Shown here: one piece after another, positions 1 through 64,000 of the stretch
Position numbering within the stretch: the stretch's first letter is position 1
Layout: each line of letters starts with the position of its first letter
Source: a phage
Direction: 5' to 3' (one strand)
NCBI GenBank assembly: GCA_018509705.1
Contig: GCA_018509705.1_3630.1
DNA length: 64,000 nt
The notes under the pieces: generated by a model
The model's database searches: none
Told to the model about the DNA's origin: nothing
Seen by the model: only the letters and a program-made list of their open reading frames with translations
Position numbers and translations under genes: made by a program

Positions 1-1194
1 GCGGTAGGTGTTTGCCTTGGAGTAATAAATTCTTTCAGTTTGACCGTCAGATGTAGTGACATCGTAGAAAATATTACCATAAGTCCTGTTCGTACAGGCT
101 ATAGTTTGGTAAAGTGCTTGGCAAATGTCTTCCGTTGCACCACCAAACACAACCACTTGGAACTTGTAAGGAGGTATACCTTTAGCATCAGTTTTATCAG
201 TGTTGTTGGAGAACACTCTCACTTTCTCAACACCTTTCACCTCGCTTACAGCGCTAAGGATTGCAGGACGGGTAGCCTTCGATGTTAACTGTTTTGTGCT
301 GGAAGCTCTTAAGCGATACTCTGAGTCTTTCTCAACATCCCTGCCCTCATTGAATCTTTCTCTGTTGGTAAGCTTGATAAATCCACTGGGAGTAGGTGAC
401 ATTGTTGTCACGGTTTCTGCCTCTCTTGACAGCTCACCAGCCTCGTTAGCGATAACATCTAGGGTGATAGTTCTTTCCCCTACAATCGGAGATACTCTGA
501 AATCTACCCTACTATTAAGTCCAACTTGATCAAGATTCGAATTGTACCCTATCCACAACGTTCCTGTCAACATATCGATCTGAATCAAATCGTCGTTCAA
601 CAGGGTTGTATTATCGACAATGAACTGCTTAATCTCTCCGTAAAAGCTTGGCAGATCAGAGGAGTCCAGAGACTTATCTGTTAAAACCAGACTTTTTGTT
701 TTGATACTTCCATCTGTCTGGTTGGTGATTTGAAAGTTGTATTTACCAATCCTTAGGTCTGGAGCATTTATTCTGTGGGCAATAAGATTCCCTGCCACCT
801 GCACATCATTGCTAAGAACAAAGTTGCCACTATCCAGCGTATAAGTTTTGGAATCATAAATCATATTGTACGGCACAGTTGTGTTGATTGTCAACTGGCA
901 GGTACCTGATGATTTAGAACGGCCTCTTCGGTAAATACCCTGTCTTCCAAGAAGCTCATCTAGGTAAATACCTTCTGCCCCATACAGCGTCTGTGATGCG
1001 TATACAGATGCTGCCATAAGAATAAGTTGATACTCTCGCTCGTTGAAGATAGTGGTCAGCTTATCTGCAACGGAGTTACTCTGTACGTTGAAGTTTTCGC
1101 CAAAAGCACGGATCAGGCTTTGCTTAGTTTCAACGATTAGGTCATTTAGGGTTGGTATAACGAAACCAGCCTCTGTCAATCCATACTTAGCCAC
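1..1194 (-). CDS. baseplate J-like protein, partial (gene continues beyond the left edge)
   Basis: My own translation of the reverse strand from about 1194 is open to position 1 (VAKYGLTEAGFVIPTLNDL...EKDSEYRLRASSTKQ...); GGAGGA precedes a GTG start; resembles P2 gpJ/T4 gp6 family proteins from memory; not in the ORF track because no stop lies in the window. Confidence 0.4.
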   Translation of the reverse strand, partial: MAKYGLTEAGFVIPTLNDLIVETKQSLIRAFGENFNVQSNSVADKLTTIFNEREYQLILMAASVYASQTLYGAEGIYLDELLGRQGIYRRGRSKSSGTCQLTINTTVPYNMIYDSKTYTLDSGNFVLSNDVQVAGNLIAHRINAPDLRIGKYNFQITNQTDGSIKTKSLVLTDKSLDSSDLPSFYGEIKQFIVDNTTLLNDDLIQIDMLTGTLWIGYNSNLDQVGLNSRVDFRVSPIVGERTITLDVIANEAGELSREAETVTTMSPTPSGFIKLTNRERFNEGRDVEKDSEYRLRASSTKQLTSKATRPAILSAVSEVKGVEKVRVFSNNTDKTDAKGIPPYKFQVVVFGGATEDICQALYQTIACTNRTYGNIFYDVTTSDGQTERIYYSKANTYR

Positions 1195-1261
1195 GTCACT
1201 CCTCCGGTATGAAAATCTCTACAAGGTATTTTACCAAATTTTGTAACAATAGTCAATCTGA

Positions 1262-1292
1262 GCATAAAAATAAACCCCGCCGAAGCGGGGCT
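1262..1292 (-). terminator. hairpin plus T-run terminator after the 1199-aa fibre gene
   Basis: ccccgcttcggcgggg hairpin followed by TTTATTTTTAT on the minus strand. Confidence 0.55.
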
Positions 1293-1299
1293 TTAAAGG

Positions 1300-4200
1300 T
1301 TAGTCGTGAGACTCGTTCCAAGGTCCCTGGAAGCTTGAGTTAGAACGACTAACGATCACAGTGGGACAGGAGATTGTGACACCTGTCACGCTAGACGTTG
1401 ACCACGGTGTGTAAATCTCGATAACAATGTCTATAGTTTGTTCACCCAGACCTGTTATCCCTACCGCACACATGCCGTTGTTGTCGTTAAAATACTTCTT
1501 GCCAGCAAGGATCTGATGACCAGCTATCCATGCATTCAATTGGGAGCTGGCAAGAGTACCATTCAGTTTAAAGAAGAATGTTACGTTCTTACCCTGACCT
1601 GAAACGTTATCTACGTATCTCCACCTCCAACGGCAAACCCTTTGCTGGGAGTTATATACTGGAGCACAATCCCCGTAAGTCCTGTGTGCAACAATTGCAC
1701 CTTCGAACTGGTTAGCGCGGATAACAGAAGCTTCTACACGACCACGGAAGGTACCTCCGGTTGCATCTATGGTGCCTCTAAAGCTACCATTATTGGCATA
1801 AACATCACCACGGAAGGTACCACTAGTGGCGTTAACTGCCCCTGTGAAGTTACCAGAACTGGCGTTGATGTTGCCTTTCACCCACACATCCATAAATTGG
1901 GCGTGCCCGTTCTTGTTAATATACCAACCGTATTGATGGTACCCGTTGCCATCGTAGTTGTTTGACGAAATTTCTTGTGCGATCTTGGCAGAGGAGATCG
2001 TGCCATTCTCTATAAAAGCGTCTTTCAAGAACGCTTGGTTATTCTTGATTGCGAAAGCAAGGGTTGCTGTGCCGTTGCCAGGATTGTACACCGCAAAGTT
2101 GTTTGCACTAACCATAAAGTATGATTGAACTTGTCCTCCAGACCCCTCCATGCCCAGCTGGATACCTGCCACATATTTATTACCATGGCTGTCAACCTGA
2201 ATCTTAGCTCCCCACTGAGCATCTATTTTACCCTCAAGTGTTGTTACAGCTTTAGAGGTATTAGATACTGTAGCCCTAAGCTCATCAATATTACCCATTT
2301 CGTCAACAATTTCTTGTTTTGCAGAGGTAAGTTCTTGACGGATCGCTGTGGCTGTATTATTAACAAGATCAACTGTTGTACTATTAGTTTCTTGAATAGA
2401 TGCTTGCAGATTGGCAACCTCTTTCTGCACATCATCTTCCAGCTCGGTGATCTTCCCTGTAGCTGCCACCAGATCCTGCTTAATAGCTTCCGTTGTCTTA
2501 TTTAGCAGGTCGGTTGTTGCCTTGTTGGTTTCTTGAATAGAGGAGTTAAGTTTGCTCTCAGTGTTCTTCAACTCTTCCCGCAGAGTACCTTGAGTTGCAG
2601 TTATTTGCTCACTCAATGCTTGAGTTTTACGATTAACAAGATCAACGGTTGATCTATTTGTTGTCTCGATTAGTGACCCAAGCCTACCAGACTCTGCTGC
2701 AAGTTTATCGTCAAAGGATTGCTGAGCTGCTACCAGCTTACTGTTAAGGGCAGAAATTTCTCCATTAACCCCTGTAAATTTTTCTGTCGTCTCTCTGACA
2801 ACACCCTCTATTGTATCTCCAAGCTCTTCAAAAATGCTAGTAACACGGTCATTGACTGCACCAACATTTTTATCCATTTCCTTGACTGCATTATCGAGAT
2901 TGGCGGTAAGCTCTTTATAAGTCTCTGTCTTTTTGAACTCAGCATCAATCTGAGGCATCAAATCTTCAATAGAGGTATAGCAGCGTGCAGCGCATTCTAC
3001 AAACTGAGAACTACCAAAAGCGTTTGTGGTTCGAATATACCAATAATAAACCTTATCGTTCTGCAGACCTTCAGATGTCCAAGTTGAACCAACACCCATA
3101 CGGGTGGCTTTTGAAGTAACGGTTGCATCACTAGTGTCTGGCAACCTTGTCATACCAGATGTCCAAAAGTCATACTGGGTGCTTACACTTGCTAAATCCC
3201 TACTGTGTGGGATCAAGGTGATAGCGAAGTATCCCTGCTTAACCTCTACAGAAACCGGAGCTTCAGGTGCCTGAATGTTAAACTCGCAGTACGCTTCTGG
3301 AGATACACCACCTTTATAAGATGTTGCAACCACGGTTGCTGTGTATGACCCTTTGGTCAAGCCTTCTACTCGGACAAACTGCTCAACTGTCTGTGCTGTC
3401 CAAACAATCTCTCCGTTCTTTCTTACCTGTACAATATTTTGAGCGTAAGTCCCAACGTTGTCCCAAGCCAAAACACCGTGAGTCACTTCTCCAGCTTGGA
3501 GAACGGAATATCTGAAGTTTTGTGGTTGAGCTACACCAGATGGAGATATCGGAATATCTACATCGCCAGAATCCGGAAGTTGCCCTGTGGCATCATTCCA
3601 CTCTTTAGCATCTTGACGAAGTTTTACCTTGACACCCCCCTTTTTGGTAAACTCCCATTCAAGAACTCTCATTTCTTGGCCCACTATACCAATACTTGGG
3701 AGGTCCATTGTAACGTAACGACCAGGTTTAAATTTGAAACCTCGCATATTGCAGGTGACTTCAATAATCCTGCCAGCTCTGGCACGTCTTAGGAAGATTG
3801 CAGAAACACGCTGAGCTTGATAAGGACTGGTAACAAAGCGATAATCTATATCGATTATCTTTCTTTCTCCATCCTTCTCTATCCACTCTGGGACAAACAC
3901 TGATGGAAAATCTGTTTCAGAATACCCTTTGGTCGGACTAGTGAATCTGCCAGTTATTGTGTTGGATCTTTTGTCAAATGAGGCTTCCGGATAGATCTTG
4001 ACCTCACCACAGACACAATCCTCACTCAGTGTCATTGTTGCCGGGCCATAGTATGCACCAACCAACAAACCATACTTACCAGCTACATAACTAAGATCTG
4101 CACCGCAAGCTTTCAGCATTTCTGCCATAATACTTGCTGGGGCCTCATCCATGTCAAACTCACCGTTAATGGTGTAACGGCGCTCACTGGTTCCGTCTGC

Positions 4201-4899
4201 GTTTTTTACCGCCTCGTCGCATATGTTGGCAGCCTCCTTGAAGGACTCCCAGTTGATGGTTTCGTCAGGACATTTAAGGTACGTTCTTAAATAGTCTAGG
4301 ATCACCAAGGCAGCGTTATTGGTATACACCTCTTTACTGATACGAGGATCATAGCATTTTTTACCAACCTTGACGAGTGTAACGTTTGGCAACCCAAAAG
4401 GAAACTTGTTAGGGTCAAACCTGAAGCTGGCACGTAGCCAACTGATCCCTCTACCTATCATGTCAGGTGACCATGATGGGCAGTGTGTGCCCATGAAAGG
4501 ATCAGATGTTTTTCTGTCGTTATGTAGCTCCCACGATACCAAATCCCCATACGAGGAAATAGGATTACCGTCGATAAGTATATCTTCTACACCTTCCAGA
4601 GGGTGATTGGCAAGAACAATAGCACAGTGGAGAGTTCTGTCTCTATCCTGCTCCAAAAACGCAAGCAATCCGGATGTGCGTGTCTTCCCATACACTACAG
4701 AGCAAGGTGCAGCAGAAGATCTGAGAAGCTTTTGTCTATCTTGCTGACTTCTGTAAGATTTGTTGCCCTCAAAAATCTTATCCAGAGTTCTGGTGGTAAC
4801 AGTGTTCAGGCTGTCAGCCAGAGCTGCCTTGGATGCGTTCCAGTCATAACTTGAAGATCTTGCAGAAGCAACGATGTTATCAATCATTGCAATTGGCAT
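1300..4899 (-). CDS. large tail fibre / host-specificity protein (1199 aa) with central heptad repeats and C-terminal G-T-F-R-G repeats
   Basis: ORF track; three roughly 35-aa repeats (SIQETN..TTDLLNKTTEAIKQDL) and SGNFTG/SGTFRG/GSFRG/GTFRG repeats; terminator hairpin just downstream. Confidence 0.6.
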   Translation of the reverse strand: MPIAMIDNIVASARSSSYDWNASKAALADSLNTVTTRTLDKIFEGNKSYRSQQDRQKLLRSSAAPCSVVYGKTRTSGLLAFLEQDRDRTLHCAIVLANHPLEGVEDILIDGNPISSYGDLVSWELHNDRKTSDPFMGTHCPSWSPDMIGRGISWLRASFRFDPNKFPFGLPNVTLVKVGKKCYDPRISKEVYTNNAALVILDYLRTYLKCPDETINWESFKEAANICDEAVKNADGTSERRYTINGEFDMDEAPASIMAEMLKACGADLSYVAGKYGLLVGAYYGPATMTLSEDCVCGEVKIYPEASFDKRSNTITGRFTSPTKGYSETDFPSVFVPEWIEKDGERKIIDIDYRFVTSPYQAQRVSAIFLRRARAGRIIEVTCNMRGFKFKPGRYVTMDLPSIGIVGQEMRVLEWEFTKKGGVKVKLRQDAKEWNDATGQLPDSGDVDIPISPSGVAQPQNFRYSVLQAGEVTHGVLAWDNVGTYAQNIVQVRKNGEIVWTAQTVEQFVRVEGLTKGSYTATVVATSYKGGVSPEAYCEFNIQAPEAPVSVEVKQGYFAITLIPHSRDLASVSTQYDFWTSGMTRLPDTSDATVTSKATRMGVGSTWTSEGLQNDKVYYWYIRTTNAFGSSQFVECAARCYTSIEDLMPQIDAEFKKTETYKELTANLDNAVKEMDKNVGAVNDRVTSIFEELGDTIEGVVRETTEKFTGVNGEISALNSKLVAAQQSFDDKLAAESGRLGSLIETTNRSTVDLVNRKTQALSEQITATQGTLREELKNTESKLNSSIQETNKATTDLLNKTTEAIKQDLVAATGKITELEDDVQKEVANLQASIQETNSTTVDLVNNTATAIRQELTSAKQEIVDEMGNIDELRATVSNTSKAVTTLEGKIDAQWGAKIQVDSHGNKYVAGIQLGMEGSGGQVQSYFMVSANNFAVYNPGNGTATLAFAIKNNQAFLKDAFIENGTISSAKIAQEISSNNYDGNGYHQYGWYINKNGHAQFMDVWVKGNINASSGNFTGAVNATSGTFRGDVYANNGSFRGTIDATGGTFRGRVEASVIRANQFEGAIVAHRTYGDCAPVYNSQQRVCRWRWRYVDNVSGQGKNVTFFFKLNGTLASSQLNAWIAGHQILAGKKYFNDNNGMCAVGITGLGEQTIDIVIEIYTPWSTSSVTGVTISCPTVIVSRSNSSFQGPWNESHD

Positions 4900-5336
4900 T
4901 AATACCTCCAGACATCAACAACGATAGAATCTTTCATGTCGAACATAAAGACCCCTTTATCACCTTTCGCCCAAATCTGGTTGTTCCAGAACACACCAGC
5001 GGTGAGCCCGTTCAGACCTTCGAAAATGACAATATCTCCACGCTGAACCTGTTTAGGAGTATCCAGCCGAGTCAGAAAGAGATCAAAAATAGTAGGCAGG
5101 TGTGCGGTTTTGAAACGAAGCATGCACCATCTTTTGCTTTCCAACTCTGTTTTATACGTTCCTTCGAAATTAGAAAGAAAATCTGTTCCGTATTGGGCAT
5201 CAACACACTTAGCTGCAAAGGTGCAACAATCGTGGAATCCCCATTCAAAAGGTATGGTGGCCTCTTCGTCAAATACTTTCCACAATCTTTCTTGCCAGTC
5301 CACTAGACGAGGATGTGTGCTCATTAAACCTCCCAA
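4899..5336 (-). CDS. hypothetical tail-tip protein with WGFHDCC motif (possible NlpC/P60-like cysteine peptidase)
   Basis: ORF track; position immediately upstream of the giant fibre gene; motif similarity only. Confidence 0.3.
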   Translation of the reverse strand: MGGLMSTHPRLVDWQERLWKVFDEEATIPFEWGFHDCCTFAAKCVDAQYGTDFLSNFEGTYKTELESKRWCMLRFKTAHLPTIFDLFLTRLDTPKQVQRGDIVIFEGLNGLTAGVFWNNQIWAKGDKGVFMFDMKDSIVVDVWRY

Positions 5337-5890
5337 ATGATCGGGCGGCTCGCCACCTGATCCACATATTTAAAAAATCTGTCATTATCGTTTCTTGAGC
5401 TGTGGCTTTCCTCCGTGTACCGATAAGGAAAACCTCTTAACCAACTGTTGAAGATGGAAGAGATGGATATGGACAAAGCACTATTCTCCCCTGTCTGAAT
5501 AGCCATATCTGTTATAAGGCCGTCAAACAAGCCATTAGTTGTGACAGGCAGACCATTCTCCATAGCGGTAATGTACAACGTGGCACGACAACCGGAATAC
5601 TCCGTCTTCAGAAGATCACCCACATACTTAGGATCAAACCCGTTCAATGTCGCTACCACAGATCCGAAGTTGGTGGCATCTTTCTCAGACACAGCAGTTA
5701 ACGTTGCTGATCCACCTATCCCTATAAAATGTTGCCCCTCAATTACTACAACACCAGTGCCTGAGCACACCCTGACAGTTCCTGTCGGTAGCTCCAGCTT
5801 TGCAGCAATTAAGATCTCAACACCATCAAGCTCCAGCTTTTCAAGAAATAAATTATCTAATGGCGCTCTGATCATCTTAGAAATCCTCAA
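5324..5890 (-). CDS. hypothetical virion (tail) protein
   Basis: ORF track; operon context between fibre genes. Confidence 0.3.
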   Translation of the reverse strand: MRISKMIRAPLDNLFLEKLELDGVEILIAAKLELPTGTVRVCSGTGVVVIEGQHFIGIGGSATLTAVSEKDATNFGSVVATLNGFDPKYVGDLLKTEYSGCRATLYITAMENGLPVTTNGLFDGLITDMAIQTGENSALSISISSIFNSWLRGFPYRYTEESHSSRNDNDRFFKYVDQVASRPIIWEV

Positions 5891-6467
5891 AGAAGTTGAT
5901 AACTATATTATCACCTTTTTGCATAGCATCGACTTTTTGCTTAATTTTATAAATATCTCTGATATGAAACCTACCCTTCGGGGATTGAGTTATTATCTTC
6001 ATAGTGTCCCCTGCGGCAATAGGTTTTCTAAGTCTTGGAGATATGCTTATAACAGCAGACCCAACACCATCGCTACGCACTGGAGCTGTTACCACTTTCA
6101 ATTCATCATTGACAGATATTTTATCCCCAGCTCTGGCTATGTCTCTGTTTGGCTCCCACCCAACCGTCTTCAAAAAATCGTCGTTACCAGTAGGCCCAAG
6201 GGCGATTGGCTCATTAGCTGTAACTGAGTGACCGTAAGTTTTAATAAGAAAGATGTTTCCATCTTTATACACCTGATCAACAAAGCTCTTAAGCTCTAGC
6301 AACTGTGACTCGCTGATATTGGAAACCGTCAAAGTGCCTTTCCAGTTAGGTGTGGCATAGGTTACTTTTTGCGTTTTACCTGTAAACGGACTTTTAAACG
6401 TAACAATATCTGCCAGCAGCTCCAATCTAATATCTGGAAGGTATCTAGGCCTTTCCCATAAAAACAT
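5877..6467 (-). CDS. hypothetical virion (tail) protein
   Basis: ORF track; operon context. Confidence 0.3.
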   Translation of the reverse strand: MFLWERPRYLPDIRLELLADIVTFKSPFTGKTQKVTYATPNWKGTLTVSNISESQLLELKSFVDQVYKDGNIFLIKTYGHSVTANEPIALGPTGNDDFLKTVGWEPNRDIARAGDKISVNDELKVVTAPVRSDGVGSAVISISPRLRKPIAAGDTMKIITQSPKGRFHIRDIYKIKQKVDAMQKGDNIVINFFEDF

Positions 6468-6529
6468 TGTGCCTCCAGGTTAAACAATCATGATAGTTAT
6501 TTTACCAGATTTTGAGTTAATACGCAATA

Positions 6530-6562
6530 CAAACAAAAAGCCCCCGCCGAAGCGAGGGCAAA
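6530..6562 (-). terminator. hairpin plus T-run terminator after the 1268-aa fibre gene
   Basis: Near-identical motif ccctcgcttcggcggggg followed by CTTTTTGTTTG on the minus strand. Confidence 0.45.
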
Positions 6563-6566
6563 ACAG

Positions 6567-9500
6567 TTACTTCAGTTTCTCTTGCAACCCAGTAACAACC
6601 TCTGTCAATTTTTTAACCTGCTCCTCAAGGGCGGTTATTTTATCGTCCTGTTCTCTGCAAACCTGGACAAGCAAGCCTGTTACGGCTGCGTAATCCACGC
6701 TGTAGAATCTTTCCTCTGTTATCAAAGGAGTTCCATCTTGATCAGGGTTTGGGATTTCCTTTCTTTGCACGAAAGAGCTAACTGCTTCCGGCAGTGCTTC
6801 AAGCACTTCTTGTGCTATAACACCTGCATAAGGCATACCGTTCTCTTTAAGAGTGTAAGTATAACCCTTCATCTTCCGGATAGCTTCTAACGCATCAGGA
6901 ATAACAGATATGTTGTCTTTCAGGTCTCTGTCAGAACTCTGATTGACAGATGTGCAATTCACAGCACCGTTTACAGAAAGATATCTTGATTTATCCGGCA
7001 AGGTACCGCAATGCCATACCCAATTTGCTTGAGACTCGTCAAGAACCTTAAACTCTAACACGTTTGGGCGATCCCCTGTGCTGCCGTTGCCCCAATAATG
7101 GAGTACAGCATCATCTTTAGGCAAGTTATCGGCGTTGGAGGAAAGACCATTAGCACCGACATGAATTTCCAGCTGAGTGCTGTTTTCGCCGAAAGTGTAA
7201 TTAGGTCTTAACTGAATGCCCTTACCAGCATCGTGTCTCCATTCTTCCCAAGTAAAGACATCGCCAACGTAGTTACCAGCACGAGTATATCTGTCGCCAA
7301 AATAGGTGATGTATTCCTGCACACAACCTTGCGGTCTGTTAGCTGTGTTTTTGTAAACAAGCAGTGTACCAGCGTACGGAGCAGGGTAGTGGCGATCTAT
7401 TACAAGTGCGTCAGCGTTTGAACCCTGGTGATAGAAACCTTCACGGCTACCATCGTAGTCATTAAGGTCTTCTGTCCCCAGACCTTGACCACGGTGCTGA
7501 ATAACTTTGTTCCACGCTCTGTGGTTTCCTTGCTCTATGGAACGAGTGTACAGCTGGTCTAAACGACCTGCCATCTGGAAAGCGTAGTTTCCAGAAAATG
7601 CCACAGACAACCCACCAACAACCATTGAACCTTCAGGTCCGTTGACGTTGCCAGCCAGTATTTTTGACGGATTATTATTCCCGAACTGATTGTTCCAATC
7701 TGCACCAGTATGACATACAAAACCGCCAGGGGCTGAGAAAGTACCGTCCTTGTTGAAGTTGTAGAATCTATGAGCTGTGCCTACAACATCGCGAACAATA
7801 ACTTGACCCGCTTCCGGAGTAGATCTGAACTCTGCCTGACCTTTGAGACCAGCACCATTACCGCATTTAGAGGTAAACGTACCGTTAGTCAGATCCTCTG
7901 TCCCATCGGATGCACACTGGAATCCTGCATTAGAGAATAACGCCTTTCTAGGACTGCCGTAGCACAAATAGTCAAGACCGTCTGCCCATAGCTCGACTTT
8001 TGGCATATTCATTTTGCTCATCACAGCATAGCGTTCAGCAGTGCCTATATAGTGCCACTGTGTGCCGCCCCCAGTGTAGAACCCTGAAGTACCTTTGAAG
8101 TCAACAATAGGTCTGGTATTGGTGTTGTTATCTCCAAGAATAGCAAGATTCAAATCTGCTGACTGAAGAGGTGCAACGAACTTAACCCCATCCTGATTGT
8201 CTGTTACAGCCCCAACCTGGTAATCTTGCTCTCTGGTAAACACTTCGACAACATTTCTACTTGCGTATATGCTGACAGGGAAAGCACGAGCCTCTACATA
8301 GAAAGCAACATACTCTTGTTTACCCCTTGTTGGAGCAACCATCCCAAGAAGTGCTTTTTCATTCTGGTAGAAATTTACTACCCCGTAGAAAGAGTCTCCC
8401 CTGTCAGTCCAGCCACCAGTTCTATAGTGACACTGCAGGGTGGCACAGTTCATAGGGTCATTTCCAGATGAAGACCTGGTGACTATAGTAATATCAGTGC
8501 CAGTTGCTGGAGCATAATATGGATCTGTTCTAACGATGATTGGGTAGTATTTACCATCCTCCATCCCTGCGGTTCTTGGCAGTGTTAAGAAATCTTTTAC
8601 ACCTGCGGCTATAGGAACTTTGAACAGATTCTGAGCATCTGCTAAAGTTGTAGCTCCAGTGCCACCTGCGGCGTGAGATAAAGGTTCCCACTTGGCCTTC
8701 CGGTTGTTATAAACACCCCATTCCAGAGTGCCGTTACCGGATTCGTCCATCCCGCCATCCCAGATAACCATCTTGGCGGCTTTCTTGGACCCCCAAAAGC
8801 CTCTTTCTGCTCCTGAACTACGGATCCACTCTCCAAGTCCCCAGTTTGTCAGCTGACCAGTAAGATCCCCAACCTGCATGTATTTAGGACAGTCTAATAC
8901 ACCGTCTTCGCGGAAACCTAAATATCTATGAGTTTCAGATCCTTTTGCACCTTTGTGCAGGTGGATTGTCAACCAAGTCTTATTGTCGTTTCTTACCTCA
9001 GAGTAGATCCTATACCCATGCTCAAGGACACCGTCAGCGCCGTATTTATCCCCATGGAGAATACCTGATGGCGACTTAACCTCAGAAGTGCTTTGAGACA
9101 GGTAAAGGTGCCCGAAGGTAGGGGTATTTCTAGACCCGAGACCGATGTGCGATCTAAAGGTATCATCGTTACGAGGTCTGACCATCGGCTGCCATGCAGT
9201 CCACTGGTTTGTGTTGGCCTGATAGGTTCTCAAATACCAAACATCTACGTTAGAGAATGGGTAGTATTCCTGACGACAACCTGTACCGCCGTTAGCATTG
9301 TTCTGCCAAACAATCAAGTGACCAGCACCAGAACCTGCAGGGTAACCATTTGCCTCAGTTGCATAAGCAGTCATCGGCTGGTAGTATACACCATCCTGAT
9401 TACCAGTCAAGTTATTGATATTGAAATTTGGCTCAAGGGCTGCACGTTGCTTATAGAAAGCCCCGATATTGATACGGACTCCAGCGGCATCTCTGGCCCC

Positions 9501-10373
9501 CGTACCGCCTTGCTCTATAGCAAGAGGTTGCCACGAGACTGTTTGTTGGTTCCACATGCCCCAACGGCCTGTTGCGTCAAGCTGCAAGTACCCTGCCGTG
9601 TTTAAATCATCTCCAGCACGGATAACTGTTCTTGTTGGGTTGTTTGCCTCCAGGCGTTTAAATTCATCACGAAGTGCTATTCTTTTTGTTGTTGCTACAC
9701 CGTTGGTTACTGCGATGGTATACATGGCTCCGGATGTAGCGCCACGGAAAATACCATCAACAGTTGTAGTATCACGACGAGATACCACACCGTTCAGAAA
9801 TTTTTCACCAGCTGCTACAGAAGGGTAGTTGGTGGTTCTTCCCTCTTCAATAACTGCAGGACCCACAAAGTTATCAAGGTGAATAACATCACCTACAGTG
9901 TGCACCGTACCAAAATCTACACGCTGTGCAAGTGCTTTAGCATCGTTAGCTGTCTGAACAGTAACATCCATTACATCCTGGACAGACTGCCCTTCGGCTG
10001 TCATGATCATAGATGCGCCAATGGTAGATTCCAGCTCCTCCCTTAGGGACGGGTCAGTATATACCATCCATGCAGCGTCAGTAATCCCACCATCTGAGTA
10101 CGGTGAAGATAGTGCAGGAACAGTGTGTGGAAATTCGCCTTTCCAACGCAGGTAGAGATCTTCCTCTTCAAAATAGGCAAAATCCATTGGGCCGTTTAAC
10201 TTACCACCTTCCTTAAAGGAGATTACATGAGAAACAGTCCCATCCACATGGACAACATCGCCAATTTTTACACGACGGGTCAGGTCTGGTTGTTGAACAA
10301 CCAGGTAATCATCCTCTGTCACTGCGGTAGTGGCAGGAAGAGATTCAATTCTGACAACTTTAATATCAGCCAT
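6567..10373 (-). CDS. tail fibre/tailspike protein (1268 aa) with C-terminal intramolecular chaperone (peptidase S74-like) domain
   Basis: C-terminus SDRDLKDNISVIPDALEAIRKMKGYTYTLKENG...ITALEEQVKKL is typical of autoproteolytic fibre chaperone domains; N-terminus shares a domain with the 13008-13676 protein. Confidence 0.65.
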   Translation of the reverse strand: MADIKVVRIESLPATTAVTEDDYLVVQQPDLTRRVKIGDVVHVDGTVSHVISFKEGGKLNGPMDFAYFEEEDLYLRWKGEFPHTVPALSSPYSDGGITDAAWMVYTDPSLREELESTIGASMIMTAEGQSVQDVMDVTVQTANDAKALAQRVDFGTVHTVGDVIHLDNFVGPAVIEEGRTTNYPSVAAGEKFLNGVVSRRDTTTVDGIFRGATSGAMYTIAVTNGVATTKRIALRDEFKRLEANNPTRTVIRAGDDLNTAGYLQLDATGRWGMWNQQTVSWQPLAIEQGGTGARDAAGVRINIGAFYKQRAALEPNFNINNLTGNQDGVYYQPMTAYATEANGYPAGSGAGHLIVWQNNANGGTGCRQEYYPFSNVDVWYLRTYQANTNQWTAWQPMVRPRNDDTFRSHIGLGSRNTPTFGHLYLSQSTSEVKSPSGILHGDKYGADGVLEHGYRIYSEVRNDNKTWLTIHLHKGAKGSETHRYLGFREDGVLDCPKYMQVGDLTGQLTNWGLGEWIRSSGAERGFWGSKKAAKMVIWDGGMDESGNGTLEWGVYNNRKAKWEPLSHAAGGTGATTLADAQNLFKVPIAAGVKDFLTLPRTAGMEDGKYYPIIVRTDPYYAPATGTDITIVTRSSSGNDPMNCATLQCHYRTGGWTDRGDSFYGVVNFYQNEKALLGMVAPTRGKQEYVAFYVEARAFPVSIYASRNVVEVFTREQDYQVGAVTDNQDGVKFVAPLQSADLNLAILGDNNTNTRPIVDFKGTSGFYTGGGTQWHYIGTAERYAVMSKMNMPKVELWADGLDYLCYGSPRKALFSNAGFQCASDGTEDLTNGTFTSKCGNGAGLKGQAEFRSTPEAGQVIVRDVVGTAHRFYNFNKDGTFSAPGGFVCHTGADWNNQFGNNNPSKILAGNVNGPEGSMVVGGLSVAFSGNYAFQMAGRLDQLYTRSIEQGNHRAWNKVIQHRGQGLGTEDLNDYDGSREGFYHQGSNADALVIDRHYPAPYAGTLLVYKNTANRPQGCVQEYITYFGDRYTRAGNYVGDVFTWEEWRHDAGKGIQLRPNYTFGENSTQLEIHVGANGLSSNADNLPKDDAVLHYWGNGSTGDRPNVLEFKVLDESQANWVWHCGTLPDKSRYLSVNGAVNCTSVNQSSDRDLKDNISVIPDALEAIRKMKGYTYTLKENGMPYAGVIAQEVLEALPEAVSSFVQRKEIPNPDQDGTPLITEERFYSVDYAAVTGLLVQVCREQDDKITALEEQVKKLTEVVTGLQEKLK

Positions 10374-10408
10374 TCTTTCTCCTGAAAGGGGGCAAACAGC
10401 CCCCTATG

Positions 10409-13006
10409 TTAAAGGTACAATCCACGGTATTGAGCATAAAGGCCCAGGCCGCGAAGGATTTCGCCAGAGTGATAGCCCACCGGATCAGAAACTGCCCAGC
10501 AGCCGTTTAAAACATTATCCCCATTGATGAAGTGGTGCTTTTGCAGTAGCTTCATACAGGCTTCTACAACAATGTCTATTTGAGGTATTGTCTCTGAATA
10601 CCCGCACAGACCTAGCCAGCAGCAACCTGCAAGCCATTCACCTACCACCCACATCCTGTCCCCTCTGTCTTGATAAGAATATCCCCCAGAGGTGTTAAAG
10701 TCTGTAGGCAGATTTCCTGAATGAGATGACTGGAATCTGTTGAGGAACCATGCCCATTTCTGGCAGAACAGGAATAATCTTTCATCAACAGGTTCTTTAT
10801 GTTTCTTGAGCTCATAGATTGTGCGGCACGCAGCAACAAAAGATCTTGACTGGAGCTTAGAGTTATCTACCATCTCCCACCAACCAGTCAGCCCTTCATT
10901 ACCTCTCTGCCATACATAACGCGAGGCAACTGGACCCTCTGTCTTAAATGTATTATTATACCAGACTTGAGCGTCATACAGAAAGCCTATTGTATTTGAC
11001 AATCTATGGCGATCTATGTTTTCTGCACCCATGCAGTATACTGCTGGGTATTGCATGCCAGGGTAGGGCCAATTTGGCTTTTCCTCTAAGAGATAGTTTT
11101 CCTTATCTATCACCTTTCCGGCAGGGAACACACCTGGTGTGTGCCTGTATGCACCTTGCTTGTAGTTTCTGACATAGCAATCACCAACCTTAGCGGTTGA
11201 TTCTGTCTTGCTTGCCATCCATACGCTAAACCATATTAGATAAGCATCCCTATCTGCAATATAGAACTGCGGCAGCGTGTTTACGCAGTACAGATCAAAC
11301 AAGCCATTACCTATCTGCCTGTCGCTTAGGCTGAAATCTACAGAGGTGAGCCCCTTAGGATTAGCAAAGAAAGGTTTAATCTCTTCTTCGGTGTGATGAG
11401 GTTGTGTCGGATCTAGTTTGAAATCTCCTAGAGTAAGAGTTTCTGTTATCCATTGTCCATTAGTGGCATATAGATCAGCATACCATAACCACCTATCTTT
11501 GTCAAGAAATTTGACCCTTACCATCTCATCATCTGATCTATAAGTTACTGAGTTTAAAGAAATCTCTCTCCCAAAATTGAAAGTTACTTTACCTCTTGCT
11601 ATATTACAACGGGTGAAGTTGTCAGAGTGGTTGTAAATGTCGGTATCATACTGCATACTAACACTAGCGCCACCGCTTACGACAATGTTTTCCTCTTTAG
11701 GTAAGAGATACGGATTACCGTCTTTACCAACTACCTCTACGAAATCAGTAACCTTGGCAACTATTTCTGTTACCTCTGCCCCTCCAAAAGGAACCCCTAT
11801 CCTGTACTGTTTTTTGTTATTGTTGCCATCATTAAGGATGAAATGTGGCTGGAACAGAACCCCTTCTCCTCCGAAATTCATAACAATTTCAGCATCTCTG
11901 CCTATTTTGTATGTAGTCCCTTTTTGAATTATTTCGCAAGGCTGGCGTGCGTTCATTCTAAAATTGATATACCCGTCACTGTCCCTGCTCATGGCAGGAA
12001 CTGTTCCTGCAACAAGGCAAGTACCATCTGTAAACGGTGCCTTAATCAACGTGGTCTTCCTAAACAGTTTGTCGTAGGCGTTTATATCACTGAAATTAAG
12101 CAATTTGTTGTAAGACTGTTTAAACGCGGTGTAATACTTTTCCTCACCTGTCAAGGTGTAGAGTTGATAACAAGCGTCACACCACATTTCTTCCCCGTCC
12201 AACTCTGGGGCCTGATTATCTGCAACCACGTTTATGGGATTTACAATTACAGGGGATCCTGCAGGTATCACCGATCCACCCTGCTCTTGAGGTAATCTTA
12301 CACAATAGGTCACCTTGTGGCTGCCTGTAACACCCTTATCTTGTAATTGGATTGTGCCGAACTCTACAGACGTATGACCACTGTCGGCTATGCTACCGTT
12401 AGCCCAATAGCGGTTACCATCCCATGCTATGTACCACTCAACCCACCAACTTAATCCGGATGTTGTCCAATCTGGGTTAGCATCTGTGCCACCGTAAACA
12501 TCAGAGTCTACAGTGTTTCTTCCTAACACACCGTTATACGCTTGGAATGCCTTGTCAAGGTATTCCCCCCATGTCGGAGATCCAGCTGGGATTTTTCCTC
12601 TACCGTTGGTAAAAGACACCACCACATCTTTAAACCCACCATGTGATGGAACCCCATCTGTGGATAGAGGGTAGTGGGACAATCTTTGCATTTTACTTTC
12701 TACTGCATATGCACCCAGAAGATGACTATTGTAAGCTTCCCAAGCATCTTTTGCCCTATCCAGATAGAAATCGCTTTTCGATGCCCTGTATGCTTCAATG
12801 TATCCCAGAATCAACACAGCTTGGGACTCATGCATTGCCCAATCATTATTTATCTTATTACCTGCCCACCCTGCAGCTATAAGACCATCAGGGTTTACTA
12901 ACTTATTTTGTGTAGGGGTGTTGGTAATACCTGTGTTGTTATCGAGGCACTTCCTGTGCCCCTCAATCATCTGAAATACGTTATCAATGTTATGTTGAAT
13001 ACGCAT
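10409..13006 (-). CDS. large tail-associated protein (865 aa), possible receptor-binding or depolymerase-type protein
   Basis: ORF track; size and position between fibre genes; no motif recognised with certainty. Confidence 0.35.
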   Translation of the reverse strand: MRIQHNIDNVFQMIEGHRKCLDNNTGITNTPTQNKLVNPDGLIAAGWAGNKINNDWAMHESQAVLILGYIEAYRASKSDFYLDRAKDAWEAYNSHLLGAYAVESKMQRLSHYPLSTDGVPSHGGFKDVVVSFTNGRGKIPAGSPTWGEYLDKAFQAYNGVLGRNTVDSDVYGGTDANPDWTTSGLSWWVEWYIAWDGNRYWANGSIADSGHTSVEFGTIQLQDKGVTGSHKVTYCVRLPQEQGGSVIPAGSPVIVNPINVVADNQAPELDGEEMWCDACYQLYTLTGEEKYYTAFKQSYNKLLNFSDINAYDKLFRKTTLIKAPFTDGTCLVAGTVPAMSRDSDGYINFRMNARQPCEIIQKGTTYKIGRDAEIVMNFGGEGVLFQPHFILNDGNNNKKQYRIGVPFGGAEVTEIVAKVTDFVEVVGKDGNPYLLPKEENIVVSGGASVSMQYDTDIYNHSDNFTRCNIARGKVTFNFGREISLNSVTYRSDDEMVRVKFLDKDRWLWYADLYATNGQWITETLTLGDFKLDPTQPHHTEEEIKPFFANPKGLTSVDFSLSDRQIGNGLFDLYCVNTLPQFYIADRDAYLIWFSVWMASKTESTAKVGDCYVRNYKQGAYRHTPGVFPAGKVIDKENYLLEEKPNWPYPGMQYPAVYCMGAENIDRHRLSNTIGFLYDAQVWYNNTFKTEGPVASRYVWQRGNEGLTGWWEMVDNSKLQSRSFVAACRTIYELKKHKEPVDERLFLFCQKWAWFLNRFQSSHSGNLPTDFNTSGGYSYQDRGDRMWVVGEWLAGCCWLGLCGYSETIPQIDIVVEACMKLLQKHHFINGDNVLNGCWAVSDPVGYHSGEILRGLGLYAQYRGLYL

Positions 13007-13007
13007 C

Positions 13008-13676
13008 TTAGATAGCTCCTGCGATAATCAGTGCCCCGTACCAAGTTAACCCGTTGTCGTAGGTTTCCAACTTGAAAATATCTGTTGCACCAGCTGTAAA
13101 TGTTAGGATAGGATCTCTTCCGTAGGACCATTTAACATTACCAGGCCAATAGACTTTGTTGCCGCCAGAGGTCTGAGTAATGCATACGGTTATAGTTCTC
13201 GCCACCCCTTCAAGACCTTCTGTTTGATTTTCAAAAGAGATTGTGGTATTTGAAGTTAGTCGAACCTTAAAGGTATCCGCCACTTCAAGATCCATATCAA
13301 GCTGACCACCGATAGATCCGTAATCAACTATTCTGCCAGAAGAAGTTGCAGCAAGCTCACCAAAAACAGACCAGGCGTTTGCAGACACACCCCCAGCACC
13401 CTCTACAGTGGAGTCTGGGAGGATTATTTTAGGATAATCCCCGTTCCACGTGTAGTAGCGCTTAGTTTCTGGATCATAAGCAAAGTCCTTCTTGCTCTTA
13501 AGATAACCACCCTCTGTGAAATAGACTATTTTAGTAATGCTGAGATCGTTGACAACATCATCAATCTTAGCCTTTCTTGTCCCATCAGTCTGGTTGACAA
13601 CCAAGAAGTCATCACTCAGGACTGTTTCTGCATCTTCAAGATCTGGAATTGGTATTGTAGGATAAGCTACAGCCAT
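13008..13676 (-). CDS. tail fibre N-terminal anchor-domain protein (222 aa)
   Basis: N-terminal region (DDFLVVNQTDGTRKAKIDDVV...FTEGGYLKSKKDFAYDPE) parallels the N-terminus of the 1268-aa fibre (DDYLVVQQPDLTRRVKIGDVV...FKEGGKLNGPMDFAYFEE). Confidence 0.4.
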   Translation of the reverse strand: MAVAYPTIPIPDLEDAETVLSDDFLVVNQTDGTRKAKIDDVVNDLSITKIVYFTEGGYLKSKKDFAYDPETKRYYTWNGDYPKIILPDSTVEGAGGVSANAWSVFGELAATSSGRIVDYGSIGGQLDMDLEVADTFKVRLTSNTTISFENQTEGLEGVARTITVCITQTSGGNKVYWPGNVKWSYGRDPILTFTAGATDIFKLETYDNGLTWYGALIIAGAI

Positions 13677-13685
13677 GATTTCTCC

Positions 13686-14402
13686 TTAGTTAACATCAAT
13701 AGCACGACCAGACTGGTTGGCAATAGCCTCATCATTGGAGGTAGCAATAACACCAGAGTATTCGCGCTCATCTGGAGCAAGCGTCCAGGTATTGCGGTTA
13801 ATGGTTTGTTCTGCCTCAGTCATCAGCAGATCTTTATCCTGAGTCAACAGAGAGCCTACAGGGATCGGGTTTTCCATCTCAGGACCAGCATACTGGTTCC
13901 ACCATGTGGCATCTCCGGTTCTAGGCAATCTGAAGTTGATCAGGTAGTACAGTTTATTAGCCCACTTAATCCAACCTTCATCATCACAGAGAGAGGTTGT
14001 CCCAGAATCAGGCTGTGGGTAGGTAAACTGATCAAGACCTACAAAAGCCAGCCTTACAATCTCGTTCTCTTTGGTAACAACCTCAAAGAACGCTTGGTAT
14101 GTTCTCGATCTTCGATCCATGGTAGACTGGAAGTTTACGATGTTTAGCACATCCGGCTCTTGTCTTGCCACTTCCATAATCTTGTTATCAAGAACAGTCT
14201 TCATGACCTTCTTACTGAGAAAGTCCATATAAGGGAAGCCAAACAACTCGTCAAAGTACCAGCTCCCCTTCCACGTATTAAACCTCATCCACAAGCGCTG
14301 GCGTAGACTTACCTGGTTTGAATCTATCAACTCAAGACCTTTGTCTATCGCCAAATCGCCTGTCTGTGGGTCCATCAATATATCACTATAAAGCGTAGCC
14401 AT
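13686..14402 (-). CDS. hypothetical baseplate protein
   Basis: ORF track; context. Confidence 0.3.
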   Translation of the reverse strand: MATLYSDILMDPQTGDLAIDKGLELIDSNQVSLRQRLWMRFNTWKGSWYFDELFGFPYMDFLSKKVMKTVLDNKIMEVARQEPDVLNIVNFQSTMDRRSRTYQAFFEVVTKENEIVRLAFVGLDQFTYPQPDSGTTSLCDDEGWIKWANKLYYLINFRLPRTGDATWWNQYAGPEMENPIPVGSLLTQDKDLLMTEAEQTINRNTWTLAPDEREYSGVIATSNDEAIANQSGRAIDVN

Positions 14403-14414
14403 GAAAGCCCTCTA

Positions 14415-15092
14415 TTAGTGCGGTCCACTTGTCTCGCCATCAGGGCAAGAGTGGGTATGACCTTTATATTCTGCATAGAATGAATCCAAATCCACACCAG
14501 CAGCAGTTATAATTCTACCAGATGGGTCTATTGTGGCACCATTCATTCTGATATTTCCATCCACAGCAGCTCGCAAATTGGCAGCACCGTTAGTGAAAGA
14601 AAACTCCCCGCTGCTGTCGCACCGTAATGTCCCACCCGGTGTTTGAAGCTCAAAATCTCCAGAAGGTGTCAGTTTAAAATAGACCTTATCATTCCATAAC
14701 TCTACGTTATCAGGATCGATCTGTAAAGCGTTTGAGTCTGAATGAACAGAGGTTATTGCCCACCCAGGAAACAGGCCGTGAGTTTGTTGATCGTCGTTAT
14801 TGTTTTCATTTCTCTCTGAAAACTGCAATCCTACAACATCACCAGCTTTAATAGGAAGTGTTAACCTTGCCTTTCCACTGTTTGCAGACATCACCTGAAT
14901 TGGAACGTCATAGATAAGAGGGTATCTCTCCACATCTCCGTCATCAAACGTGGTTTCAGCTATTGGCTGCACGGCTGCAGAAGGGATACTGTAGTCTACA
15001 CTGACAACTCTGGCCCTGATACTGGTGTGGTAGTCCCTCATTATTTTTTCTATAAAGGATCTTACAGCAGCATCTTTCCTATTTATTGCCAT
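14415..15092 (-). CDS. baseplate central spike protein (gpV-like) with C-terminal H-T-H-S tip motif
   Basis: 225-aa ORF ending ...YAEYKGHTHSCPDGETSGPH; HxH-type motifs occur at spike tips of P2 gpV-like proteins. Confidence 0.4.
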   Translation of the reverse strand: MAINRKDAAVRSFIEKIMRDYHTSIRARVVSVDYSIPSAAVQPIAETTFDDGDVERYPLIYDVPIQVMSANSGKARLTLPIKAGDVVGLQFSERNENNNDDQQTHGLFPGWAITSVHSDSNALQIDPDNVELWNDKVYFKLTPSGDFELQTPGGTLRCDSSGEFSFTNGAANLRAAVDGNIRMNGATIDPSGRIITAAGVDLDSFYAEYKGHTHSCPDGETSGPH

Positions 15093-16096
15093 TATACCTC
15101 CTCAGTTTTGTCAACAACCCCACCGACTGTTTCCCCAAGGCCAAGCTCTGTAGTGTAATCACCACCTTCTATGGTGCCCTTATGATGCACCGTGATCACC
15201 TTATAGAAGCCTGTATATTGCTTGCTTTTAAGATAAATAGTGGACTCTGGGAGGATAGCTCCGTTAAGGCATGTGGTTACAGTAAGGCCAACATCCTCTC
15301 TCGGGTTTTTCTTTTTCTTTTTAGATGTCGAACCACCTTTGGCAGCAGCTTTAGCTTTTCGTTTTTTAGCAGGTTCTGGGTTTTTAGGGGTAGGAGATCC
15401 GTGCATCCCAGACTCTGCACTTATTTCAAACACAGAGTCTTTGAACCTTTTTCCAACCTTGGTCCAATACAAAGCCCCATCCTGAACGCTAAATGTTGAG
15501 TTGGTCAGCCTTGCAAACCTGCGGAGGTTCTCTGCAGTGTTTCCAGAGAAAGCCATAGAGTATTGCAAAGTCTGGTTTCCAAAACCAACAACCCTACCTT
15601 TTGGCAAGTTCATATCCTTCAGTAGGTCATTAAGCACAGAGTTCAGAGGTGTACCTTTCTGATAAGATCTTGTGCTTTGGCACTTAATGATGTTCTCAGT
15701 GCCATCCCCAAAGATGAACTTAGTTTTTCTGGTCGGACCTTCCCACCTGTCTTCAACAAACTCCACAGTTCCGGAGAATATCAACTGGTTCTCATTATCA
15801 TAGCCAGCTTCAAACATAACTGCAAGGGCATCAGCCTGATGCATATCCAGATAGTTAACTGTATCGTCAGACAGGTTGTAAACTGTCACATAACCTTTGT
15901 TTGGCTCTTTGGTATTGTCCTTTTGTATGTCAAACTCTATATTGGCAGCACCAGTGTCTGAGCTAACTTCATAAACTCCGGAATCACTCTCCCCTTTCTT
16001 TTCAACAGATTTTGGGATATTGGTTTTTGATTTACCGCCATGGTCTACAGGACGACCAAACAATAATCGCCATGTTCTACGTCTGTACTCTGCCAT
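15092..16096 (-). CDS. hypothetical baseplate/tail protein with Lys-rich linker
   Basis: ORF track; context. Confidence 0.3.
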   Translation of the reverse strand: MAEYRRRTWRLLFGRPVDHGGKSKTNIPKSVEKKGESDSGVYEVSSDTGAANIEFDIQKDNTKEPNKGYVTVYNLSDDTVNYLDMHQADALAVMFEAGYDNENQLIFSGTVEFVEDRWEGPTRKTKFIFGDGTENIIKCQSTRSYQKGTPLNSVLNDLLKDMNLPKGRVVGFGNQTLQYSMAFSGNTAENLRRFARLTNSTFSVQDGALYWTKVGKRFKDSVFEISAESGMHGSPTPKNPEPAKKRKAKAAAKGGSTSKKKKKNPREDVGLTVTTCLNGAILPESTIYLKSKQYTGFYKVITVHHKGTIEGGDYTTELGLGETVGGVVDKTEEV

Positions 16097-16476
16097 TATT
16101 CTAACCCTTGCTGTTCCTTGTAAAGATCAACCGGGGTGCCGTATACAAGTTGTAGCTCAGATCTCGCCCCAAGGTTATATCTTCCAACCCTGCCCCAATA
16201 TTGATCGTCTTTAAACGACAGCGCCATCAATCTACCTTTCGGTAAATCGTCTCTGTAATGCAGTCCGTCTAAAATATCTTGACAAGCTGTTACTTTTCTG
16301 GTTACTAAAGGGCTGTCACCTACCGGACCAAGAGATAACCACCAGGACTCATCCCTCTCATTCCATTGCATACGCATTTCATACGTCTCATTGTCTAAAA
16401 CAACACGCATGGTTTGATCAGGAAAGCCGTCAATGTCCCACACAAAGGTGATTATGCACCAATCTTTAAGTTCCAT
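16096..16476 (-). CDS. hypothetical virion protein
   Basis: ORF track; translationally coupled to neighbours. Confidence 0.3.
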   Translation of the reverse strand: MELKDWCIITFVWDIDGFPDQTMRVVLDNETYEMRMQWNERDESWWLSLGPVGDSPLVTRKVTACQDILDGLHYRDDLPKGRLMALSFKDDQYWGRVGRYNLGARSELQLVYGTPVDLYKEQQGLE

Positions 16477-16488
16477 TACACGCTCCCC

Positions 16489-17400
16489 TTATTTTCCGTT
16501 AACTTTGTTGTAGTTTCCCTGCTCAGATGGGACTATGGTAGAAGGTCTTCCATATTCCTGATAATACCAATCCGCAGCAGATTGAGTAACACCGTTTTCA
16601 TCCGTCCACATCATAGATTTGTAGGGCTGCCACTCTTCTGCGGCATTTGTTGATGCAGTGTCTGCAAATGCCCCTGTGTCCCTCTTGTTACCTACGTTAC
16701 TGCCATTCTTACAGTCGTTGACAGCACCTTTTTGCTGGGTCTTGCCTACTTTCTTAGGGTTGCTGTATACAGTTGCATTAACAACCTTGTTCAAGTAGAA
16801 TGTGCGGAACTCTGTAAGTTCTACATCAAACACCATCGCAGCACCTTCACCAACAGACTTGTTGGCAGAAAGGCTGGTTATGATGTAGTTCTCAAGGAGT
16901 CTCTCCTCGGTAACCAAAGAAACCAACTGGCGCTTATTAATGATCTCAGTCAAAGCCTCCAGTGCAGCGCCTGGTCGCATAGACGCTGCAGGGTTTTTAG
17001 AGTCAGTATTCCTGTCAATGTAGTTTTGCTCATAGATTATATGTGGTGATGTATTTACCCTACCAGTAAAAGAAAATACACCATCTTTAATTACAGCGTG
17101 GTCTGACAGGGTAGATTTATCTTCCACCGCAAACCCAGTCTTATCAACAGAATGTTTGAAAGAGTAATTCTCAACCTGATCGAAGATGATGGCAAGATCG
17201 TTAGTAAAGTTTTTACCCTTCATCTCCGTATTGCGACCACCATAGTTAAGACCGCTGACAAACATAGTGTACTTTACATCGCTTTCAGTTTGCTGTTCTG
17301 CCTTTTCAGCCTTTGGAGATTTAACCTCTTGAGGCTTGTACAGGTCTTTTTCATCAACTATATTGCTTGGCATAACCTCTCCAGGACACTCCGATACCAT
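16489..17400 (-). CDS. hypothetical tail protein immediately downstream of the tape measure gene
   Basis: ORF track; context. Confidence 0.3.
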   Translation of the reverse strand: MVSECPGEVMPSNIVDEKDLYKPQEVKSPKAEKAEQQTESDVKYTMFVSGLNYGGRNTEMKGKNFTNDLAIIFDQVENYSFKHSVDKTGFAVEDKSTLSDHAVIKDGVFSFTGRVNTSPHIIYEQNYIDRNTDSKNPAASMRPGAALEALTEIINKRQLVSLVTEERLLENYIITSLSANKSVGEGAAMVFDVELTEFRTFYLNKVVNATVYSNPKKVGKTQQKGAVNDCKNGSNVGNKRDTGAFADTASTNAAEEWQPYKSMMWTDENGVTQSAADWYYQEYGRPSTIVPSEQGNYNKVNGK

Positions 17401-17439
17401 CTAAATATTGTATCATAAAATAGCCGTTTTTACAACACC

Positions 17440-17467
17440 GATAAAATAAAGGGGGCCGGAGCCCCCT
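17440..17467 (-). terminator. hairpin plus T-run terminator after the tape measure gene
   Basis: gggggccggagccccc hairpin followed on the minus strand by TTTATTTTAT. Confidence 0.5.
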
Positions 17468-17479
17468 ATGTGCTGTTTA

Positions 17480-19816
17480 TTACCAAAGATCTGTTGACAT
17501 AAAGTTAATATCTTTGTTATTCTCCCACTCAAGTTTTGCATCAAGTATTTTGCTAAACTCACCCTCATCTATTGAAATCGTGATTTTCCCATCACTAATC
17601 TCTAAAGGTAGCATTTCCATAGTTCTTAATTGAGAAGCAAAACCAGGGCCACCTGGCAACGGAAGAGTACCGCCCGGTAAGGTGTCCAAAGGATTAACAA
17701 ATCCGTTACCTCCCGATATGATATCTTTGCGAATCATATCGCTGATAGTATCCAGCTGCTGATTTCTTTCACTTAGTGGGTTGTAACGGTCATTAAATAA
17801 TTCCCCGGCGCTTAGTATTGTACCGATAATACCCAGCTTACCGAGCAGACCAACTTTGCCACCAGGTGTCTTGAGGCCACCTCCCCCTTTTCCTGCCGGA
17901 GCGCCACCACCAGATCCTTCTGTAGTAGCGGCACCTGCTACTCCAGCTGCACCCCTTAGAGAGCTAAGGAATTTAAAGGTTTTTACAAGCATAGATGCCA
18001 TGACAAAACCTTTTGTTAGGGCGTTGACGACCAGCATGATGGCAGCAGCAAACCCTGCCCATTTAGCATAGCTAAAGGTGTCATGAAGCTCTTCAGAATA
18101 TTCCTTCGTCTTAGCTGTTATGAACCCCCATTTAATCCCCCATTCAAGGAAAAACATGCGGATCTTGACTATAGTGTTGTTCAGTTCACCAACTACCCAG
18201 TTAAGGCCTCTCACAAACCCGCTAACAAAATCACCAGAGGCATCCCACACAAATTGCAGAGTCTCACCAGTGCGGATTAGTGTATAATAGAACTCTGTTA
18301 GTTCGTCAGACCAACGGGTGAACAGTTTCTGACGAGTCAGTTCGATAAAGGTTTTCAGTCTGTTTTCTGCCAGCACGTTAGACTTCTGCATTCTTTCATA
18401 ACCAGCTGCAGATGCCTCGTTCATGTACTTAGCCACATACTTCATGATCTTGGCTGTTTTAACCTCACCTTTCTTCATCATGTCCATGAACTGATCCATG
18501 GAGAGTTCAGAAAGACCAAAAGCCTCTTTGGTGGCCTTGATAAAAGGTTCGTATGCACCAGGCAATGCTTCAGCAAGTTGTTGCTTCAGTTCTTCGGACA
18601 TTACCTGTCCTTTCCCGAGCATCTGTTGGATTGCCATAATACCGCGCTGGTATTTTACCTCATCGGCACCATAAGCAGCAGCATACTGAGAGTATGCAGA
18701 AAACAGCTCATGCACTTCCTGATTTGTCATCTGGTTTTTGGCGTTTACCGACATCTGGGCGTAACCTTGAAGACCAGATTTGAGATCAAAACCAAGACGC
18801 ATAGCCTCTTGCTGGACAAACGCAACCTCACTGTTGGCTTTGTTTGGATCTCCAGTGACAGCAGTAAGAGCAGCACTTGCCCCCTCCATCATGTGACCGG
18901 ATCTGTTAACCGCAGCAAATCCAGAAAAAGCTGTATACGCAGCTGTTGCATTAATAACAGATCTACGTAAGTCTCTCATGGCATCGCCTAGTGTAAGCGT
19001 TTGGCTGGTGGCGCTTTTAAACCCAGACTGCAGCGCTGACAGGTGGGCGTTAAAGGTTGACTTCTTCATCTCCCCGCGAGCAAACCTGGACTCTAACTCT
19101 GAGTATCCTGGCAAGCTTCCACGGAATCCGGCCCCATACTTGGCAGAAAGTCTTATCGCGGAGTTGTAGAGGTGGGTTCTCCTTGCCTCACGATCCGACA
19201 TAAGCCTATTATCCATACCAGCTTTACTGTCTCTTCTTAGCTGTCTATGATAACGATTCATAGCGGCTGTCTGAGCTTTCACAAGGTTAGGGTCGGAAGC
19301 CACACCACCCATATTAGGGTTACCTGGGATATATTTGAAAGATTTGGCATTAGCCAAAACTCTTGCCTTAGGTGCCTTATAACCACCGTAAGACACTGGT
19401 GCAGATTTGGCAGCCTTTTTGGCCTCTTTAGCTTGCTGCTGGTAGAACTTACGCATCCTAGCCATTTCTGGATTTTTAGCGGTAAGATTACCTACAGCTT
19501 GTTTACGTCTCGCATTCTCCCTACGTTCTATTGCAGCCCTTACTGCAGCCTCTTTCTTGGCCTGTGCTACGCTCTCTCTGTGCAGTTTAGCATTTGCCTG
19601 AGATTGCTGTCTGGCAACCCTCTGCATTGTCTGCTGGGTTTTAACAGCTACCGCCTGCCATCTACTCATGGGGTTGGCTGAGTTAAAATCCTCGCCCAGT
19701 TTCCTGAACTCCCTCCCAATACTGCGAATTTTCTCTACAGCTTTTTTGTAGGAGGAGTTCTCTATCTCAAAGCCAATCTTGTTGACTGTTGTGGCAACTA
19801 TTTTGTTTGTAGCCAT
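17480..19816 (-). CDS. tail tape measure protein (778 aa)
   Basis: Long alpha-helical protein with Gly-rich C-terminal segment (GGGAPAGKGGGGLKTPGGKVGLLGKLG); position after chaperone-like ORFs. Confidence 0.7.
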   Translation of the reverse strand: MATNKIVATTVNKIGFEIENSSYKKAVEKIRSIGREFRKLGEDFNSANPMSRWQAVAVKTQQTMQRVARQQSQANAKLHRESVAQAKKEAAVRAAIERRENARRKQAVGNLTAKNPEMARMRKFYQQQAKEAKKAAKSAPVSYGGYKAPKARVLANAKSFKYIPGNPNMGGVASDPNLVKAQTAAMNRYHRQLRRDSKAGMDNRLMSDREARRTHLYNSAIRLSAKYGAGFRGSLPGYSELESRFARGEMKKSTFNAHLSALQSGFKSATSQTLTLGDAMRDLRRSVINATAAYTAFSGFAAVNRSGHMMEGASAALTAVTGDPNKANSEVAFVQQEAMRLGFDLKSGLQGYAQMSVNAKNQMTNQEVHELFSAYSQYAAAYGADEVKYQRGIMAIQQMLGKGQVMSEELKQQLAEALPGAYEPFIKATKEAFGLSELSMDQFMDMMKKGEVKTAKIMKYVAKYMNEASAAGYERMQKSNVLAENRLKTFIELTRQKLFTRWSDELTEFYYTLIRTGETLQFVWDASGDFVSGFVRGLNWVVGELNNTIVKIRMFFLEWGIKWGFITAKTKEYSEELHDTFSYAKWAGFAAAIMLVVNALTKGFVMASMLVKTFKFLSSLRGAAGVAGAATTEGSGGGAPAGKGGGGLKTPGGKVGLLGKLGIIGTILSAGELFNDRYNPLSERNQQLDTISDMIRKDIISGGNGFVNPLDTLPGGTLPLPGGPGFASQLRTMEMLPLEISDGKITISIDEGEFSKILDAKLEWENNKDINFMSTDLW

Positions 19817-19826
19817 GGTTTCCTCA

Positions 19827-19865
19827 TAATAAAAAGGGCCAGATCCCAGAAAAGGAATCCGGCCC
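19827..19865 (-). terminator. hairpin plus T-run (possible attenuator) between chaperone ORF and tape measure gene
   Basis: Imperfect hairpin gggccggattcc...gggatctggccc followed by TTTTT on the minus strand. Confidence 0.35.
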
Positions 19866-19870
19866 TTAGA

Positions 19871-20119
19871 TTATCCTCTCCTGCGCTTAGCTTTCGCAGC
19901 AGCTGCGGCAGCCTTCTGCTCCCGCTCCATTTCCCTGTTTTGGACGGTATCTAGGAATTCTTCGATATCAAGATACTCACAGAGCTTCAGGAAATACGCC
20001 ATATCTGCAAGATTTAGCGATTCAAAATTTTCCCCTTTGAAATTCTTGAGCACCCTGCACCAAAGAAAGTCGAACCAATTGAGTGAACTGTTCTTGGCTG
20101 CCCACTCACTGGCCCTCAC
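19871..20119 (-). CDS. tail assembly chaperone-like ORF (possible frameshift extension of the upstream ORF)
   Basis: 82-aa ORF in the -1 frame relative to 20131-20604, open upstream across that ORF's stop; classical chaperone position. Confidence 0.3.
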   Translation of the reverse strand: MRASEWAAKNSSLNWFDFLWCRVLKNFKGENFESLNLADMAYFLKLCEYLDIEEFLDTVQNREMEREQKAAAAAAKAKRRRG

Positions 20120-20130
20120 AACAACCTTGC

Positions 20131-20604
20131 TTATTCCTGCTCTTCCGGAGTCTGATCCAGATTGTTCACCTGCTGAATCATACCCATCTGCTGTAACATC
20201 TCCAGAAGGCTTCCTAAACCGTCTTGTGTGAAAAAACAGCCGTAGTTAACCTCCAGAACCTTACCTGCCAGCTTAATCATCTCCAGCAGATGCCCTGCAA
20301 ACACAACATCCGGGTTAAGCCTATCCACACCATCTACGGTAATATCTTCGAACAAGATTTTAAATAGCTCTTCAATGGAGTTATCATCAAGTTCTTGGAA
20401 CAGGTAAGCCAGGGCTGTAGGAAGGACCTCTGCCATATTCTGACCACCTGAGAGAATAGATCCACCGATAGCACCTAGCGGGACAGCCACAATCTTACCG
20501 ATTTTAGGCATGTTTTTCATTGCTTTCATCGGCCCCCAGTGGGTGATCACAAAGTTGTGCCCTGCTAAATCAATATCTGTTGTAGGTCTAAAGTTTATAG
20601 CCAT
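20131..20604 (-). CDS. tail assembly chaperone-like protein
   Basis: 157-aa acidic protein between putative tube and tape measure genes. Confidence 0.4.
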   Translation of the reverse strand: MAINFRPTTDIDLAGHNFVITHWGPMKAMKNMPKIGKIVAVPLGAIGGSILSGGQNMAEVLPTALAYLFQELDDNSIEELFKILFEDITVDGVDRLNPDVVFAGHLLEMIKLAGKVLEVNYGCFFTQDGLGSLLEMLQQMGMIQQVNNLDQTPEEQE

Positions 20605-20647
20605 TTTATAGCATCCTTATTAGTCATGTTATGCACCATATTTGTGT

Positions 20648-20676
20648 ATTTTACCATGATTATGGTGCATTGTCAA
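20648..20676 (-). promoter_or_regulatory. sigma70-like promoter (TTGACA-17-TAAAAT) flanked by a 9-bp inverted repeat
   Basis: Reverse strand reads TTGACA, 17-nt spacer, TAAAAT; inverted repeat atgcaccat / atggtgcat at about 20631-20639 and 20662-20670. Confidence 0.4.
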
Positions 20677-20717
20677 TTTAACCTTTCAAGCAATTCAAGA
20701 ACGTGTGTCAAAACCAT

Positions 20718-20750
20718 AAAAGCAAAAAGCCACACCCGAAGGTGAGGCTT
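20718..20750 (-). terminator. hairpin plus T-run terminator after the putative tube gene
   Basis: gcctcacc ttcg ggtgtggc hairpin followed by TTTTTGCTTTT on the minus strand. Confidence 0.45.
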
Positions 20751-20766
20751 ATGCTAAAGTGTGCCC

Positions 20767-21240
20767 TTAAATAATACCTGCAAGACCTGCGAGGCCAGTA
20801 AGAGCACCAGTGATGTTATCACGGTTGAGCCATGCATCCAGAATACCGATATCCCAGTCCAGTTGACCTACTTCGGTTCCGTAAGTCAGGTCAGGCTGTT
20901 TCTGGATCCAACCGATTGTGGAAATACCAGGGCCCTGGCTACCTTCCAGCAGAACCGGGAAGAATACCAGGCCAGTAATAGATGCCTGTTTCTGCCAGTC
21001 AGAAAGGTAAGCGTTCCATACAGAAGTGTTCTGCAAAGATACAGTCATAACACCGGATTGGTTACGGGACAGAGCCGCAGACATTTCACCATCCACACCG
21101 ACGTGAGGATAAATGTTGTCTTCGTTTCTTGAAACAACAATCTTGGTGTCAGCAGCGAAGCCAGTGACACGCTGCTGCATCAGATACAGTTTGACCTTTT
21201 TAGGGTCATACGCATAAGGAGTTAAAATTTGAGTTTCCAT
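20767..21240 (-). CDS. putative tail tube protein
   Basis: 157-aa ORF directly downstream of the 458-aa putative sheath gene; assignment by size and order only. Confidence 0.4.
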   Translation of the reverse strand: METQILTPYAYDPKKVKLYLMQQRVTGFAADTKIVVSRNEDNIYPHVGVDGEMSAALSRNQSGVMTVSLQNTSVWNAYLSDWQKQASITGLVFFPVLLEGSQGPGISTIGWIQKQPDLTYGTEVGQLDWDIGILDAWLNRDNITGALTGLAGLAGII

Positions 21241-21250
21241 CTAGGCTTCC

Positions 21251-22627
21251 TTATTCAGTCATTGCAACAGCATTGGTGGATTTAGAACCAACTTTGTCCA
21301 GAAGGACGTTGATCCGGATACGGACGAAGTGCAGGGCGTTGTTATACACCAGTTCTACTTTCACGCCTTCCAGAACACGAGCAGCCAACTGATTGGTTGG
21401 GATTTCTGCACGTTTAGGAACTGTGATGATCGGGTCGTAGAATACATTATTGTCTTCGTCGAAACCTGTCAGGATCGCACCATTCTTAATGCCAGTGTTG
21501 ATTGGGTTGTTCATCAGGACAGACTTGATAACCGGAAGATCATCATCAGACATCTTCATGCTTAAACCCATGTTGGAGCGACGATGCATGTACCCAAACA
21601 TAGATTCTTCAGATCTGAACTTGATCCAGTGTGCAAAACGAATAGCGTCTGCATACTGACCTGAAGCACACTTACCTTCCCAGAAAGCGCCAACACCGTT
21701 AATCATTCTGTAGAAGTTAACGTGGTTTTCCCAAATAGCCATACGCTGAGTTAAAGTCAGAGACGGTGCAATCACACCTGGCATCTGTTTTAAGTGCAAG
21801 CTGTCGCCGTAAGACGGATCGTTGGATGCCATAGCACCTATGATACCACCCTCCGGGAAGTCCTTATCTGCACGAGGATCGTACATGCCAACACTGTCAT
21901 ATTGTGCAGCCATCAGTTTGGTGGCGATGTTATTATCTTTGCCAGTCACATCTTCTGCAGTAGAGTAGACATGCAGCTTGTAGTTAGCCTGAGCCCACTT
22001 CGCACATGCTTCAATGTCGGTGTGGTCTTCATGGCACAGGAAGTACCAATTGTCACGCTCAGCATTGATCTTATCAACTACTGTAGAAGGTTTTTCAGCA
22101 TTGGCGATATTTTTGATTGTATAGTTACCAGTATGATAACCAACAGTACAGTCACCCGTGATGGTGAGAACACCGTCTTCAGCCGCTACAGTGATATCGT
22201 CCAAGTTATCATCTGCTTCGATTTTAGTCTTCATGGACTCTGCAATCTGAGTTGCACCTGTTCCACCAGAGATAGGCACTATCAGAGAAGTATTGTAGCC
22301 ACCTTTTGCAATAGTCATTACGACATCGGTATCAGCTGCGGCAGCAATACCTTTAAAATCTACAGTGGTTTTTTCTTTTGCCTGTCTGCCGATCATAACA
22401 TACTGCGGAGGGAATACACCGCCGAAAGCTTTTGCTGCAAACTCATAAGCTGCAGAGCCTTGTGCGAAACCGTCTTCCACCATCTGATCCAGCTCAGCAT
22501 ATACACGAGCTCGCTCAGTAAAGTTGTTGTGGATAGCGATGAACAGCGGAGTTTCGAAACCTACAGTGTCAATAGGCTGGGTTCCGAGGTTAACTGTAAC
22601 ATCTACCACTTTATCTAAATATGGCAT
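21251..22627 (-). CDS. putative tail sheath protein (458 aa)
   Basis: Size and position upstream of tube, chaperone and tape measure genes; could instead be a long major tail protein. Confidence 0.4.
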   Translation of the reverse strand: MPYLDKVVDVTVNLGTQPIDTVGFETPLFIAIHNNFTERARVYAELDQMVEDGFAQGSAAYEFAAKAFGGVFPPQYVMIGRQAKEKTTVDFKGIAAAADTDVVMTIAKGGYNTSLIVPISGGTGATQIAESMKTKIEADDNLDDITVAAEDGVLTITGDCTVGYHTGNYTIKNIANAEKPSTVVDKINAERDNWYFLCHEDHTDIEACAKWAQANYKLHVYSTAEDVTGKDNNIATKLMAAQYDSVGMYDPRADKDFPEGGIIGAMASNDPSYGDSLHLKQMPGVIAPSLTLTQRMAIWENHVNFYRMINGVGAFWEGKCASGQYADAIRFAHWIKFRSEESMFGYMHRRSNMGLSMKMSDDDLPVIKSVLMNNPINTGIKNGAILTGFDEDNNVFYDPIITVPKRAEIPTNQLAARVLEGVKVELVYNNALHFVRIRINVLLDKVGSKSTNAVAMTE

Positions 22628-22699
22628 TTGTTTCCTCTTAATATCTGTGCACGGATATCAAACACGCAGTGTAATCATTACACTACACAATTATAACGA

Positions 22700-23251
22700 T
22701 TACTGACCACTGTCTGTAACCGCTTTACCAGAATTGGGTGAAGGGAAGTGTGTGGTTATTTCAGCCTTAATTCCCTGAAGATCCTCAAAAGCCCCAATGT
22801 CTGTTTCAACAAACCTTACGTTAAATGTCAGCATCACAGTGGCTCTATTTTCATACGTCTGCTTATTCAACGGCACTCTTTGAGGTGAGATTGTTGAATT
22901 GTTAGAGTAGGCAAAGCACGATCCCAGAGGGAAATACTTGTCATAAAACATTGGAAGGTTTATTGCTTGCAATACTCTGCTAAGTGCAGCATATGCTCTG
23001 CCACGATAAGCTGTTAACAGATAAGTAACAGTGTAACTGTGGGTGACGTAAGCATTACCCTCTGCATCTTGAAACTCATTATCTTCCCAAGTTGTGGGAT
23101 TGATCGCCAAGGTTTGTAAAAGTACAAACTCACCTTCCGGCTTCGGTATGGTAGAGCTTTCTGCCAGAACTACAGTTCTTCCTGTGGCAACCTTGACGAG
23201 CTTAGCAATGGTTGTTTCAAGATCAGAAAAAACTTTTTCGAAAGCTTCCAT
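22700..23251 (-). CDS. hypothetical head-tail joining / tail completion protein
   Basis: ORF track; context between capsid and tail genes. Confidence 0.3.
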   Translation of the reverse strand: MEAFEKVFSDLETTIAKLVKVATGRTVVLAESSTIPKPEGEFVLLQTLAINPTTWEDNEFQDAEGNAYVTHSYTVTYLLTAYRGRAYAALSRVLQAINLPMFYDKYFPLGSCFAYSNNSTISPQRVPLNKQTYENRATVMLTFNVRFVETDIGAFEDLQGIKAEITTHFPSPNSGKAVTDSGQ

Positions 23252-23676
23252 CAGTTTTCTCCTTCAGGCTCTTCTACTACAAAAAATCTATATCTCCCAC
23301 CACCAGAGGTAACATATGCATCGCATTTTAAAACGGTAAACCATTTCAAGTCACCACGAATGTCAGGAAGTTGAATTTGATCAGCCATTGCATATGTCCC
23401 TTCATCCGGACTATACAACTTGGTTGAAGAGTAAACTGTAAAAGCCTCGTACTGTCTGTCACCTTCAGGGTTTATTTGAGAGGAGTAATCTTTAGCTGCC
23501 CTTCCTGTCAACGGCTGCACAACACACTCTAAGACATCAAACTCTTCATACTCAAGTTCTAACCCCTCGTTGGCAAAAGGGCCACCAACTGTTTTGTTAT
23601 ACACTCTGTGGCGACCTTTGAATGTTTTACGAGGTATTAGTCTGTTCTTTCCTATCAGCTTATAACCTGCTGCCAC
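23251..23676 (-). CDS. hypothetical head-tail connector protein
   Basis: ORF track; stop/start overlap with neighbour. Confidence 0.3.
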   Translation of the reverse strand: MAAGYKLIGKNRLIPRKTFKGRHRVYNKTVGGPFANEGLELEYEEFDVLECVVQPLTGRAAKDYSSQINPEGDRQYEAFTVYSSTKLYSPDEGTYAMADQIQLPDIRGDLKWFTVLKCDAYVTSGGGRYRFFVVEEPEGEN

Positions 23677-23691
23677 TCAACCCCCTTATTT

Positions 23692-24162
23692 TTACTGTCC
23701 GATTTTAAAGGTTGCAGATTCAAGCAGCACATCGTAATGCCGCATAGCCTCGTTGAAGCCCTTTTCTTGTGCCCACTGCTCACTAACAGTAGGATTACTA
23801 AACTGCCCAGCCTCAATAACAAACTGGATAGCTTTGGCCCCTGTGTCCCCCATCTGCTTAAGAATAGCCTCTGCACTTGATCCTCTAGCCATAGCTCTCA
23901 ACAATTTTTCTGTCAAGGTCTGTAGTTGAGTACTATGAAATGCAAAGGCTGTCTCCATGAAATTGCGAACAGGCAGCCCGTTCCAACCGAAGTTGTGAAT
24001 GGCTGCCAATGTTGCCATATTTAAGCCTGACGGGTGAGGTTCGTCATAAAAGCCGTAGGTTATTGTTTTACTTTCAAGTCTCACAAGTTCTTTGTAGAAG
24101 CGATCTAAACGCTTTAGGTTGAACCTTGTTTGACATTTAACCTTTAGCATTATATCCCTCAC
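23692..24162 (-). CDS. hypothetical head-tail connector protein
   Basis: ORF track; context. Confidence 0.3.
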   Translation of the reverse strand: MRDIMLKVKCQTRFNLKRLDRFYKELVRLESKTITYGFYDEPHPSGLNMATLAAIHNFGWNGLPVRNFMETAFAFHSTQLQTLTEKLLRAMARGSSAEAILKQMGDTGAKAIQFVIEAGQFSNPTVSEQWAQEKGFNEAMRHYDVLLESATFKIGQ

Positions 24163-24203
24163 TAATGTATTTTACCACAAAGATACATCAAAAGCAACAA
24201 TTT

Positions 24204-24881
24204 TTAAAAACTGCGTTTGCGTCTTGGGTGGCGAGGAGGTTGGTTATTTAGACCACTGATAGGTGTAATCCCCTGGACATCGAACGGTCCGTTGCTGTTT
24301 TCATTAAATTTAACCCGAATTCCTTCGTCTACACGAACACCACCAATGATAATCATTCTGCTGTAAGCATCTAGCTCAGAATCTACATAGTCTGGGTGTG
24401 CCAGCAGCCAATCAAGGAAATCCTTCCATTGGGCGTAGGAAGATCCACCACGAATCTCTATGGTCTCATCACCTATTTTTTCCAGACGGGAAGTTATACT
24501 TGCATTACCACTGGACACTTCCTGCATCATCAGCCACCGCACAAGCTGCACAAGCACATTGTACTTAAGCAGGGGCAGCTTATCAGGATCTGCCGGATAA
24601 TTTAGTTTCAACTTCTCCATGTCAAGGAATGTTTTAATTACCTCATCAGGGAGGGTTTCCTCATCAACATTGCCAAGTAACAACCTCATAATATTAATAA
24701 GAGGTTGGTCTGGATCAGGTTCCGGAGGTACAGGATCTTCTTTTGGTGGTTCTTCTGGGGTATCGACTACACCATCATGGTTAGGCGGTGACGGGATAAT
24801 CTCTTCATCTTCATACCATGCCATTTGAAAATACCTCGTAAAAATAAAGCCCCATTCCTGATTTGGAAGGGGCCTTAACAA
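24204..24881 (-). CDS. hypothetical head completion protein (acidic N-terminus)
   Basis: ORF track; context. Confidence 0.3.
   Translation of the reverse strand: MLRPLPNQEWGFIFTRYFQMAWYEDEEIIPSPPNHDGVVDTPEEPPKEDPVPPEPDPDQPLINIMRLLLGNVDEETLPDEVIKTFLDMEKLKLNYPADPDKLPLLKYNVLVQLVRWLMMQEVSSGNASITSRLEKIGDETIEIRGGSSYAQWKDFLDWLLAHPDYVDSELDAYSRMIIIGGVRVDEGIRVKFNENSNGPFDVQGITPISGLNNQPPRHPRRKRSF
24841..24873 (-). terminator. hairpin plus T-run terminator
   Basis: gccccttcc aaatcagg aatggggc hairpin followed by TTTATTTT on the minus strand. Confidence 0.45.
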
Positions 24882-24883
24882 AA

Positions 24884-25711
24884 TTATGCCAGTGCAGCCT
24901 CAAAATCTTTCATCATATTTTGGAAAGTTTTTGCCTTACTTAAGGTAACACCGTACTCTTTAGCGAAGGCTTGAAGTGCATCTTTTGAACCACTTTTGTC
25001 ATCTTCGTTGTTAAGAGCTGCGGCCTGTTTAAGGATTTCATCCTTATTCTCAATGGCTACAAATGAGGAAGAGGATACAGTCACATCTTGCGGATCTGCT
25101 ACAGTAACTTCACCGTCACCACCAGGTTCAGTAGGACCTACAGGCGGCTCCGGCTCTGGTTCAGGCGGTGGGGCTATCGTAGAGACCAGTCCAAGATTTA
25201 CAACCTGAGAACGTTTCTTAGGCCACTCAATGGTGAAAGTTTGGGTATCTTCTTCATAAACAATGTTGCATTGCTCATCGTTTATGGTCACTTTTTTAGG
25301 CATCCCTACAGGGTCCCATAGATGGCCCTCTGCCACGGAAACTTGGAAAGCAGCATCTACCTCTTTAAACACTGAAGGAGTTAGTGTGATATTGACATCC
25401 CCGCTTTGCAGTGTTAAAGTGCTTTCATCAAGGTTCTCTGTGAAGAACAGAAGAATAACACCCATACGGATAGTTGAAATACCAGTATCAATTGGCAGGC
25501 CTGTGTGTTTTGCAATCTTCTCGAAGAAGTCTACAATCGTTCTGCATGGATAGTGAACACTGCCAATAACGAACTCTGTTGGTGGCAGCAGGGCTGATAA
25601 ACCAACATTGATTTCTGGATTATATTGTGCTAAAAATTGATAAAAACTTAACTGATTGTTGAAAACTCTTAATAGAGGATCATACTCAACTGGATATACG
25701 GCTCTCTTCAC
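24884..25711 (-). CDS. hypothetical virion protein with Pro/Glu-rich linker (PPPEPEPEPP)
   Basis: ORF track; directly downstream of the major capsid gene. Confidence 0.3.
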   Translation of the reverse strand: MKRAVYPVEYDPLLRVFNNQLSFYQFLAQYNPEINVGLSALLPPTEFVIGSVHYPCRTIVDFFEKIAKHTGLPIDTGISTIRMGVILLFFTENLDESTLTLQSGDVNITLTPSVFKEVDAAFQVSVAEGHLWDPVGMPKKVTINDEQCNIVYEEDTQTFTIEWPKKRSQVVNLGLVSTIAPPPEPEPEPPVGPTEPGGDGEVTVADPQDVTVSSSSFVAIENKDEILKQAAALNNEDDKSGSKDALQAFAKEYGVTLSKAKTFQNMMKDFEAALA

Positions 25712-25726
25712 GGGACACTCCTGTTA

Positions 25727-25766
25727 AACCCTAATAAATAAAAAGGGGAGGGGAGAACCCCCTCCC
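25727..25766 (-). terminator. strong hairpin plus T-run terminator after the major capsid gene
   Basis: ggggagggggttctcccctcccc hairpin followed by TTTTTATTTATT on the minus strand. Confidence 0.6.
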
Positions 25767-25791
25767 CATATGGGATGAATCACCTTAGTGA

Positions 25792-26799
25792 TTATTCACC
25801 TTTCAGAGTTGCTTTAACAACCAGCTCTGGACGGGTGTTAACTGCCAGCATGGAAGTTTCAGATTCAATCTTCTCTTCACGCAGGTATGCAGAGTGTTTA
25901 TACCACATGTACAGTTCCTGTGCTGGAGTGTTTGCTTCGTTAACATCGTCTGCCGGAGCAAAGTGCAGCTGGAACATCTGATCAATACCCATCGGCAGAA
26001 TGCGAGCTTCTTTCTTAGGAATATTGCCAGAGATATCTTCGATAAAGGTGATACCTTTATGCTCAAACACACGGTATACGCTGTCTTGACCGCCAGCACC
26101 CAGACGGCGACGCAGAGGTTCCTGAGCAGAGCCGTAATAGGTGTATGCCAGTTCTACCAGCGGGTGATGAGTAACAGCACTGAAGAACTCCGGTGAGCAC
26201 AGAGCTACAATGCGATAGCCAGCTGCGTTATCACCAGCTTGCAGTGCGATGTGCAGACGAGCTTCTTCCAGAACCTCCATAGGATCCTGATCTGCTTTTG
26301 CAGGGTCGATCTCAACAGACTTCTGAGACACACCCCACAGAGTGTAGTAATCATACTGACAGGTGGTGTCACCAGGTGCATAGGATTTACCCAGAATAGC
26401 CTGGAACAGCGCTTTCTCACGCAGTGCTTCATGAGAAACACGGATACGGCGAACAACGCGGGTTACTACGTCCTGAACAGTTTTCGGAGCATCAGGAGTG
26501 AAGTAACGACGGAAGTTCTGAACATCTGCGGCAGTGATGCCTTTGTCCAGAGGGAAGAACGGGATGTTCAGGTTTTTAACCTGAGCACGTTCACTACCAA
26601 CGTAGTTACGCTCACCACCACGACGGCGTGCCGGAATGTCGGTTACAACTTCATCAACACGCTCAATCTGAGCAATTGTTGAGGTGCCGAGACGGGTTTC
26701 GAACAGATCCATACCAGTAATCAGGCGGAATTGACGTGGAACAAGGTCCAGAGTAGCACCTAAATCAACAATGCCAAATTCATCTTTACGAGTAATCAT
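25792..26799 (-). CDS. major capsid protein (335 aa)
   Basis: Size, position after scaffold/decoration-like genes, strong terminator downstream; no sequence search done. Confidence 0.55.
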   Translation of the reverse strand: MITRKDEFGIVDLGATLDLVPRQFRLITGMDLFETRLGTSTIAQIERVDEVVTDIPARRRGGERNYVGSERAQVKNLNIPFFPLDKGITAADVQNFRRYFTPDAPKTVQDVVTRVVRRIRVSHEALREKALFQAILGKSYAPGDTTCQYDYYTLWGVSQKSVEIDPAKADQDPMEVLEEARLHIALQAGDNAAGYRIVALCSPEFFSAVTHHPLVELAYTYYGSAQEPLRRRLGAGGQDSVYRVFEHKGITFIEDISGNIPKKEARILPMGIDQMFQLHFAPADDVNEANTPAQELYMWYKHSAYLREEKIESETSMLAVNTRPELVVKATLKGE

Positions 26800-26847
26800 T
26801 TATTTCTCCAAAGTAAAACTTAAATATTTTCCCGAACAATTTAGGAC

Positions 26848-27237
26848 TTACTCTTCACCAAGAGTCTGGACGTGAACTTTGTTACCCAGAGCTTCCAGCT
26901 TTTCAAGAACAGCCTGCTTAGCTGCTTCACCGTTAGACCCCAGCAGCTTATCTTTTGCAAAGGTAACACCGTGAACTGCAACAACCAGTTTATATTTCTG
27001 ACCTGTTTGCAGAGGCTCAGCAAGATGAACTTTTCCTGCATCTTTTACCAAAGCTCGGTCTACAAGAACACCATAAACGTCTGAGCCATCATCGTTAGCG
27101 ATAGTGCCAGTTTTTGTTACAACAGTACCCGCATGGTGGTGCTCTGTCAGTGTAATTTCCATCTCTTTAAAATTGTAGCCAGCATCGCTAGAATCAACTT
27201 TGCCGAGCACGATATCAGAATATTGAGCGGTAATCAT
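26848..27237 (-). CDS. putative capsid decoration protein
   Basis: 129-aa ORF immediately upstream of the major capsid gene. Confidence 0.3.
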   Translation of the reverse strand: MITAQYSDIVLGKVDSSDAGYNFKEMEITLTEHHHAGTVVTKTGTIANDDGSDVYGVLVDRALVKDAGKVHLAEPLQTGQKYKLVVAVHGVTFAKDKLLGSNGEAAKQAVLEKLEALGNKVHVQTLGEE

Positions 27238-27257
27238 TTATTTCCCCCGTTAATGTC

Positions 27258-28235
27258 TTATTTGTTAGATTCTGCACGTGCACGAGCAAGTGCTTTTGCA
27301 ACGTTTTCAGCAAGAATTTCTTCTGCGGATTTCGCAATATCATCCACAACAGGTTCGCCATCATTACCATGTTCAGTGGTGGCAAACTCTTCTTTAGTTT
27401 TATGCACCTCTGCTTCCAGCTCTTCAATTTTTGCTTGAGCTTTCTCCAGCATAGCTACGATAGGTTCGTTAGCTTTTTCCAGCATGAAGTTAACCAGGGT
27501 TGCGTGATCTTCTTCACCAACAAAGCTTAAAGCTTGAGCCTTAGTCAGCATTTTAGCTTTTTCAACTTCAACCTGGGCCTTGATGATTTCTTCAGCTTTA
27601 CTCTGGGTTGCTTTCAGCTCTTCTACTTGCTTCAGCAGATCCAGATACTCTTTAGTTTTGGTTACGTCCACCGGATTCTCCTCGGTATTTGCGGATTTTG
27701 CAACATCATCCACCTCGGTAGTTTTATCCACCTCAGCAGGTTCCTGTACCGCCTTGATCAGGTTCCCTTCTTTATCGAAGAGATCAGCGGTTACTTGTTC
27801 AAAAATCTGTTGTGTTTTTAACAGGCTGTATTGATCTACCACACTAAGCTGCTTGCCTTCTTTTGCAGCTTTATGAATGGTCACGTTATCACAACGCTCT
27901 TCCAGCCATGCAATACAAGACTCTGCGTCAGCTTGCGCCCATTCCCAATCAGGATGCTCTTTAGCCCAAGCCTCCTCTTCAATCTCAAAACCAAGCATGT
28001 GTGCAAGTGCTTTAGCATCATCATACCACATATCGAAGAAACGACGCAGGTATTCTTCAAAACTAAGCTCCACAGTAACTTGGCGAAGTGCCTTAACAAT
28101 GTCGTCTGTTAACTGCTCAGGCTTAAGATCACTCTTCATTAAAAGAGATACAGGTCTGTTGTTAGCGCTATAGCCTTGCGCCTTATGGCACAGGGCAATC
28201 CCCTTCTCTTTAATAGTAATCGTTTTTTCAGACAT
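27258..28235 (-). CDS. putative scaffolding protein
   Basis: 325-aa acidic, coiled-coil-rich protein between portal and capsid genes. Confidence 0.45.
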   Translation of the reverse strand: MSEKTITIKEKGIALCHKAQGYSANNRPVSLLMKSDLKPEQLTDDIVKALRQVTVELSFEEYLRRFFDMWYDDAKALAHMLGFEIEEEAWAKEHPDWEWAQADAESCIAWLEERCDNVTIHKAAKEGKQLSVVDQYSLLKTQQIFEQVTADLFDKEGNLIKAVQEPAEVDKTTEVDDVAKSANTEENPVDVTKTKEYLDLLKQVEELKATQSKAEEIIKAQVEVEKAKMLTKAQALSFVGEEDHATLVNFMLEKANEPIVAMLEKAQAKIEELEAEVHKTKEEFATTEHGNDGEPVVDDIAKSAEEILAENVAKALARARAESNK

Positions 28236-28666
28236 TATTCATTGCCCTCTTCTACAACACTGATTCCGAAGTTTACGTTGGTAATTTCACCAGTTTCTTC
28301 ATCAACATTACCTGTTGCCTGAATGCTTAGGCCACCAACAATGCCAGCCTTCTTAGCTTCCCATAGTTCAGGATTATTGTATTTAACTTTAGCAACCCAA
28401 GAGCCAGCCTTGATGACCTGCTCAGTGCCAATTACTACAACATCAAACTCTTCTTGAATCCACGTCTTTTCAATAGTGAAAGCATCTGTAGAGGTCAAGT
28501 GAAAAAGGTTTTCAGAAACTAGGCCTGCGGCGTATGCTGCGTCCCAGTTATCTTTAGCCTTTTTGATGGTGTCTTTACTCATCCACTCACCGTGAGCATC
28601 TTTAGTGTCAGGCTCGTAGATGATTTCGTAGGAAATCATTTCTTCCTGTGGCATCTTATTCCCCAT
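28235..28666 (-). CDS. hypothetical head morphogenesis protein
   Basis: Track ORF 28235-28810 overlaps the portal gene; start placed at the first ATG (MGNKMPQEEM...) downstream of the portal stop. Confidence 0.3.
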   Translation of the reverse strand: MGNKMPQEEMISYEIIYEPDTKDAHGEWMSKDTIKKAKDNWDAAYAAGLVSENLFHLTSTDAFTIEKTWIQEEFDVVVIGTEQVIKAGSWVAKVKYNNPELWEAKKAGIVGGLSIQATGNVDEETGEITNVNFGISVVEEGNE

Positions 28667-28721
28667 GTGGATTATTTTATCACGCCAAAGGAGGTTTTGC
28701 AACCCCCTGTGTTGATAATTT

Positions 28722-30278
28722 TTAATTTTCCATGTTGGATATGGAATTATCTCTGGTTGATGACATCTTAGAAGTGCCGTTACCAGTGGATCCTGCAGCC
28801 ATTCCATCACCAGCCCTACTGATGTCCTGGCCCAAGAGCTTCATCAGCTCTTCCTGATCCATGTCCTCGTCAAATCTTTCATCAAACCCGCCTACTTCAA
28901 GAATCTTATTAATTACTGCAGGAGTTTTTGGCAAGTAACCTACAGCACCGATCCTCTGGACAAATTTGGAGAAGCTCTCCATGTCCACCTCTTCAATCAG
29001 ACCAGGTTTCAGTTTAGGCATATCATCATCTTCAAGGATGATACCATTCAATGCCAGAAGCTGTGGAATAAGATCCTTATTGAAGGCTTCAGTGATAATA
29101 TCTATATCACGCTGAACAAAATGACCATGGATAGACTGTTTTGACTCAGACAGAGAGAAGGATCCAACGTTATCGTTACCGAGGTTAATAAAGCCAGCAC
29201 CGAAACGGTCAAGAATCGCCTTCTTACGGGCATCAATCAAATCTTTAGTCGAATACTGCTTACCCATACCATCAACCCCCTTCAGGGTCATGGAGTAAAG
29301 CTCTTTACCAGACTTATCTCTATCAGACGGAAGTATAAAGAAACTTTGCTCACCACTATGGGCGTTTGCTGCGTCAAGCATAAGGTCTGCAACCATTCTC
29401 CCTTCCATTGAATTCGGGTCAATGCTGGCCTTGTTCAAAATATTGGAAGGAATTTTCAGCTCAAGCACGCCACCAAGGTCTTTGGAACAGCCAACAACCT
29501 CAAGGTTTTCAATCAGAACTTTCTCACGGAAAGATCTGTAGCAACCTATCATCGGTGACACACCTGCAGGGTTAGATTCTGTTCCTGACAGGGTCATGAG
29601 CATAAGCTTTTTAGCAGGGATGAAAATTTCAGGCTCATTAAAGCCTTTTGAAGGCATTGCAGCAAGAGGTCCAGCCCAGCGTGCATTCTGAGTGTTTAGA
29701 AATGCATTAGGTGACTGATAAATACCTGTCAGTGTTCTACTATTCTTGTCAAAAACAAACGGCTCTGATCTGGACAGGCTGGCCTGAGGTCGGAATGCAA
29801 TTTTATCAATAAGAAGCATCCCGGCATATTTACCTTCTTTCTCTCTGCGGTATACTTTCTCAAACAGTGAAAAACCATACTCGTTAAAGGTAGCTGCGCT
29901 TCTTGCAATATCTCGAAGAGTTTGTTGGTTTGCCAAATTACGCAAAGAATACTCTATAAGCTCGGCAGCTTTCTTAGAGTCTTCACTTTTAACATTATAA
30001 AGGATCTTAAAATCATTGAATGCTTTCGTGATGAAAACATATTTTGTATCTAAGGCAGTAGCAACTGTGGAATCACATTTCATAGTCTCCACTGTGGCAA
30101 TCAGCTGAGGCCAACGCAATTCCTCAACCATCATAGATTGCGATTCTGCCATAATTTGGGAAAGTGCGCCAGAACCGATCTCACTCATACGAACATTATG
30201 AGTTGGTGCGCCTGCGTTCCCAGATTTATTCACAGTTTTGGCTGTGGCGTTGTGTTTCCTGCGGTTCTTTTTGGACAC
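28722..30278 (-). CDS. portal protein (518 aa)
   Basis: Size and position directly downstream of the terminase large subunit. Confidence 0.5.
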   Translation of the reverse strand: MSKKNRRKHNATAKTVNKSGNAGAPTHNVRMSEIGSGALSQIMAESQSMMVEELRWPQLIATVETMKCDSTVATALDTKYVFITKAFNDFKILYNVKSEDSKKAAELIEYSLRNLANQQTLRDIARSAATFNEYGFSLFEKVYRREKEGKYAGMLLIDKIAFRPQASLSRSEPFVFDKNSRTLTGIYQSPNAFLNTQNARWAGPLAAMPSKGFNEPEIFIPAKKLMLMTLSGTESNPAGVSPMIGCYRSFREKVLIENLEVVGCSKDLGGVLELKIPSNILNKASIDPNSMEGRMVADLMLDAANAHSGEQSFFILPSDRDKSGKELYSMTLKGVDGMGKQYSTKDLIDARKKAILDRFGAGFINLGNDNVGSFSLSESKQSIHGHFVQRDIDIITEAFNKDLIPQLLALNGIILEDDDMPKLKPGLIEEVDMESFSKFVQRIGAVGYLPKTPAVINKILEVGGFDERFDEDMDQEELMKLLGQDISRAGDGMAAGSTGNGTSKMSSTRDNSISNMEN

Positions 30279-30378
30279 AAGCTTTACCCCTCAAAACAGT
30301 ATAACAAAATAGCCCTCGTCAGAGGGCTAGTATCTCCAATTACTTTATTGTACCACATCTAATTAAGATTGGCAACAC

Positions 30379-31467
30379 TTAGATAAAACGCTTGAACATA
30401 GAAGGTGATGAGATTGATGGAATCACACAAGGAAGTGCTACCTCCTCTTTCTCCAGGAAATTAATCGCAGAAGCTACGCAGTCGGCCCAGTCGTCTTTTC
30501 TGTTAAATGTTGATCTTTCCCCGTTGAATTTTTCAAGTTCAGTCAGAAATGCTTCCAGAGTATCAGGATGGAAACTGGATTTTACAATCCTCACCATTCC
30601 TTGTTGGGCAAGATTGGCAAAAGGTGAGAACCTTGTCAGTTTAGACTTGTTGGAAGGCATTGGGTCTTCTTCAACCCTGAACCCTTCGGCAAGCAAGGAT
30701 CTGGAGGAGGTTAAGAACTCACTCTTACCTGCCTGCCCTGGGTCCACAGAGAAGACGATTATGCAATCATCACCATCGAACTGCGCCTGTTTCCTGATGA
30801 TCACATCTCGTTCACCAGCCTTTTTACAGAACTTGCCTTCCAGACCTGTGGAATACCTCCCGTCATCCACGTTCTCAGGACAATAATCACCGGACAGGTA
30901 ATAAAAGCCGTCGCTATCTTTACTTACCTTAATACTGGCAGTAAAGTCAGGAAATTTATTACCGGAAGTTCTCTCGGTTCCTGCCTTATCCCATGCCCTG
31001 CAAGATACTGACCCAAGAGGTACTCTATCGGCATCACGAAGGAAAGATCTTTGAAAATAGTTTGCACCCTCAGGCTTTGCAAACCAGTTACCATGGAGAA
31101 GCTGAGCTTTTTCCAGCTCTGGTAGACCTTCGAGGAAAGCAAGGTATTCTGGGTTGTCTCTCAAACAGACAGGATTATCGAATATTGTTGCGCCTATGAA
31201 CGAGAATGACAACGGTCTTGGCTTGATCTCTACGCCAAGTCCGTTAACCGTGGTGTATTTCTCTATCAACTCTTCTTTAGAGTCTCCCCAGATAAATTCA
31301 CCGTCGCGTCGGATAAAATATCTTTTCTTACCGCATTTCTCCGGATCTGGATACCCTTCATCGTCCAACCACCATCTAACCAGTTTGGCAAGCATGTGTT
31401 CTGAATCGGGGTTACAGCTGATAACCATTCTTGATGGATACTTTGACGGAGATCGCAGACGAGACAT
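30379..31467 (-). CDS. terminase large subunit, C-terminal segment (putative exon 2; true 5' boundary unknown)
   Basis: 362-aa ORF that continues the ATPase/nuclease protein begun in 32381-32809; the track start is probably not the real exon boundary. Confidence 0.55.
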   Translation of the reverse strand: MSRLRSPSKYPSRMVISCNPDSEHMLAKLVRWWLDDEGYPDPEKCGKKRYFIRRDGEFIWGDSKEELIEKYTTVNGLGVEIKPRPLSFSFIGATIFDNPVCLRDNPEYLAFLEGLPELEKAQLLHGNWFAKPEGANYFQRSFLRDADRVPLGSVSCRAWDKAGTERTSGNKFPDFTASIKVSKDSDGFYYLSGDYCPENVDDGRYSTGLEGKFCKKAGERDVIIRKQAQFDGDDCIIVFSVDPGQAGKSEFLTSSRSLLAEGFRVEEDPMPSNKSKLTRFSPFANLAQQGMVRIVKSSFHPDTLEAFLTELEKFNGERSTFNRKDDWADCVASAINFLEKEEVALPCVIPSISSPSMFKRFI

Positions 31468-32380
31468 CAGATAGTCTATCTGCTCCCATTCGAACTGTGT
31501 CGTTTATGTTCGGGCAAGGTCGCTAGTCTTGCCCCGCCATTTTCAGGCAGCTGCATGTCTCCATGCAGACCAGACTATATCTTATGAATGTGCAAATACT
31601 CTGCCGCTCTAAGAATAGTTTCCTCATCCTCTTGGAAGAAACCTAAAGCTCTGTTGCATTTATCACAAAGCAACCCTCTTACAGCACCAGTTTTATGGTC
31701 ATGATCAACACAAAAGAAATCTCTGTACCCTTGCGTCCTATACTCATCAAGAGATATTCTACAAATGGCACACTTATGATCTTGATCTGAGAGTAGACGA
31801 TAGTATTCATCTTTTGTTATGTGAAATTTCTTCTCAATCTGATAAAACTTTTCACACATCTTACACCTGTTCGTAACCAGATATACTTTACCATAGTCAC
31901 GTTTTGTGTAAAAACTATCAGCGAGCATACTTTCATGACAAGATTTGCATTCAAAAAGTTCACCTTTCTTCAGCAAGTCTTGAATAAATAATGCTGCGTC
32001 ATCTCTCTTAACCATATTTTTGTTTCTACGAGATCCACCCTTCCTGTAGTACATATAGCATTCCTTGCATGTACCTGAGTATCCATCCTTGCTCTTAGAT
32101 GATAAAAAGAAATCATCAATAGGTAGAACTCTTTGGCAATCCATACATTTTTTAGTATTACACATTCACCCTCCCGTTTCGAATCGCTTGATTCTACGTC
32201 TTTCGACTAGTCGTTGAACGTTCATCCTCTCGGATGCTTCGCTGCGGATTATCTAAATTAACACACTGTTACCATACCTTCGATCTCTCTTCGAAGCCTC
32301 TATCATGTTACCATGACAGGTTGGTGGTGTCAATAATAAAGATTTCCCCGCAATTAGGGAGGTTTTACGAGAGCTACAAA
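31468..32380 (-). mobile_element. intervening sequence in the terminase large subunit gene (putative self-splicing intron) carrying an HNH endonuclease ORF
   Basis: Lies between the in-frame stop of the ATPase segment and the C-terminal segment; contains the 31575-32165 ORF; flanks are GC-richer and stem-forming; intron class not determined. Confidence 0.45.
31575..32165 (-). CDS. HNH / endonuclease VII-like homing endonuclease
   Basis: Cys-rich N-terminus and FFCVDHDHKTGAVRGLLCDKCN motif, as in T4 gp49-type HNH nucleases. Confidence 0.65.
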   Translation of the reverse strand: MCNTKKCMDCQRVLPIDDFFLSSKSKDGYSGTCKECYMYYRKGGSRRNKNMVKRDDAALFIQDLLKKGELFECKSCHESMLADSFYTKRDYGKVYLVTNRCKMCEKFYQIEKKFHITKDEYYRLLSDQDHKCAICRISLDEYRTQGYRDFFCVDHDHKTGAVRGLLCDKCNRALGFFQEDEETILRAAEYLHIHKI

Positions 32381-32809
32381 TTAACCCTCATCGAAGCAAA
32401 CCATGGTGTACTCAAGCCCTTGATGGTTAAGCTTATCTTGTACATACTCCATGTGACAGTATTTTACAACAGCTCCCTTTTTGCTTCTATCCCACTTGCC
32501 AGTGTTCGGATCAAACCGTGGAAAAATGAACTTATGATCCTTCTCTCTGAACTTTGGCTTAATGTTTTCAGGCAGATCACTGTAAATAGCTACTGCTTTA
32601 GGCCATAGTCCACCCTCACCTTCCAACTGTGGGGTTGTTCTTCGGAACATAACCACAGAGCTGTGGGGGTCATCAATAATTTTAAGTGGCATCAACTGCA
32701 AGAGGAACGACTTGCCAGACCCTGCGGCACCGCCGATTACCAAAATATCTGCATCGTTTTCTAGGATCATCTTCTGCTTTTCAGAACACGGTCCGTAAAT
32801 CTTAGACAT
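32381..32809 (-). CDS. terminase large subunit, N-terminal ATPase segment (putative exon 1)
   Basis: Walker A ILVIGGAAGSGKSFLL and Walker B-like MVCFDEG immediately before the stop. Confidence 0.7.
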   Translation of the reverse strand: MSKIYGPCSEKQKMILENDADILVIGGAAGSGKSFLLQLMPLKIIDDPHSSVVMFRRTTPQLEGEGGLWPKAVAIYSDLPENIKPKFREKDHKFIFPRFDPNTGKWDRSKKGAVVKYCHMEYVQDKLNHQGLEYTMVCFDEG

Positions 32810-33096
32810 TAACCTCTCTCCTTTGGAAACAGTGTTCTAATATAGTCTTGCAAAATGATCAATTTAGCTCTATCATTGCTACAAGACAGATTATTATCCC
32901 TCATAATGCCAGAATTCACTGCATCTGGCGCACCTTTCTTCAAAGGCATAGCTTTAGCAGGTGGTTTCATGGCACCTTCCGGGGGTTTAACAATCAACCT
33001 TCCTACATCCGGAGGGTCAATCTTGTATTCTCTCTCAACGCTGGTTGCACACCCACATAATAACAAGCACACAATAAACAGTGTAGCAACTCTCAT
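32809..33096 (-). CDS. o-spanin-like outer-membrane lipoprotein (Rz1-like)
   Basis: Signal peptide with Cys-containing lipobox-like LLLCGCATS, Pro-rich body (KPPEGAMKPPAKAMP); 4-nt overlap with the upstream i-spanin-like gene. Confidence 0.5.
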   Translation of the reverse strand: MRVATLFIVCLLLCGCATSVEREYKIDPPDVGRLIVKPPEGAMKPPAKAMPLKKGAPDAVNSGIMRDNNLSCSNDRAKLIILQDYIRTLFPKERG

Positions 33097-33491
33097 CTAC
33101 CCTCCTGATTAATACTCTCATTATAAATATCTATAAGCTGATCAGGGAGTGTTGACTTCTTACCCTCAGGTGACTGGAGGTAAATAATCTGCTTTTCTTT
33201 ACCTGCCTTCTCAGCCATATTTAATTTATCCTGTAGATCAGAAAGGGATTTTTCAAGGTTTTTAACCTCCTCTGCGTGGCCCATTTTAATTTTGTCGGCC
33301 TGCTTTTGTTGCTGATCAAGGATCCGTTCCCACTTTAACTCTGTTGCTGACACACCTTCTTGGTAGGCATCATTAAGCTTAGAGTTAAACCAATACACGG
33401 CCCCAAGATAAGCTGTACCTATCGCAGCTGCAAAAACTAAACCTTTTATGATCCCTCTATACCTGCTCAGCCATGTTAAAACTGAAATCAT
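33093..33491 (-). CDS. i-spanin-like inner-membrane protein (Rz-like)
   Basis: N-terminal transmembrane helix (GLVFAAAIGTAYLGAVYWF) followed by coiled-coil periplasmic region. Confidence 0.5.
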   Translation of the reverse strand: MISVLTWLSRYRGIIKGLVFAAAIGTAYLGAVYWFNSKLNDAYQEGVSATELKWERILDQQQKQADKIKMGHAEEVKNLEKSLSDLQDKLNMAEKAGKEKQIIYLQSPEGKKSTLPDQLIDIYNESINQEGR

Positions 33492-33504
33492 TTTAAGGCT
33501 CCAG

Positions 33505-33545
33505 AAACGAAAAAACCCCGCAGCTATACAGCTAACGGGGCGGGT
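33505..33545 (-). terminator. hairpin plus T-run terminator
   Basis: ccccg...cgggg hairpin followed by TTTTTTCG on the minus strand. Confidence 0.4.
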
Positions 33546-33596
33546 TAAAATTGAGTAACCTAAATAGATCGAAACTAACTAAAAGGAGACTAATAC

Positions 33597-33866
33597 TTAT
33601 CGAGGCACTCGGTGGATGATTCTAACAGTAACTGCATTTTCATTCATCAAGTATGCATCTACATCTCTGTAAATATAAAACTTCTGCTCACTATCAACAA
33701 CACAAGCTACCGCCCCTTCAGAGTTGTCTTCAAAAAAGACCACCACTGCATCGCAGCTGAGTTCATGATATGACTCTCGAAGATTTACAGCCAGAGGATT
33801 GAAATCGTCACGAAAATCTACGGTATGGGTTGGATTTACACGCTCTACAATTTTAAGTGTATACAT
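33597..33866 (-). CDS. hypothetical protein
   Basis: Track ORF trimmed to the first ATG (MYTLKIVERV...) so that it no longer overlaps tRNA-Pro. Confidence 0.3.
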   Translation of the reverse strand: MYTLKIVERVNPTHTVDFRDDFNPLAVNLRESYHELSCDAVVVFFEDNSEGAVACVVDSEQKFYIYRDVDAYLMNENAVTVRIIHRVPR

Positions 33867-33912
33867 TTTAAAGGTTCCTTTTGTTTGTATATGTTTAAAG
33901 TATAACTGAAAG

Positions 33913-33989
33913 TGGTCTCCACGGAGTGATTCGAACACTCGACCTCCTGATCCCAAATCAGGCGCTCTACCAAGCTGAGCTACGCGGAG
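33913..33989 (-). tRNA. tRNA-Pro (anticodon UGG)
   Basis: Hand-folded cloverleaf: acceptor CTCCGCG, D-loop TAGCTCAG, anticodon loop TTTGGGA, T-loop GGTTCGAATC, encoded CCA. Confidence 0.8.
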
Positions 33990-34000
33990 TATTTATTATT

Positions 34001-34075
34001 TGGTGGCCCTGGGTGGAATTGAACCACCGTCTGGCGATTATGAGTCGCTTGCTTGAACCTTCCAGCTACAGGGCC
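34001..34075 (-). tRNA. tRNA with CAU anticodon (Met, or Ile2 lysidine-type)
   Basis: Acceptor GGCCCTG/CAGGGCC, anticodon arm GCGA-CTCATAA-TCGC, T-loop TTCAATT, encoded CCA. Confidence 0.75.
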
Positions 34076-34076
34076 A

Positions 34077-34152
34077 TGGTGCTGATGGCAGGACTTGAAC
34101 CTGCAACCTATTGATTACAAATCAATTGCACTACCAATTGTGCTACATCAGC
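34077..34152 (-). tRNA. tRNA-Thr (anticodon UGU)
   Basis: Acceptor GCTGATG/CATCAGC, D-stem GCAC/GTGC, anticodon arm ATTGA-TTTGTAA-TCAAT, T-arm GCAGG-TTCAAGT-CCTGC, CCA. Confidence 0.8.
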
Positions 34153-34157
34153 AAAAA

Positions 34158-34256
34158 GGTGCTAGGTGATGGAATCGAACCACCTATGTATTCAACGACT
34201 ACCTCGTCTATTTTCAGGATTAAAAATCCTCGCCCTTGCCAAAGGGCTTACCTAGC
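34158..34256 (-). tRNA. atypical tRNA-like gene (about 99 nt; isotype unresolved)
   Basis: Good acceptor (GCTAGGT/ACCTAGC) and T-arm (GGTGG-TTCGATT-CCATC), but about 24 extra nt between D and T arms; anticodon arm ambiguous (AGGAT-TTTTA-ATCCT or 4-bp stem with UUU). Confidence 0.3.
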
Positions 34257-34354
34257 TCAGTATGTTGACCATGTTGCTAGTCGGCGATGACGACTGTAAC
34301 ATTTGATAATCCGGTTCTGCTTCCGGCTTTCGCTTAATTACAAGGTCAACAATA

Positions 34355-34445
34355 TGGCTGAGGGTAATGGAATCGAACCATCATCAAGTCATCCTCAACG
34401 GGACGGTTTTCAAGACCGCTTGAGCACCATTGCTCCCTACCCTCA
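34355..34445 (-). tRNA. tRNA-Ser (anticodon UGA), long variable arm
   Basis: Acceptor TGAGGGT/ACCCTCA, anticodon arm GCGGT-CTTGAAA-ACCGT, long variable arm, T-loop TTCGATT, CCA. Confidence 0.7.
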
Positions 34446-34559
34446 TTTATAAACAATACTGATAATGACACTGATTTTCGAGCAGTTAGTGACTAGTATA
34501 AACGACGATAAATATCAATGCCATTATCTGTATGATTTATGCATTTAAAACTATAAATT

Positions 34560-34646
34560 TGGTGGGGAGTGGTGGAGTCGAACCACCCGAGTCGCAATGA
34601 CAATAGATTTACAGTCTACACCGCTACCCCTACGGGATAACTCCCC
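34560..34646 (-). tRNA. tRNA-Tyr (anticodon GUA), long variable arm
   Basis: Acceptor GGGGAGT/ACTCCCC, anticodon arm GTAGA-CTGTAAA-TCTAT, T-arm GGTGG-TTCGACT-CCACC, CCA. Confidence 0.7.
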
Positions 34647-34650
34647 AATT

Positions 34651-34725
34651 TGGCACCCCGTACTGGACTCGAACCAGTGTCAACGGCTTAGAAGGCCGCT
34701 GCTTTATCCACTAAGCTAACAGGGC
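34651..34725 (-). tRNA. tRNA-Arg (anticodon UCU)
   Basis: Acceptor GCCCTGT (two G-U pairs), D-stem GCTT/AAGC, anticodon arm GCGGC-CTTCTAA-GCCGT, T-arm ACTGG-TTCGAGT-CCAGT, CCA. Confidence 0.75.
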
Positions 34726-34821
34726 ACTGGGTGGCTTTCTTTTACACCTTAGCCGCCAGAAAAGGTGGGAGACCATGTTTACAATATTACACTGTTAAGC
34801 AAAGTTTGTCAAGAAAATATT

Positions 34822-35160
34822 TTAGCTATTGCTAACAGGTTGTATTTCTGTGGTAAATGGCATAAAAGGTGCTGGTTTTTCAGCCTCTTCTACTACCACC
34901 TCTTCCTCTTCACCAAACATCTCATCATATTCTTCCTGCATTCGGTCTGCCTTATCAAGAACATACTCTGCAATGCTTTGACGAATATTTTGTTTGGTTT
35001 TCGGGTCCAACATCAGCTCTCTTAAAACTTTGTGAGCTTCTGGAACCATCGCTATAAAAGATTCCTTCATATCAAGGATGTTCTTCTCTAGCTGAATGGC
35101 GTTGGACTCCTCTTTCAGAGGTCTGCCTCTACGGCGACGCTTTTTAGTTGTATCCGCCAT
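34822..35160 (-). CDS. hypothetical protein with basic N-terminus (KKRRRRGRP) and acidic C-terminus
   Basis: Track ORF trimmed to the ATG preceded by GGAGGA. Confidence 0.35.
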   Translation of the reverse strand: MADTTKKRRRRGRPLKEESNAIQLEKNILDMKESFIAMVPEAHKVLRELMLDPKTKQNIRQSIAEYVLDKADRMQEEYDEMFGEEEEVVVEEAEKPAPFMPFTTEIQPVSNS

Positions 35161-35504
35161 GTTTCCTCCATTATCACGTGATAGGTGGATTTTATCATAG
35201 CAAATACTGATTGTCAAGTTCGCCGCAGGGTGGTATTCCCTGCGACTTGTCCAGCGTCCTGGACCAGCAAGACCCAACAAGTGGGTTACCAGAGCCCATT
35301 ACCGCACTTTGGCTCGACCTTATTACAGGTTGGCTGGGGTCACATCGTCATGTGCTGGCTGCCCCTACCATTTTAAGTGTGGTGCACTATCAAGCCCTCT
35401 AAGGGGAACTCAGCCTTCTCCGAACCCTGTTTCAAAGCATCCGGAGATAAAGCCATCAAATTCATCTTTAAATTGGATATTCATCATGATACACGAAAAC
35501 AACC

Positions 35505-35747
35505 TCATTGTAAAGCACAAATAAATAAAACATACTTAATTTGTTTGTTATCAGGCTCAGGGTAGAAGTAGAAGATCTTGCTATCACCGATCTGAACACC
35601 ACCATCCCAACAGCATAGCCCATAACCCGTATTCATACAAGCTAAGTCGTTGGCAAAATCTATTGCATCATCCAGTGCACGAAATTCACCTTCATCTTCT
35701 AAATAATCCTCATTCATGGAACGAAAAACGAGCTTAACCTTAAACAT
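35505..35747 (-). CDS. hypothetical protein
   Basis: ORF track. Confidence 0.3.
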   Translation of the reverse strand: MFKVKLVFRSMNEDYLEDEGEFRALDDAIDFANDLACMNTGYGLCCWDGGVQIGDSKIFYFYPEPDNKQIKYVLFICALQ

Positions 35748-35823
35748 AGCATTACCTGTAGACCTCGTAAGTTAAAATTGCATCACATCATATTGCAGAT
35801 CTTATCAGGTAACACTATTTTTG

Positions 35824-36033
35824 TCAACAGATTCCGGCCTTATCCTTCCTGTCTGCGTATTCTTTAATCGCAACCTCATCTGCATTAGTGACCAGGTCTT
35901 CAAAGTAACTCTCAAGCTCCTCGTCAATGTCAGGAGACCAGCTCTTTTTCCTGTCAGTGTGAATTGCAGACTTGTTGAACTTATTACAGTTCTTTGCTAC
36001 CGGGTTGTTCATTAAGCGCTCCTCAGCGTTCAT
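35824..36033 (-). CDS. hypothetical protein
   Basis: ORF track; overlaps the upstream gene end. Confidence 0.25.
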   Translation of the reverse strand: MNAEERLMNNPVAKNCNKFNKSAIHTDRKKSWSPDIDEELESYFEDLVTNADEVAIKEYADRKDKAGIC

Positions 36034-36601
36034 AGTAAATCTTATTTAACATTACCTCATCCTTTGCAGAAAGGATATCAAGATATGCATCACCAAATCT
36101 TCCTGCAACAACCTCTGCATGATACATCACTTCGTTAACATCGTCAAGAGTGATAACCGGATGACCATATCTTTCTGAATATTGTCTCAGGGTGCGATGT
36201 AACGAGTCGTCATCATATGCAGACTTTTTAATATCACAAACACGACGAATAGCCTTGATGTCGAAAAAACCTGTGCGATACCACCCAAGAAAAAGGTTTC
36301 GTGCAGTGTCAACATCTACATTGATACCATCAAGAACCTTATCTACAAGATAGCTGTCATCCTTTGGACCAGCGTCCTTAGTGCGAATGTAGTTGCCATC
36401 TTTTCCAGGCGACATCTCCTTCTCATCCCCAACCTGAATGCCATCATTTGGCGGTGTTAGCCACTTATCCGGATGCTTACGATCACGAGCGTTAGAATGA
36501 TTACGCTGGAAACCGGGCTTCCACTTGAAAGTTTTCTCCATCTGTTCTTCATTCTGATAACGTTTTGCAATCTTTTCACGGTCATCTTTGCGTGAACCCA
36601 T
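36023..36601 (-). CDS. hypothetical protein
   Basis: ORF track; GGAGG-like site upstream. Confidence 0.35.
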   Translation of the reverse strand: MGSRKDDREKIAKRYQNEEQMEKTFKWKPGFQRNHSNARDRKHPDKWLTPPNDGIQVGDEKEMSPGKDGNYIRTKDAGPKDDSYLVDKVLDGINVDVDTARNLFLGWYRTGFFDIKAIRRVCDIKKSAYDDDSLHRTLRQYSERYGHPVITLDDVNEVMYHAEVVAGRFGDAYLDILSAKDEVMLNKIYYER

Positions 36602-37104
36602 AGCTGCCTCCTCTTCAAGTTATAGAAAAACTAACTGTATCGCTTTGTAACGAGCTTTTCTATCAAACTGGTGCGATTGCATTACCTGGTATAGTTTATA
36701 TAGCTGTGGAGCGATTTAGGTGCCTTCTTGTCCGTTTCCACACATAAACTTCATCCAAGCTCGCGCGGGAGACTCTCAACCGACTCCTTCCGGCGCTGGC
36801 AAGCTTTCGTCGGTGGTCCACATCAGTGCTCGGCCTTTGGCCTGCGCTATCGCTTCGCTCTCACACATGTTAACAGACCTGCATGTATGCACTTCTGTTA
36901 TTGTGTGCACCAGGGAGGCCCGGCATCTCGCCCCTCGTAGGCGAGTGCCAATGAAGGGCCGACACTACCCATAGTAAGTAATAAATTTAAAACATGGTAC
37001 TTAGGATCTAATATATTCTACATAAGTTAAGTATATGTACTTAGTACCATAAGTACTAGATCTTTTGTTTTTTATTATTTAGTTATTTTAGTTATATTCT
37101 TTAT

Positions 37105-37148
37105 GTGTCCGTATCACGGACAGTTAGTGTCCGTATTACGGACAGTTA
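37105..37148. repeat. two tandem 22-bp palindromic units (candidate operator or iteron sites)
   Basis: gtgtccgtatcacggacagtta then gtgtccgtattacggacagtta; each contains the 7-bp inverted repeat TGTCCGT/ACGGACA; AT-rich agttatttt repeats just upstream. Confidence 0.5.
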
Positions 37149-37219
37149 CTAACCTCTGTTCCAGAGCGAACATAAAACATACGAATCCTTATAGTACAGA
37201 TATTTAAGTTTTTACTGGT

Positions 37220-37570
37220 CTAACCAGTTGTTGACATTCGAATAACTTCTTCTGGTGGCAAAACTTTGGAAAATGTGCATCTTTTACCTCTCCCTTGTGT
37301 GGATATTTCAACCACTCCCGCACATTCTAAAGTTTTAACGCACGCTGCTGCTTTTGTTTTCTTTATTCCAACATCTGCTGCAATTTTCCTTGTGCTGGGT
37401 GTGAAGCGTGAACTTCCTCCAAGCTTATACCAGTTGTGCAGGTAGCAGTATACGATCTTGTCATACAAGTCAAGAACAACAACCTCCCCAGTTGTGTCAT
37501 TCAAAACTTTTGACATAGATAGTATTTCAAGGGGGACTTTAAGATATAGCAGCTTATCCCCATCTTTCAT
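37220..37570 (-). CDS. hypothetical protein with helix-turn-helix-like segment
   Basis: STRKIAADVGIKKTKAAACVKTLECAGVVEIS resembles a winged-helix/HTH DNA-binding segment; weak. Confidence 0.3.
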   Translation of the reverse strand: MKDGDKLLYLKVPLEILSMSKVLNDTTGEVVVLDLYDKIVYCYLHNWYKLGGSSRFTPSTRKIAADVGIKKTKAAACVKTLECAGVVEISTQGRGKRCTFSKVLPPEEVIRMSTTG

Positions 37571-37617
37571 ATCTCCTGATTCTCCTTGTGTGGCAATTTT
37601 CTTTAAAATAGCAGGGA

Positions 37618-38172
37618 TTACTCCCCGCTGTCAATAGCAAAACTCATTGCAATACGGTATGCCTCTTCTAATGGTAAGAGTCTCCCCCACACATCCCAAC
37701 CGACATCAAACTGTCTGCCAAACAACTGTTGTGTGGTTCCGTGAGCATGACCGAACAGTTGGACTGATCCGTGAGGCTTTCTGTTCCACTTTGCAAACTG
37801 GTAATGGCTCATACAGATCAAATTCTTGTTGTGGCGAAGCTCGTAATAATCTACAACCTCATGACCGAACTCTTTCATAATTCTGACAGTCGTCCTTGTG
37901 TCATGGTTACCACGAACAAGAATAATATGTCCGTTCAACATATTTAGAACATCTGGGAGCAATTTGTTGATATTCTTATCATTAGTGCACGCAATATCTC
38001 CCAAGTGAAACACAGTGTCTGCAGGTGACACAACAGAGTTCCACTTGGTGATGATTCCCGCATTCATACTGTCAAGATTGTGATCATACTGAGATCTGTG
38101 TTTTTGACATGAGTCGAACTCCATGACCCGCTGGTGGAGAAAGTGTGTGTCGCTTGTTACAAAGTATTTCAT
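37618..38172 (-). CDS. calcineurin-like metallophosphoesterase (possible polynucleotide 3'-phosphatase)
   Basis: Motifs VTSDTHF, GDIACTNDKN and LVRGNHD; track ORF trimmed to the ATG just downstream of the kinase stop. Confidence 0.55.
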   Translation of the reverse strand: MKYFVTSDTHFLHQRVMEFDSCQKHRSQYDHNLDSMNAGIITKWNSVVSPADTVFHLGDIACTNDKNINKLLPDVLNMLNGHIILVRGNHDTRTTVRIMKEFGHEVVDYYELRHNKNLICMSHYQFAKWNRKPHGSVQLFGHAHGTTQQLFGRQFDVGWDVWGRLLPLEEAYRIAMSFAIDSGE

Positions 38173-38179
38173 ACATTCC

Positions 38180-38590
38180 TCATTTAAGTTTAATGCAGTT
38201 TTTAAGCTGGCGTTCCATACGATCCACAACCCTGTCTGGAACATCATGAATGCTTTTATTACCATGGCGGTTTTCAACCACGATCACGGTATAACTATAC
38301 CCATGACTGATCGCCATGTCAATATATTCTTGCACATATTTTTCTTTTGTAAACGTATTACTTACCACGATACGGTCGTATCCCATACGCATCATATCTT
38401 CTACGTTATCTTTGCACCATTTTGCTGCAAGTGTTACTTTACTTGCATCCCAGTTGTAATTTCCATCATCGTCGTACCAGAACATGTCGTTCTCAAAATG
38501 TGGATACAGACCTTCTAAAGATAGCGCATTTGCCAGTGTTGATTTGCCAGACCCTGGTAGACCACGCACGATATATAGCATTTTAGACAT
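38180..38590 (-). CDS. P-loop kinase (polynucleotide kinase-like)
   Basis: Walker A MLYIVRGLPGSGKSTLA close to the N-terminus; start placed at the ATG preceded by GGAGGA. Confidence 0.5.
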   Translation of the reverse strand: MSKMLYIVRGLPGSGKSTLANALSLEGLYPHFENDMFWYDDDGNYNWDASKVTLAAKWCKDNVEDMMRMGYDRIVVSNTFTKEKYVQEYIDMAISHGYSYTVIVVENRHGNKSIHDVPDRVVDRMERQLKNCIKLK

Positions 38591-38650
38591 AGTAATCCTC
38601 CGTTTTAATTTCAACGATAGTATACCCAACTGTTTTGTTAATTTCAAGTG

Positions 38651-38680
38651 TTGACACTAGGTTATTTGTGTGGCAGGATA
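38651..38680 (+). promoter_or_regulatory. candidate sigma70-like promoter for the plus-strand early gene block
   Basis: TTGACA at 38651-38656; downstream -10 is weak (caggat/gataga), so the call is tentative. Confidence 0.3.
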
Positions 38681-38690
38681 GACTGACAAA

Positions 38691-39626
38691 ATGACAAATG
38701 AGGAATGTATAATGAAGTATTTTAATGCAGACGACCTAGTTGACAAAGGTCTTGTAACCAGCAGATATTACCCAGATCTTGGGTTAAAGATCTATAAATA
38801 TGCCAGAAAAGTATTCTACAACAACTTATGGCATTTGTCTCCTCGATTACTGGAGTGCCGAGGCATTGTTGTCGGTAATGAAGGAAATGTTGTGGCATGG
38901 CCCTTCACAAAAGTGTTTAACTTGGGAGAAAACTCCACCAACCTGCCTGACAATAAGCTTGTGACGGCGGTAGAGAAAAAGAACGGATTCCTTGGTGTGG
39001 TGTCATCTCATAAAGGTGAACTATTGTTCTCAACAACCGGGTCTCTTGATTCTCCATATTGTAACCTTGCAAAGGAAACCATCCAGGAGCAATGCAGTAA
39101 TTTAGATCTTATCAAGAAGGTTATGGGCAATGAAAACATGACATTCATGTTTGAAATTTGTCACCCTTCAGATCCGCATATTGTTCAGGAAGATCATGGT
39201 GCATATTTGATAGGTTGCAGATATAATGATTCTGGAATAATGCTACCAGAAGCAGCTTTAGATGGGATTGCCAAATACCTTGGTGCAAAACGTCCTCACA
39301 CTGTGCGTGAAATTCCGTTCAGTTATGCAAAAGAATTGGCTGCAGAAACAAGAGGTGAAGGGTATATGATTCGTAAGCCTTACTACCCTTATGATCTGCA
39401 GCTGAAGATTAAGTCTCCATACTATCTGGCACGGAAGGCCGTAATGAGGGGTAAAGCTTGGAAGATTTGGGATGATGATATCTTTAAACGTGTTGACGAA
39501 GAGTTTTACGGCATGGTAAACTTCATTCGTAACAACTACACAGAGGATGTATGGAACTGCCTCCTGGAGCAGGAACGCCGTGAGATACTTGATTACTATT
39601 TCCACAACGAGAACTATATGCAATGA
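38691..39626 (+). CDS. RNA ligase (nucleotidyltransferase superfamily)
   Basis: Motif I-like VEKKNGF, motif IV-like GEGYMIRKP, motif V-like LQLKIKSP; adjacent to kinase/phosphatase and the tRNA cluster. Confidence 0.55.
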   Translation: MTNEECIMKYFNADDLVDKGLVTSRYYPDLGLKIYKYARKVFYNNLWHLSPRLLECRGIVVGNEGNVVAWPFTKVFNLGENSTNLPDNKLVTAVEKKNGFLGVVSSHKGELLFSTTGSLDSPYCNLAKETIQEQCSNLDLIKKVMGNENMTFMFEICHPSDPHIVQEDHGAYLIGCRYNDSGIMLPEAALDGIAKYLGAKRPHTVREIPFSYAKELAAETRGEGYMIRKPYYPYDLQLKIKSPYYLARKAVMRGKAWKIWDDDIFKRVDEEFYGMVNFIRNNYTEDVWNCLLEQERREILDYYFHNENYMQ

Positions 39627-39973
39627 AGAAGTTGATTGTGTGGCTAGATGACTTGAGAGATCCGTCAAATTATGGGCTCCCAGACGCTATTTGGCTAAAG
39701 AATTCCTCCGAGTTTATGGATTTTATTAACGATAATAAAAAGCTCTACAGACGCGTTTCTGAGTGGCATATGGACAACGACCTTGGAGAGGTATTCGAAG
39801 GGTACGATTGCCTATCCATGTTGGAGGAAAAGTTTGTATTTGGTAAGCCTCCTGTAGTTGACAACGTGAAGATTTTCGTGCATACTTCTAACCCATCAGC
39901 GGCTCGTAAATTCATGCTTGCGACTGACTCGTTTAAAAAGTTTGGAATAGAGATTAAACAAAACATCTACTGA
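39623..39973 (+). CDS. hypothetical protein (116 aa)
   Basis: ORF track; overlaps the RNA ligase stop and precedes the Sir2-like gene. Confidence 0.4.
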   Translation: MKKLIVWLDDLRDPSNYGLPDAIWLKNSSEFMDFINDNKKLYRRVSEWHMDNDLGEVFEGYDCLSMLEEKFVFGKPPVVDNVKIFVHTSNPSAARKFMLATDSFKKFGIEIKQNIY

Positions 39974-39981
39974 GGACACTT

Positions 39982-40743
39982 ATGCGACGACTGATTGTTA
40001 TCTCCGGTGCTGGTTTGAGTGCTGAATCTGGTATTCCCACTTTCCGATCTGGTAGCACTGCAATGTGGGAGAATTTCAGCATCGATGAGGTGTGCAACAT
40101 CCACACCTTTGCCAAGAACTACTATAAGGTGCATGACTTTTACAATGCACGTCGTGTAGCTTTAGGCAGTGTTGAGCCTAACCTTGCACATCTTCGGATC
40201 GCTGAGTGGTATTCCCGCTGGTCTGGTCGTGTGATCAACCTTACCACCAATGTAGATGATTTGCTGGAGCGTGCTGGTGTAAAACATGAAGATATTTTAC
40301 ATGTCCACGGGTATTTGCCAGAAATAGTCTATGAGGACGATGAAGGAAGTGACGTCATTAAGGACATTGGATACTCTGAGGTAGACGCAGGAAAGTATAC
40401 CTGGGTTAAGCCTAATGTGGTGTTCTTCGGAGAAGTAGCTCCGAAGTATACAGACATGTATGACCTGTTGACTTCTCTTACGAGCAATGATATGGTTATC
40501 CTTGTAGGGTGCTCCAACACAGTTATCAATTTTAACTGGGAGCTATTCCCTGCCTGCAATAAGGGAACCAAACTACTGATCGTTAATAAATACGACTCAC
40601 AGCATCTAGAGGAGAATGGCATTTCACGTAGTGATATTTACCAGTATGAGGATCGCGGCATCCCAGTTTGGTTTAACGGTGCGGTTGATGCCTTCTCTGA
40701 TAAAACATTCATTGAGACTGTAGAAAACTTTATGGAACTTTAA
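39982..40743 (+). CDS. Sir2-family NAD-dependent deacylase / ADP-ribosyltransferase-like protein
   Basis: N-terminal GAGLSAESGIPTFRSG motif and HVHG catalytic-His motif; Zn-ribbon cysteines not evident. Confidence 0.65.
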   Translation: MRRLIVISGAGLSAESGIPTFRSGSTAMWENFSIDEVCNIHTFAKNYYKVHDFYNARRVALGSVEPNLAHLRIAEWYSRWSGRVINLTTNVDDLLERAGVKHEDILHVHGYLPEIVYEDDEGSDVIKDIGYSEVDAGKYTWVKPNVVFFGEVAPKYTDMYDLLTSLTSNDMVILVGCSNTVINFNWELFPACNKGTKLLIVNKYDSQHLEENGISRSDIYQYEDRGIPVWFNGAVDAFSDKTFIETVENFMEL

Positions 40744-40756
40744 AAGGAGACCTTTA

Positions 40757-41470
40757 ATGCTGAATACTAAATTAATTGACAACCTGGAAAAACTATCCCA
40801 ACCTGAAAACTACCTTTGGTCTGCCAACTGGGTGGAAAACTGGAACCGTGTGGCAGCTAAAGTGAAAAAATCATACACACCATTCGAATTACAGCTTAGC
40901 TTCATTGAGGAAGAGTTCAATGAAGTTTTGGAAGAGCTGGAGAAAGGTGATGGTGGAGATCACCTGCTAAAAGAGGCCTGCGATCTTCACGTTGTCACAA
41001 GTTATGCAGCTTATCTTGTTAATGACAATCACGAAAAGTGGTCAAACCTGTTTGATAATCCACGAGGTCTTAAGTTCAAGATCGGTGAGTTCTATGACAC
41101 ACTGATCGCTGCGAAAAACACATCCAAGCAAAGAGCGTCAGCTTACCGTTTAGCGGAGTTGTCAACAGCTTTGCTGTTCCAGCTTCGCGGCGATGTGTGC
41201 GGGATGATGCGTAAGGTTCTCAAATCGAATGACAGCAAGTTTGCACGGGTCAACCATCTACGGTATTCACACGGTGCCAGTGCAGATATGCCTGCTGAAC
41301 AACTCATCGAGTTGGAGATTAAAGATCTTGAGCGACGCTTTGATGGTCGATATGAAGGTTTTGTTGCTAAGGAAGAATTCTACAACGGTAATAAAGTTAT
41401 CATATTCCTCGACAGTAAAGGTAAGATTATGAAGCCTTCAAGCTTCAAGGATGTAACAGAATATATTTAA
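40757..41470 (+). CDS. hypothetical protein, possible MazG-like nucleotide pyrophosphohydrolase domain
   Basis: Glu-rich segment SFIEEEFNEVLEELEKGD...LKEACDL resembles all-alpha NTP pyrophosphatase metal-binding motifs; weak. Confidence 0.3.
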   Translation: MLNTKLIDNLEKLSQPENYLWSANWVENWNRVAAKVKKSYTPFELQLSFIEEEFNEVLEELEKGDGGDHLLKEACDLHVVTSYAAYLVNDNHEKWSNLFDNPRGLKFKIGEFYDTLIAAKNTSKQRASAYRLAELSTALLFQLRGDVCGMMRKVLKSNDSKFARVNHLRYSHGASADMPAEQLIELEIKDLERRFDGRYEGFVAKEEFYNGNKVIIFLDSKGKIMKPSSFKDVTEYI

Positions 41471-41477
41471 TAATATA

Positions 41478-41505
41478 GCCGGGGCGATCCCGGCTTTACT
41501 TGTTT
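41478..41505 (+). terminator. hairpin plus T-rich tail
   Basis: gccggggcgatcccggc followed by tttacttgttt. Confidence 0.4.
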
Positions 41506-41534
41506 CGGAAAGTATGCAAGTGAGGTAGAAAGTT

Positions 41535-41843
41535 ATGTACAAGCACTCCAGAGATCTTGAAAACGATGCTGTGTTTGGGGATCAGATGAAAGAATTGGTT
41601 AAACTTATAGGTAGGATAGAGGATAAGTTTGACACTAAGATCTACATCGACAGCAAAGTATTCAACCACAAAATATGGACAAATCTGTGTGTTGGACTAC
41701 ATGGAGATAAAGATGTGGTAAATTTAGTTGTAATTAAGTTCATAGTGTGGCAGAATAAAACTATAAATTATTACGATCCACACCTGCTTGTTTACCCGAT
41801 AAAAGACCTATTAGAGAAGGAGGACTGCAATGCCGTTATTTAA
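41535..41843 (+). CDS. hypothetical protein
   Basis: ORF track; AGGTAGAAAG-type RBS. Confidence 0.35.
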   Translation: MYKHSRDLENDAVFGDQMKELVKLIGRIEDKFDTKIYIDSKVFNHKIWTNLCVGLHGDKDVVNLVVIKFIVWQNKTINYYDPHLLVYPIKDLLEKEDCNAVI

Positions 41844-42099
41844 TCTTGCTAAACCTGTAGAAGCACACCAGTTTGACGGAAGCTCTTCATCAGTATCTGA
41901 TCTGCAACGGTGGATTGATACAGGTGTGTTTACATCGTCACCTGTTCGGACCAGAGATCTTCGTCGTATGTGTGAGCTTGTAGAGCCGTTTGGTAACCTA
42001 GTCTTGTACCAGGGTGATTGGCTTGTTGATTTTATGGGTGACTGGTTGGTAATGAGTAAAGAAGAGATGTTTAAAATTTTTAAGGAAGAGGTAGAGTAA
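41830..42099 (+). CDS. hypothetical protein
   Basis: ORF track; coupled to neighbours. Confidence 0.35.
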   Translation: MPLFNLAKPVEAHQFDGSSSSVSDLQRWIDTGVFTSSPVRTRDLRRMCELVEPFGNLVLYQGDWLVDFMGDWLVMSKEEMFKIFKEEVE

Positions 42100-43364
42100 T
42101 GCATCAATTCAAAACAACACTTTATGCTCGCAATAAAGACGGGTCCATCCAGATGTGGAAAGTAGATACAAGCGGCAACGAGGTTATTGTTGTGTTCGGC
42201 AGGGTTGGTGGCGCTGTACAATCAAAAACCACAAAATGTGAAGCCAAAAACATCGGGCGATCCAACGAAACTACAGCAGAAGAACAAGCTGTTTTAGAGG
42301 CGCAGTCTAAATGGGAAAAGCAAGTCCGGCTGGGTTACAAAGAAAATGTCGAAGACCTTGAGGCCATTGACATTTCACCTATGCTGGCGCAAGATGCTTC
42401 GAAAAAACCACACGCTATTGTGTATCCATGCCACCTGCAACACAAACTTGACGGGAACCGTTGCTTTGTCAAATTCGTAGACGGTGTACCTAAATTCATC
42501 TCTCGCGGTAACAAAGTGTATGAGCCGAAAGGTAACATCCTCCGTGAGCTACAAGACCTGCATGAAGAAACAGGCTTTGATGAATTTGATGGGGAGTTCT
42601 ACATTCACGGTTTACCGTTGCAGAAAATAACCTCCCTCGTTAAGAAATGGCGTAGTCTGGAAGACATTGAGAAAGAAATTGATAAGGATTTCATGGCAGA
42701 CATAAAACGCCGTGAGAAAGCGATCAAGGCCGGAGAGGAGACATGGAAAGACTTCAACAAGGTTGATCATCCGGTTTATGAAGAACCTGTCCGTGATTCT
42801 GATCGGTATGGAGGTTACTGCTCTTATGACCTGAAACTGATGGTGTTCGATGTTCCTGATTGCATCCATCGCTGGGAAGATCGGGCCACAAATCTTCAGG
42901 AAGTTATTGATTATTGTGAAGTTAACCATCTCACAAACGTCGAGGGTGTTCCTTTCAAGATCGCCTACAACGAGGAAGAGGTTCGCAACTCCATCGGACA
43001 GTACATGCAGGAAGGTTATGAAGGATCTATTATTCGTAACTTCTGTGGCACCTACGAATACGGTCAACGCTCTACTGATCTGCTCAAGTGGAAACTGTTC
43101 ACCGATGTTGAAGCAAAAGTGATCGGTGTTGAAAAAGATAAAAACGGGGAAGGTGTTCTTATCTGCGAAGAGAAAGATGGGACACAATGCAAATGCAAAA
43201 TGAAAGGCACTTTTGCCGTAAGGAACTACGAAAAATGCTGCTCATATGTTGGCAAATTTATCACGATAAAATTCCAACAGCGTACGGTGGACGGTGTGCC
43301 TCAATTCCCTGTGGGTATCGCATTCCGCAATCTTAATCCAGAAACTTGGGAGGTGCTGGAATAA
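42099..43364 (+). CDS. ATP-dependent DNA ligase
   Basis: Adenylation motif I PCHLQHKLDGNRCF (KxDGxR) and further nucleotidyltransferase motifs; 421 aa. Confidence 0.7.
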   Translation: MHQFKTTLYARNKDGSIQMWKVDTSGNEVIVVFGRVGGAVQSKTTKCEAKNIGRSNETTAEEQAVLEAQSKWEKQVRLGYKENVEDLEAIDISPMLAQDASKKPHAIVYPCHLQHKLDGNRCFVKFVDGVPKFISRGNKVYEPKGNILRELQDLHEETGFDEFDGEFYIHGLPLQKITSLVKKWRSLEDIEKEIDKDFMADIKRREKAIKAGEETWKDFNKVDHPVYEEPVRDSDRYGGYCSYDLKLMVFDVPDCIHRWEDRATNLQEVIDYCEVNHLTNVEGVPFKIAYNEEEVRNSIGQYMQEGYEGSIIRNFCGTYEYGQRSTDLLKWKLFTDVEAKVIGVEKDKNGEGVLICEEKDGTQCKCKMKGTFAVRNYEKCCSYVGKFITIKFQQRTVDGVPQFPVGIAFRNLNPETWEVLE

Positions 43365-43487
43365 TGTAGGAAGGTCTAGTAGGTAACGGTAACCAATTGA
43401 ATGATGGTTTTCAATTGGCACCTACATAACCACACTATGCAGTGTTGTTGATCGGGTTAGTTATGAGTAAACTGGAGAGTATGAAAA

Positions 43488-43976
43488 ATGAAACTTGATA
43501 AAAATGTTCAACGAAAAGCTTTCTTGGATATGATCGCATATTCGGAAGGAACAGATAATGGTAGACAACCTACCAAGGATCGGGGGTACGATGTCATAGT
43601 CGGCGGCAAGCTGTTCAGCGATTACAGCAAGCATCCCGGTGTTTACGTTAAGCTAAATGCTAAACTTACCTCCTCCGCTGCTGGGCGTTACCAGGTTTTG
43701 GAGAAGTTTGCTAAACACTACATGAAACAGTTAGGATTACCAGATTTTGGCCCTGCCAGTCAGGACAAGATTGCGTTGCAACTGATCCGTGAGTGCAAGG
43801 CTCTCGCCGACATTGATGAAGGGCGTATTCATCAGGCCATTTATAAATGCCGCAGCCGCTGGGCAAGCTTCCCACCACCGCCAGGGGCTGGAAAGCTGTA
43901 CAATCAGCGAGCAGAAAGTATAGACAAGATGCTGGAGATCTTTAAGAGGGCAGGTGGAGTTGTTACAGATGAGTAA
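43488..43976 (+). CDS. endolysin, lambda R-type lytic transglycosylase
   Basis: N-terminus QRKAFLDMIAYSEGTDNGRQPTKDRGYDVIVGG closely parallels the lambda R N-terminus recalled from memory. Confidence 0.8.
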   Translation: MKLDKNVQRKAFLDMIAYSEGTDNGRQPTKDRGYDVIVGGKLFSDYSKHPGVYVKLNAKLTSSAAGRYQVLEKFAKHYMKQLGLPDFGPASQDKIALQLIRECKALADIDEGRIHQAIYKCRSRWASFPPPPGAGKLYNQRAESIDKMLEIFKRAGGVVTDE

Positions 43977-44649
43977 CGGGATTGACTGGTGGAGTGTCTT
44001 TAGATACGATACAGGCACTGGAAGGTTGTTTTGGAAGTCCCCACCAAAAAACAAACCTCAACTAATGGGAAAGGAGGCTGGATGTACTAACAACGGGTAC
44101 AGGGATATAGTCTATCGTGGCGTGCATTACTACAGGCATAGATTGGTGTGGGAGATGCATTATGGACCAATCCCAGAAGGGTACGAAGTTGATCACATAA
44201 AGCCACTTTTCTATTCCGACGGTGTTGCGGATGATAGGGTAGAAAACCTACAACTGTTAACACCAGAAGAAAATGCAAAAAAGGCGGCAGATGACGGATG
44301 CCTGGCACGCAAGATACCTAAATCCAATACTGGACATTTGGGTGTATATTTTCATGCTAGATCTGGAAGGTATGCTGCTTTTGGTAAGGTAGGTCATTAC
44401 TATAAGAAAGACCTAGGAGAATACGATACCTTAGAAGAGGCCATTGCTGCTCAAAAGTCTTTTGAAAGTGGCACGTTTGTCAGGGAATATCGTGGACAGC
44501 CTTTAGGGAGGGATAAATCTAGAGGTGTCAGATTTGAAGCAGATAGGGGCAAATGGAAAGTAACTTTCAGAGGAAAAACGCTAGGCAGGTTTGACACCAA
44601 AGAGTCTGCTGAAGCGTGTTACGCAAAGGCTCTTACTGAAAGCTTGTAA
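43969..44649 (+). CDS. HNH homing endonuclease with AP2-like DNA-binding domain
   Basis: HNH_3-type core (YRHRLVWEMHYGPIPEGYEVDHIKP...ENLQLLTPEEN) then AP2-like segment; start placed at the ATG overlapping the endolysin stop. Confidence 0.6.
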   Translation: MSNGIDWWSVFRYDTGTGRLFWKSPPKNKPQLMGKEAGCTNNGYRDIVYRGVHYYRHRLVWEMHYGPIPEGYEVDHIKPLFYSDGVADDRVENLQLLTPEENAKKAADDGCLARKIPKSNTGHLGVYFHARSGRYAAFGKVGHYYKKDLGEYDTLEEAIAAQKSFESGTFVREYRGQPLGRDKSRGVRFEADRGKWKVTFRGKTLGRFDTKESAEACYAKALTESL

Positions 44650-44717
44650 CAGTATCATTGACATAACCACACGGACGTGGTATTGTCACCTCATAAAATG
44701 TTTGAGAGGGTTTAACC

Positions 44718-44924
44718 ATGAAAGATTTTCTGTTGGCAATTTTGTTCATGGCGGCATGTCTGGCCTGTGGTGTAGTGTTTGCAGGTGAAACAGCGTATCT
44801 TGTCGATGTATATCGGGACAATGGTAAACGTATTTGCCTTTATGAGACAAGCCAAGGTGAGCTCTACGAACTTGTGAAACAAGGAGAGGCAGGTTCCTGC
44901 CCTCGTACCCATTTCTTTGAATGA
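44718..44924 (+). CDS. small secreted or lipoprotein-like protein (68 aa)
   Basis: N-terminal hydrophobic signal-like segment with Cys (LLAILFMAACLACGVVFAG). Confidence 0.3.
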   Translation: MKDFLLAILFMAACLACGVVFAGETAYLVDVYRDNGKRICLYETSQGELYELVKQGEAGSCPRTHFFE

Positions 44925-44933
44925 GGAGGATAC

Positions 44934-45398
44934 GTGGAAGACGGACGTTTAATGAAGTCTGAACGCAGGCTTATTGTGCAACTGATCCCAGAAACAGCTT
45001 GGTATAATAACCTCCGAAACGCTGTAAAGAAGAGTGAGTGGGATAAGATCCGCAAGAAGTGCTATAGAGAAGCCAACTACACCTGTGAGGTGTGCGGCGG
45101 TAAAGGCAGCAAACACCCAGTGGAGTGTCATGAACTTTACACTTTCGAAGAGGGAGTGATCCGGCTTGTCGGACTGATAGCGTTGTGCCCAGATTGTCAC
45201 ACATCGGTGCATCCTGGGTTAGCAAATATTCGTGGAAAGTATGCTCAGGCAGTTAATCAGTTGGCTAAGGTGAATAAGATCACCAGAGGTATGGCAGAGG
45301 CGTATTACCGAGACTGCTTTGCAGAGTGGCGCGAGCTTAGTAAAGTTCCAGAATGGAAGACTGACTTTTCGTGGATAGAGGATTACCTTGATGGCTAA
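44934..45398 (+). CDS. hypothetical Cys/His-rich protein (possible zinc-binding nuclease)
   Basis: CEVCGG...HPVECHELY...ALCPDCHTSVH cluster. Confidence 0.3.
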   Translation: MEDGRLMKSERRLIVQLIPETAWYNNLRNAVKKSEWDKIRKKCYREANYTCEVCGGKGSKHPVECHELYTFEEGVIRLVGLIALCPDCHTSVHPGLANIRGKYAQAVNQLAKVNKITRGMAEAYYRDCFAEWRELSKVPEWKTDFSWIEDYLDG

Positions 45399-45681
45399 GA
45401 GATCTGTAAAAGAGAAATTCGATAAGACAGCTTTTGTATTCGATACACCTCTGGACGATATCATCAGAGGTATGCAAGCCTTGTATCGGAAGGCTGAATC
45501 TGAGCAGTTGTCTGAATCAGAACTTTACTGGCTTGGTTGGTGGGAGTTAAACCTGCCTAGAGCTGAAAGTTCTTGTCTGAGAACTGTTAAAACGTGCGCC
45601 CAAGAAAACGCTGCACTTGGAATCTACCACAAAAGGAAAAGATCAACAAAAAGCTCTCCAAGAAAGACTAAAAAGTCTTGA
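45388..45681 (+). CDS. hypothetical protein with basic C-terminal tail
   Basis: ORF track. Confidence 0.3.
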   Translation: MMAKRSVKEKFDKTAFVFDTPLDDIIRGMQALYRKAESEQLSESELYWLGWWELNLPRAESSCLRTVKTCAQENAALGIYHKRKRSTKSSPRKTKKS

Positions 45682-45707
45682 CAAAAGTGTTATTAATCTG
45701 ATATTAT
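45678..45707 (+). promoter_or_regulatory. sigma70-like promoter (TTGACA-18-TATTAT)
   Basis: cTTGACAaaagtgttattaatctgaTATTATcgg upstream of the 45741 gene. Confidence 0.45.
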
Positions 45708-45740
45708 CGGTCAGATATCTATAAACTAGGAGAACTAGAT

Positions 45741-46049
45741 ATGCTTAAAATTTTTATTGTTGAAGATAAAGATATTGTCCAGTTGTATGCAAACGAGAAT
45801 CATAAAGGTATGATTCTGAAGAAGGCAAGCAACCTTCATGAAAACACAATTCAACCTGGCGATGTAATTAAGATCTGTGGTTATATGATACCAGACTCCT
45901 TGATGAAAATAACCCACCACTGGGGGTCTAATCCGTTCCTTTTTGAAAAGTATTGGGATGTTGAGTCACTTATTGCAGAGAGTGATGATGCATTCCATTA
46001 CAGCATCCAACCATCTTGCAGAATAACTAACAGGAGGGTCTTTGAGTAG
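45741..46049 (+). CDS. hypothetical protein
   Basis: ORF track; AGGAG RBS. Confidence 0.35.
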   Translation: MLKIFIVEDKDIVQLYANENHKGMILKKASNLHENTIQPGDVIKICGYMIPDSLMKITHHWGSNPFLFEKYWDVESLIAESDDAFHYSIQPSCRITNRRVFE

Positions 46050-47181
46050 AGAATATCCACTTATTGAGTCCATAGATTGTCTGGCTGATCTTCTTGAACC
46101 TGACGCTATAGTTTATTATGACTTCGATCAGGTTGCATATCAAGCTGCAGCAAGTTGTGAAAAAAGGACAATTGAGGTAACACACAAAGCCTCCGGACGT
46201 AAGAAGATGTTTAAAACACGAACAGAGTTCTGGGGGCGGCAGAAGAACACCGTTGGTGGTTGGTTAAAAGCTGAGAATACCAACCGTGAAGCTGCATGTA
46301 AAAAGGCTGGCAAGGAGTTTATTCCGTGGACACGAGAAGATTTCGATGTCTTGGATATCCAAACCCCTGATCCTGTAGAGAACTGCTTGCACACAATTAA
46401 GTGTAAAGCTAATGCAGTCCTTAATTATCTCGGTATTCCGGAAGATCGGTGCGTGGGGGTACTTGGAGGCACAGGTAATTTCAGACTAGATCTTCCCATG
46501 CCGGAAAGATATAAAGCCAACCGTAACAATACTCTTCGACCACTGCTGCTTGGAGATGCAAGACAGTATCTCCAAAAGCAGTATAATGCTCAAGTGATCA
46601 ACGGTATCGAGGCTGACGACTGGTTAGCTATCCAGCAATTTGAAGGTTGGAATCACTACCAAAAAACAGGTAAGTTCAACAAGTTTATTATCTCTATTGA
46701 TAAGGACCAAAGAACACTACCGGGGCTTGTGTTCGATCCCATGCGAAACGATAAGGGAGATTTTGTAAGAGAAACCCCTATGCTGATCGATAACGGTATG
46801 GGGAACATCTTCATGAAGCCTAATGGAGAGGTTGGTGGTTACGGAATGCTGTTCTTCGGATACCAAATGCTGTGTGGTGACTCTGCTGACAACATCAAGC
46901 CGTATCAGGGACTTATCGGTAAGGGTAAGTTCGGAGATGCCTCAGCATTCTACCTACTGTCTCAGTGCAGCACTCCAAAGGAGATGTGGATGGCTATTAT
47001 TGATCAGTACAAGAAGTGGTTCCCGAAAGGTGTTGTTAAGTATACTGACTTCAATGGTATTGATCGTAGAATTTCCGTAGGTCAATGGATGAGTATAATT
47101 TTTGACTGTTTGTATATGAAGCGAACATTCAATGATCAAACAAAACTTGTTAACGTTCTTAGAAATGTTGGAGCAATTTGA
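46042..47181 (+). CDS. 5'-3' exonuclease / flap endonuclease (RNase H-like)
   Basis: YKANRN and GIEADDWLA motifs plus H3TH-like GDSADNIKPYQGLIGKG; alternative (TTG) start. Confidence 0.6.
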   Translation: MSREYPLIESIDCLADLLEPDAIVYYDFDQVAYQAAASCEKRTIEVTHKASGRKKMFKTRTEFWGRQKNTVGGWLKAENTNREAACKKAGKEFIPWTREDFDVLDIQTPDPVENCLHTIKCKANAVLNYLGIPEDRCVGVLGGTGNFRLDLPMPERYKANRNNTLRPLLLGDARQYLQKQYNAQVINGIEADDWLAIQQFEGWNHYQKTGKFNKFIISIDKDQRTLPGLVFDPMRNDKGDFVRETPMLIDNGMGNIFMKPNGEVGGYGMLFFGYQMLCGDSADNIKPYQGLIGKGKFGDASAFYLLSQCSTPKEMWMAIIDQYKKWFPKGVVKYTDFNGIDRRISVGQWMSIIFDCLYMKRTFNDQTKLVNVLRNVGAI

Positions 47182-47513
47182 TGACTAAAAATTCTGTAGA
47201 TAACGCAATTATGGAAGCTGTTTTTGAGGATGATCACACAACAGGGACACTTAAAACAAAAAATACATTCGTTGTTGCCACAGGTATGTGGCGGTTGTAT
47301 GAAGATGACACCATTTCATACATCCTGTACACGGATGATTACGCAGATGACCGTGTATGGTCTGCTGTTTTAAAAGAGGATTGTGAGCTGATTGAGGGCG
47401 AGCGGTTATGCATGTTCACCAGTGTGGAAACAGATGTTAAGCTTTGCTCTCTCGTATTGTTCAAAGATAAGGCTTATGCTCCTGATGAAGGAGAGGAGGA
47501 TGAGGAAGCATGA
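47178..47513 (+). CDS. hypothetical protein with acidic C-terminus
   Basis: ORF track. Confidence 0.3.
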   Translation: MMTKNSVDNAIMEAVFEDDHTTGTLKTKNTFVVATGMWRLYEDDTISYILYTDDYADDRVWSAVLKEDCELIEGERLCMFTSVETDVKLCSLVLFKDKAYAPDEGEEDEEA

Positions 47514-48139
47514 GAGAGCGTCTATTATCCATAGACCAGTCGTTGACACACACAGCTTGCGTTGTATGGGACGATGGAAAGCCTGTTCATAAGGTTGTGT
47601 TACGAACTCAAAGCTCATCTGCAAAAGAGAAGAAACCAGGGACGGTTTCTTTTGCAACAGCTGCTGAGCGTATTGACTGGATCTGCAAACAGGTCAGATA
47701 TTATATCCACACGCACGGCGTTGACACCGTAGTTATGGAAGGGCTTTCCTTTGGATCACGCGGGGATGCCACACGTGAACTGGCTGGGTTGTTTTACGGT
47801 CTTGAAGTTATGCTTTGGGATGCCTTAGCTGATTGTGAAAATGACGGCCTGTTTAAGGTCCACACAGTGACACCAACAACTGCCAAAAAGTTTGCTCGTA
47901 GTCATCTTCCTGAGGAACTTGCTTTCGAGGAGAAGAAAAAGCTTGACAAAAAGACAGGTAAAGAGCATACTGTGAAGAAACCTGTTACGATGGATAAAAA
48001 GTTGATGGTTAAGGCCTGCGAAGTATCTGAACCTGGGTTCCTAGATGGGGTCAATTTGGTACAAGGTAAGGCCGATCTCGCAGATGCTTATTGGATAGGC
48101 AGGGCGCATCTGGAGGGATTATCGCAAAGCGTAAAATAA
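47510..48139 (+). CDS. RuvC-like Holliday-junction resolvase candidate
   Basis: LSIDQSL, VVMEGLSF and ADLADAYWIG segments in RuvC-like order; moderate. Confidence 0.4.
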   Translation: MRERLLSIDQSLTHTACVVWDDGKPVHKVVLRTQSSSAKEKKPGTVSFATAAERIDWICKQVRYYIHTHGVDTVVMEGLSFGSRGDATRELAGLFYGLEVMLWDALADCENDGLFKVHTVTPTTAKKFARSHLPEELAFEEKKKLDKKTGKEHTVKKPVTMDKKLMVKACEVSEPGFLDGVNLVQGKADLADAYWIGRAHLEGLSQSVK

Positions 48140-48696
48140 GAAAGAAAGCTGTCAAAGCCCCCGTTCATAACGGGTGGTTAAAAGATTCTAAGGACATAGC
48201 CAACTTTCGAAAAGAATTGTCAGAGGAGCAGGATGGTCTTGATCCGATCTTGTGCGAGCCACTTCGTAAGCCTTGTTTGGATCATGACCATCTGACTGGT
48301 CGTTGCAGGGGTGTTTTGTCACAATGCACTAATACCTTTGAGGGGTATGTGCTTAAATACTGGATGAAATACTGTAACGAGTATACAGATTGCAGTTTAT
48401 CAGAGGCGTTGCGCCGGATGGCTGACTATTTGGAGAAAGACTACAGCGACTTCCCGCTCCACAAAAACTACAGAGATGATATGACAAAGTTCTTGAGGAG
48501 ATGCTCTAAAGCTACGATCATTGCACGAGCAGAATCAGATCTCAATATTGTCATTAATCCAGAGTGCACCAAGCATGAGGCTATTGAGTTCTACATGCAA
48601 GAGTTTATAAAGAAAACTGAGGAGAGAGATTTCTATGGGGATGAAAAAGGTATTCAATCCTTGCGACTCAGTCCTGATCAGGATGAAATACCGTAA
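48091..48696 (+). CDS. endonuclease VII-like (T4 gp49-type) HNH nuclease
   Basis: CEPLRKPCLDHDHLTGRCRGVLSQCTN motif; track ORF overlaps the upstream gene, true start probably further 3'. Confidence 0.5.
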   Translation: MDRQGASGGIIAKRKIRKKAVKAPVHNGWLKDSKDIANFRKELSEEQDGLDPILCEPLRKPCLDHDHLTGRCRGVLSQCTNTFEGYVLKYWMKYCNEYTDCSLSEALRRMADYLEKDYSDFPLHKNYRDDMTKFLRRCSKATIIARAESDLNIVINPECTKHEAIEFYMQEFIKKTEERDFYGDEKGIQSLRLSPDQDEIP

Positions 48697-48856
48697 CTGG
48701 AAAGGTGTTGTTGCAGATCGCTGCGTTACTGAGCCTAATTTATGGTTTGGCTCTACAGAGTATCATAAAGAAGAGCAGTGGTTGATGCGTGCCTTCGATG
48801 TAGACAAGGGCGAATATCGTGACTTCGCTTTAAAAGACATTCTTCAGTTTTACTAA
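48635..48856 (+). CDS. hypothetical protein
   Basis: ORF track; overlaps the 3' end of the previous ORF in another frame. Confidence 0.25.
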   Translation: MGMKKVFNPCDSVLIRMKYRNWKGVVADRCVTEPNLWFGSTEYHKEEQWLMRAFDVDKGEYRDFALKDILQFY

Positions 48857-48868
48857 GGAATCTTAACG

Positions 48869-49852
48869 ATGATGACAAAGTTAACTCTTGAGCAAATTTT
48901 AACACTAAAGCAACAGGGATACACTAATAGACAAATTGCTCGTGAATTTTTAGGCCGTGAGTCACGTGAGAGCTGGATCCGACTACAGCTTAAACGTGCA
49001 CAAGAGAATATGTCAGAGATTGTAGGAGAAGCAACGGAGCGCTTCCTTGAAGAGCACAAAGGTGCTAAAGTTTGGGTGTATGATACAGAAACATCCCCAA
49101 CAAACGGCTGGTTCTTTGGGCACTATAAGACCAACATTCAAACCTGTGGTATTGAAGTTATGCCCTATATGCTAACTTTCGCAGGTAAGTGGTTAGACAG
49201 CCCTAGTGTGGTTGACTGCGCTCTTCCCGATTACAAAATGTGGGATGAGGATATTCACAATGATCTCGAATTGATTCAGGATTTGTGGTATTATCTGGAT
49301 AAATGTGATGTCGCAGTAGCCCACAATTCAGGTTTTGACTGTGGGTGGGCCAACCAACGATTTGCATTTCACGGGTTGCCTCCAACAAGCCCCTACAAAG
49401 AGGTTGACACCCTTAAAATGATCAAGAAGGCATTCCGTTTGAATGCAAACACTTTGGAGTATGCATGCAAATACTTCCAACTTGCCCGACAGAAACTAAT
49501 TGACCACACATTTGAAATGTGGATCAAGTGTGTTCACGGTGATCTTGAGGCGTTTAAACAGATGCGGGAGTACAATGTTGGTGATATCCTATCTCTGGAA
49601 GGCCTGTATTTGCTGGCTCGACCGTTTGCTAAGCAGCACCCCAACATGTCATTGTACTACCAGGACGAGGAGCCAAAAGTTCGTTGCCCACGCTGTGGTG
49701 GAGAACACCTTCACGAGGAAGAAGCTTTGGCGTATACTCAATTGAGTGCATTTAAAACATACCGCTGCGAAGGTTGTGGATCTGTTGTTCGTGATCGTAA
49801 CAACATCCGTACCAGAGAAGAAATGAAAAACACCCTGATTCAGATAATCTAA
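48869..49852 (+). CDS. DEDD-family 3'-5' exonuclease with N-terminal HTH and C-terminal Cys clusters
   Basis: HTH-like LKQQGYTNRQIAREF; Exo I VWVYDTETSP, Exo II AHNSGFDCGW, Exo III-like HGDLEAF...YNVGD; CPRCGG...CEGCG. Confidence 0.5.
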   Translation: MMTKLTLEQILTLKQQGYTNRQIAREFLGRESRESWIRLQLKRAQENMSEIVGEATERFLEEHKGAKVWVYDTETSPTNGWFFGHYKTNIQTCGIEVMPYMLTFAGKWLDSPSVVDCALPDYKMWDEDIHNDLELIQDLWYYLDKCDVAVAHNSGFDCGWANQRFAFHGLPPTSPYKEVDTLKMIKKAFRLNANTLEYACKYFQLARQKLIDHTFEMWIKCVHGDLEAFKQMREYNVGDILSLEGLYLLARPFAKQHPNMSLYYQDEEPKVRCPRCGGEHLHEEEALAYTQLSAFKTYRCEGCGSVVRDRNNIRTREEMKNTLIQII

Positions 49853-49860
49853 CAATTATA

Positions 49861-49890
49861 GGGAGGCTTGCGCCTCCCTTTTCCTTTTGG
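49861..49890 (+). terminator. hairpin plus T-run terminator
   Basis: gggaggcttgcgcctccc followed by ttttcctttt. Confidence 0.5.
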
Positions 49891-49897
49891 AGGCACT

Positions 49898-50704
49898 TTG
49901 AGCAAGAAAGAGTCCAACGACAAATATTACACAAACCCTGAGTATGCAGAATATCTTGTTGGTAAAGTAAAAGATAAGTATGGGAATTGTGCATACGTTG
50001 AGCCTTCTGCTGGAAGGGGTTCTTTTTCAAAACTATTTTCAGAGATACTGTCGTACGATTTAGTACCAGATCCTGAATTTGAAGGACCAACACCGTGCAT
50101 TCAGGCAAACTTCTTGGAGGTGCATCCCAAGGCAGATGTCTTCATAGGTAACCCACCATTTGGCAAGAATTCATCCTTAGCTTGCAAATTCTTTAACCAT
50201 TGTGCATCATTGCTAGAGATTGGAGGAGCTATAGCCTTCATCTTGCCACGGACATTTGAAAAAATATTTTTTGCAAACAAACTGGACATGTCGATGCATC
50301 TTGTCTACAGCGAAAGGTGCCCTAAGAACTCGTTTTTACTTAATGGCAAACCTTATGACGTGCCATGTGTTTTCCAAATTTGGGAGAAAAAGGCGTGCAA
50401 TAGGGATCCTGTAGAGGTTGGAGAGAATAAGTTATTTTCTTTTAGCACACCAGATGACTACGACTTCTGTGTAAGACGTGTTGGGTATAATGCTGGAAAA
50501 GTACTGGGGGATGATGATCCAAAATCTGAAGAATCTACATATTTCATAAAATCTTTAGTTGACGGTGTTGACAGAGTGTTTGCTGAATGCTATTCTTCTT
50601 TTCAAGAAGAAGCAGGTAAGACTGCTGGAATGAAGAGTATAGGCAAGAAAGAACTACAATACATTTTGGAGACCAGGTATGATCAAAAGCATAGATTTGA
50701 CTAA
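49898..50704 (+). CDS. DNA N6-adenine methyltransferase
   Basis: Motif I-like VEPSAGRGSF and motif IV IGNPPFG; start moved to an in-frame TTG after GGAGG because the track start lies inside the terminator hairpin. Confidence 0.55.
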   Translation: MSKKESNDKYYTNPEYAEYLVGKVKDKYGNCAYVEPSAGRGSFSKLFSEILSYDLVPDPEFEGPTPCIQANFLEVHPKADVFIGNPPFGKNSSLACKFFNHCASLLEIGGAIAFILPRTFEKIFFANKLDMSMHLVYSERCPKNSFLLNGKPYDVPCVFQIWEKKACNRDPVEVGENKLFSFSTPDDYDFCVRRVGYNAGKVLGDDDPKSEESTYFIKSLVDGVDRVFAECYSSFQEEAGKTAGMKSIGKKELQYILETRYDQKHRFD

Positions 50705-51137
50705 AGAACTTACTGATGCAAAAGCTTTTGGTGAGACAGCGGTACAAAGGGGGCAGGCGATGGGACTGGCACTACCTTTCGTCTTAAAAGAGCACTTTAC
50801 CGATTTTCAACTTATCAAGGGTGATAAGGGAATGCTTATCCTGGAGCATAAGTTGAGTAAGAAACGCTATAAAGTTGTTTTTAATTCTAAAGCTCCAACA
50901 AAACTGGGATTCAGAACTTACAATCTTAACCCATCCTACACTAAGGGTGTTGGAAGGGTAGAACAACAGCATTTCAGTGCCAGAGCTTCTTTAGCCCCTT
51001 TGATGCTAAATTTCTCAGGGGTGGCTTTAGGATACCTTGATAAGAAAAGAGTTCTTCATGTCCGTTTCACAGACTTTGTAACGCTTTTAGCTAACAACGA
51101 GGTTGATGAAAAGGGACGTGTAAAAACAAACTTCTAA
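50679..51137 (+). CDS. hypothetical protein
   Basis: ORF track. Confidence 0.3.
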   Translation: MIKSIDLTKELTDAKAFGETAVQRGQAMGLALPFVLKEHFTDFQLIKGDKGMLILEHKLSKKRYKVVFNSKAPTKLGFRTYNLNPSYTKGVGRVEQQHFSARASLAPLMLNFSGVALGYLDKKRVLHVRFTDFVTLLANNEVDEKGRVKTNF

Positions 51138-51152
51138 TAACGCATAGTATGA

Positions 51153-51356
51153 TTGGAGGCCACAATGACACTAAAGTTAACAATTCCAGACAGCTTTTCA
51201 GAAAACTTTATCCCAGAAATGATGGGTAAGATGCGATCATTGCTTGATCAGATTGAGGAAGCTGTTTGGGAAGACGATGCTGTAGTGGCTAACGAGCTGG
51301 TAGATAAGTGTAAAAGTATTATTGATGCAGTTGAAGAATACCACGGAGGTTTTTGA
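51153..51356 (+). CDS. hypothetical small protein
   Basis: ORF track. Confidence 0.25.
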   Translation: MEATMTLKLTIPDSFSENFIPEMMGKMRSLLDQIEEAVWEDDAVVANELVDKCKSIIDAVEEYHGGF

Positions 51357-51970
51357 TGGATATTATTGTTCTTAACGCCCCACCTAGCAGTGGCAAGGAT
51401 CACATTGCAGATCTCTTGTTGGAAGCTATTCCTAACTCACACCACCGTGAGGTTAAGGAAATGCTCTTCAGTGTGGCAATTAAGGCAGCTGGTGTAACCC
51501 CTCAACTCTGGAGTGCACTTTATGACCGCCACTACAAGGAAGAGCCTTGCCCTTTCTTAATGATGGACGGCAAGCATGTTTCTCCGCGAGAATGGATGAT
51601 CCATTGTAGTGAAAATCTGATTAAACCTATCTTTGGTGAAGATGCTTTCGGTAAAGCCGCAGTCGCATCTTTGAAGAAAGATTTCCCTGAAGGTAAAGGG
51701 GTTGTTGTTTACTCCGATGGTGGATTCAAAGAGGAGCTGGCATGCCTTAGTGAGTACGCATACAGCACAGGTGGAGATCTGTTGTTGTTCCGTATTCACC
51801 GTGTCGGATATGACTGGGGAAATGATTCCAGAACCTATCTAAGTCTGGAAAAGAACGGAATAAAAGGGATTGAGTTTGATGTTGTAAACCCTGAAGGTGC
51901 ACCTTGGGAATGTGCATCGGAGATTGTGTGCAAGTATATTGATGCTAAAGAGGCCCAAGAAGAATGTTAA
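51353..51970 (+). CDS. deoxynucleoside monophosphate kinase-like protein
   Basis: N-terminal IIVLNAPPSSGKDHIADLL resembles T4 gp1 dNMP kinase (LIFLSGVKRSGKDTTADFI) from memory. Confidence 0.45.
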   Translation: MMDIIVLNAPPSSGKDHIADLLLEAIPNSHHREVKEMLFSVAIKAAGVTPQLWSALYDRHYKEEPCPFLMMDGKHVSPREWMIHCSENLIKPIFGEDAFGKAAVASLKKDFPEGKGVVVYSDGGFKEELACLSEYAYSTGGDLLLFRIHRVGYDWGNDSRTYLSLEKNGIKGIEFDVVNPEGAPWECASEIVCKYIDAKEAQEEC

Positions 51971-52557
51971 TCGGAATTGATGTAGATTTGACACTGGTAG
52001 ATTCAGGAACAGCATGGTGGGAGTGGTTGGAGCGTTTGTATGGTCCAGCCAGTAAGACAGTCGCTAAACCTTCTAACGGGCTGATGTATTACGATCTGTC
52101 AAAGTATTGGCCTGATCGCCCCAAAGAAAACATCATAGGGCCTTTTGATTTCTGGAGTGACCCGTTCCTTTACGACTTTCTTAAGCCTGAAGAGGGGGCT
52201 ATTGAGGTTATGAAAGATTTGGTGGCTCGTGGTCACAAGCTTGCGTTTATCTCGGTATGCAAGAAAGGTCACCTTGCATCTAAATCAAGGTTCTTAAAGC
52301 GTTGGACCAGTGATTTTATGGATCTGGACGATCACACCCAGGGCCACGGATTCTACGCCACACATTTCAAAGGGAATGTGGCTGTAGATGTTATAATTGA
52401 CGACAGGCATGAATACCTGAACCAATTCGCTTCACGACCTGAAGTTATTAAAATCCTAAAAGATACGCCTTATGAGCAATTCGAGGAGTTAAAGGTCAGT
52501 ATTGACTATACCGCTAATAGCTGGTATAAAATAGGAAAGTTTTTAGAAGGTATTTGA
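51964..52557 (+). CDS. HAD-superfamily phosphatase (5'-deoxynucleotidase-like)
   Basis: N-terminal HAD motif I LIGIDVDLTLVD. Confidence 0.45.
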   Translation: MLIGIDVDLTLVDSGTAWWEWLERLYGPASKTVAKPSNGLMYYDLSKYWPDRPKENIIGPFDFWSDPFLYDFLKPEEGAIEVMKDLVARGHKLAFISVCKKGHLASKSRFLKRWTSDFMDLDDHTQGHGFYATHFKGNVAVDVIIDDRHEYLNQFASRPEVIKILKDTPYEQFEELKVSIDYTANSWYKIGKFLEGI

Positions 52558-52558
52558 A

Positions 52559-52759
52559 ATGGGCAGATGTTCTAAAGGTGGCGATCCTGTAGTCAGATAC
52601 GGAGACTGGCTAGAGGTATATAATCTGGAGGGAAAGCTAGTGTATGCTTCCAGGATCACCCAGGATATGTGCTCTGATATGTTTAACAGGTACCTTGCAT
52701 TTAAGGCCAACATAAACCCAGACGAAATTTCCAAAATTAAAACAAGGAGAGCTAAATAA
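52559..52759 (+). CDS. hypothetical small protein
   Basis: ORF track. Confidence 0.25.
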   Translation: MGRCSKGGDPVVRYGDWLEVYNLEGKLVYASRITQDMCSDMFNRYLAFKANINPDEISKIKTRRAK

Positions 52760-53742
52760 TGCTAAAACTGTGCACTGCAAAGATTATTGCTGACAGCATT
52801 TCCGAGAAAGGTAAGTGTATAACCACTTTTGAGCTAGAGTATCCTAGAATCATTCACTCTGAACTCATGACACACCGAGTTTTCAGCAGAAACGCCATGT
52901 CCTCTCGTGCAGTACCTGTTAACAAAATGCTGCAGCAGGTTATGGAAAATCCTGCAATGCCAGTTCGTTTTGGTGTAAACCAGCGAGGTATGGAGGATGG
53001 TGGCGATCACGATCAGAAGATCCGTGTAGAGTATACTGATCTTGAGTTCTCTCCTGAAGAGTTCTGGAAAGAAGCTGCCAAAAATGCAGCCTGGCACGCT
53101 GAGAAGTTTGCTCTTGCTGGATACCATAAGCAGGTGTGTAACCGCTTAGTAGAGCCGTTTCAGCGCATGAAAACAGTTGTAACAAGCACCGAGTGGAATA
53201 ATTTTTTCCACCTCCGTTGCTGGCACGATGCAGATCCTACGATTCAGATGTTGGCTAATTGTATGTGGGAGGCTATGACTAATAGCACTCCTGAAATCCT
53301 TAAACCTGGTCAATGGCACACCCCATATGTAGAGCACATTTATTTGGACGGTGAGTTTAACTATGCTGTACGGGATGCAGAAGGAAAGCTCTGCGTTCTC
53401 AATACTGAAGAAGCTCTATCTATTAGTGCGAGCTGTTGTGCACAAGTATCTTATCGCAATATTGACAGCACGTTTGAAAAGGCAGACAATGTGGCTAAAA
53501 AATTGATTGGTGGGGATCGTATTCATGCAAGCCCTTACGAGCACCAGGCAACACCTATGGATCACGATAACGCAATGGAACGTTTAAACTACTACCTGTC
53601 TTCATGTGAGATCACACAAGACATCAGTACTTGGCAGGAAGGTGTAACCCATCAAGACCGTGATGGTAAATTCTGGTCTGCTAACTTTTGTGGGTGGGTT
53701 CAGCACAGACAACTGCTTAATAACCACTTCGTGAAAGGTTAA
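52759..53742 (+). CDS. thyX: flavin-dependent thymidylate synthase ThyX-like
   Basis: ThyX signature region HSELMTHRVFSRNAMSSRA (HR-x7-S; first Arg of canonical RHR replaced by Thr). Confidence 0.65.
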   Translation: MLKLCTAKIIADSISEKGKCITTFELEYPRIIHSELMTHRVFSRNAMSSRAVPVNKMLQQVMENPAMPVRFGVNQRGMEDGGDHDQKIRVEYTDLEFSPEEFWKEAAKNAAWHAEKFALAGYHKQVCNRLVEPFQRMKTVVTSTEWNNFFHLRCWHDADPTIQMLANCMWEAMTNSTPEILKPGQWHTPYVEHIYLDGEFNYAVRDAEGKLCVLNTEEALSISASCCAQVSYRNIDSTFEKADNVAKKLIGGDRIHASPYEHQATPMDHDNAMERLNYYLSSCEITQDISTWQEGVTHQDRDGKFWSANFCGWVQHRQLLNNHFVKG

Positions 53743-53771
53743 TCCTATCACAGCGATAGGTAACTTTTGTG

Positions 53772-53800
53772 TTGACTAATAGTATTAGATAATCTATAAT
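53772..53800 (+). promoter_or_regulatory. strong sigma70-like promoter (TTGACT-17-TATAAT)
   Basis: gTTGACTaatagtattagataatcTATAAT about 25 nt upstream of the 53802 start. Confidence 0.6.
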
Positions 53801-53801
53801 A

Positions 53802-54302
53802 ATGGCTCACTTTGTTAGTGAGCCAGAAATGGAGACAGATATGAGTAATGTTATGATTCCTAAAAAGACATTTATTTCAGTTACTTTGGATTTCCTATCT
53901 ACCGTTCCCGGGTTTAACGTTCGCACACGAAACGGTCTCCGAGCTGCACTCTTTGCCGTAGGGTTTGATTTAAAAAGTATTGATGTTCTTCGTGGAAAAA
54001 ACGTTCGATGCAAAAATAAGCCAACACATTATCGAAAGGCAGATGTATTTGCTGGTGTTATGCGTGCAGACTTTAGATACCCGCAAATGTATAACGGTGT
54101 AGATATTTTAGATGTAGATAAAGCACCTGGTGAGGCAATGCTTGTTCAAGATCTTCCGTATGATATTCCTGTAGAGGATCGTGTTAATGTAAGAAAGTAT
54201 ACAAAACAATCTGAAAAGGCTGAAGATATTCATATTGTTGATGAACCTTTCAATTTTGAAGATCTGCATCGCCTGGAAAAATTATTCGGTATTGAAAGCT
54301 AA
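53802..54302 (+). CDS. hypothetical protein
   Basis: ORF track; strong promoter upstream. Confidence 0.35.
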   Translation: MAHFVSEPEMETDMSNVMIPKKTFISVTLDFLSTVPGFNVRTRNGLRAALFAVGFDLKSIDVLRGKNVRCKNKPTHYRKADVFAGVMRADFRYPQMYNGVDILDVDKAPGEAMLVQDLPYDIPVEDRVNVRKYTKQSEKAEDIHIVDEPFNFEDLHRLEKLFGIES

Positions 54303-54312
54303 GGTGGTGAAG

Positions 54313-54543
54313 ATGAGTCATAACTCCAAGTGGAAGGATCTTGGTTTTGCAAGTCGGGCAGAATATGTTGGTTGGCTTTGGTTCAACGGTCTGACAAACG
54401 ATATTAAAATGTATGATGATGTTTATTATGACGAGTATACAGGTAAAATTATAAATATCTCTGTAGAAGAGGATACCTTTATCCAGCAAGATACTGATAC
54501 CTGCCTTGATAAATACGTTAATGAAGTGGAGGAAGCAAATTGA
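54313..54543 (+). CDS. hypothetical protein
   Basis: Track ORF trimmed to the ATG (MSHNSKWKDL...) preceded by AAGGTGGTGAAG. Confidence 0.3.
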   Translation: MSHNSKWKDLGFASRAEYVGWLWFNGLTNDIKMYDDVYYDEYTGKIINISVEEDTFIQQDTDTCLDKYVNEVEEAN

Positions 54544-56855
54544 TCACCAAGGTAATTAAAAGTAACGGATGTGAAGTGGCATTCGATCCAGAACGTTTAA
54601 ATAAGGCAGCTATTTTCGGTGACGACGGTAACGGCAATTGGTCACATATTGCACTAGATGCATACAAACGACTGTATGATGGATGTACAACCAAAGAAGT
54701 TAACCAAGCTATCATAGACTCCTGTGTTAGCCGTAAAGACGAAGCACATTCTCGTATGGCTGGTCGTGTTCTTATTGGTCAGATTTATAAAGAGGCTTTT
54801 GGAGGGTTTACAAAGATCCCTTCCTTACCATCATTTTACAATACCATGGTTGAGAAAGGGTATTGGGAGGATATGGGTTATAGCTTTACCGAGCTAAACA
54901 CTTTAGACGCTGTTATTGACCACAGTAAAGATCTCGGTTATGGCTATGCAGTCCTTAAACAGTTTCGCGACAAATACGGGATCAAGGATACTCTTAAAGA
55001 CACCCTGTTTGAATCCCCCCAGATGATGTTTATGGGGATAGCAATGGCTGTCATGAAGAATATGCCGAAAGAACGTCGTATCAACGATGTTGTAAAATTA
55101 TACACTTATCTGTCCGACTTAAAGATCAATGCCCCGACACCGTACTTAAACGGGCTGCGCACAGGTAAGACAGGGTATGCATCTTGTTGTGTAATAAAAG
55201 CTGACGATACAGCAAAATCTATTGGTGTGGCACGTGAAGTTGCGTACACAATGACGGTTAACCAAGCAGGTATCGGCTACTACTTATCCTCAAGATCTGC
55301 AGGCGATGGTGTTCGTGGTAACACTATTAAACATATGGGTAAGATTCCATATTATCGAGGTATTGATGCTGGTGTTAAGGAGAACAGACAACAATCACGT
55401 GGCGGTTCTGCAACAGTATCATTCCTTGCACTGGACCCGCAGATTGATGAGCTAATCCGTTTGAGAAACCCTATGACTGTTGCTTCAAAAAGAATCAACA
55501 CCATGGACTACTCCATCGGTATTAATAGGTCGTTTATCAACCGTGTGGCTAAGAATTTAGATTGGATGCTTGTTTCTTATAAGCACGCTCCTCAACTGCA
55601 TGAGGGTATCTTCACCATGTCTATGGAGGAGTTTGATGCAGAGGTTGATCGTATTGCTAAAGATGACAGTATTCCTAAAACATGGATCCGAGCCAGAGAT
55701 CTTGCTGTTGAACTGATCACGCAGCGTACTGAGGTGGGAAGGCTGTATGTATACTGGACAGATGAGATGAATAGACATACACCTTTTAAAGATGTGATCT
55801 ATTCAAGTAACCTGTGTGCAGAAATAGCCCTCCCTACAAAAGGCTATTCAGATATGCGTAATATCTTCAAGTACGATGCTGATGATGGAGAGGTTGCATT
55901 GTGCTTCCTGTCATCTCTTGTAGCTGGAAGGGTTACTCCAGAGGAGTATGAGGATGTTGCATACTACACGGTGCTTATGATTGACAATGTTATGGAAATC
56001 ATGACATATCCGTATGAAAATATGGAAAGCACAGTTAAAAAACGCAGATCCATCGGGGTTGGCCTTACCAATGTTGCACATTTTATTGCCAGCCACAAGG
56101 TTACTTACGGGTCTCCTGAAAGTAAACAGCTCGTTCACGATCTTGCAGAACTTCACAGCTACAGCTTGCATAAGGCAAGTTTACGGTTGGCAAAAGAGCG
56201 TGGTGTCTGCGAGTGGATGCATAAAACAAAATATCCAGAAGGTTGGTTACCAATCGACACCTATAACAAAGAGGTCGATAGCGTGGTGAAAGATCCTTCT
56301 CTTAAGCAGGATTGGGAAGGGTTACGTAAAGAAATCATTGAAAATGGTGGGCTACGTAATAGCGTTCTTGAAGCATATATGCCTAATGAAAGCTCTTCGC
56401 TGGCAACAAACACCACTAACGGGGTCTATCCTGTCCGTGAGCACATTATCTTTAAAAAGTCGCCACAAGGGCAGGTGCTGTTTATCGTTCCTGACTATGA
56501 TGAGTTGAAAGAGTATTACACTTCGGCTTGGGACGTTGATACTAACGACATGATCGATATGTATGCTGTGATTCAAAAATTCACAGGTCAGGCAATCAGC
56601 GCGGATTTATACATAGACTACACCAAGTTGAAAGATGGTAAAATTTCAATGAAGGAGCAGCTAGGTTACCTTATCCGTGCCACTAAATTCGGGATGAAGA
56701 CATGGTATTATTTAAACTCCCGGGTTGGTGCTGGTGACTCCTTGGCAGAGGAACTTCATGCCAAGAAACAGGCTGAAGATGAAACCAGAAAGAACTATCC
56801 TTTGATTGCAGATAGTTCAGTTGAAGATCAGTATTGCGAAAGTTGTGCACTATAA
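54540..56855 (+). CDS. nrdA: ribonucleoside-diphosphate reductase large subunit (class Ia)
   Basis: 771 aa; N-terminal ATP-cone-like VIKSNGCEVAFDPERL; followed directly by the small subunit gene; TTG start overlapping the upstream stop. Confidence 0.8.
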   Translation: MITKVIKSNGCEVAFDPERLNKAAIFGDDGNGNWSHIALDAYKRLYDGCTTKEVNQAIIDSCVSRKDEAHSRMAGRVLIGQIYKEAFGGFTKIPSLPSFYNTMVEKGYWEDMGYSFTELNTLDAVIDHSKDLGYGYAVLKQFRDKYGIKDTLKDTLFESPQMMFMGIAMAVMKNMPKERRINDVVKLYTYLSDLKINAPTPYLNGLRTGKTGYASCCVIKADDTAKSIGVAREVAYTMTVNQAGIGYYLSSRSAGDGVRGNTIKHMGKIPYYRGIDAGVKENRQQSRGGSATVSFLALDPQIDELIRLRNPMTVASKRINTMDYSIGINRSFINRVAKNLDWMLVSYKHAPQLHEGIFTMSMEEFDAEVDRIAKDDSIPKTWIRARDLAVELITQRTEVGRLYVYWTDEMNRHTPFKDVIYSSNLCAEIALPTKGYSDMRNIFKYDADDGEVALCFLSSLVAGRVTPEEYEDVAYYTVLMIDNVMEIMTYPYENMESTVKKRRSIGVGLTNVAHFIASHKVTYGSPESKQLVHDLAELHSYSLHKASLRLAKERGVCEWMHKTKYPEGWLPIDTYNKEVDSVVKDPSLKQDWEGLRKEIIENGGLRNSVLEAYMPNESSSLATNTTNGVYPVREHIIFKKSPQGQVLFIVPDYDELKEYYTSAWDVDTNDMIDMYAVIQKFTGQAISADLYIDYTKLKDGKISMKEQLGYLIRATKFGMKTWYYLNSRVGAGDSLAEELHAKKQAEDETRKNYPLIADSSVEDQYCESCAL

Positions 56856-56859
56856 TTTT

Positions 56860-56885
56860 AAAGGGGCTTCGGCCCCATTTTAGAG
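56860..56885 (+). terminator. hairpin plus T-run between nrdA and nrdB (possible attenuator)
   Basis: ggggcttcggcccc followed by attttag. Confidence 0.4.
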
Positions 56886-56894
56886 GTTAGAATA

Positions 56895-57983
56895 ATGGCT
56901 GTATTTAATGCTGAGAACACCGCTCATAAAACTGGTGACTATCCGCTGTTTCTAGGACAGCAAATGGGTATGTACGACTCTATCAACAAAAAATATCCAC
57001 AACTGTTTGAACTGTACAAAAAACAAAAAGAACAAGATTGGGCAGAGGATGAAGTGGATTTGTCGCAATCTATTTCAGATTTTGTAACATGCTCAAAGTC
57101 AACTTATGACGTGATGGTGCAGACCTTGATGTGGCAATGGGAGGCTGATAGCGTTGCGGCAAGATCGATCATCTGCCTCTTTTCACCATTCATCACTAAT
57201 AGTGAGCTTTTCACCCTATTGATGAAACAGTCGGAGATTGAAGTTCTTCACGCACTAACTTACTCAGAGATTGTTAGACAATGCCTCCCCAATGCCCGTG
57301 AGATTATAGAAGAGATCCAGGAAAACCAAAACGTTCTGAGCAGATCCGGCGTTATTGTCAAATACATGCAGGAACTCGAGGTTATTGGTGCAAAATACCG
57401 ACTGGATCCTTCTAGTGTTGAAGAAGATGTTGTGCGGAAATGCATTCTTAGAGCGCTTTTTGCACTTTTGGCTCTGGAAAGTATTGAGTTTATTGCAAGT
57501 TTTGCATGCACTTTCGCAGTGGCTGAACAGGGTATCTTTGTTCAGGTGGCGCAGCTTGTTCAAAAAATCATGCTTGACGAAATGCTACATTCGAAAGGTG
57601 ATTTTGCCATCATTGATATCCTGCTTAACGATCCCGCATGGGAGAAAAGCTTCCTTGAGATAAAGGGAGAGTTAAAAGAGATTCTTGATGAAGTACGAAC
57701 CAAGGAGTACGGTTGGAGCGACTATATTTTCAGCGAAGGAAGAGCGATTATAGGTCTTAACTCACCGTTGCTTAAAGAATGGGTTGACTATAACTGTTCA
57801 CCGATTTATGATTACTACGACATCGACAAAGACTTTGTGCCGCCAACAAAGGACCCGCTACCGTTTATGCAGGTGTGGATGAAACCTTCATTGCAACAGA
57901 CGGCGAACCAAGAAATGTCGAACACTGACTACCGCGTCAACACAACTGTTAACGACGCTGAAGAAGAAATTTGGGAGTTTTAA
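56895..57983 (+). CDS. nrdB: ribonucleoside-diphosphate reductase small subunit
   Basis: 362-aa ORF immediately after nrdA with acidic C-terminal tail (EEEIWEF) typical of R2; family assigned by size and context. Confidence 0.75.
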   Translation: MAVFNAENTAHKTGDYPLFLGQQMGMYDSINKKYPQLFELYKKQKEQDWAEDEVDLSQSISDFVTCSKSTYDVMVQTLMWQWEADSVAARSIICLFSPFITNSELFTLLMKQSEIEVLHALTYSEIVRQCLPNAREIIEEIQENQNVLSRSGVIVKYMQELEVIGAKYRLDPSSVEEDVVRKCILRALFALLALESIEFIASFACTFAVAEQGIFVQVAQLVQKIMLDEMLHSKGDFAIIDILLNDPAWEKSFLEIKGELKEILDEVRTKEYGWSDYIFSEGRAIIGLNSPLLKEWVDYNCSPIYDYYDIDKDFVPPTKDPLPFMQVWMKPSLQQTANQEMSNTDYRVNTTVNDAEEEIWEF

Positions 57984-57986
57984 TAT

Positions 57987-58265
57987 ATGAGCTGTGAAAA
58001 ATCTTTTTTCTTTATTATTTACGGTAAAGATAACTGCCCACATTGTGTCAGAGCAAAAGAATTTGCAATCAGCAAAGGTCTGCCTTTTGTATATAAGACA
58101 CTTGGCGAGGGATACACAAAAGAAGAGCTTATTGAGAAGTGTAGCCCAATCGTGCCCAGAACGTTGCCGCAGATCTTCTTAGAAAGCAATCTTGAAAGTG
58201 TCCATATAGGCGGTGCCGACGATTTCATCTCTTTTGTTAAGAATGGTTTTGGAGAGAAAAAGTGA
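57987..58265 (+). CDS. glutaredoxin/thioredoxin-like redoxin (NrdC/NrdH-like)
   Basis: CPHC active site in FIIYGKDNCPHCVRAKEF; located between nrdB and nrdD. Confidence 0.65.
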   Translation: MSCEKSFFFIIYGKDNCPHCVRAKEFAISKGLPFVYKTLGEGYTKEELIEKCSPIVPRTLPQIFLESNLESVHIGGADDFISFVKNGFGEKK

Positions 58266-59125
58266 AAGTTGTAAAACGGGACGGTAGAGAAGAGTTCTAT
58301 AACGGAATTAAGGTGATCAAGGCGGCAGAGTCCGCCTTACTTGAGTCTGGACATACTGAAGAAGAAGCTTACCGGATCGCCTGCGCGGTTAATGAAGTTG
58401 TTGCTAACAATCTACCAACCGACCAGTGCACGATCTCTGTAAAAAATATCCATATCCTTGTTGAAGACGCTCTTATGGATATGGGTTTAAAATGTGCAGC
58501 CAGAGAATACATCCAGTATAGGCAGACAAGAGATAATAACAGAGAGGCAGGTGGAAAACTGCTTGCAGATATTAGTGGCTTCTTGGATCGCACTTGTGAT
58601 GAATTTACAAAAGAAAACGCAAATAAGCCTACCAATCATGTACACACTCATCGTGACCTGCTTGCAGGCATTCTTAGCAAACACCTTGCATCAACACAGA
58701 TCCTGCCAGACCGTGTCTCTGAAGAGCACAATAAAGGCTTCATCCATGTGCATGATCTTGACTACTTGATCAGTCCGTTAACAAACTGTTGTTTGGTAAA
58801 TTATCCAGATATGCTGGAAAACGGATTCAACATTGGTAACGCTCATGTCAGTAAGCCGAAGTCAATAGGGGTTGCAACAACAATCCTTAGCCAAATCTCT
58901 AGTGCGGTAGCTAGTGCTCAATATGGTGGTCAGACTATGAGCCATATTGATCATTATCTGGCACAGTATGCTGAAGCAACCTATGAGAAGAACCTTAAAT
59001 TTTGCCAGGAACATTGGTTGCCAGATGCTGAGACTGTTGCAATGCAAATGACAGATAAAGACGTATTTGACAGCATGCAGACTTTGCTCTATCAAATCAA
59101 TACGTTAACTTCTGTCAACGGTTAA
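58262..59125 (+). CDS. nrdD: anaerobic ribonucleotide reductase, N-terminal segment (putative exon 1)
   Basis: ATP-cone-like KVVKRDGREEFYNGIKV; ORF ends at a stop entering a structured non-coding stretch; true 3' boundary unknown. Confidence 0.7.
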   Translation: MKVVKRDGREEFYNGIKVIKAAESALLESGHTEEEAYRIACAVNEVVANNLPTDQCTISVKNIHILVEDALMDMGLKCAAREYIQYRQTRDNNREAGGKLLADISGFLDRTCDEFTKENANKPTNHVHTHRDLLAGILSKHLASTQILPDRVSEEHNKGFIHVHDLDYLISPLTNCCLVNYPDMLENGFNIGNAHVSKPKSIGVATTILSQISSAVASAQYGGQTMSHIDHYLAQYAEATYEKNLKFCQEHWLPDAETVAMQMTDKDVFDSMQTLLYQINTLTSVNG

Positions 59126-59433
59126 CAAACTGGCCGTTTTAAAACTCTGCTAACCTCAGTATGAGGGGTCAGCTGATCGCTGGCTAACGGGGAACGCTAA
59201 GGCGAAAGCTATGCCAATCCCGTGACTAGCTTCACAAGGAGTGAGGCGGTTGTAACGACTAACCTTTTGGTGTAGGGATTATGGAAGATTCCGAAACGCA
59301 GAGGTCTGATTAAGAATCACACGGTGTGATTTCAGGCAAGAGATAGTCTGGCCTTGTGGAAACATAAGGGTGGGGACCGCAAACCCCTTTTATCACATTA
59401 AGTTTAGGTCTGGACACCTCAGTATTTGGTAGA
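59126..59433 (+). mobile_element. intervening sequence 1 in nrdD (putative self-splicing intron, no ORF)
   Basis: About 300 nt without an ORF, locally GC-richer with many complementary segments, between two nrdD-like segments. Confidence 0.45.
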
Positions 59434-59688
59434 ATGATTACCAAAAACTACTTGAAAGTCCACAAAATGGGTCTTGGTGAAGAACGTATCACACCTGTGT
59501 TCCCTAAAGTGCTGTTCTTCCTAGAAGAGGGTGTCAACATGAACCCTGGAGATCCTAACTATGATTTGAAACGATTAGCTTTGGAATGCTCTGCAGAGCG
59601 GATTTATCCTGACTTTGTTTCTGTTCCACTAAATCGTAAAGTGACAGGATCGACAGATGGCAAAGTAACGAGCATGGGTAAACTATAA
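59434..59688 (+). CDS. nrdD: anaerobic ribonucleotide reductase, middle segment (putative exon 2; boundaries approximate)
   Basis: 84-aa ORF between the two intervening sequences; assignment by context. Confidence 0.45.
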   Translation: MITKNYLKVHKMGLGEERITPVFPKVLFFLEEGVNMNPGDPNYDLKRLALECSAERIYPDFVSVPLNRKVTGSTDGKVTSMGKL

Positions 59689-60411
59689 CTGCTCATGTAA
59701 AATCTATCTAAACGGGGAAACTCCAGAACGGACAATCCCGTGCTAAACGTAACAGAACTCCTGACCAAGAGGAGTCCTGAAATGAGAAAACAAATTCGTG
59801 ATTTTGAAGGTTATGAAATTGACGAGATGGGCAATGTTTATTGCACCCGCTACGAAAATGAAAGAATTATTCATTCGTGGGAAGAGATAAACACAGGTTA
59901 CCGTCTTGTTAGGATACGCAAGAACAAAAAGACTGTTTGCCTAAGGGTTCACAGACTTGTTGCTGAATCGTTCTTACCAAATCCAGACAATTTACCCTAT
60001 GTTAAGCACAAAGGGGACAACAGGAAAGATAACAGTGTATACAACCTTGAGTGGGGAGCTTGCCCAGACAATACGCAAGAAGGATACAACAACAACTGTT
60101 ATGCTTTTTACACAAAATGCCACGGTGTGAAAGCCACCAACAAATTAACTGGTGAGGTTTTCCACTTTAAAAGTCTGAGATGTTGTGCTGATGTTTTAGG
60201 AGTGGATAGAAAAAGAATATCTGCTATCCTGAAACGTGGTGCGCCTAATAACTATGATTACGAGTTCTGTTACGAAATGCCTAACGACTAACCGTGATGA
60301 ATGTAGCGGTGTAGGGTGTAAGCCGATGACACTCGAAATGGTAGACACACTAAGTGTGAAGATATAGTCTGATCTGCATGGGAACATGCAGCAGCACGTA
60401 AAGGTGCGGGG
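59689..60411 (+). mobile_element. intervening sequence 2 in nrdD (putative intron) carrying an HNH endonuclease ORF
   Basis: Contains ORF 59740-60291 plus a structured 3' tail; the nrdD frame resumes downstream. Confidence 0.45.
59740..60291 (+). CDS. intron-encoded HNH homing endonuclease
   Basis: HNH_3-like core CLRVHRLVAESFLPNP...NLEWGAC. Confidence 0.55.
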   Translation: MLNVTELLTKRSPEMRKQIRDFEGYEIDEMGNVYCTRYENERIIHSWEEINTGYRLVRIRKNKKTVCLRVHRLVAESFLPNPDNLPYVKHKGDNRKDNSVYNLEWGACPDNTQEGYNNNCYAFYTKCHGVKATNKLTGEVFHFKSLRCCADVLGVDRKRISAILKRGAPNNYDYEFCYEMPND

Positions 60412-61404
60412 GTGGACTTGCGAACCACCCTGAACATAATGTGTAGAAGTTTCTTATCGAAATATAGCGACCCTGTAACAGGCGAGGAGAAATACCTTGG
60501 CAGATTTAACTTAGGCGTTGTTAGCCTTAACCTGCCAATGATTGCGGCAAAAGCTAAAACGGAAGGTGTTGATTTCTTTGCAGTTCTTGACGAATACCTG
60601 GATCTTGCATACGAGGCTCACCTTGTAAGGGTTAACCGTCTAAAAGGAACAAAGGCAGGGCAGAACCCTATCATGTGGTGTGAAGGCGCTCTTGCTCGCC
60701 TGGATCCTGAAGAGAGTATTGATAAACTCTTCTATGACGGGTACGCTTCCATCAGTATTGGGTATATTGGTGTGTATGAAACCTGTCAGATTTTGGGCAG
60801 GGAGGGTGACAAGGCTTTAGCTCTTGGAATACTACAGCACATGAGAGATGCTTGTGAGCGATACAAGAAGGAAAGTAGACTAGCGTTTAGCTTGTACGGC
60901 ACTCCTTCTGAGAGTCTATGCTATAAAGCTGCAACCTGTCTGGATCGTGAATATCCTGAAGTGTTGAAGCACGAGCATGAATATCTCACCAACAGTTTCC
61001 ATCAGCCAGTATGGATCAATAGCTCTCCTTTTGATAAGTGGGAGTATGAAGAAGGTTTTGCTATGATATCCTCTGGTGGCAACATCGGATACGTAGAGAC
61101 ACCAAATCTGAAAAACAACTTAGATGCTTTGGAAGCTCTTGTTGATTTCGGATATAAACACATTATGTATTTTGGTATCAACCAGCCTGTGGATAAATGT
61201 CTTAAGTGTGGTTTCTCTGGTGAGTTCAGTGCAACAGCTAAAGGGTTCTGCTGCCCTGCGTGCGGATGCCACGATGAACAATATATCTCAGTGATCCGAA
61301 GAGTGTCTGGATACCTTTCCAGTCCTAACTCCCGTCCTTACAATAAAGGTAAGCAAGCGGAAGTTATAGAACGGGTTAAGCACTACGGAAGTTGTGGTTG
61401 CTGA
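60412..61404 (+). CDS. nrdD: anaerobic ribonucleotide reductase, C-terminal segment (putative exon 3; track start is not the true boundary)
   Basis: CRSFL and GRFNLGVVSLNLPMIA, C-terminal Cys cluster CLKCG...CPACGC and glycyl-radical-like RRVSGYLS. Confidence 0.7.
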   Translation: MDLRTTLNIMCRSFLSKYSDPVTGEEKYLGRFNLGVVSLNLPMIAAKAKTEGVDFFAVLDEYLDLAYEAHLVRVNRLKGTKAGQNPIMWCEGALARLDPEESIDKLFYDGYASISIGYIGVYETCQILGREGDKALALGILQHMRDACERYKKESRLAFSLYGTPSESLCYKAATCLDREYPEVLKHEHEYLTNSFHQPVWINSSPFDKWEYEEGFAMISSGGNIGYVETPNLKNNLDALEALVDFGYKHIMYFGINQPVDKCLKCGFSGEFSATAKGFCCPACGCHDEQYISVIRRVSGYLSSPNSRPYNKGKQAEVIERVKHYGSCGC

Positions 61405-61470
61405 TACTTGACAAAAGCCACAAGGATGTGGCACCCTTAGTTCAAAGACGAGAACTAAGAGGATTCAGCA

Positions 61471-62631
61471 GTGAGAAAACTTACAACCGAAGATTTTATA
61501 GAGGGGGCGAAAGCAGTTCATGGTGATAAATATGATTATTCCAAAGTCAAATATGTGGGTGCACACACCAAGATTGTAATTATATGCCCTGAGCATGGAG
61601 AATTTAAGAAAACTCTTGGAGATCACCTCCGTAAAAAACAGGGTTGCCCAAAATGTCAGATTGAAGCAGAAAGAGCGGCTTCTGCTGAAAAATTTAAAGC
61701 GGAGGCCGAGGCTAAGTATAATTATAAATATGATTACTCTAAGGTAGAGTATGTAAATGCTAAAACTAAAGTTGTGATTGTTTGTCCTGTTCACGGCGAG
61801 TTTGAGCAAAAGCCTGATAACCATCTCCGCGAGGGGGGTTGCCGTAAGTGTGGAGGAACTGAGAGAAAGACTACTGAAGAGTGGATCGCTGAGGCAAAAG
61901 CGCTTCATGGCGATAAGTATGATTACTCTCTTGTAAATTATAAAACCGGTAATGATAAAGTGGAGATAATCTGTAATACATGTGGTGCTCACTTCCCACA
62001 AAGACCTCATGACCATGCACCAAGTGGAAAAGGTTGCCCCGAGTGCGGGAAGAAGAAGGTGGCCGAGGTTAGTAGGAAGACGCAGAGAAAGAAAGCATCT
62101 GAGGTAGCTAAAAGGTTTGAGGCAAGAGCCAGAGCTATCCATAAAGATAAATACGATTATTCCAGGGTGGAATATGTTAATAGGGAGACAGAGGTCACTA
62201 TCATCTGTCCGATTCACGGGGAGTTCACACAAAAACCGTTTGTCCACATCAACCAAAAAGCTGGCTGTCAAAAATGTGCTAAAGTCGGCTTCTTATCTCA
62301 TGAACATGGTAGCCTTTATATCATGGTTGACGATCTGGAAGTACCAACTATGATGAAAATTGGTGTGAGTGTCCGGGTAGATGAACGAAGAAAAGATGTG
62401 TTAAAAAGAGCTAAAAAAGCTGGTGCTAGATTCTCTGATCTACATGTTATAAAAACTTGGGAAGGAACAACAGACGACATGCAAACTTTAGAAAAAGCTA
62501 TGCACCAAGCCTTGAGCCAATACAAAATCAACTTCACAGAGAAGTTTGATGGCTGTCGAGAGTTCTTCTACTACAGACCGGAGGTGTTCAGCATAGTGGA
62601 AGCAGCGTATAAAGAGATCTGCGGTAAATGA
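61471..62631 (+). CDS. repeat protein: four tandem Cys/His zinc-ribbon-like repeats plus C-terminal GIY-YIG-like (T5orf172-type) domain; putative free-standing homing endonuclease
   Basis: Four repeats of about 45 aa (GDKYDYS.V.Y...V.I.CP.HGEF...P..H...GC.KC), visible at DNA level; C-terminal SLYIMVDD...MMKIGVS...RRKDVLKR. Confidence 0.4.
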   Translation: MRKLTTEDFIEGAKAVHGDKYDYSKVKYVGAHTKIVIICPEHGEFKKTLGDHLRKKQGCPKCQIEAERAASAEKFKAEAEAKYNYKYDYSKVEYVNAKTKVVIVCPVHGEFEQKPDNHLREGGCRKCGGTERKTTEEWIAEAKALHGDKYDYSLVNYKTGNDKVEIICNTCGAHFPQRPHDHAPSGKGCPECGKKKVAEVSRKTQRKKASEVAKRFEARARAIHKDKYDYSRVEYVNRETEVTIICPIHGEFTQKPFVHINQKAGCQKCAKVGFLSHEHGSLYIMVDDLEVPTMMKIGVSVRVDERRKDVLKRAKKAGARFSDLHVIKTWEGTTDDMQTLEKAMHQALSQYKINFTEKFDGCREFFYYRPEVFSIVEAAYKEICGK

Positions 62632-62683
62632 TCGTAGAAAGATACACACATCTTAAACATGCTATAAACTAAGGAGGTACAGT

Positions 62684-62800
62684 ATGTCTAAAGGTATTTC
62701 TAAAATTTGCAAGTGTGGTTGTCGTTGCAATCTTCGTTGGTGCAAGGCACTAGATGATTTTATTTGGCATTGCCCTAAATGTGATACGGAGTATCTATGA
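62684..62800 (+). CDS. small Cys-rich zinc-ribbon protein (38 aa)
   Basis: MSKGISKICKCGCRCNLRWCKALDDFIWHCPKCDTEYL; AAGGAGG RBS; ATGA overlap with nrdG. Confidence 0.3.
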   Translation: MSKGISKICKCGCRCNLRWCKALDDFIWHCPKCDTEYL

Positions 62801-63270
62801 ACATTGTCGGATACACAGAAATATCTTACACAGAAGGGCCAGGTATTAGAACTGCCTTGTGGGTATCTGGGTGCCCACACGCTTGCCCTGGTTGCTTTAA
62901 TCAGGCATTTTGGTCAAAAGATAAGGGGAGGGAGTTCACTGAAGAAGATTTGCAAAAAATCTTGTCAGATTTAGATAACCCGTCTGTGTGCGGTATCTCT
63001 CTGCTGGGTGGAGAACCCTTAGCATACTATAATGAGCCAGATATTATTAGCCTGATGGAGAAAATTAAGGAAAAATTTGGTGACAAGAAAACTATTCTTG
63101 TATATACTGGGTTCACATTTAACCATATCTCTAGTGATGTTCTTAAACTGGCTGATATCATCATTGACGGTAAGTATGTAAAAGATTTACCAACCAAGAA
63201 ACCGTTCCGAGGCAGTGATAATCAAAGAATGTTTAAAAAAGTATCAGGCGGTTGGGTTCAGGTAGACTAG
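62797..63270 (+). CDS. nrdG: anaerobic ribonucleotide reductase activating protein (radical SAM)
   Basis: GCPHACPGCFN radical-SAM Cys motif near the N-terminus; 157 aa. Confidence 0.8.
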   Translation: MNIVGYTEISYTEGPGIRTALWVSGCPHACPGCFNQAFWSKDKGREFTEEDLQKILSDLDNPSVCGISLLGGEPLAYYNEPDIISLMEKIKEKFGDKKTILVYTGFTFNHISSDVLKLADIIIDGKYVKDLPTKKPFRGSDNQRMFKKVSGGWVQVD

Positions 63271-63273
63271 TTG

Positions 63274-63303
63274 TTGACAAAGCTTTGTTTAGATAGGTAT
63301 AAT
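63274..63303 (+). promoter_or_regulatory. sigma70-like promoter (TTGACA-18-TATAAT)
   Basis: gTTGACAaagctttgtttagataggTATAATtatcg immediately after nrdG. Confidence 0.55.
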
Positions 63304-63335
63304 TATCGTAAAATGAAAGCAGAGGAGGTGCCAAA

Positions 63336-63449
63336 TGGCTAAAAAAGCCTTGAAGAAGGCGTACAAGAAAGAGATTGCGCTTGAGCTTAAGAAAAAACAC
63401 AAGCGTGAAAAGAAACATCATGAGGATGAAGAGGGGGTGCAACAGTGAC
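63336..63449 (+). CDS. hypothetical small basic protein (37 aa)
   Basis: ATG preceded by AGAGGAGG; MAKKALKKAYKKEIALELKKKHKREKKHHEDEEGVQQ; below the track length cut-off. Confidence 0.2.
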
Positions 63450-63795
63450 ACAAGAACGTATCGATTTGGCTAATAAGTTTGTAGATCTCATTTTGCCACG
63501 GTTAGTTACTCAACATGCAGACGCTATTTCTACTAATCTTGATGGCTTACGCCTAATGCTGAATCGCACAGATGATCCTCGTATTCGAGCTGATTTAGAA
63601 GCCTCTGCCAACAAACTGGAAAAGTTCTTGCAAGTAGATACGCAAGAAGCCTTACACAAGATTATGGTGGAAGGTTTCTCTAAAGAATTTACCATTAAAG
63701 AGCTTAAGGAGCTGATCCACCAAGAAGAGATGAATATCCGAGTTCAGGCTGTTGCAAGCAGCATGGAAGCGGCTATTGAAAAACTGTTGCAGTAA
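63445..63795 (+). CDS. hypothetical protein
   Basis: ORF track (GTG start). Confidence 0.3.
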   Translation: MTQERIDLANKFVDLILPRLVTQHADAISTNLDGLRLMLNRTDDPRIRADLEASANKLEKFLQVDTQEALHKIMVEGFSKEFTIKELKELIHQEEMNIRVQAVASSMEAAIEKLLQ

Positions 63796-63833
63796 AAGTA
63801 CTTGGCACATCTCAATCTGAAAGGAGTACCAAC

Positions 63834-64000
63834 ATGGGTCGAGCTAAAGAAACAAAACGCATGCGTGATGAAGCTAGAGAGGCTCGCAAATCTGATCGCC
63901 TGCGTAAGGCTGCTGAGAAATTTGCTGACGAACGAGAGCACACCGCTCCAGCTCTCCGACCGATGAATAAAAAGCAGCAAAAGTATCTTGATTATCTAGG
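63834..64000 (+). CDS. hypothetical protein, partial (continues beyond the right edge)
   Basis: ATG after AAGGAG; open to the end of the window. Confidence 0.25.
   Translation, partial: MGRAKETKRMRDEAREARKSDRLRKAAEKFADEREHTAPALRPMNKKQQKYLDYL

Follow-up and report, generated by a model that had tools for sequence, protein, structure and literature searches.

The locus lies in a 64,000-nucleotide stretch of phage DNA (the window) that shares 96–98% DNA identity with phages DrSchubert, slur12 and rV5_ev147, and on this relationship the source can be placed as an rV5-like Escherichia phage (Vequintavirus). Three plus-strand reading frames that a sequence-only reading of this DNA had singled out were recovered with the same boundaries, and encode a 116-residue cREC domain protein (39623..39973), a 253-residue zinc-less sirtuin (39982..40743) and a 237-residue MazG-like protein (40757..41470). 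That reading made no mention of the overlapping Rnl1-type ligase gene or of the repair-gene context.

Immediately upstream on the same strand is the gene for a 305-residue T4 Rnl1-type RNA ligase (38712..39626; Pfam RNA_lig_T4_1, E = 3.3e-15, 57 bits against a cut-off of 28.3; PHROG 562, 1.2e-66). Its reading frame opens at 38691 and the ATG start at 38712 agrees with the DrSchubert CDS; a phmmer search of the PDB with the ligase as query gave no match at E 0.01. The ligase stop and the cREC start share a 4-nt ATGA overlap (39623–39626), and the gaps that follow are 8 nt between the cREC TGA (39971–39973) and the sirtuin ATG at 39982, and 13 nt between the sirtuin and MazG-like genes, with Shine-Dalgarno sequences. 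Translational coupling of the cREC and sirtuin genes, proposed earlier, is plausible from the GAGGA Shine-Dalgarno sequence that spans the cREC stop codon, although the two frames are separated by the 8-nt gap rather than overlapping. A terminator scan identified a plus-strand hairpin, AGCCGGGgcgaTCCCGGCT, at 41477..41505, with eight pairs (six of them G-C) and a T-rich tail, and an ARNold terminator is annotated at the equivalent site in phage Gotham. This terminator-like element would close the Rnl1-cREC-Sir2-MazG unit. A scan for sigma-70 promoters returned 20 sites against 15.5 ± 4.1 expected, which is not above background, and we therefore claim no promoter for the operon.

Divergent from the Rnl1 operon, on the minus strand, are genes for a 184-residue calcineurin-like metallophosphoesterase (37618..38172) and a 136-residue P-loop kinase with the motif GLPGSGKS (38180..38590). 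The first matches Pfam Metallophos_2 (1.7e-6) and Metallophos (4.1e-6), each above its cut-off, and the PHROG 547 phosphoesterase (5e-51); its DrSchubert counterpart is annotated 'putative phosphoresterase', and it is a candidate 2',3'-cyclic/3'-phosphate end-healing phosphatase. The second matches Pfam AAA_33 (2.7e-10) and PHROG 505 polynucleotide kinase (3e-10), is annotated 'polynucleotide kinase' in DrSchubert, and is a candidate 5'-OH polynucleotide kinase. Beyond the hairpin is a plus-strand gene for a 421-residue ATP-dependent DNA ligase (42099..43364; Pfam DNA_ligase_A_M, 3.4e-12, and OB_2, 1.1e-6), which is syntenic with the repair block in all related phages. A minus-strand cluster of seven phage tRNA genes (33913..34725; ARAGORN, Rfam) lies about 3 kb from the block, and the tRNAs are possible substrates of repair, or possibly a parallel strategy against tRNA-cleaving defences.

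The sirtuin and its relatives

The sirtuin product begins MRRLIVISGAGLSAESGIPTFRSG and matches Pfam SIR2 (PF02146) with E = 3e-27 (96.2 bits against a cut-off of 24) over profile positions 1–178 of 180. The HVHG motif noted previously is at residues 107–110 (nt 40300–40311), and the reported lack of zinc-ribbon cysteines also holds: in the CobB alignment there are none between His109 and the FFGE motif, where those of CobB lie, and none of 22 clade members has a cysteine in residues 110–150. Distant jumbo-phage homologues (L057 and L058) retain CxxxxC/CxxC...CxxC cysteines. The residues G9, A10, G11, S16, G17, F21 and R22 (GAG..SG..FR), N90 and D92, and H109 and G110 are invariant in all 22 members; with every catalytic residue invariant and the active site intact, an inactive fold, a possibility raised by the sequence-only reading, was rejected.

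The best PDB sequence match is E. coli CobB (1s5p, 1.7e-21), followed by SIRT5 and Sir2Af1, with about 40% identity to CobB over the first ~100 residues and about 28% overall. An AF2 model (pLDDT 89.8) has a sirtuin fold, its three-stranded small domain being modelled at pLDDT above 90 despite the absent zinc, and the same three proteins are the top Foldseek matches (E = 5e-19, TM 0.73–0.83). The protein shares GAGxSxxSGIxxFR, FYNARR, PNxxH, the catalytic HG, the FGE loop and the fold with E. coli CobB and human SIRT5. FYNARR (YxxR) is identical to that of CobB, and Y54, R57 and the FFGE loop do not vary across the clade; in SIRT5 and CobB, YxxR recognises acidic acyl groups. It differs from these enzymes in the missing zinc cysteines, in a 20–30 residue insertion near the C-terminus, and in two motifs: in (Q)NxD the residue ahead of the Asn is an invariant Thr89 in place of Gln (TTNVD for TQNID), and Asn183 replaces, in the clade alignment, the Pro of the GxSxxVxP substrate beta-staple loop (GCSNxVIN for GTSxxVYP), a position conserved in sirtuins (PMC5107563). 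Scores fall below the CobB equivalog cut-offs, with a best of 123.3 against 243 bits among NCBIfam NF040867, NF001753 and related models, and 104 against 320 for prot_deacyl_CobB. The sirtuin is acidic across the clade (pI 4.7–5.8; net charge about −15 in the window protein), which we regard as uncommon in an enzyme that binds RNA. The CobB/SIRT5 deacylases remain its closest relatives in sequence and structure, and it is a zinc-less derivative of class III (CobB/SIRT5-like). The sole Pfam match is SIR2 and the fold search gave sirtuins only, with no homology to the ART fold of Tpt1/KptA (PF01885); membership of that family is excluded, and any likeness would be a possible functional analogy.

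One explanation is that the protein is a conventional NAD+-dependent lysine deacylase (a CobB/SIRT5-like deacetylase or desuccinylase) that remodels host or phage acylation and reactivates, for example, acetylated acetyl-CoA synthetase, translation or nucleic-acid enzymes, its place in the block reflecting shared expression timing and not chemistry. All of the nearest sequences and structures are bona fide deacylases, the CobB-identical YxxR, His109, N90/D92 and FFGE loop are kept, the small domain is confidently predicted, and Sir2 can be detached from the RNA-ligase cluster (see below); Skliros et al. 2016 (PMC5107563) also put forward a deacylase hypothesis for zinc-less phage Sir2/CobB. 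However, the zinc ribbon is lost, Asn183 and the Q-to-T change alter conserved motifs, the scores lie far under the CobB cut-offs, and Sir2 is repeatedly a neighbour of RNA-end-processing enzymes in distant T5-like, rV5-like and jumbo phages. In addition, E. coli already has CobB, so that the gain from a second deacylase is doubtful. We consider a deacylase possible, if on the unlikely side.

The flanking proteins and recurrence of the linkage

The 116-residue protein, previously described as unknown, matches Pfam cREC_REC (PF20274; E = 1.7e-14, 54.7 bits against a cut-off of 27). Across 40 aligned sequences, D9, D10, D51, L54, G60 and H87 never vary, D53 and N90 reach at least 90% conservation, and the window protein has all of them; the conserved acidic residues are inherited from receiver domains, and H87 and N90 are family-specific. 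The protein is thus a cyclic-phosphate-processing receiver domain by family assignment, and a predicted cyclic-phosphate esterase, of a family that is experimentally uncharacterised (PMC9503650). Distant cREC genes have mixed contexts, near ArfA, Thg1, NUDIX and Acb1 in jumbo and T4-like contigs and, in one T5-like phage, amid small genes of no assigned family; these neighbourhoods are suggestive of RNA or translation functions without being decisive. In the 237-residue protein the MazG-like Glu-rich motif noted earlier is present as FIEEEFNEVLEELE, followed by KEACDL, and is invariant in homologues. Among structures it matches a dimeric dUTPase best, it has a conserved extra C-terminal beta-hairpin region, and it is a candidate all-alpha NTP pyrophosphohydrolase (MazG PF03819 / PRA-PH PF01503, HisE, dimeric dUTPase). 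Given a cREC domain and a context of RNA-end enzymes, the flanking proteins are neither the unrelated housekeeping factors that the sequence-only reading had allowed for, nor unassigned.

In rV5-type phages the leftward phosphoesterase and kinase genes diverge from the rightward series Rnl1, cREC, Sir2 and MazG. In the Mydo type the order is PE...Rnl1-cREC-kinase-Sir2-DNA ligase...MazG on a single strand with gaps of 2–12 nt, placing the DNA ligase directly after Sir2, and in other relatives it is PE-Rnl1-kinase-x-Sir2-DNA ligase...MazG. The Sir2-repair linkage thus outlasts gene rearrangement. Among relatives that lack cREC, Pfam was uninformative on a possible substitute such as the 161-residue family f73, encoded between kinase and Sir2. 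The linkage also recurs independently. One case is a jumbo-phage contig of 607 kb, whose Sir2 (42% identical) is two genes away from a ligase of the RNA_lig_T4_1 family (2.7e-28) and adjoins HAD-like and P-loop genes. In T5-like phages the Sir2 clade is accompanied by a HAD RNA-repair phosphatase, and there is no ligase in the vicinity: a 168-residue family, whose representative matches Pfam HAD_SAK_2 ('Swiss Army Knife RNA repair' phosphatase, 9e-21), is encoded just downstream of Sir2 in 28 of 31 T5-like loci. In Phapecoctavirus ESCO5 the cluster of cREC, metallophosphatase, RNA ligase, ATPase and DNA ligase is intact, and Sir2 is 33 kb away adjoining a DNA methylase.

The Sir2 clade was found in 982 phage records, of which 287 are from Salmonella and mostly T5-like, and the Rnl1 type of the window in 769 (14 Salmonella, 177 Pseudomonas, 127 Streptomyces); neither Pseudomonas nor Streptomyces ranks in the top ten names of the Sir2 records, and the two phyletic profiles overlap only in part. 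A cREC gene lies within 8 kb of Sir2 in 9 of the 59 loci searched (58 viral contigs and DrSchubert). The link between Sir2 and RNA repair is therefore supported but loose, and not obligatory.

These patterns bear on the possibility that the genes do not cooperate at all, the block being a vertically inherited early region for nucleotide and nucleic-acid metabolism in which the MazG-like protein is a house-cleaning (d)NTP/dUTP pyrophosphatase and Sir2 and cREC act independently. The full-block loci are all from related large myoviruses, such that synteny may be plain inheritance; the MazG-like gene adjoins Sir2 in the rV5 type only, being elsewhere about 3 kb downstream and past the DNA ligase; a dimeric dUTPase is its product's top structural match; and Sir2 and cREC are apart in T5-like and Phapecoctavirus genomes. 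Nonetheless, the overlapping or near-abutting frames and single terminator argue for co-expression, pairings of Sir2 with a ligase or with HAD_SAK are found again in phage groups that are not related, and we regard independence as improbable.

ADP-ribosylation is within the repertoire of sirtuins, and those of defence systems are NADases. Both points are also made in PMC9503650, and together with the cREC and pyrophosphatase, which could in principle degrade ADP-ribose-derived signals, and the cREC-Nudix fusions of some jumbo phages (PMC9503650), they speak for the earlier proposal that the trio acts against NAD+-depleting defences or alters NAD+ itself (as NADase, NAD-protecting factor or ADP-ribosyltransferase on host proteins), but this is very improbable, as NAD+ use by the sirtuin would worsen depletion, the neighbours are RNA-end enzymes, the closest relatives are deacylases, a Macro, NADAR or ARG partner gene is absent (the missing Macro partner is noted in PMC9503650), the three proteins match no Macro, NADAR, ARG or NAD-synthesis family in Pfam or NCBIfam, and a PADLOC scan of all three gave nothing significant. 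The only PADLOC match of the sirtuin was partial, to PDC-S65 (13.8 bits, E = 0.006), and its identity as a defence NADase was rejected. Of the counter-defence module suggested earlier, the tight unit stands and counter-defence is plausible, but a role against NAD depletion is not supported.

Candidate roles in RNA end healing and sealing

With the gene identities, intact catalytic motifs, operon structure and recurrence of the linkage established, we tentatively favour, at somewhat short of even confidence, the reading that the trio makes up the promoter-distal portion of a block for healing and sealing nucleic-acid ends, whose likeliest role is tRNA or RNA repair. The neighbours are RNA-end enzymes, and the context therefore points to repair of RNA (tRNA) breaks against host anticodon nucleases. 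The ATGA overlap, the short gaps with Shine-Dalgarno sequences and the terminator directly after the MazG-like gene are consistent with this, and the lost zinc cysteines, TTNVD, Asn183 and low CobB scores set the sirtuin apart from canonical deacylases; the separability of Sir2 from the ligase cluster, the partly different phyletic profiles, the few loci with cREC close to Sir2 and the acidity of the sirtuin count against this reading.

Metal-independent ribonucleases generate 2',3'-cyclic-phosphate and 5'-OH ends, and tRNAs or other RNAs cut by such host enzymes, for example anticodon nucleases, are the most likely target. The P-loop kinase would phosphorylate the 5'-OH, cREC would open the cyclic phosphate, the phosphoesterase would remove the monoester and Rnl1 would seal the break. 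The sirtuin would add an NAD+-dependent step, the substrate of which is, above all, what we infer. The strongest case has been made for a Tpt1/KptA-like reaction, in which a 2'-phosphate left on the RNA would be transferred to NAD+ to give nicotinamide and ADP-ribose 1'',2''-cyclic phosphate, a by-product that cREC, the phosphoesterase and the MazG-like pyrophosphatase may then degrade. From T4 Pnkp/Rnl1 biochemistry, kinase, phosphoesterase and Rnl1 constitute a complete pathway that leaves no 2'-phosphate, and a Tpt1-like step is therefore not obviously needed; the kept FYNARR and FGE loop would also fit a lysine deacylase equally well. We consider it doubtful that the zinc-less sirtuin is a non-homologous Tpt1/KptA analogue, in which an RNA 2'-phosphate (or other nucleic-acid phosphate) nucleophile replaces acyl-lysine, and that cREC is a new cyclic phosphodiesterase class. 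Also considered were sirtuin protection of ligase active-site lysines and deacylation of the N-acetyl-aminoacyl-tRNA made by GNAT toxins.

Removal of RNA 2'-phosphates with NAD+ by the sirtuin, like Tpt1/KptA, was predicted in PMC9503650. For phage Sir2 and cREC, the literature search found comparative genomics and a 2016 Vibrio-phage modelling and transcript study only, and no experimental work. If the published prediction is true, sirtuin chemistry reaches beyond protein acyl groups to RNA phosphates, and rV5-, Mydo- and T5-like phages, among them many candidates for therapy, hold an NAD+-dependent RNA-repair arm against tRNA-cleaving defences. A true Tpt1 analogue would have no precedent among sirtuins in taking nucleic acid as its substrate; a pathway of NAD+-dependent RNA dephosphorylation would then have evolved a second time, independently, and would serve phages against RNA-cleaving immunity.

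Relationship to known systems

The ThsA, DSR1/2, Sir2-HerA and pAgo-Sir2 systems share only NAD+ use and the Sir2 superfamily fold with the window sirtuin which, unlike these defence NADases, is phage-encoded and a standalone single domain of 253 residues with no sensor domain. Phage NAD+-reconstitution pathways differ in that the trio has no NAD-synthesis enzyme.

T4 Pnkp and Rnl1, which counter the PrrC anticodon nuclease, resemble the window block in that a lytic coliphage encodes an Rnl1-family ligase together with 5'-kinase and 3'-end phosphatase functions, and in their counter-defence logic. T4 Pnkp is, however, bifunctional with a HAD (DxDxT) phosphatase, whereas the AAA_33 kinase and calcineurin-like phosphoesterase of the window are separate genes. 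The window-type ligase is also shorter (305–311 residues), matches only positions 32–250 of the 373-position T4 RnlA model, and is not a T4 RnlA equivalog (40 against a cut-off of 242 bits). To our knowledge, the T4 repair pathway has neither a sirtuin nor a cREC protein.

The proposed logic matches that of fungal and plant Trl1 (ligase-kinase-CPDase) with Tpt1/KptA: a cyclic phosphodiesterase (cREC in the window) acts alongside a kinase and an ATP-dependent ligase, and an enzyme that consumes NAD+ takes off the junction 2'-phosphate. In both sirtuin and Tpt1 chemistry a substrate oxygen attacks C1'' of NAD+, followed by attack of the ribose 2''-OH. Tpt1 has an ART fold and the window protein a sirtuin Rossmann fold, so that it would be an analogue at most; the Trl1 CPDase is a 2H enzyme and the candidate here is cREC, the sirtuin is acidic, and a 2'-phosphate that the window Rnl1 would require or generate is hypothetical.

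The gene neighbourhood itself is already known from comparative genomics in 2022, for the rV5 phage group itself (PMC9503650): Iyer, Burroughs, Anantharaman & Aravind (Viruses 14:1977, section 3.7.3) described a sirtuin-centred RNA-repair neighbourhood, type 2, 'prototyped by Escherichia phage V5 and Proteus phage Mydo'. Our additions to that description are the operon boundaries, the match of FYNARR to the CobB motif, the changes from Pro to Asn and from Q to T, the acidic pI, and the observation that Phapecoctavirus and T5-like phages have Sir2 apart from the ligase cluster. The value of the analysis lies in highlighting a standing prediction together with its caveats, namely that the sirtuin detaches, keeps deacylase motifs and is acidic. 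The type 2 set of sirtuin, T4-like tRNA ligase, cREC, nucleotide kinase, MazG-superfamily pyrophosphatase and calcineurin-like phosphoesterase (PMC9503650) is that of the window, whose phage is a close relative of rV5, and the two do not differ in substance.

The trio and its gene block

The window comes from an rV5-like myovirus of E. coli, genus Vequintavirus, and its 38600-42200 region is 96-98% identical over the full length to DrSchubert, slur12, rV5_ev147 and more than 100 further phages. The three plus-strand open reading frames that the sequence-only reading had proposed were found where it placed them, at 39623-39973 (116 aa), 39982-40743 (253 aa) and 40757-41470 (237 aa). The middle frame belongs to the Sir2 family (Pfam SIR2, E = 3e-27), with both GAGLSAESGIPTFRSG and HVHG present, and the third encodes a MazG-like protein. 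The 116-aa product, previously taken as unknown, is a cREC domain (PF20274, 1.7e-14, above the cut-off). Upstream is a T4 Rnl1-family RNA ligase gene (38712-39626; Pfam RNA_lig_T4_1, 3.3e-15; PHROG 562, 1e-66), and about 100 nt upstream of this, on the opposite strand, begins a pair whose products are a P-loop kinase (AAA_33; matched to the polynucleotide kinase PHROG) and a phosphoesterase of the calcineurin-like type. A G+C-rich, terminator-like hairpin with a T-rich tail (41477-41505) lies 3' of the MazG-like gene, and a terminator is annotated at the equivalent site in phage Gotham. An ATP-dependent DNA ligase gene (42099-43364) and seven tRNA genes (33913-34725) are nearby. We conclude with high confidence that the trio makes up the distal portion of a predicted RNA (tRNA) heal-and-seal block, which would act as a counter-defence against RNA-cleaving immunity.

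Translational coupling had been proposed between the 116-aa and Sir2 genes; these are close, 8 nt apart with GAGGA spanning the stop codon, but the true overlap is an ATGA (39623-39626) that the 116-aa gene shares with the end of the RNA ligase gene, a gene that the sequence-only reading had left unmentioned. The RNA ligase frame has a first ATG at 38691 and a second at 38712, and the second is the likely start because a GAGGA Shine-Dalgarno sequence is positioned about 8 nt upstream and the resulting product agrees with the 305-aa CDS annotated in DrSchubert.

A tRNA-like gene of 97-99 nt is located at 34160-34256 on the minus strand, for which ARAGORN gives a 4-base anticodon and the Rfam tRNA score is just 35.5 bits. 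Its DrSchubert counterpart is annotated as tRNA-Lys (AAA), and the anticodon arm reads GAGGA-UUUUUAA-UCCUG (UUU), with an additional arm, about 25 nt long and atypical for tRNA-Lys. Because PrrC classically targets tRNA-Lys(UUU), the phage could gain a second route of evasion from carrying an atypical copy next to its RNA-repair genes.

The zinc-less sirtuin

The solved structures closest to the phage sirtuin are E. coli CobB (1.7e-21), SIRT5 and Sir2Af1. An AF2 model is confident (pLDDT 89.8), and Foldseek searches with it recovered class III and class U deacylases only (CobB, E = 5e-19). In an alignment of 22 clade members sharing 50-60% identity, the NAD loop (G9 A10 G11 ... S16 G17 ... F21 R22), FYxxRR (FYNARR here, identical to CobB), PNxxH, T89-N-V-D92, H109-G110, KPNVxFFxE (FFGE here) and GxSNxVI (GCSN here) are all invariant. 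Judged from its sequence, the protein is an intact, divergent CobB-type sirtuin. An inactive fold, which had been raised as the alternative, is rejected, as the protein is intact though divergent and its active-site motifs are invariant among the 22 members; a defence-type NADase is likewise rejected, with zero matches to the PADLOC defence Sir2 models.

The departures from canonical deacylases are nonetheless substantial. There are no cysteines at the CobB zinc-ligand positions, as the sequence-only reading had noted, although a three-stranded small domain is still predicted; the Gln of TQNID is replaced by Thr, and in the substrate loop Asn183 stands where VxP has its conserved Pro. The sirtuin scores 123 versus 243 bits, far under every NCBIfam CobB cut-off, and the clade is acidic throughout (pI 4.7-5.8). 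That this is a conventional lysine deacylase is somewhat unlikely. Both the zinc cysteines and the Gln are retained by jumbo-phage homologues that are further removed (about 41% identity); because the cysteines are kept there, zinc loss is a derived trait of the Sir2 clade from medium-sized phages.

Sir2 and cREC neighbourhoods in other phages

We searched 59 loci, comprising 58 viral contigs that encode the Sir2 clade together with DrSchubert. No single block gene was found in more than 14 of these in the first search (MazG-like 14, phosphoesterase 13, kinase 13, Rnl1 12, and cREC, within 8 kb of Sir2, 9), and block-bearing loci have at least three gene orders. In the rV5 type the kinase and phosphoesterase genes are inverted and the MazG-like gene is directly 3' of Sir2; the Mydo type is arranged Rnl1-cREC-kinase-Sir2-DNA ligase...MazG with gaps of 2-12 nt; and the third type is without cREC. 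A ligase within 8 kb of Sir2 is absent in 31 T5-like loci, 28 of which carry, just downstream of Sir2, a 168-aa family gene whose representative matches Pfam HAD_SAK_2 (9e-21), a 'Swiss Army Knife RNA repair' phosphatase. In a 607-kb jumbo-phage contig an RNA_lig_T4_1 ligase (2.7e-28) is two genes upstream of Sir2, with HAD-like and P-loop genes after it. Across the rV5/Mydo, T5-like HAD_SAK_2 and jumbo-phage ligase loci, Sir2 is repeatedly paired with RNA-end enzymes in phages that are unrelated to each other.

The link is also loose. In Phapecoctavirus ESCO5 (KX664695.3) the cluster of cREC, metallophosphatase, RNA ligase, ATPase and DNA ligase is intact and Sir2 is 33 kb off, adjoining a DNA methylase gene (loci L067 and L068: 17.5 kb and 47-52 kb). 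Sir2-clade genes occur in 982 phage records, including 287 from Salmonella phages, mostly T5-like; window-type Rnl1 occurs in 769 (Salmonella 14, Pseudomonas 177, Streptomyces 127), and the ten names that recur most often among Sir2 records include neither Pseudomonas nor Streptomyces. We consider it improbable that the trio are functionally unrelated neighbours.

The domain cREC ('cyclic-phosphate processing receiver') was defined in a 2021 jumbo-phage paper (PMC7824862) from the authors of Iyer et al. 2022 (PMC9503650), who state in the latter that it is experimentally uncharacterised. A full HMMER scan gave 120 representative clusters, and 349 records carry the gene. In a 40-sequence alignment six positions (D9, D10, D51, L54, G60, H87) do not vary and two more (D53, N90) are conserved at 90% or more; the window protein has them all. 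For distant cREC genes in a jumbo-phage locus (L063) and a 222-kb phage contig (L066), the conserved surroundings include ArfA (ribosome rescue), a Thg1-family tRNA 5'-end enzyme and a faint NUDIX match, with Acb1 also present in L066; these neighbours suggest that cREC has a broader association with tRNA or translation rescue that does not depend on Sir2. In relatives without cREC, the kinase-Sir2 slot is filled by a conserved 161-162-aa protein (L040:7302-7787, L051:7079-7561) with zero Pfam matches, a candidate non-orthologous replacement.

Several database records warrant comment. In ESCO5 the 114-aa cREC gene carries the erroneous annotation 'RNA ligase and tail attachment protein'. About two dozen 'Campylobacter phage' records with host C. 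jejuni (C2, C11, C12, A116 and others; for example MG065652.1 and MG065655.1) are 92-99.6% identical to the window's E. coli rV5-like module, and are probably mislabelled or contaminant coliphages. In IMGVR_UViG_3300012996_000001 a 291-aa Prs-like (ribose-phosphate pyrophosphokinase) gene, identified by reading of the sequence (L059:5463-6335, minus strand), is about 2 kb upstream of a Sir2 homologue that is followed by a DNA ligase, and may connect the locus to the supply of precursors for nucleotides or NAD.

Function of the sirtuin and published proposals

Our overall reading, held tentatively and at just short of an even chance, is that the sirtuin provides an NAD+ step linked to RNA repair. 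That its chemistry is specifically that of a 2'-phosphotransferase (Tpt1-like) is rather unlikely. Sirtuin and Tpt1 reactions are mechanistically similar, Sir2 is predicted to be co-transcribed with Rnl1 and cREC, RNA-end enzymes are its repeated neighbours, and its substrate-binding small domain and loop have diverged, all of which favour such chemistry. However, T4-type repair is satisfied by kinase, phosphoesterase and Rnl1, leaving zero 2'-phosphate, and the sirtuin is acidic, retains the CobB acyl-recognition motif and is widespread without a ligase. Evidence that a sirtuin can act on RNA phosphates would be highly interesting. The observations of the sequence-only reading are confirmed and its interpretation is supported in part, although its suggestion that the trio counters NAD depletion or protects NAD is very improbable.

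A literature search for experimental tests of the Tpt1-like or deacetylation ideas found none. The gene system itself is already described for the rV5-like phage group, as a computational prediction, and its novelty is low. Skliros et al. 2016 (PMC5107563) noted a zinc-less Sir2/CobB in KVP40-related Vibrio phages, recorded the T5 homologue as a conserved one, and suggested that the protein deacetylates host enzymes. Iyer, Burroughs, Anantharaman and Aravind 2022 (PMC9503650, section 3.7.3) described the exact neighbourhood seen in the window as well as the T5/SP15-type Sir2-HAD pairing, and proposed that the sirtuin works on RNA 2'-phosphates like KptA/Tpt1, with the esterases processing cyclic phosphate or ADPR>P.

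Follow-up and report, generated by a model that had tools for sequence, protein, structure and literature searches.

As judged from its sequence and its distribution among related phages, the gene that follows the endolysin gene in an rV5-like E. coli phage (genus Vequintavirus) is in all likelihood a free-standing homing endonuclease gene of the HNH-AP2 class. The phage is represented here by a single stretch of 64,000 nucleotides (the window), in which the gene occupies positions 43969-44649. As in homing genes, it is an independent reading frame, is present in some relatives and absent from others, is accompanied by a co-transferred flank, and consists of DNA that is younger than its flanks. 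Over a 5.2-kb stretch around the gene, the window aligned to rV5 (DQ832317) with 98.4% identity and 85% of the length covered. Most close relatives have no gene between the endolysin stop codon and the next promoter, where the window has the nuclease gene. Upstream of the endolysin gene lies a gene for an ATP-dependent DNA ligase, and homologues of rV5 ORF90 and ORF91 are found downstream (Table 1). A first-pass annotation of this DNA had described an HNH-AP2 reading frame overlapping the end of the endolysin gene, and this description was borne out by the Pfam HNH_3 match (E=1.9e-13), by the phrog_90 assignment of the neighbouring gene and by the overlap of the two reading frames.

Table 1. 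Features of the nuclease locus, and further nuclease genes and introns, in the window.
Feature	Position	Strand	Details
Endolysin gene	43488..43976	+	162 aa, lambda-R/GH104-like; phrog_90 8e-52
Endolysin 3' tract linked to the nuclease gene (putative co-conversion tract)	43829..43976	+	minimal linked part 43857-43976
Shine-Dalgarno-like GGTGGAG	43953..43959	+	within the endolysin coding sequence, ends 9 nt 5' of ATG 43969; read from the letters
Predicted free-standing homing endonuclease gene	43969..44649	+	226 aa: N-terminal beta-hairpin region, HNH domain, two AP2-like repeats
HNH (His-Me finger) nuclease core	44128..44277	+	aa 54-103; D75-H76, N93, N102; Pfam HNH_3
AP2-like repeat 1	44341..44469	+	aa ~125-167; AF2 model: E126-129, E134-141, E145-152, H155-167
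AP2-like repeat 2	44521..44643	+	aa ~185-225; AF2 model: E187-190, E195-200, E203-208, H211-225
Right junction	44650..44657	+	from 44654 (ATCATTGACA...) the sequence directly past the endolysin stop in empty-site phages
Sigma-70-type promoter (P90 of rV5) of the next gene	44658..44686	+	TTGACA, 17-nt spacer, TATTGT, extended TG; promoter scan and rV5 annotation 'P90'
Downstream gene, rV5 ORF90 homologue	44718..44924	+	68-aa putative membrane protein; right-hand homologous flank; 98% identical to rV5
Fifth HNH-like gene	44934-45398		phrog_5200 1e-72
Group I intron in the large terminase gene (terL)	31501-32383		883 nt; Rfam Intron_gpI 47.3 bits, E=3e-10, gathering score 50
Endonuclease_7-type gene	31575-32165	-	Endonuclease_7 2e-21 and Lar-like zinc ribbon; in the terL intron
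Second nrdD insertion	59123-59379		257 nt, no ORF; group I model 29 bits
nrdD insertion holding 59740-60291	59680-60441		762 nt; group I 3' core, 35 bits, E=1.6e-6
HNH gene with I-HmuI-type NUMOD-like region	59740-60291	+	phrog_59 3e-32; Pfam HNH_3 weak, E=0.001, below cut-off
T5orf172 gene	61471-62631	+	DUF723, DUF4379 zinc fingers, T5orf172/MUG113; free-standing between nrdD and nrdG

The ORF call had placed the start of this plus-strand gene at a GTG codon at 43954, with the end at 44649, and the first-pass annotation used the same start. This start was not supported by comparison with homologues, in which the GTG is not conserved: two homologues that have diverged by 20% (on contigs L012 and L013) read GCG at this position. 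The gene almost certainly begins at ATG 43969, judging from conservation among homologues. This ATG overlaps the endolysin stop codon by 8 nt (ATGAGTAA), both the ATG and the overlap are kept in these diverged homologues (ATGGTTAA, ATGGATGA), and GenBank annotations of homologues begin at the same ATG. The GGTGGAG motif at 43953-43959, inside the endolysin coding sequence, is the putative ribosome-binding site of the nuclease gene. A promoter and terminator scan detected no promoter-like or terminator-like site between the endolysin and nuclease genes. Taken with the motif and the overlap, this makes co-transcription with the endolysin gene and translational coupling the likeliest mode of expression, which we infer rather than observe.

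The description of the gene as free-standing also held, the gene being a separate reading frame between an intact endolysin reading frame and the next promoter. No intron was matched at its position by Rfam at gathering thresholds, the more sensitive scan in E-value mode having covered other parts of the window. The right junction was read straight from the sequences, the MAFFT alignment having put the right flank of empty-site phages against the 5' end of the nuclease gene.

The encoded protein was characterized by profile and structure comparison. Pfam HNH_3 matched aa 54-103 with 50.2 bits against a cut-off of 24.8, and the PHROG family phrog_99, 'HNH endonuclease', matched at 1e-48. The catalytic D-H...N...N pattern of the HNH core is present: across 10 homologues, with identities down to 26%, D75, H76 and N102 are invariant and N93 is conserved in at least 90%. 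An AlphaFold model built from a 9-sequence alignment (mean pLDDT 77.9) puts a strand at 73-76 and a helix at 99-109, in the region of the catalytic motif. Together, these matches establish the protein as a member of the HNH / His-Me finger family whose predicted catalytic residues are intact. A single nuclease protein found no match in the PDB with phmmer, and a family profile was needed. With the profile, the N-terminal part matched I-HmuI (1u3e) at 9.7e-6 over 63 positions, while the C-terminal part matched the AP2 domain of WRI1 (WRINKLED1) at 2.2e-8, followed by ERF096 (0.003) and TEM1 (0.025).

The C-terminal half fell short of the curated Pfam AP2 threshold (26.8 bits vs 33.3, E=6.4e-6), with the best stretch at aa 183-217, in the second repeat. 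In the AlphaFold model, a unit of three strands plus a helix occurs twice, at aa 126-167 and 187-225. The top matches of this model in a Foldseek search of the PDB were WRI1 (probability 1.00), I-HmuI (0.98) and AtERF1, the last (1gcc) superposing on repeat 2 with an rmsd of 2.3 A over 44 columns at 34% identity. Foldseek gave these matches weak E-values (2e-3 and 9e-3), as expected of short domains joined by flexible linkers. An earlier model predicted from the single sequence had a pLDDT of 49 and was discarded; its Foldseek search returned noise. Based on the profile matches and the agreement of the AlphaFold model and Foldseek, the architecture is that of an I-HmuI-like HNH domain followed by two AP2-like repeats. 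By profile and fold similarity the C-terminal units are AP2-type repeats, predicted to bind DNA.

AP2 domains are transcription factors in plants and apicomplexans, and the -35 box of P90 begins 9 nt after the end of the nuclease gene. These two facts would suit a DNA-binding regulator whose AP2 repeats bind near P90 and whose HNH domain is vestigial. We consider such a role extremely unlikely, given that the catalytic residues are retained in homologues down to 26% identity and that most relatives do without the gene. The nuclease gene was intact in 10/10 copies compared, with dN/dS of 0.09-0.26, indicating that the protein is under purifying selection. Homologues are widespread: tblastn detected them in >1,400 phage records, although the protein homology search gave only 8 relatives. 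A scan of IMG/VR returned distant relatives only (30-49% identity) and added no genomic context.

The first-pass annotation had proposed comparison with relatives lacking the insertion, and relatives proved to vary at this site, which supports its reading of the gene as a selfish endonuclease. In most of about 120 vequintavirus records the site is empty. In rV5, naam and ECP26 the endolysin stop codon runs directly into P90, followed in rV5 by ORF90. The nuclease gene occupies exactly the same site in 11 GenBank phage records with 96-97% DNA identity: FV3 (two records), nom, nimi, isim, RudolfGeigy, YN3 and rV5_ev147/156/158/168. The names of the 'rV5_ev' phages suggest evolved derivatives of rV5; a literature search on them found no paper. 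Another 20 records, including DrSchubert, carry a different HNH-AP2-like gene at this site. It encodes 253 aa, its product is 31% identical to the window protein, and the endolysin allele beside it is diverged over most of its length. A third HNH gene was found in six records, including EduardKellenberger and HMD-6, and its product is 30% identical to the window protein, AP2 repeats included. This gene lies upstream of the endolysin gene, overlaps its start, and is accompanied by yet another endolysin allele.

Wherever the nuclease gene is present, the endolysin gene has a particular 3' end, and the two are strictly linked. The window and rV5 endolysin genes share 98.5% nucleotide identity over 43488-43828 and 60-68% over 43829-43976, where there are also two indels. 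At >=95% identity, this 3' tract was found in exactly the 11 phage records that have the nuclease gene, and the tail does not differ among carriers. The window endolysin is, by alignment, a chimera: residues 1 to ~114 belong to the 'type 1' allele of rV5 and the C-terminal ~47 residues to a 'type 2' allele.

Two more distant full-length nuclease homologues (81% and 79% identity) on the uncultured-phage contigs L012, L013 and L014 suggest where the tail came from. In all three contigs the nuclease homologue overlaps the stop codon of a type-2 endolysin gene by 8 nt. The C-terminus of this endolysin (FPPPPGAGKLY.QR...AGGVVVDG) is of the window type, and its N-terminal three quarters are unlike rV5. 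L012 has about 71% DNA identity to vequintaviruses; against it, the body of the window endolysin gene is 65.5% identical in DNA, the tail 77.7%, the nuclease gene 80% and ORF90 72.6%. The identity of the tail thus follows that of the nuclease gene and not that of the endolysin body, from which we conclude that the tail travels with the nuclease gene and that the endolysin is chimeric. The donor of the nuclease gene was probably a lineage with a type-2 endolysin.

These data also bear on the direction of change. If the gene were ancestral and had been deleted in most vequintaviruses, its patchy distribution would reflect loss and not gain. Its presence in only 11 of about 120 records would suit such a history, and degeneration and loss belong to the usual life cycle of homing genes. 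Still, we regard ancestral loss as very unlikely: the tail of carriers groups with type-2 endolysins of other lineages, the nuclease gene is more conserved than its flanks, and no decayed copy was seen among the copies compared. Deletion is ruled out as a general explanation because it cannot create the complete type-1 C-terminus of empty-site genomes.

Comparison of close relatives recorded recent movement of the gene. The exact 226-aa protein was found on 15 public contigs. Among these, L027 matches the window without a difference throughout the compared region, and the others carry an alternative ligase allele ~600 bp upstream; the same nuclease protein is thus found with either ligase allele, the two alleles having 64% identity. 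Between the window and one such contig, L026, there were 0 differences over 43857-44686, a block of 830 bp that takes in the distal part of the tail, the whole gene and the 37 bp that follow it. On either side of this block the sequences are 5.5-7% diverged, with 26 differences/369 bp on the left and 13/238 bp on the right, and ~50 differences would be expected in the block at the flank rate. In the window, nom and L025 the left breakpoint falls at ~43829. It lies ~30 bp further right, at ~43857, in L026, which has rV5-type bases up to 43856, whereas the stretch 43829-43841 is a mosaic in FV3 and YN3. At least 3 different left breakpoints thus exist among these genomes, with most carriers sharing one. 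The identical block and the differing breakpoints imply several independent recombination events that ended close to the gene, and this comparison of aligned genomes demonstrates that the gene moved recently, with short flanks, between diverged vequintavirus genomes. That most carriers share a left breakpoint would suit a gene that invaded once and was then passed on by ordinary recombination.

Movement of this kind could in principle be passive, with ordinary homologous recombination shuffling the gene and the tail as a cassette and the nuclease having a role other than its own spread, such as cutting competitor genomes without homing or DNA metabolism. Vequintaviruses are mosaic in any case, as seen in their two sharp-edged ligase alleles, so general recombination could move the cassette without the nuclease. 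The adjoining ligase gene shows such a sharp allelic replacement (64% identity) in genomes that have no directly adjacent nuclease gene, and purifying selection indicates that the protein is useful without proving homing. Nonetheless, the identical block shared with L026 is centred on the nuclease gene, with flanks of only ~110 bp and ~37 bp. In addition, three HNH-AP2 genes cluster on the two sides of one endolysin gene, each with its own allele, an arrangement that would be unlikely by chance and is what targeted breaks would give. Weighing both sides, we find passive shuffling improbable.

Under homing, the events at this locus might proceed as follows. The nuclease would be made from the endolysin transcript by translational coupling, through the ATGAGTAA overlap and the GGTGGAG 9 nt upstream. 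During a mixed infection, the AP2 repeats would recognize the 3' end of the type-1 endolysin gene, or the junction of stop codon and promoter, in the empty-site phage, and the nuclease would nick or cut the empty-site allele at the recognized sequence. Repair from the carrier genome would then copy the gene along with a variable length of the carrier endolysin 3' end. The tail of the carriers, ~35-40% different and with two indels, would protect them from cutting. The gene probably entered Vequintavirus from the type-2-endolysin lineage, in which homologues keep the same overlapping arrangement. The 3' tract is accordingly named here as the predicted carrier-immunity region, and its counterpart in empty-site phages as the predicted home of the cleavage target. 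Carriers and non-carriers have the same right flank, so the target cannot lie entirely within it. The prediction is precise, placing the target in the last ~120 bp of the rV5-type endolysin gene or at the junction with P90.

A broader reading takes the vequintavirus endolysin gene itself to be a contested site. At least three distant HNH-AP2 homing genes (~30% identity), two downstream and one upstream, would each be paired with an 'immune' endolysin allele; their competition would yield functional chimeric endolysins, and homing nucleases, not selection on lysis, would drive endolysin diversification. We put this forward tentatively, as a possibility that we hold to be somewhat less probable than its opposite. 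On the practical side, the locus is a warning that gene trees of endolysin, terminase and nrd genes in vequintaviruses are shaped by nuclease-driven exchange.

Neither the class nor the gene is new. HNH nucleases with a C-terminal AP2 domain ('IPA-HNH') are a described class of homing endonuclease genes (Barth et al. 2023, PMC10448857); the same paper cites an earlier description of the HNH-AP2 class in protists, cyanobacteria and phages and reports that nuclease genes mark recombination boundaries in phages. As in IPA-HNH, the window gene encodes an HNH_3-type core followed by AP2, is free-standing, has an essential phage gene as its neighbour and marks a boundary of genetic exchange. The likeness of the window protein to IPA-HNH of ICP1 is one of domain order and setting, and the number of AP2-like repeats is two in the window protein and its close homologues vs one in the distant homologues found here. 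The HNH core, including the preceding beta-strand region, resembles that of I-HmuI from Bacillus phage SPO1 (PDB 1u3e), but I-HmuI is intron-encoded and its C-terminal DNA-binding part is not AP2.

I-HmuI nicks one strand. T4-type Seg and Mob nucleases are encoded by free-standing genes between conserved genes; they cut within the neighbouring gene of the allele that lacks them, and their genes spread with co-conversion of flanking markers. The linked tract and variable breakpoints at the window locus resemble this behaviour, a likeness drawn from comparative data only; unlike the window protein, most T4 examples belong to the GIY-YIG family and have different DNA-binding modules.

The same gene is annotated in GenBank, at the same site and with the 8-nt overlap, as FV3_00083 ('putative HNH endonuclease'), nom_81 and bas52_0205 ('putative homing endonuclease', RudolfGeigy). 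The window copy differs from these carriers by a 3-bp indel, encoding 226 aa vs 227 aa, and lies beside the rV5-type ligase allele, a pairing absent from the GenBank carriers and present in L027. Beyond annotation, the comparative evidence shows that the endolysin is chimeric and its tail strictly linked to the gene, that homologues lie in a donor-type arrangement, that 830 bp are identical in L026 and that three rival occupants surround one endolysin gene. It does not introduce a new principle or a new kind of system, and provides a well-resolved natural example of the spread of a free-standing homing gene.

The locus is one of several of its kind in the window. Three further candidates, at 31575, 59740 and 61471, had been listed in the first pass as HNH- or GIY-YIG-like, and all three proved to be real nuclease genes, matching Endonuclease_7, phrog_59 and T5orf172/MUG113, respectively. 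All three vary among relatives. Two are intron-encoded (in terL and nrdD), and the T5orf172 gene is free-standing. With four variable nuclease genes and one ORF-less intron within 64 kb, the genome is, as had been suggested, heavily colonised. Another genus of the subfamily is likewise reported to have abundant homing genes and spliced introns (PMC7344957).

At gathering thresholds, Rfam detected no introns in the window; the terL and nrdD introns came from the scan in E-value mode and were confirmed by intron-less relatives. The terL gene of FV3 is uninterrupted; once joined, the window terL exons stay in frame, and synonymous changes lie to either side of the junction. Published work describes introns in terL of rV5 (PMC3606486). 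Phage MiataMamis has neither nrdD insertion, and its NrdD can be aligned over all three exons of the window gene. The combination of DUF723/DUF4379 with a T5orf172-type domain corresponds to an architecture described for T5orf172 homing genes (PMC10448857). Lastly, a fifth HNH-like gene, which was not in the earlier list, was detected at 44934-45398.

Nuclease genes related to the HNH-AP2 gene also flank the endolysin gene in two other phages, EduardKellenberger and DrSchubert, at different positions. Each is ~30% identical to the HNH-AP2 gene of the window and accompanies its own endolysin allele; in DrSchubert, the spacer that separates it from the endolysin gene contains a hairpin. Allelic variation was also found in the DNA ligase gene, which occurs as two alleles with ~64% DNA identity to each other, an rV5-type of 1266 bp, carried by the window, and a naam-type of 1284 bp. 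Identity between the two types is again >90% within ~100 bp of the end of the ligase gene, and some relatives carry a third HNH gene directly 3' of it. The Sir2-family gene is followed by a nucleotide pyrophosphohydrolase-like gene (40757-41470).

Features of the window and of two related phages (coordinates in the sequence named)
Feature	Sequence	Position	Strand	Remarks
Large terminase (terL) exons	window	32384-32809 and 30379-31500	-	either side of the intron
Group I intron, 883 nt	window	31501-32383	-	interrupts terL; Rfam, 47.3 bits
Endonuclease_7-type HNH gene	window	31575-32165	-	ORF within terL intron
Five-tRNA gene cluster	window	33916-34725	-	Rfam tRNA, 35-80 bits
Sir2-family gene, phage-encoded	window	39982-40743	+	Pfam SIR2, 3e-27
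DNA ligase gene, rV5-type allele	window	42099-43340	+	
HNH-like gene, rV5 ORF91 homologue	window	44934-45398	+	phrog_5200, 1e-72
nrdD insertion 1, group-I-like, 257 nt	window	59123-59379	+	ORF-less
nrdD insertion 2, group-I-like, 762 nt	window	59680-60441	+	contains the next gene
HNH / I-HmuI-NUMOD gene	window	59740-60291	+	inside nrdD insertion 2
T5orf172/MUG113 gene, free-standing, 386 aa	window	61471-62631 (insertion 61434-62671)	+	between nrdD and nrdG
HNH-AP2-like gene, EduardKellenberger	L017	1446-2162		upstream of endolysin gene, overlaps its start
HNH-AP2-like gene, DrSchubert	L002	2541-3302		downstream of endolysin gene, 54-nt spacer

The terL intron scores slightly below the Rfam gathering score of 50 for the group I model and was therefore overlooked by the default scan. 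It is absent from FV3 and many relatives, and rV5 carries a different insert at the same position. The nuclease encoded within it begins with a Lar-like zinc ribbon. The tRNA cluster separates the terminase/spanin region from the genes that come after it.

Two group-I-like insertions, both putative introns, split nrdD into three exons. At both, T is the last base of the 5' exon and G the last base of the insert, and phage MiataMamis has neither. The insertion between nrdD and nrdG is likewise missing from many relatives; the protein that it encodes combines repeated DUF723/DUF4379 zinc fingers with a C-terminal, GIY-YIG-related T5orf172/MUG113 domain.

Unlike the other nuclease genes of the window, the HNH-like gene two genes 3' of the HNH-AP2 gene (43969-44649) is kept at the same position in all relatives examined, and may therefore be non-mobile. 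This gene is not among the candidates named in the note.

Separately, ~20 GenBank records (MG0656xx) are titled 'Campylobacter phage' with Campylobacter jejuni given as host. In all regions tested they share 97-99% identity with E. coli vequintaviruses, and these host labels look doubtful.

Follow-up and report, generated by a model that had tools for sequence, protein, structure and literature searches.

The window, a stretch of 64,000 nucleotides, belonged to a Vequintavirus, an rV5-like coliphage that was ~99% identical to deposited phages. Its region from 46000 to 50000 was matched at an identity of at least 90% by 121 phage records, the best of which was 99.3% identical. A six-frame scan of the whole window detected exactly two Endonuclease_7-type ORFs and one RuvC-like ORF. 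A preliminary description of this DNA had reported a RuvC-like gene (here ORF A), an adjacent endonuclease VII-type gene (ORF B) and a further nuclease gene inside the terminase gene, and all three genes were present at the places that it had given. The three genes are already annotated in near-identical phages, and some Vequintavirus records label them as RuvC-like resolvase, endonuclease VII and intron homing endonuclease, so these assignments are not new. The single new point is that the endonuclease VII gene seems to start at a rare AUC codon within the end of the RuvC-like gene. Literature searches returned no paper on the RuvC-like protein of rV5-type phages and none on an AUC start of endonuclease VII. 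The NCBIfam search gave no meaningful match for any of the nucleases. The features at and around the gene pair were as follows:

45678-45707, plus strand: sigma-70-like promoter match, TTGACA-18-TATTAT with TG, agreeing at 11 of 12 positions (consensus scan)
47510-48139, plus strand: ORF A, RuvC-family (RNase H fold) junction-resolvase homologue of 209 aa (phrog_159, fold and motifs)
48112-48116, plus strand: GGAGG, a Shine-Dalgarno-like element within the 3' end of ORF A, kept in 17 junction variants
48121-48696, plus strand: ORF B, T4 gp49-type endonuclease VII (PF02945, T4 endonuclease VII profile and fold)
49860-49879, plus strand: intrinsic-terminator-like hairpin of 8 pairs, 6 of them G-C, followed by a T run (consensus scan)

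The promoter match was the best site found by the consensus scan within 43500-51500, and the hairpin lay directly 3' of the DnaQ-like exonuclease gene. They likely mark the start and the end, respectively, of a nuclease operon comprising the 5'-exonuclease, a 111-aa ORF, ORF A, ORF B, a 73-aa ORF and the DnaQ-like exonuclease. The gene pair would thus belong to one early or middle operon and lie between its 5'-exonuclease and DnaQ-like genes. The gene order 5'-exonuclease, ~100-aa ORF, RuvC-like, endonuclease VII and DnaQ-like exonuclease recurred in relatives, and it extended to those in which the RuvC-like protein was about 44% identical.

The ATG of ORF A overlapped the stop codon of the upstream gene (ATGA) and was preceded by a GAGGAGG ribosome-binding site. 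A profile search had been proposed in the preliminary description as a check of the RuvC-like call, and its outcome differed between databases: ORF A matched phrog_159, 'RuvC-like Holliday junction resolvase', in PHROG (3.4e-39), whereas the Pfam RuvC profile gave no match to ORF A itself even at E<=0.1 and its curated threshold was not reached. Four of 30 ORF A family members matched PF02075 at E<=1 (best 1.8e-6), and two of these four carry PF02075 in precomputed annotation. A single-sequence PDB search with ORF A returned nothing useful, and the family profile against PDB sequences gave a marginal RuvC match (E=0.56). Alignment by hhalign with a single E. coli RuvC sequence reached a probability of 2.4% and covered only the region of helix A and strand 4, so that it was taken as evidence for E77 alone.

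The AlphaFold model of ORF A had a pLDDT of 92.9 and a pTM of 0.89. The best 11 Foldseek matches of this model in the PDB were all bacterial RuvC (E 2e-7 to 2e-5), with TM scores of 0.72-0.79 on the target, and they shared its RNase H-like fold. The RuvC of phage bIL67 was also among the fold matches, as was TEFM, a RuvC-fold protein that is not a nuclease. The acidic catalytic set was compared with D7, E66, D138 and D141 of E. coli RuvC. Among 30 ORF A homologues, E77, D189 and D192 were invariant, and D9 was conserved in at least 90%. In the profile alignment with D. radiodurans RuvC, D9 stood opposite the first Asp and E77 opposite the Glu; D189 and D192, placed by their 'DxADA' motif context, would be the remaining catalytic Asp pair and would complete the four acidic residues of RuvC in ORF A. 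The RuvC-like call of the preliminary description was thus upheld by the fold, the catalytic residues and the bridging homologues with PF02075.

Compared with bacterial RuvC and the RuvC of lactococcal phage bIL67 (PDB 4LD0, 7W8D, 1HJR, 4KTW), ORF A has the same RNase H-like fold, and its acidic residues stand in the same motif contexts (IDQS, MEG, DLADA). However, it is only 13-17% identical to them and stays under the Pfam RuvC threshold. It is also ~50 residues longer than canonical RuvC and carries, between helices C and D, a basic beta-hairpin insertion of ~30 residues (about residues 131-160) that canonical RuvC does not have. No RuvAB partner for ORF A was seen among the neighbouring genes. 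These comparisons suggest that ORF A is a dimeric RuvC-family resolvase homologue with an intact acidic catalytic set, which most likely cuts Holliday junctions and other branches arising from recombination-dependent replication.

ORF B encodes 191 aa when read from ATC 48121 and 201 aa when read from TTG 48091, the start in public annotation and in the mechanical ORF (48091-48696). A basic tail at its N terminus (AKRKIRKKAVKAPV) is followed by a His-Me finger core and then by a helical domain at the C terminus. It scored 31.6 bits against Pfam PF02945 (Endonuclease_7), above the cut-off of 23.6, and its family profile aligned with residues 9-154 of the 157 residues of T4 endonuclease VII (E=4e-14). 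In the PDB fold search T4 endonuclease VII was the only significant match (151-156 columns), and direct tblastn from ORF B reached T4-like gp49 genes. The profile, the alignment with T4 and the fold match all agreed with the earlier naming of ORF B as an endonuclease VII. Residues D64, H65, H67, N81 and E84 (201-aa numbering) were invariant in 29 homologues and aligned with the T4 catalytic residues D40, H41, H43, N62 and E65. The collinearity with the T4 enzyme (gp49; PDB 1EN7, 2QNC) was full-length: ORF B shares both its LDHDH...N...E His-Me active site and its helical C-terminal half, the domain of the swapped dimer.

T4 endonuclease VII has a four-cysteine zinc site (C23, C26, C58, C61), whereas the counterparts of C23, C26 and C58 are other residues in ORF B and its family, and no cysteine was invariant in the family. 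Because three of the four structural zinc ligands are missing, the stability and activity of ORF B cannot be assumed. ORF B also has an extra basic N-terminal tail of ~15-30 residues and a likely AUC start that is embedded in the upstream gene. Its gene adjoins a RuvC-like gene, whereas T4 has no RuvC-like gene.

The third nuclease gene was located on the opposite strand, within the gene for the terminase large subunit, which had the following parts:

32384-32809, minus strand: exon 1 of the terminase large subunit, from Walker A to the Asp-Glu-Gly of Walker B (PF03237 Terminase_6N positions 2-104; homologue alignment)
31501-32383, minus strand: group I intron of 883 nt in the terminase large-subunit gene (Rfam Intron_gpI; intron-less allele)
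31575-32165, minus strand: intron-encoded His-Me finger endonuclease of 196 aa, Endonuclease_7 family (PF02945)
30379-31500, minus strand: exon 2 of the terminase large subunit, the rest of the ATPase and the RNase H-like nuclease domain (PF03237 positions 118-211, PF17289; homologue alignment)

The intron was inserted between GGT (Gly) and ACA (Thr) in the Walker B sequence, that is, after VCFDEG and before TQF. Exon 1 ended in GAG GGT, with the U at 32384, and the intron ended in AAACG, with the G at 31501. These boundaries were fixed by the intron-less allele of phage JeffSchatz, whose terL site reads TTCGATGAGGGC up to the insertion point and ACGCAGTTCGAA after it. The predicted splice join restored the reading frame and gave a 515-aa TerL collinear with the uninterrupted JeffSchatz protein. 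At gathering thresholds, Rfam found only tRNAs in the whole window. With an E-value threshold applied to a 1.2-kb stretch, the window allele gave a full-length match to Intron_gpI (47.3 bits, E=1.2e-10), which the 582-nt ORF insert kept just short of the cut-off of 50; the ORF-less allele of the same intron in phage rV5 scored 84.9 bits. Thirty of 143 matching records covered at least 80% of the query and had both the intron and the ORF, and among the remaining records a coverage of 78% corresponded to the ORF-less intron and one of 66% to no intron. The model match, the U and G borders with restoration of the frame and this presence/absence polymorphism identified a group I intron. The intervening sequence mentioned in the preliminary description was therefore genuine, a group I intron that encodes an Endonuclease_7-family protein.

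The terminase introns of rV5 were published in 2013 (Kropinski et al., 2013; PMC3606486), and splicing of a terminase intron was shown by RT-PCR in a relative from the subfamily, Pectobacterium phage CB7 (PMC7344957). The window copy occupies the same site as the first rV5 intron, is likewise of group I type and has a core 97-99% identical to it; it differs in carrying the 196-aa Endonuclease_7-type ORF where rV5 has 18 nt. The second intron of rV5, which contains an HNH gene and lies 317 nt into exon 2 (after position 31184 of the window), was absent from the window.

The intron ORF matched PF02945 strongly (2.1e-21, 76 bits) and kept both CxxC pairs of the CxxC...CxxC zinc motifs, and it has an N-terminal zinc-ribbon region. 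It lay in the region aligned to the penultimate hairpin of the Rfam model, which we read as P8. Its best solved relative was Hpy99I (PDB 3FC3), which it matched along nearly all of its length (residues 57-192 against 59-196). Both are beta-beta-alpha-Me nucleases with zinc-binding CxxC pairs. However, Hpy99I is the restriction enzyme of a bacterial restriction-modification system, whereas the ORF of the window lies within an intron, comes without a methylase partner and is scattered among sister phages. With T4 endonuclease VII the intron ORF aligned over residues 8-68 only and was not collinear along its length, and it had only a 26-residue His-Me motif in common with ORF B. The suggestion that the intron carries a second endonuclease VII paralogue was not borne out in this form: the proteins are not close paralogues and, judged by their alignment, the intron ORF is not a recent paralogue of ORF B.

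At an identity of at least 95%, the intron ORF was found in 30 phage records only. Since it occurs in only ~30 of 121-143 sister genomes, about a quarter, and both intron-less and ORF-less alleles exist, we infer that it is the homing nuclease of the intron. It would act as the sequence-specific endonuclease of a mobile group I intron, with the terminase Walker B coding sequence as its target, and would be separate in function from the pair formed by ORF A and ORF B.

Two other assignments were considered for the proteins of the pair. It is quite unlikely that ORF A is no junction resolvase at all and is instead an RNase H-fold primer or R-loop remover, a transposase relic or a TEFM-like non-catalytic factor, which would leave ORF B as the sole resolvase. 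Such a role would fit the failure to reach Pfam RuvC, the labels 'RNaseH' or 'transposase' in some records and the presence of TEFM in the list of fold matches. A survey of jumbo phages (PMC7824862) also found RuvC and endonuclease VII resolvases to be distributed in a nearly complementary way, so that both together look redundant. However, the four acidic catalytic positions were kept across 30 homologues, the best 11 fold matches were true RuvC resolvases with the phage bIL67 enzyme matching too, and short family members passed Pfam RuvC; in addition, a separate 5'-exonuclease/FEN-type gene is already present two genes upstream. That ORF B is a free-standing homing endonuclease and not a debranching enzyme, as may be the case for many small phage 'endonuclease VII' genes, is extremely improbable. 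The Endonuclease_7 family does include many sporadic phage genes as well as the intron ORF of the same genome, but every sister genome had ORF B, distant relatives had it at the same syntenic position, and its collinearity with T4 gp49 takes in the C-terminal helical domain that homing-type proteins do not have.

ORF A and the mechanical ORF B overlapped by 49 nt, with ORF B in the -1 frame relative to ORF A. The frame overlap in the preliminary description was thus real, but the comparative evidence moved the start of ORF B to ATC 48121 and reduced the overlap from 49 to 19 nt. This evidence came from 17 distinct junction sequences, which are phylogenetically related. In all of them the endonuclease VII frame was -1 and ran open through the stop of ORF A. 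From this stop to the conserved core there were 3, 9, 27, 30, 60, 63, 66 or 69 nt, in each case a multiple of 3. All 17 variants had GGAGG (GGGGG in three) followed by AT(C/A) in the endonuclease VII frame, the near-cognate codon being ATC in 15 and ATA in 2. The gap between the two elements was 6 nt in the variant L037 and 4 nt in the other junction variants. In the window GGAGG likewise stands 4 nt upstream of the proposed AUC start, a spacing near the lower limit of what is usual. In the ORF A frame, the A of the ATC occupies the third position of a codon that varied among TTA, ATA, GTA and CTA, and this base never changed.

Canonical start codons (ATG, GTG or TTG) upstream of the ATC/ATA in the open frame were absent in 14 of the 17 variants. 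For the segment from the end of ORF A to the first canonical start, pN/pS was 0.032/0.385 and 0.119/0.485, a pattern confined to the endonuclease VII frame; the values come from short stretches and non-independent pairs. The variants L013 and L037 had the proposed start abutting the ORF A stop (TA-ATC). Lineages with a gene between the pair had a Shine-Dalgarno sequence, 4-6 nt and then GTG, ATG or TTG at the same position, and this canonical start was followed by the same kind of basic tail. Selected coding sequence upstream of the canonical starts was thus combined with a conserved Shine-Dalgarno sequence and a near-cognate codon, as expected of a non-canonical start.

Since the endonuclease VII frame is coding before any canonical start, behind GGAGG-N4(6)-AT(C/A), translation of ORF B probably begins at AUC 48121 and not at the annotated TTG 48091. 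It would be served by the strong GGAGG site and would start within the last 19 nt of ORF A. The public start of the endonuclease VII gene is then probably mis-annotated. Some records place it at TTG 48091 and others at truncated downstream starts, and some gene callers miss the full-length gene.

We weighed two other readings of this junction. In one, a programmed -1 frameshift at the end of ORF A (GTA AAA TAA, with a slip on A-AAA) would produce a RuvC-endonuclease VII fusion, and GGAGG would act as its stimulator. Shine-Dalgarno-like elements stimulate frameshifting in dnaX and prfB, and a fusion would fit the constant -1 frame of ORF B, the open frame that always overlaps the ORF A stop and the absence of a canonical start from most junction variants; in the window, moreover, four A precede the stop, where tRNA-Lys could re-pair in the -1 frame. 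However, the context of the ORF A stop was variable and mostly non-slippery (GCA AGG TGA, AAA GAG TAA, AAA GGG TAA, GCG CAA TAG), and a -1-frame stop stood directly before the ATC in L037 and five codons before it in L012. The invariant bases were instead T-ATC and the GGAGG at its fixed 4-nt spacing, and the lineages with an intervening gene had an ordinary Shine-Dalgarno sequence and GTG, ATG or TTG there. With an unconserved slip site, these two stops and ordinary starts elsewhere, a frameshift fusion was rejected as the main explanation and is very improbable.

The other reading is that ORF B starts at TTG 48091 in the window and at assorted canonical codons in relatives, so that the upstream tail is untranslated and GGAGG and ATC only encode the 'EG(L/I)S' C-terminus of ORF A. 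This TTG is in frame, 30 nt upstream of the ATC, and is the start chosen in GenBank records; the variant L010 has GTG at the same position, and the Glu-Gly that ORF A has at the GAG-GGA codons is fairly conserved. Against this, no Shine-Dalgarno sequence precedes 48091, L011 has CTG there, L012 has an in-frame stop between that position and the ATC, and none of 12 more-distant variants has a canonical start before its ATx. In two variants, L011 and L014, translation from the first canonical codon would leave out the conserved first helix. Purifying selection acted on the tail before the canonical starts in the endonuclease VII frame only, and, in the ORF A codon for Leu, Ile or Val, the third base stayed A although the amino acid changed. 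A start at TTG 48091 is therefore unlikely, although it keeps some weight, and initiation at AUC 48121 remained the preferred reading.

Non-canonical initiation has precedents in E. coli, where AUU is the initiation codon of infC. The codons AUC, AUA, AUU and CUG initiate there at about 1-2% of the level of AUG, with an N-terminal Met (bioRxiv 10.1101/063800). ORF B is similar in having a near-cognate Ile codon behind a good Shine-Dalgarno sequence, and ~1-2% of AUG would be expected of it. It differs in that its codon, a predicted start, is conserved across a phage subfamily and lies inside or abutting the stop of the upstream gene. The AUC start should keep expression weak and perhaps couple it to the termination of ORF A, and weak expression would suit a promiscuous nuclease. 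RNA structure sequestering the start, as in T4 gene 49, was not detected: the segment 48085-48185 folded no better than its shuffles (z = -0.9). The tRNA genes of the window (Pro, Met(CAT), Thr, Ser, Tyr, Arg and one odd tRNA-like gene) included none with a GAU anticodon to read AUC. If true, the conserved AUC/AUA codon with its strong Shine-Dalgarno sequence would be a clean natural case of throttled expression of a toxic nuclease, and it would also serve as a test case for gene callers.

We consider it fairly probable that, overall, the two adjacent genes encode unrelated, paired structure-specific nucleases, with ORF B read from AUC, and that the intron ORF is a separate homing endonuclease. 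The two genes are retained together in rV5-type phages and in relatives of these. The preliminary description had asked which enzyme debranches DNA for packaging and which act in homing; homology and distribution largely settle this question, and the activities that follow are predictions. ORF B may be the gp49-type enzyme that debranches concatemers before and during packaging, a role given to it rather than to ORF A for the one reason that it is orthologous with T4 gp49. ORF A would be a second resolvase next to it, conserved across the subfamily, and not a homing enzyme.

In Certrevirus-like and SSBI34-like phages, the gene inserted between the pair, considered as a possible homing endonuclease, belonged to phrog_12410, a family without an assigned function.

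A more speculative proposal, which we regard as doubtful, is that the RuvC-like protein and endonuclease VII are not two redundant resolvases but form an obligate two-nuclease unit, in which endonuclease VII is supplied only at a low fixed ratio to the RuvC-like protein by termination-coupled AUC/AUA initiation and the two enzymes share the work on branched replicative DNA. If so, the labour might be split, for example, into nick and counter-nick, or into junctions on one side and other branches and mismatches on the other. Such a unit could explain why the two genes are retained side by side in a subfamily, whereas the two resolvase types are nearly complementary in jumbo phages (PMC7824862). 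Against that distribution, an adjacent, conserved and translationally linked RuvC/endonuclease VII pair is unusual, and these genetically tractable coliphages with both resolvases are convenient for asking why one phage needs both.

Across positions 46000–50000, 121 phage records matched the window at ≥90% identity, the closest being Escherichia phage naam (99.3%), and all matching records could be assigned to the rV5-like myoviruses of the genus Vequintavirus. About 20 records labelled 'Campylobacter phage' (MG0656xx) were 95–99% identical to this coliphage type across the same region; these look like E. coli phages that were submitted with Campylobacter given as the host. The GC skew changed sign near 38 kb. 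The minus strand carried the structural and packaging genes, and the plus strand carried the replication genes. Within a tRNA cluster, a 99-nt tRNA-like gene (34158–34256, minus strand) scored only 35.5 bits against the Rfam tRNA model and could not be assigned by ARAGORN (four-base 'atcc' anticodon call); the ordinary tRNAs beside it were tRNA-Pro, Met(CAT), Thr, Ser, Tyr, and Arg.

The preliminary description of a RuvC-like gene and an endonuclease VII gene side by side, with frame overlap, and of an Endonuclease_7 ORF in the terminase interval was accurate. A six-frame local profile scan of the 64 kb recovered two Endonuclease_7-type ORFs and a single RuvC-like ORF, and no others of either type.

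47510–48139, plus strand: ORF A, RuvC-like, 209 aa (mechanical ORF list)
48091–48696, plus strand: ORF B, endonuclease VII-type, 201 aa (mechanical ORF list)
31575–32165, minus strand: intron ORF, 196 aa, between the two terminase pieces

The sequence of ORF A itself gave no Pfam or NCBIfam match, and a PDB sequence search with it found nothing relevant. It matched PHROG 159 ('RuvC-like Holliday junction resolvase') at 3.4e-39. A search of a large protein collection yielded 33 homologues, the remotest being short forms of ~160 aa, two of which carried PF02075; on rescan, Pfam RuvC was matched by 4 of the 30 aligned family members (best E = 1.8e-6). In the alignment, E77, D189, and D192 were invariant and D9 nearly so, in the contexts IDQS, VMEGLSFG, and KADLADAY. 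These four residues appear to correspond to the acidic tetrad of RuvC, and the family profile paired D9 with the first Asp of D. radiodurans RuvC and E77 with its Glu. The AlphaFold model (pLDDT 92.9, pTM 0.89) retrieved RuvC of Thermus, Deinococcus, and Pseudomonas as its best 11 PDB fold matches, with E. coli RuvC next after them; the matches also included RuvC of phage bIL67 and Ydc2, the mitochondrial resolvase of yeast. Compared with canonical RuvC, ORF A has an extra ~30 residues forming a basic beta-hairpin, which is missing from the short family members. The preliminary description had let the RuvC-like call depend on a profile search, in which Pfam failed and PHROG 159 passed. The call stands despite the Pfam miss, which is outweighed by the PHROG match, the fold, the conserved catalytic residues, and the homologues that bridge to PF02075, and ORF A is predicted to be a RuvC-fold protein.

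ORF B cleared the Pfam Endonuclease_7 threshold and also matched phrog_423. A profile of 29 homologues matched T4 endonuclease VII (E = 4e-14) over T4 residues 9–154 of 157, and therefore included the C-terminal helical half beyond the nuclease motif. Residues D64, H65, H67, N81, and E84 were invariant and aligned to T4 D40, H41, H43, N62, and E65. T4 endonuclease VII was the sole significant PDB fold match of the ORF B model (pLDDT 84.8), and the gp49 genes of T4-like phages were reached by plain tblastn. ORF B differs from the T4 enzyme in having non-cysteine residues at the positions of the zinc ligands C23, C26, and C58, with no invariant cysteine in its family, and in bearing a lysine- and arginine-rich N-terminal tail. 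From its sequence and its predicted fold, ORF B can be regarded as the counterpart of T4 gp49. The T4 protein clears branches from DNA for packaging. A 73-aa ORF (48635–48856, plus strand) overlaps the final 62 nt of ORF B; it gave weak WYL/Sm-like SH3 matches and was kept after endonuclease VII in relatives. Over this overlap, ORF B of the window has a poorly modelled C-terminal extension of ~15–20 aa.

The pair lies in a plus-strand run comprising a 102-aa ORF, a 5′-exonuclease (phrog_107), a 111-aa ORF, ORF A, ORF B, the 73-aa ORF, and a DnaQ-like exonuclease (phrog_403). Consensus scans point to the following as likely operon limits:

45678–45707: sigma-70-like promoter match, best of the region, 5′ side of the run
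49860–49879: terminator-like hairpin, good match, 3′ side of the run

The gene order was repeated in metagenomic and isolate relatives with a RuvC-like protein only 44–51% identical. In phages of the Certrevirus-like and SSBI34-like types, the RuvC-like gene was separated from the endonuclease VII gene by a ~210-aa gene of unknown function, inserted exactly between them:

L024 2078–2722 and L005 4557–5195 (sequences of these relatives): phrog_12410 insert gene

Around more distant short RuvC-like genes, no endonuclease VII gene was found within 1.5 kb. A survey of jumbo phages reported a nearly complementary distribution of endonuclease VII-type and RuvC-type resolvases (PMC7824862), so that conservation of the two as neighbours is somewhat unusual. 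In at least one public record, the adjoining genes are already labelled 'RuvC-like Holliday junction resolvase' and 'endonuclease'. A free-standing HNH endonuclease gene (44934–45398, plus strand; phrog_5200 at 1.3e-72, weak IscB-like HNH match), unmentioned in the preliminary description, lay three genes upstream of ORF A; in phage EmilHeitz it is annotated as 'putative homing endonuclease'.

As mechanical ORFs, ORF A and ORF B overlapped by 49 nt, with ORF B in the −1 frame relative to ORF A, and no Shine-Dalgarno sequence was found before TTG 48091. Seventeen distinct junction sequences were compared, from the window and its relatives L002, L004, L009–L019, L021, L023, and L037. In all 17, the endonuclease VII frame was −1 relative to that of the RuvC-like gene and ran open through the stop of the latter, and GGAGG (GGGGG in three) plus 4 nt (6 nt in L037) preceded an ATC (n = 15) or ATA (n = 2) in the endonuclease VII frame, followed by the basic tail. 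The distance from the RuvC-like stop to the conserved core was 3, 9, 27, 30, 60, 63, 66, or 69 nt, each of them divisible by three, which indicated that indels there respected the frame. Around the ATC, bases −9 to −5 and −1 to +2 were invariant; its fixed A was the third base of a RuvC-like codon (TTA, ATA, GTA, or CTA) whose amino acid varied. Past the ATC, the endonuclease VII frame was conserved as (A/R)(K/R)(R/K)(K/R), and the RuvC-like frame was not (QSVK, GSAR, AKGK, AGKE).

In 14 of the 17 variants, the open frame contained no ATG, GTG, or TTG ahead of the AT(C/A). L012 (RuvC-like protein 95% identical to ORF A of the window) had a stop codon between the TTG position and the ATC, and L011 had CTG at the position of TTG 48091; in L011 and L014, starting at the first canonical codon would remove the conserved first helix. 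From the RuvC-like stop up to the first canonical start, synonymous and non-synonymous changes per site in the endonuclease VII frame were 0.385 vs. 0.032 for one group and 0.485 vs. 0.119 for a second, a bias not found in the other two frames. Lineages with another gene before endonuclease VII carried a GGAGG-like sequence, 4–6 nt, and GTG, ATG, or TTG at the same position, then Ala and the basic tail; the start was GTG or ATG in the Certrevirus-like and SSBI34-like phages.

The simplest reading was that ATC 48121 is probably the start of ORF B, read as fMet, which would give a product of 191 aa and an overlap of 19 nt with ORF A. Initiation in E. coli from AUC, AUA, AUU, or CUG reaches ~1–2% of that from AUG, and the N-terminal Met of an AUC-initiated protein has been confirmed (bioRxiv 10.1101/063800). 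In L011 (Logan SRR23924973 contig, 2139–2711), the gene table gives only a 79-aa product although the ~190-aa endonuclease VII frame is intact; there was no canonical start codon before the conserved region, and this annotation failure could be attributed to the probable AUC start. A programmed −1 frameshift yielding an ORF A–ORF B fusion protein was considered unlikely: GTA AAA TAA in the window would let the ribosome slip by −1 into the frame of ORF B, but in most lineages the sequence at the stop is not slippery, nor is it conserved, and L037 has a −1-frame stop one codon ahead of the ATC. No stable RNA structure was found over the ORF B start region. For initiation at the ATC, L013 and L037, in which this codon overlaps the RuvC-like stop (TA-ATC), suggest by their likeness to TAATG, a common stop-start overlap, that initiation may be coupled to termination.

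The terminase large-subunit gene (terL, minus strand) was in two pieces, the N-terminal one ending near 32381 and the C-terminal one running from ~31500 to 30379, with Pfam Terminase_6N on both and Terminase_6C on the second. The TerL of phage JeffSchatz is uninterrupted (515 aa), and alignment to it fixed the intron boundaries:

32384, minus strand: end of terL exon 1, last base U (…GAT GAG GGT)
31501–32383, minus strand: intron, 883 nt, last base G
31500, minus strand: start of terL exon 2 (ACA CAG…)

Joining the exons yielded a collinear 515-aa protein, with the intron inserted in the Walker B stretch VCFDEG|TQF. Homing endonucleases favour highly conserved sites, and this insertion point is of such a kind. 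The intervening sequence matched the Rfam group I intron model over its full length with 47.3 bits (E = 1.2e-10), just below the cut-off of 50 bits; the same intron in phage rV5, with the ORF replaced by 18 nt, scored 84.9 bits. We classify it as a group I intron. The intron ORF matched Pfam Endonuclease_7 (E = 2.1e-21) and had been described as a second endonuclease VII paralogue, but it is not a close paralogue of ORF B: the two had only a 26-residue His-Me motif in common (46% identity), and the best solved relative of the intron ORF was the restriction enzyme Hpy99I, over nearly the whole length. It aligned to T4 endonuclease VII only over residues 8–68, and it retains the CxxC pairs. Among 143 matching records, 30 had the intron with the ORF; coverage was 78% in others whose intron lacked the ORF and 66% in those with the intron absent. 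The intron ORF was found at ≥95% identity in exactly 30 records.

As to which protein debranches and which homes, homology and distribution point to the intron ORF as a homing nuclease and to ORF B as a gp49-like enzyme with a putative debranching role; ORF A is left as a second candidate junction resolvase, also conserved. Public records and papers already contain these genes and the intron, with their annotations, and the finding as first stated is known: a three-segment terminase gene with a homing endonuclease was reported for rV5 (PMC3606486), and splicing of a terminase intron was demonstrated by RT-PCR in the subfamily member CB7 (PMC7344957). What is added here is modest: the conserved two-family resolvase pairing, a zinc-less type of endonuclease VII, and its probable start at AUC, none of which was found described in literature searches.

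Phage rV5 (NC_011041) contains a second terL intervening sequence (1454–2432, 979 nt), located between window positions 31184 and 31183 and absent from the window. It carries a bIL170-like HNH gene and gave a weaker group I match (35.2 bits). With its ORF-less first intron, this indicated that the combination of terminase introns varies among sister phages. On the two sides of the intron in the window, the codons (32384–32386 and 31498–31500, minus strand) are GGT|ACA, vs. the synonymous GGC ACG at 815–820 of the intron-less allele L006; co-conversion, or immunity of the target site to the homing endonuclease, could account for this difference.
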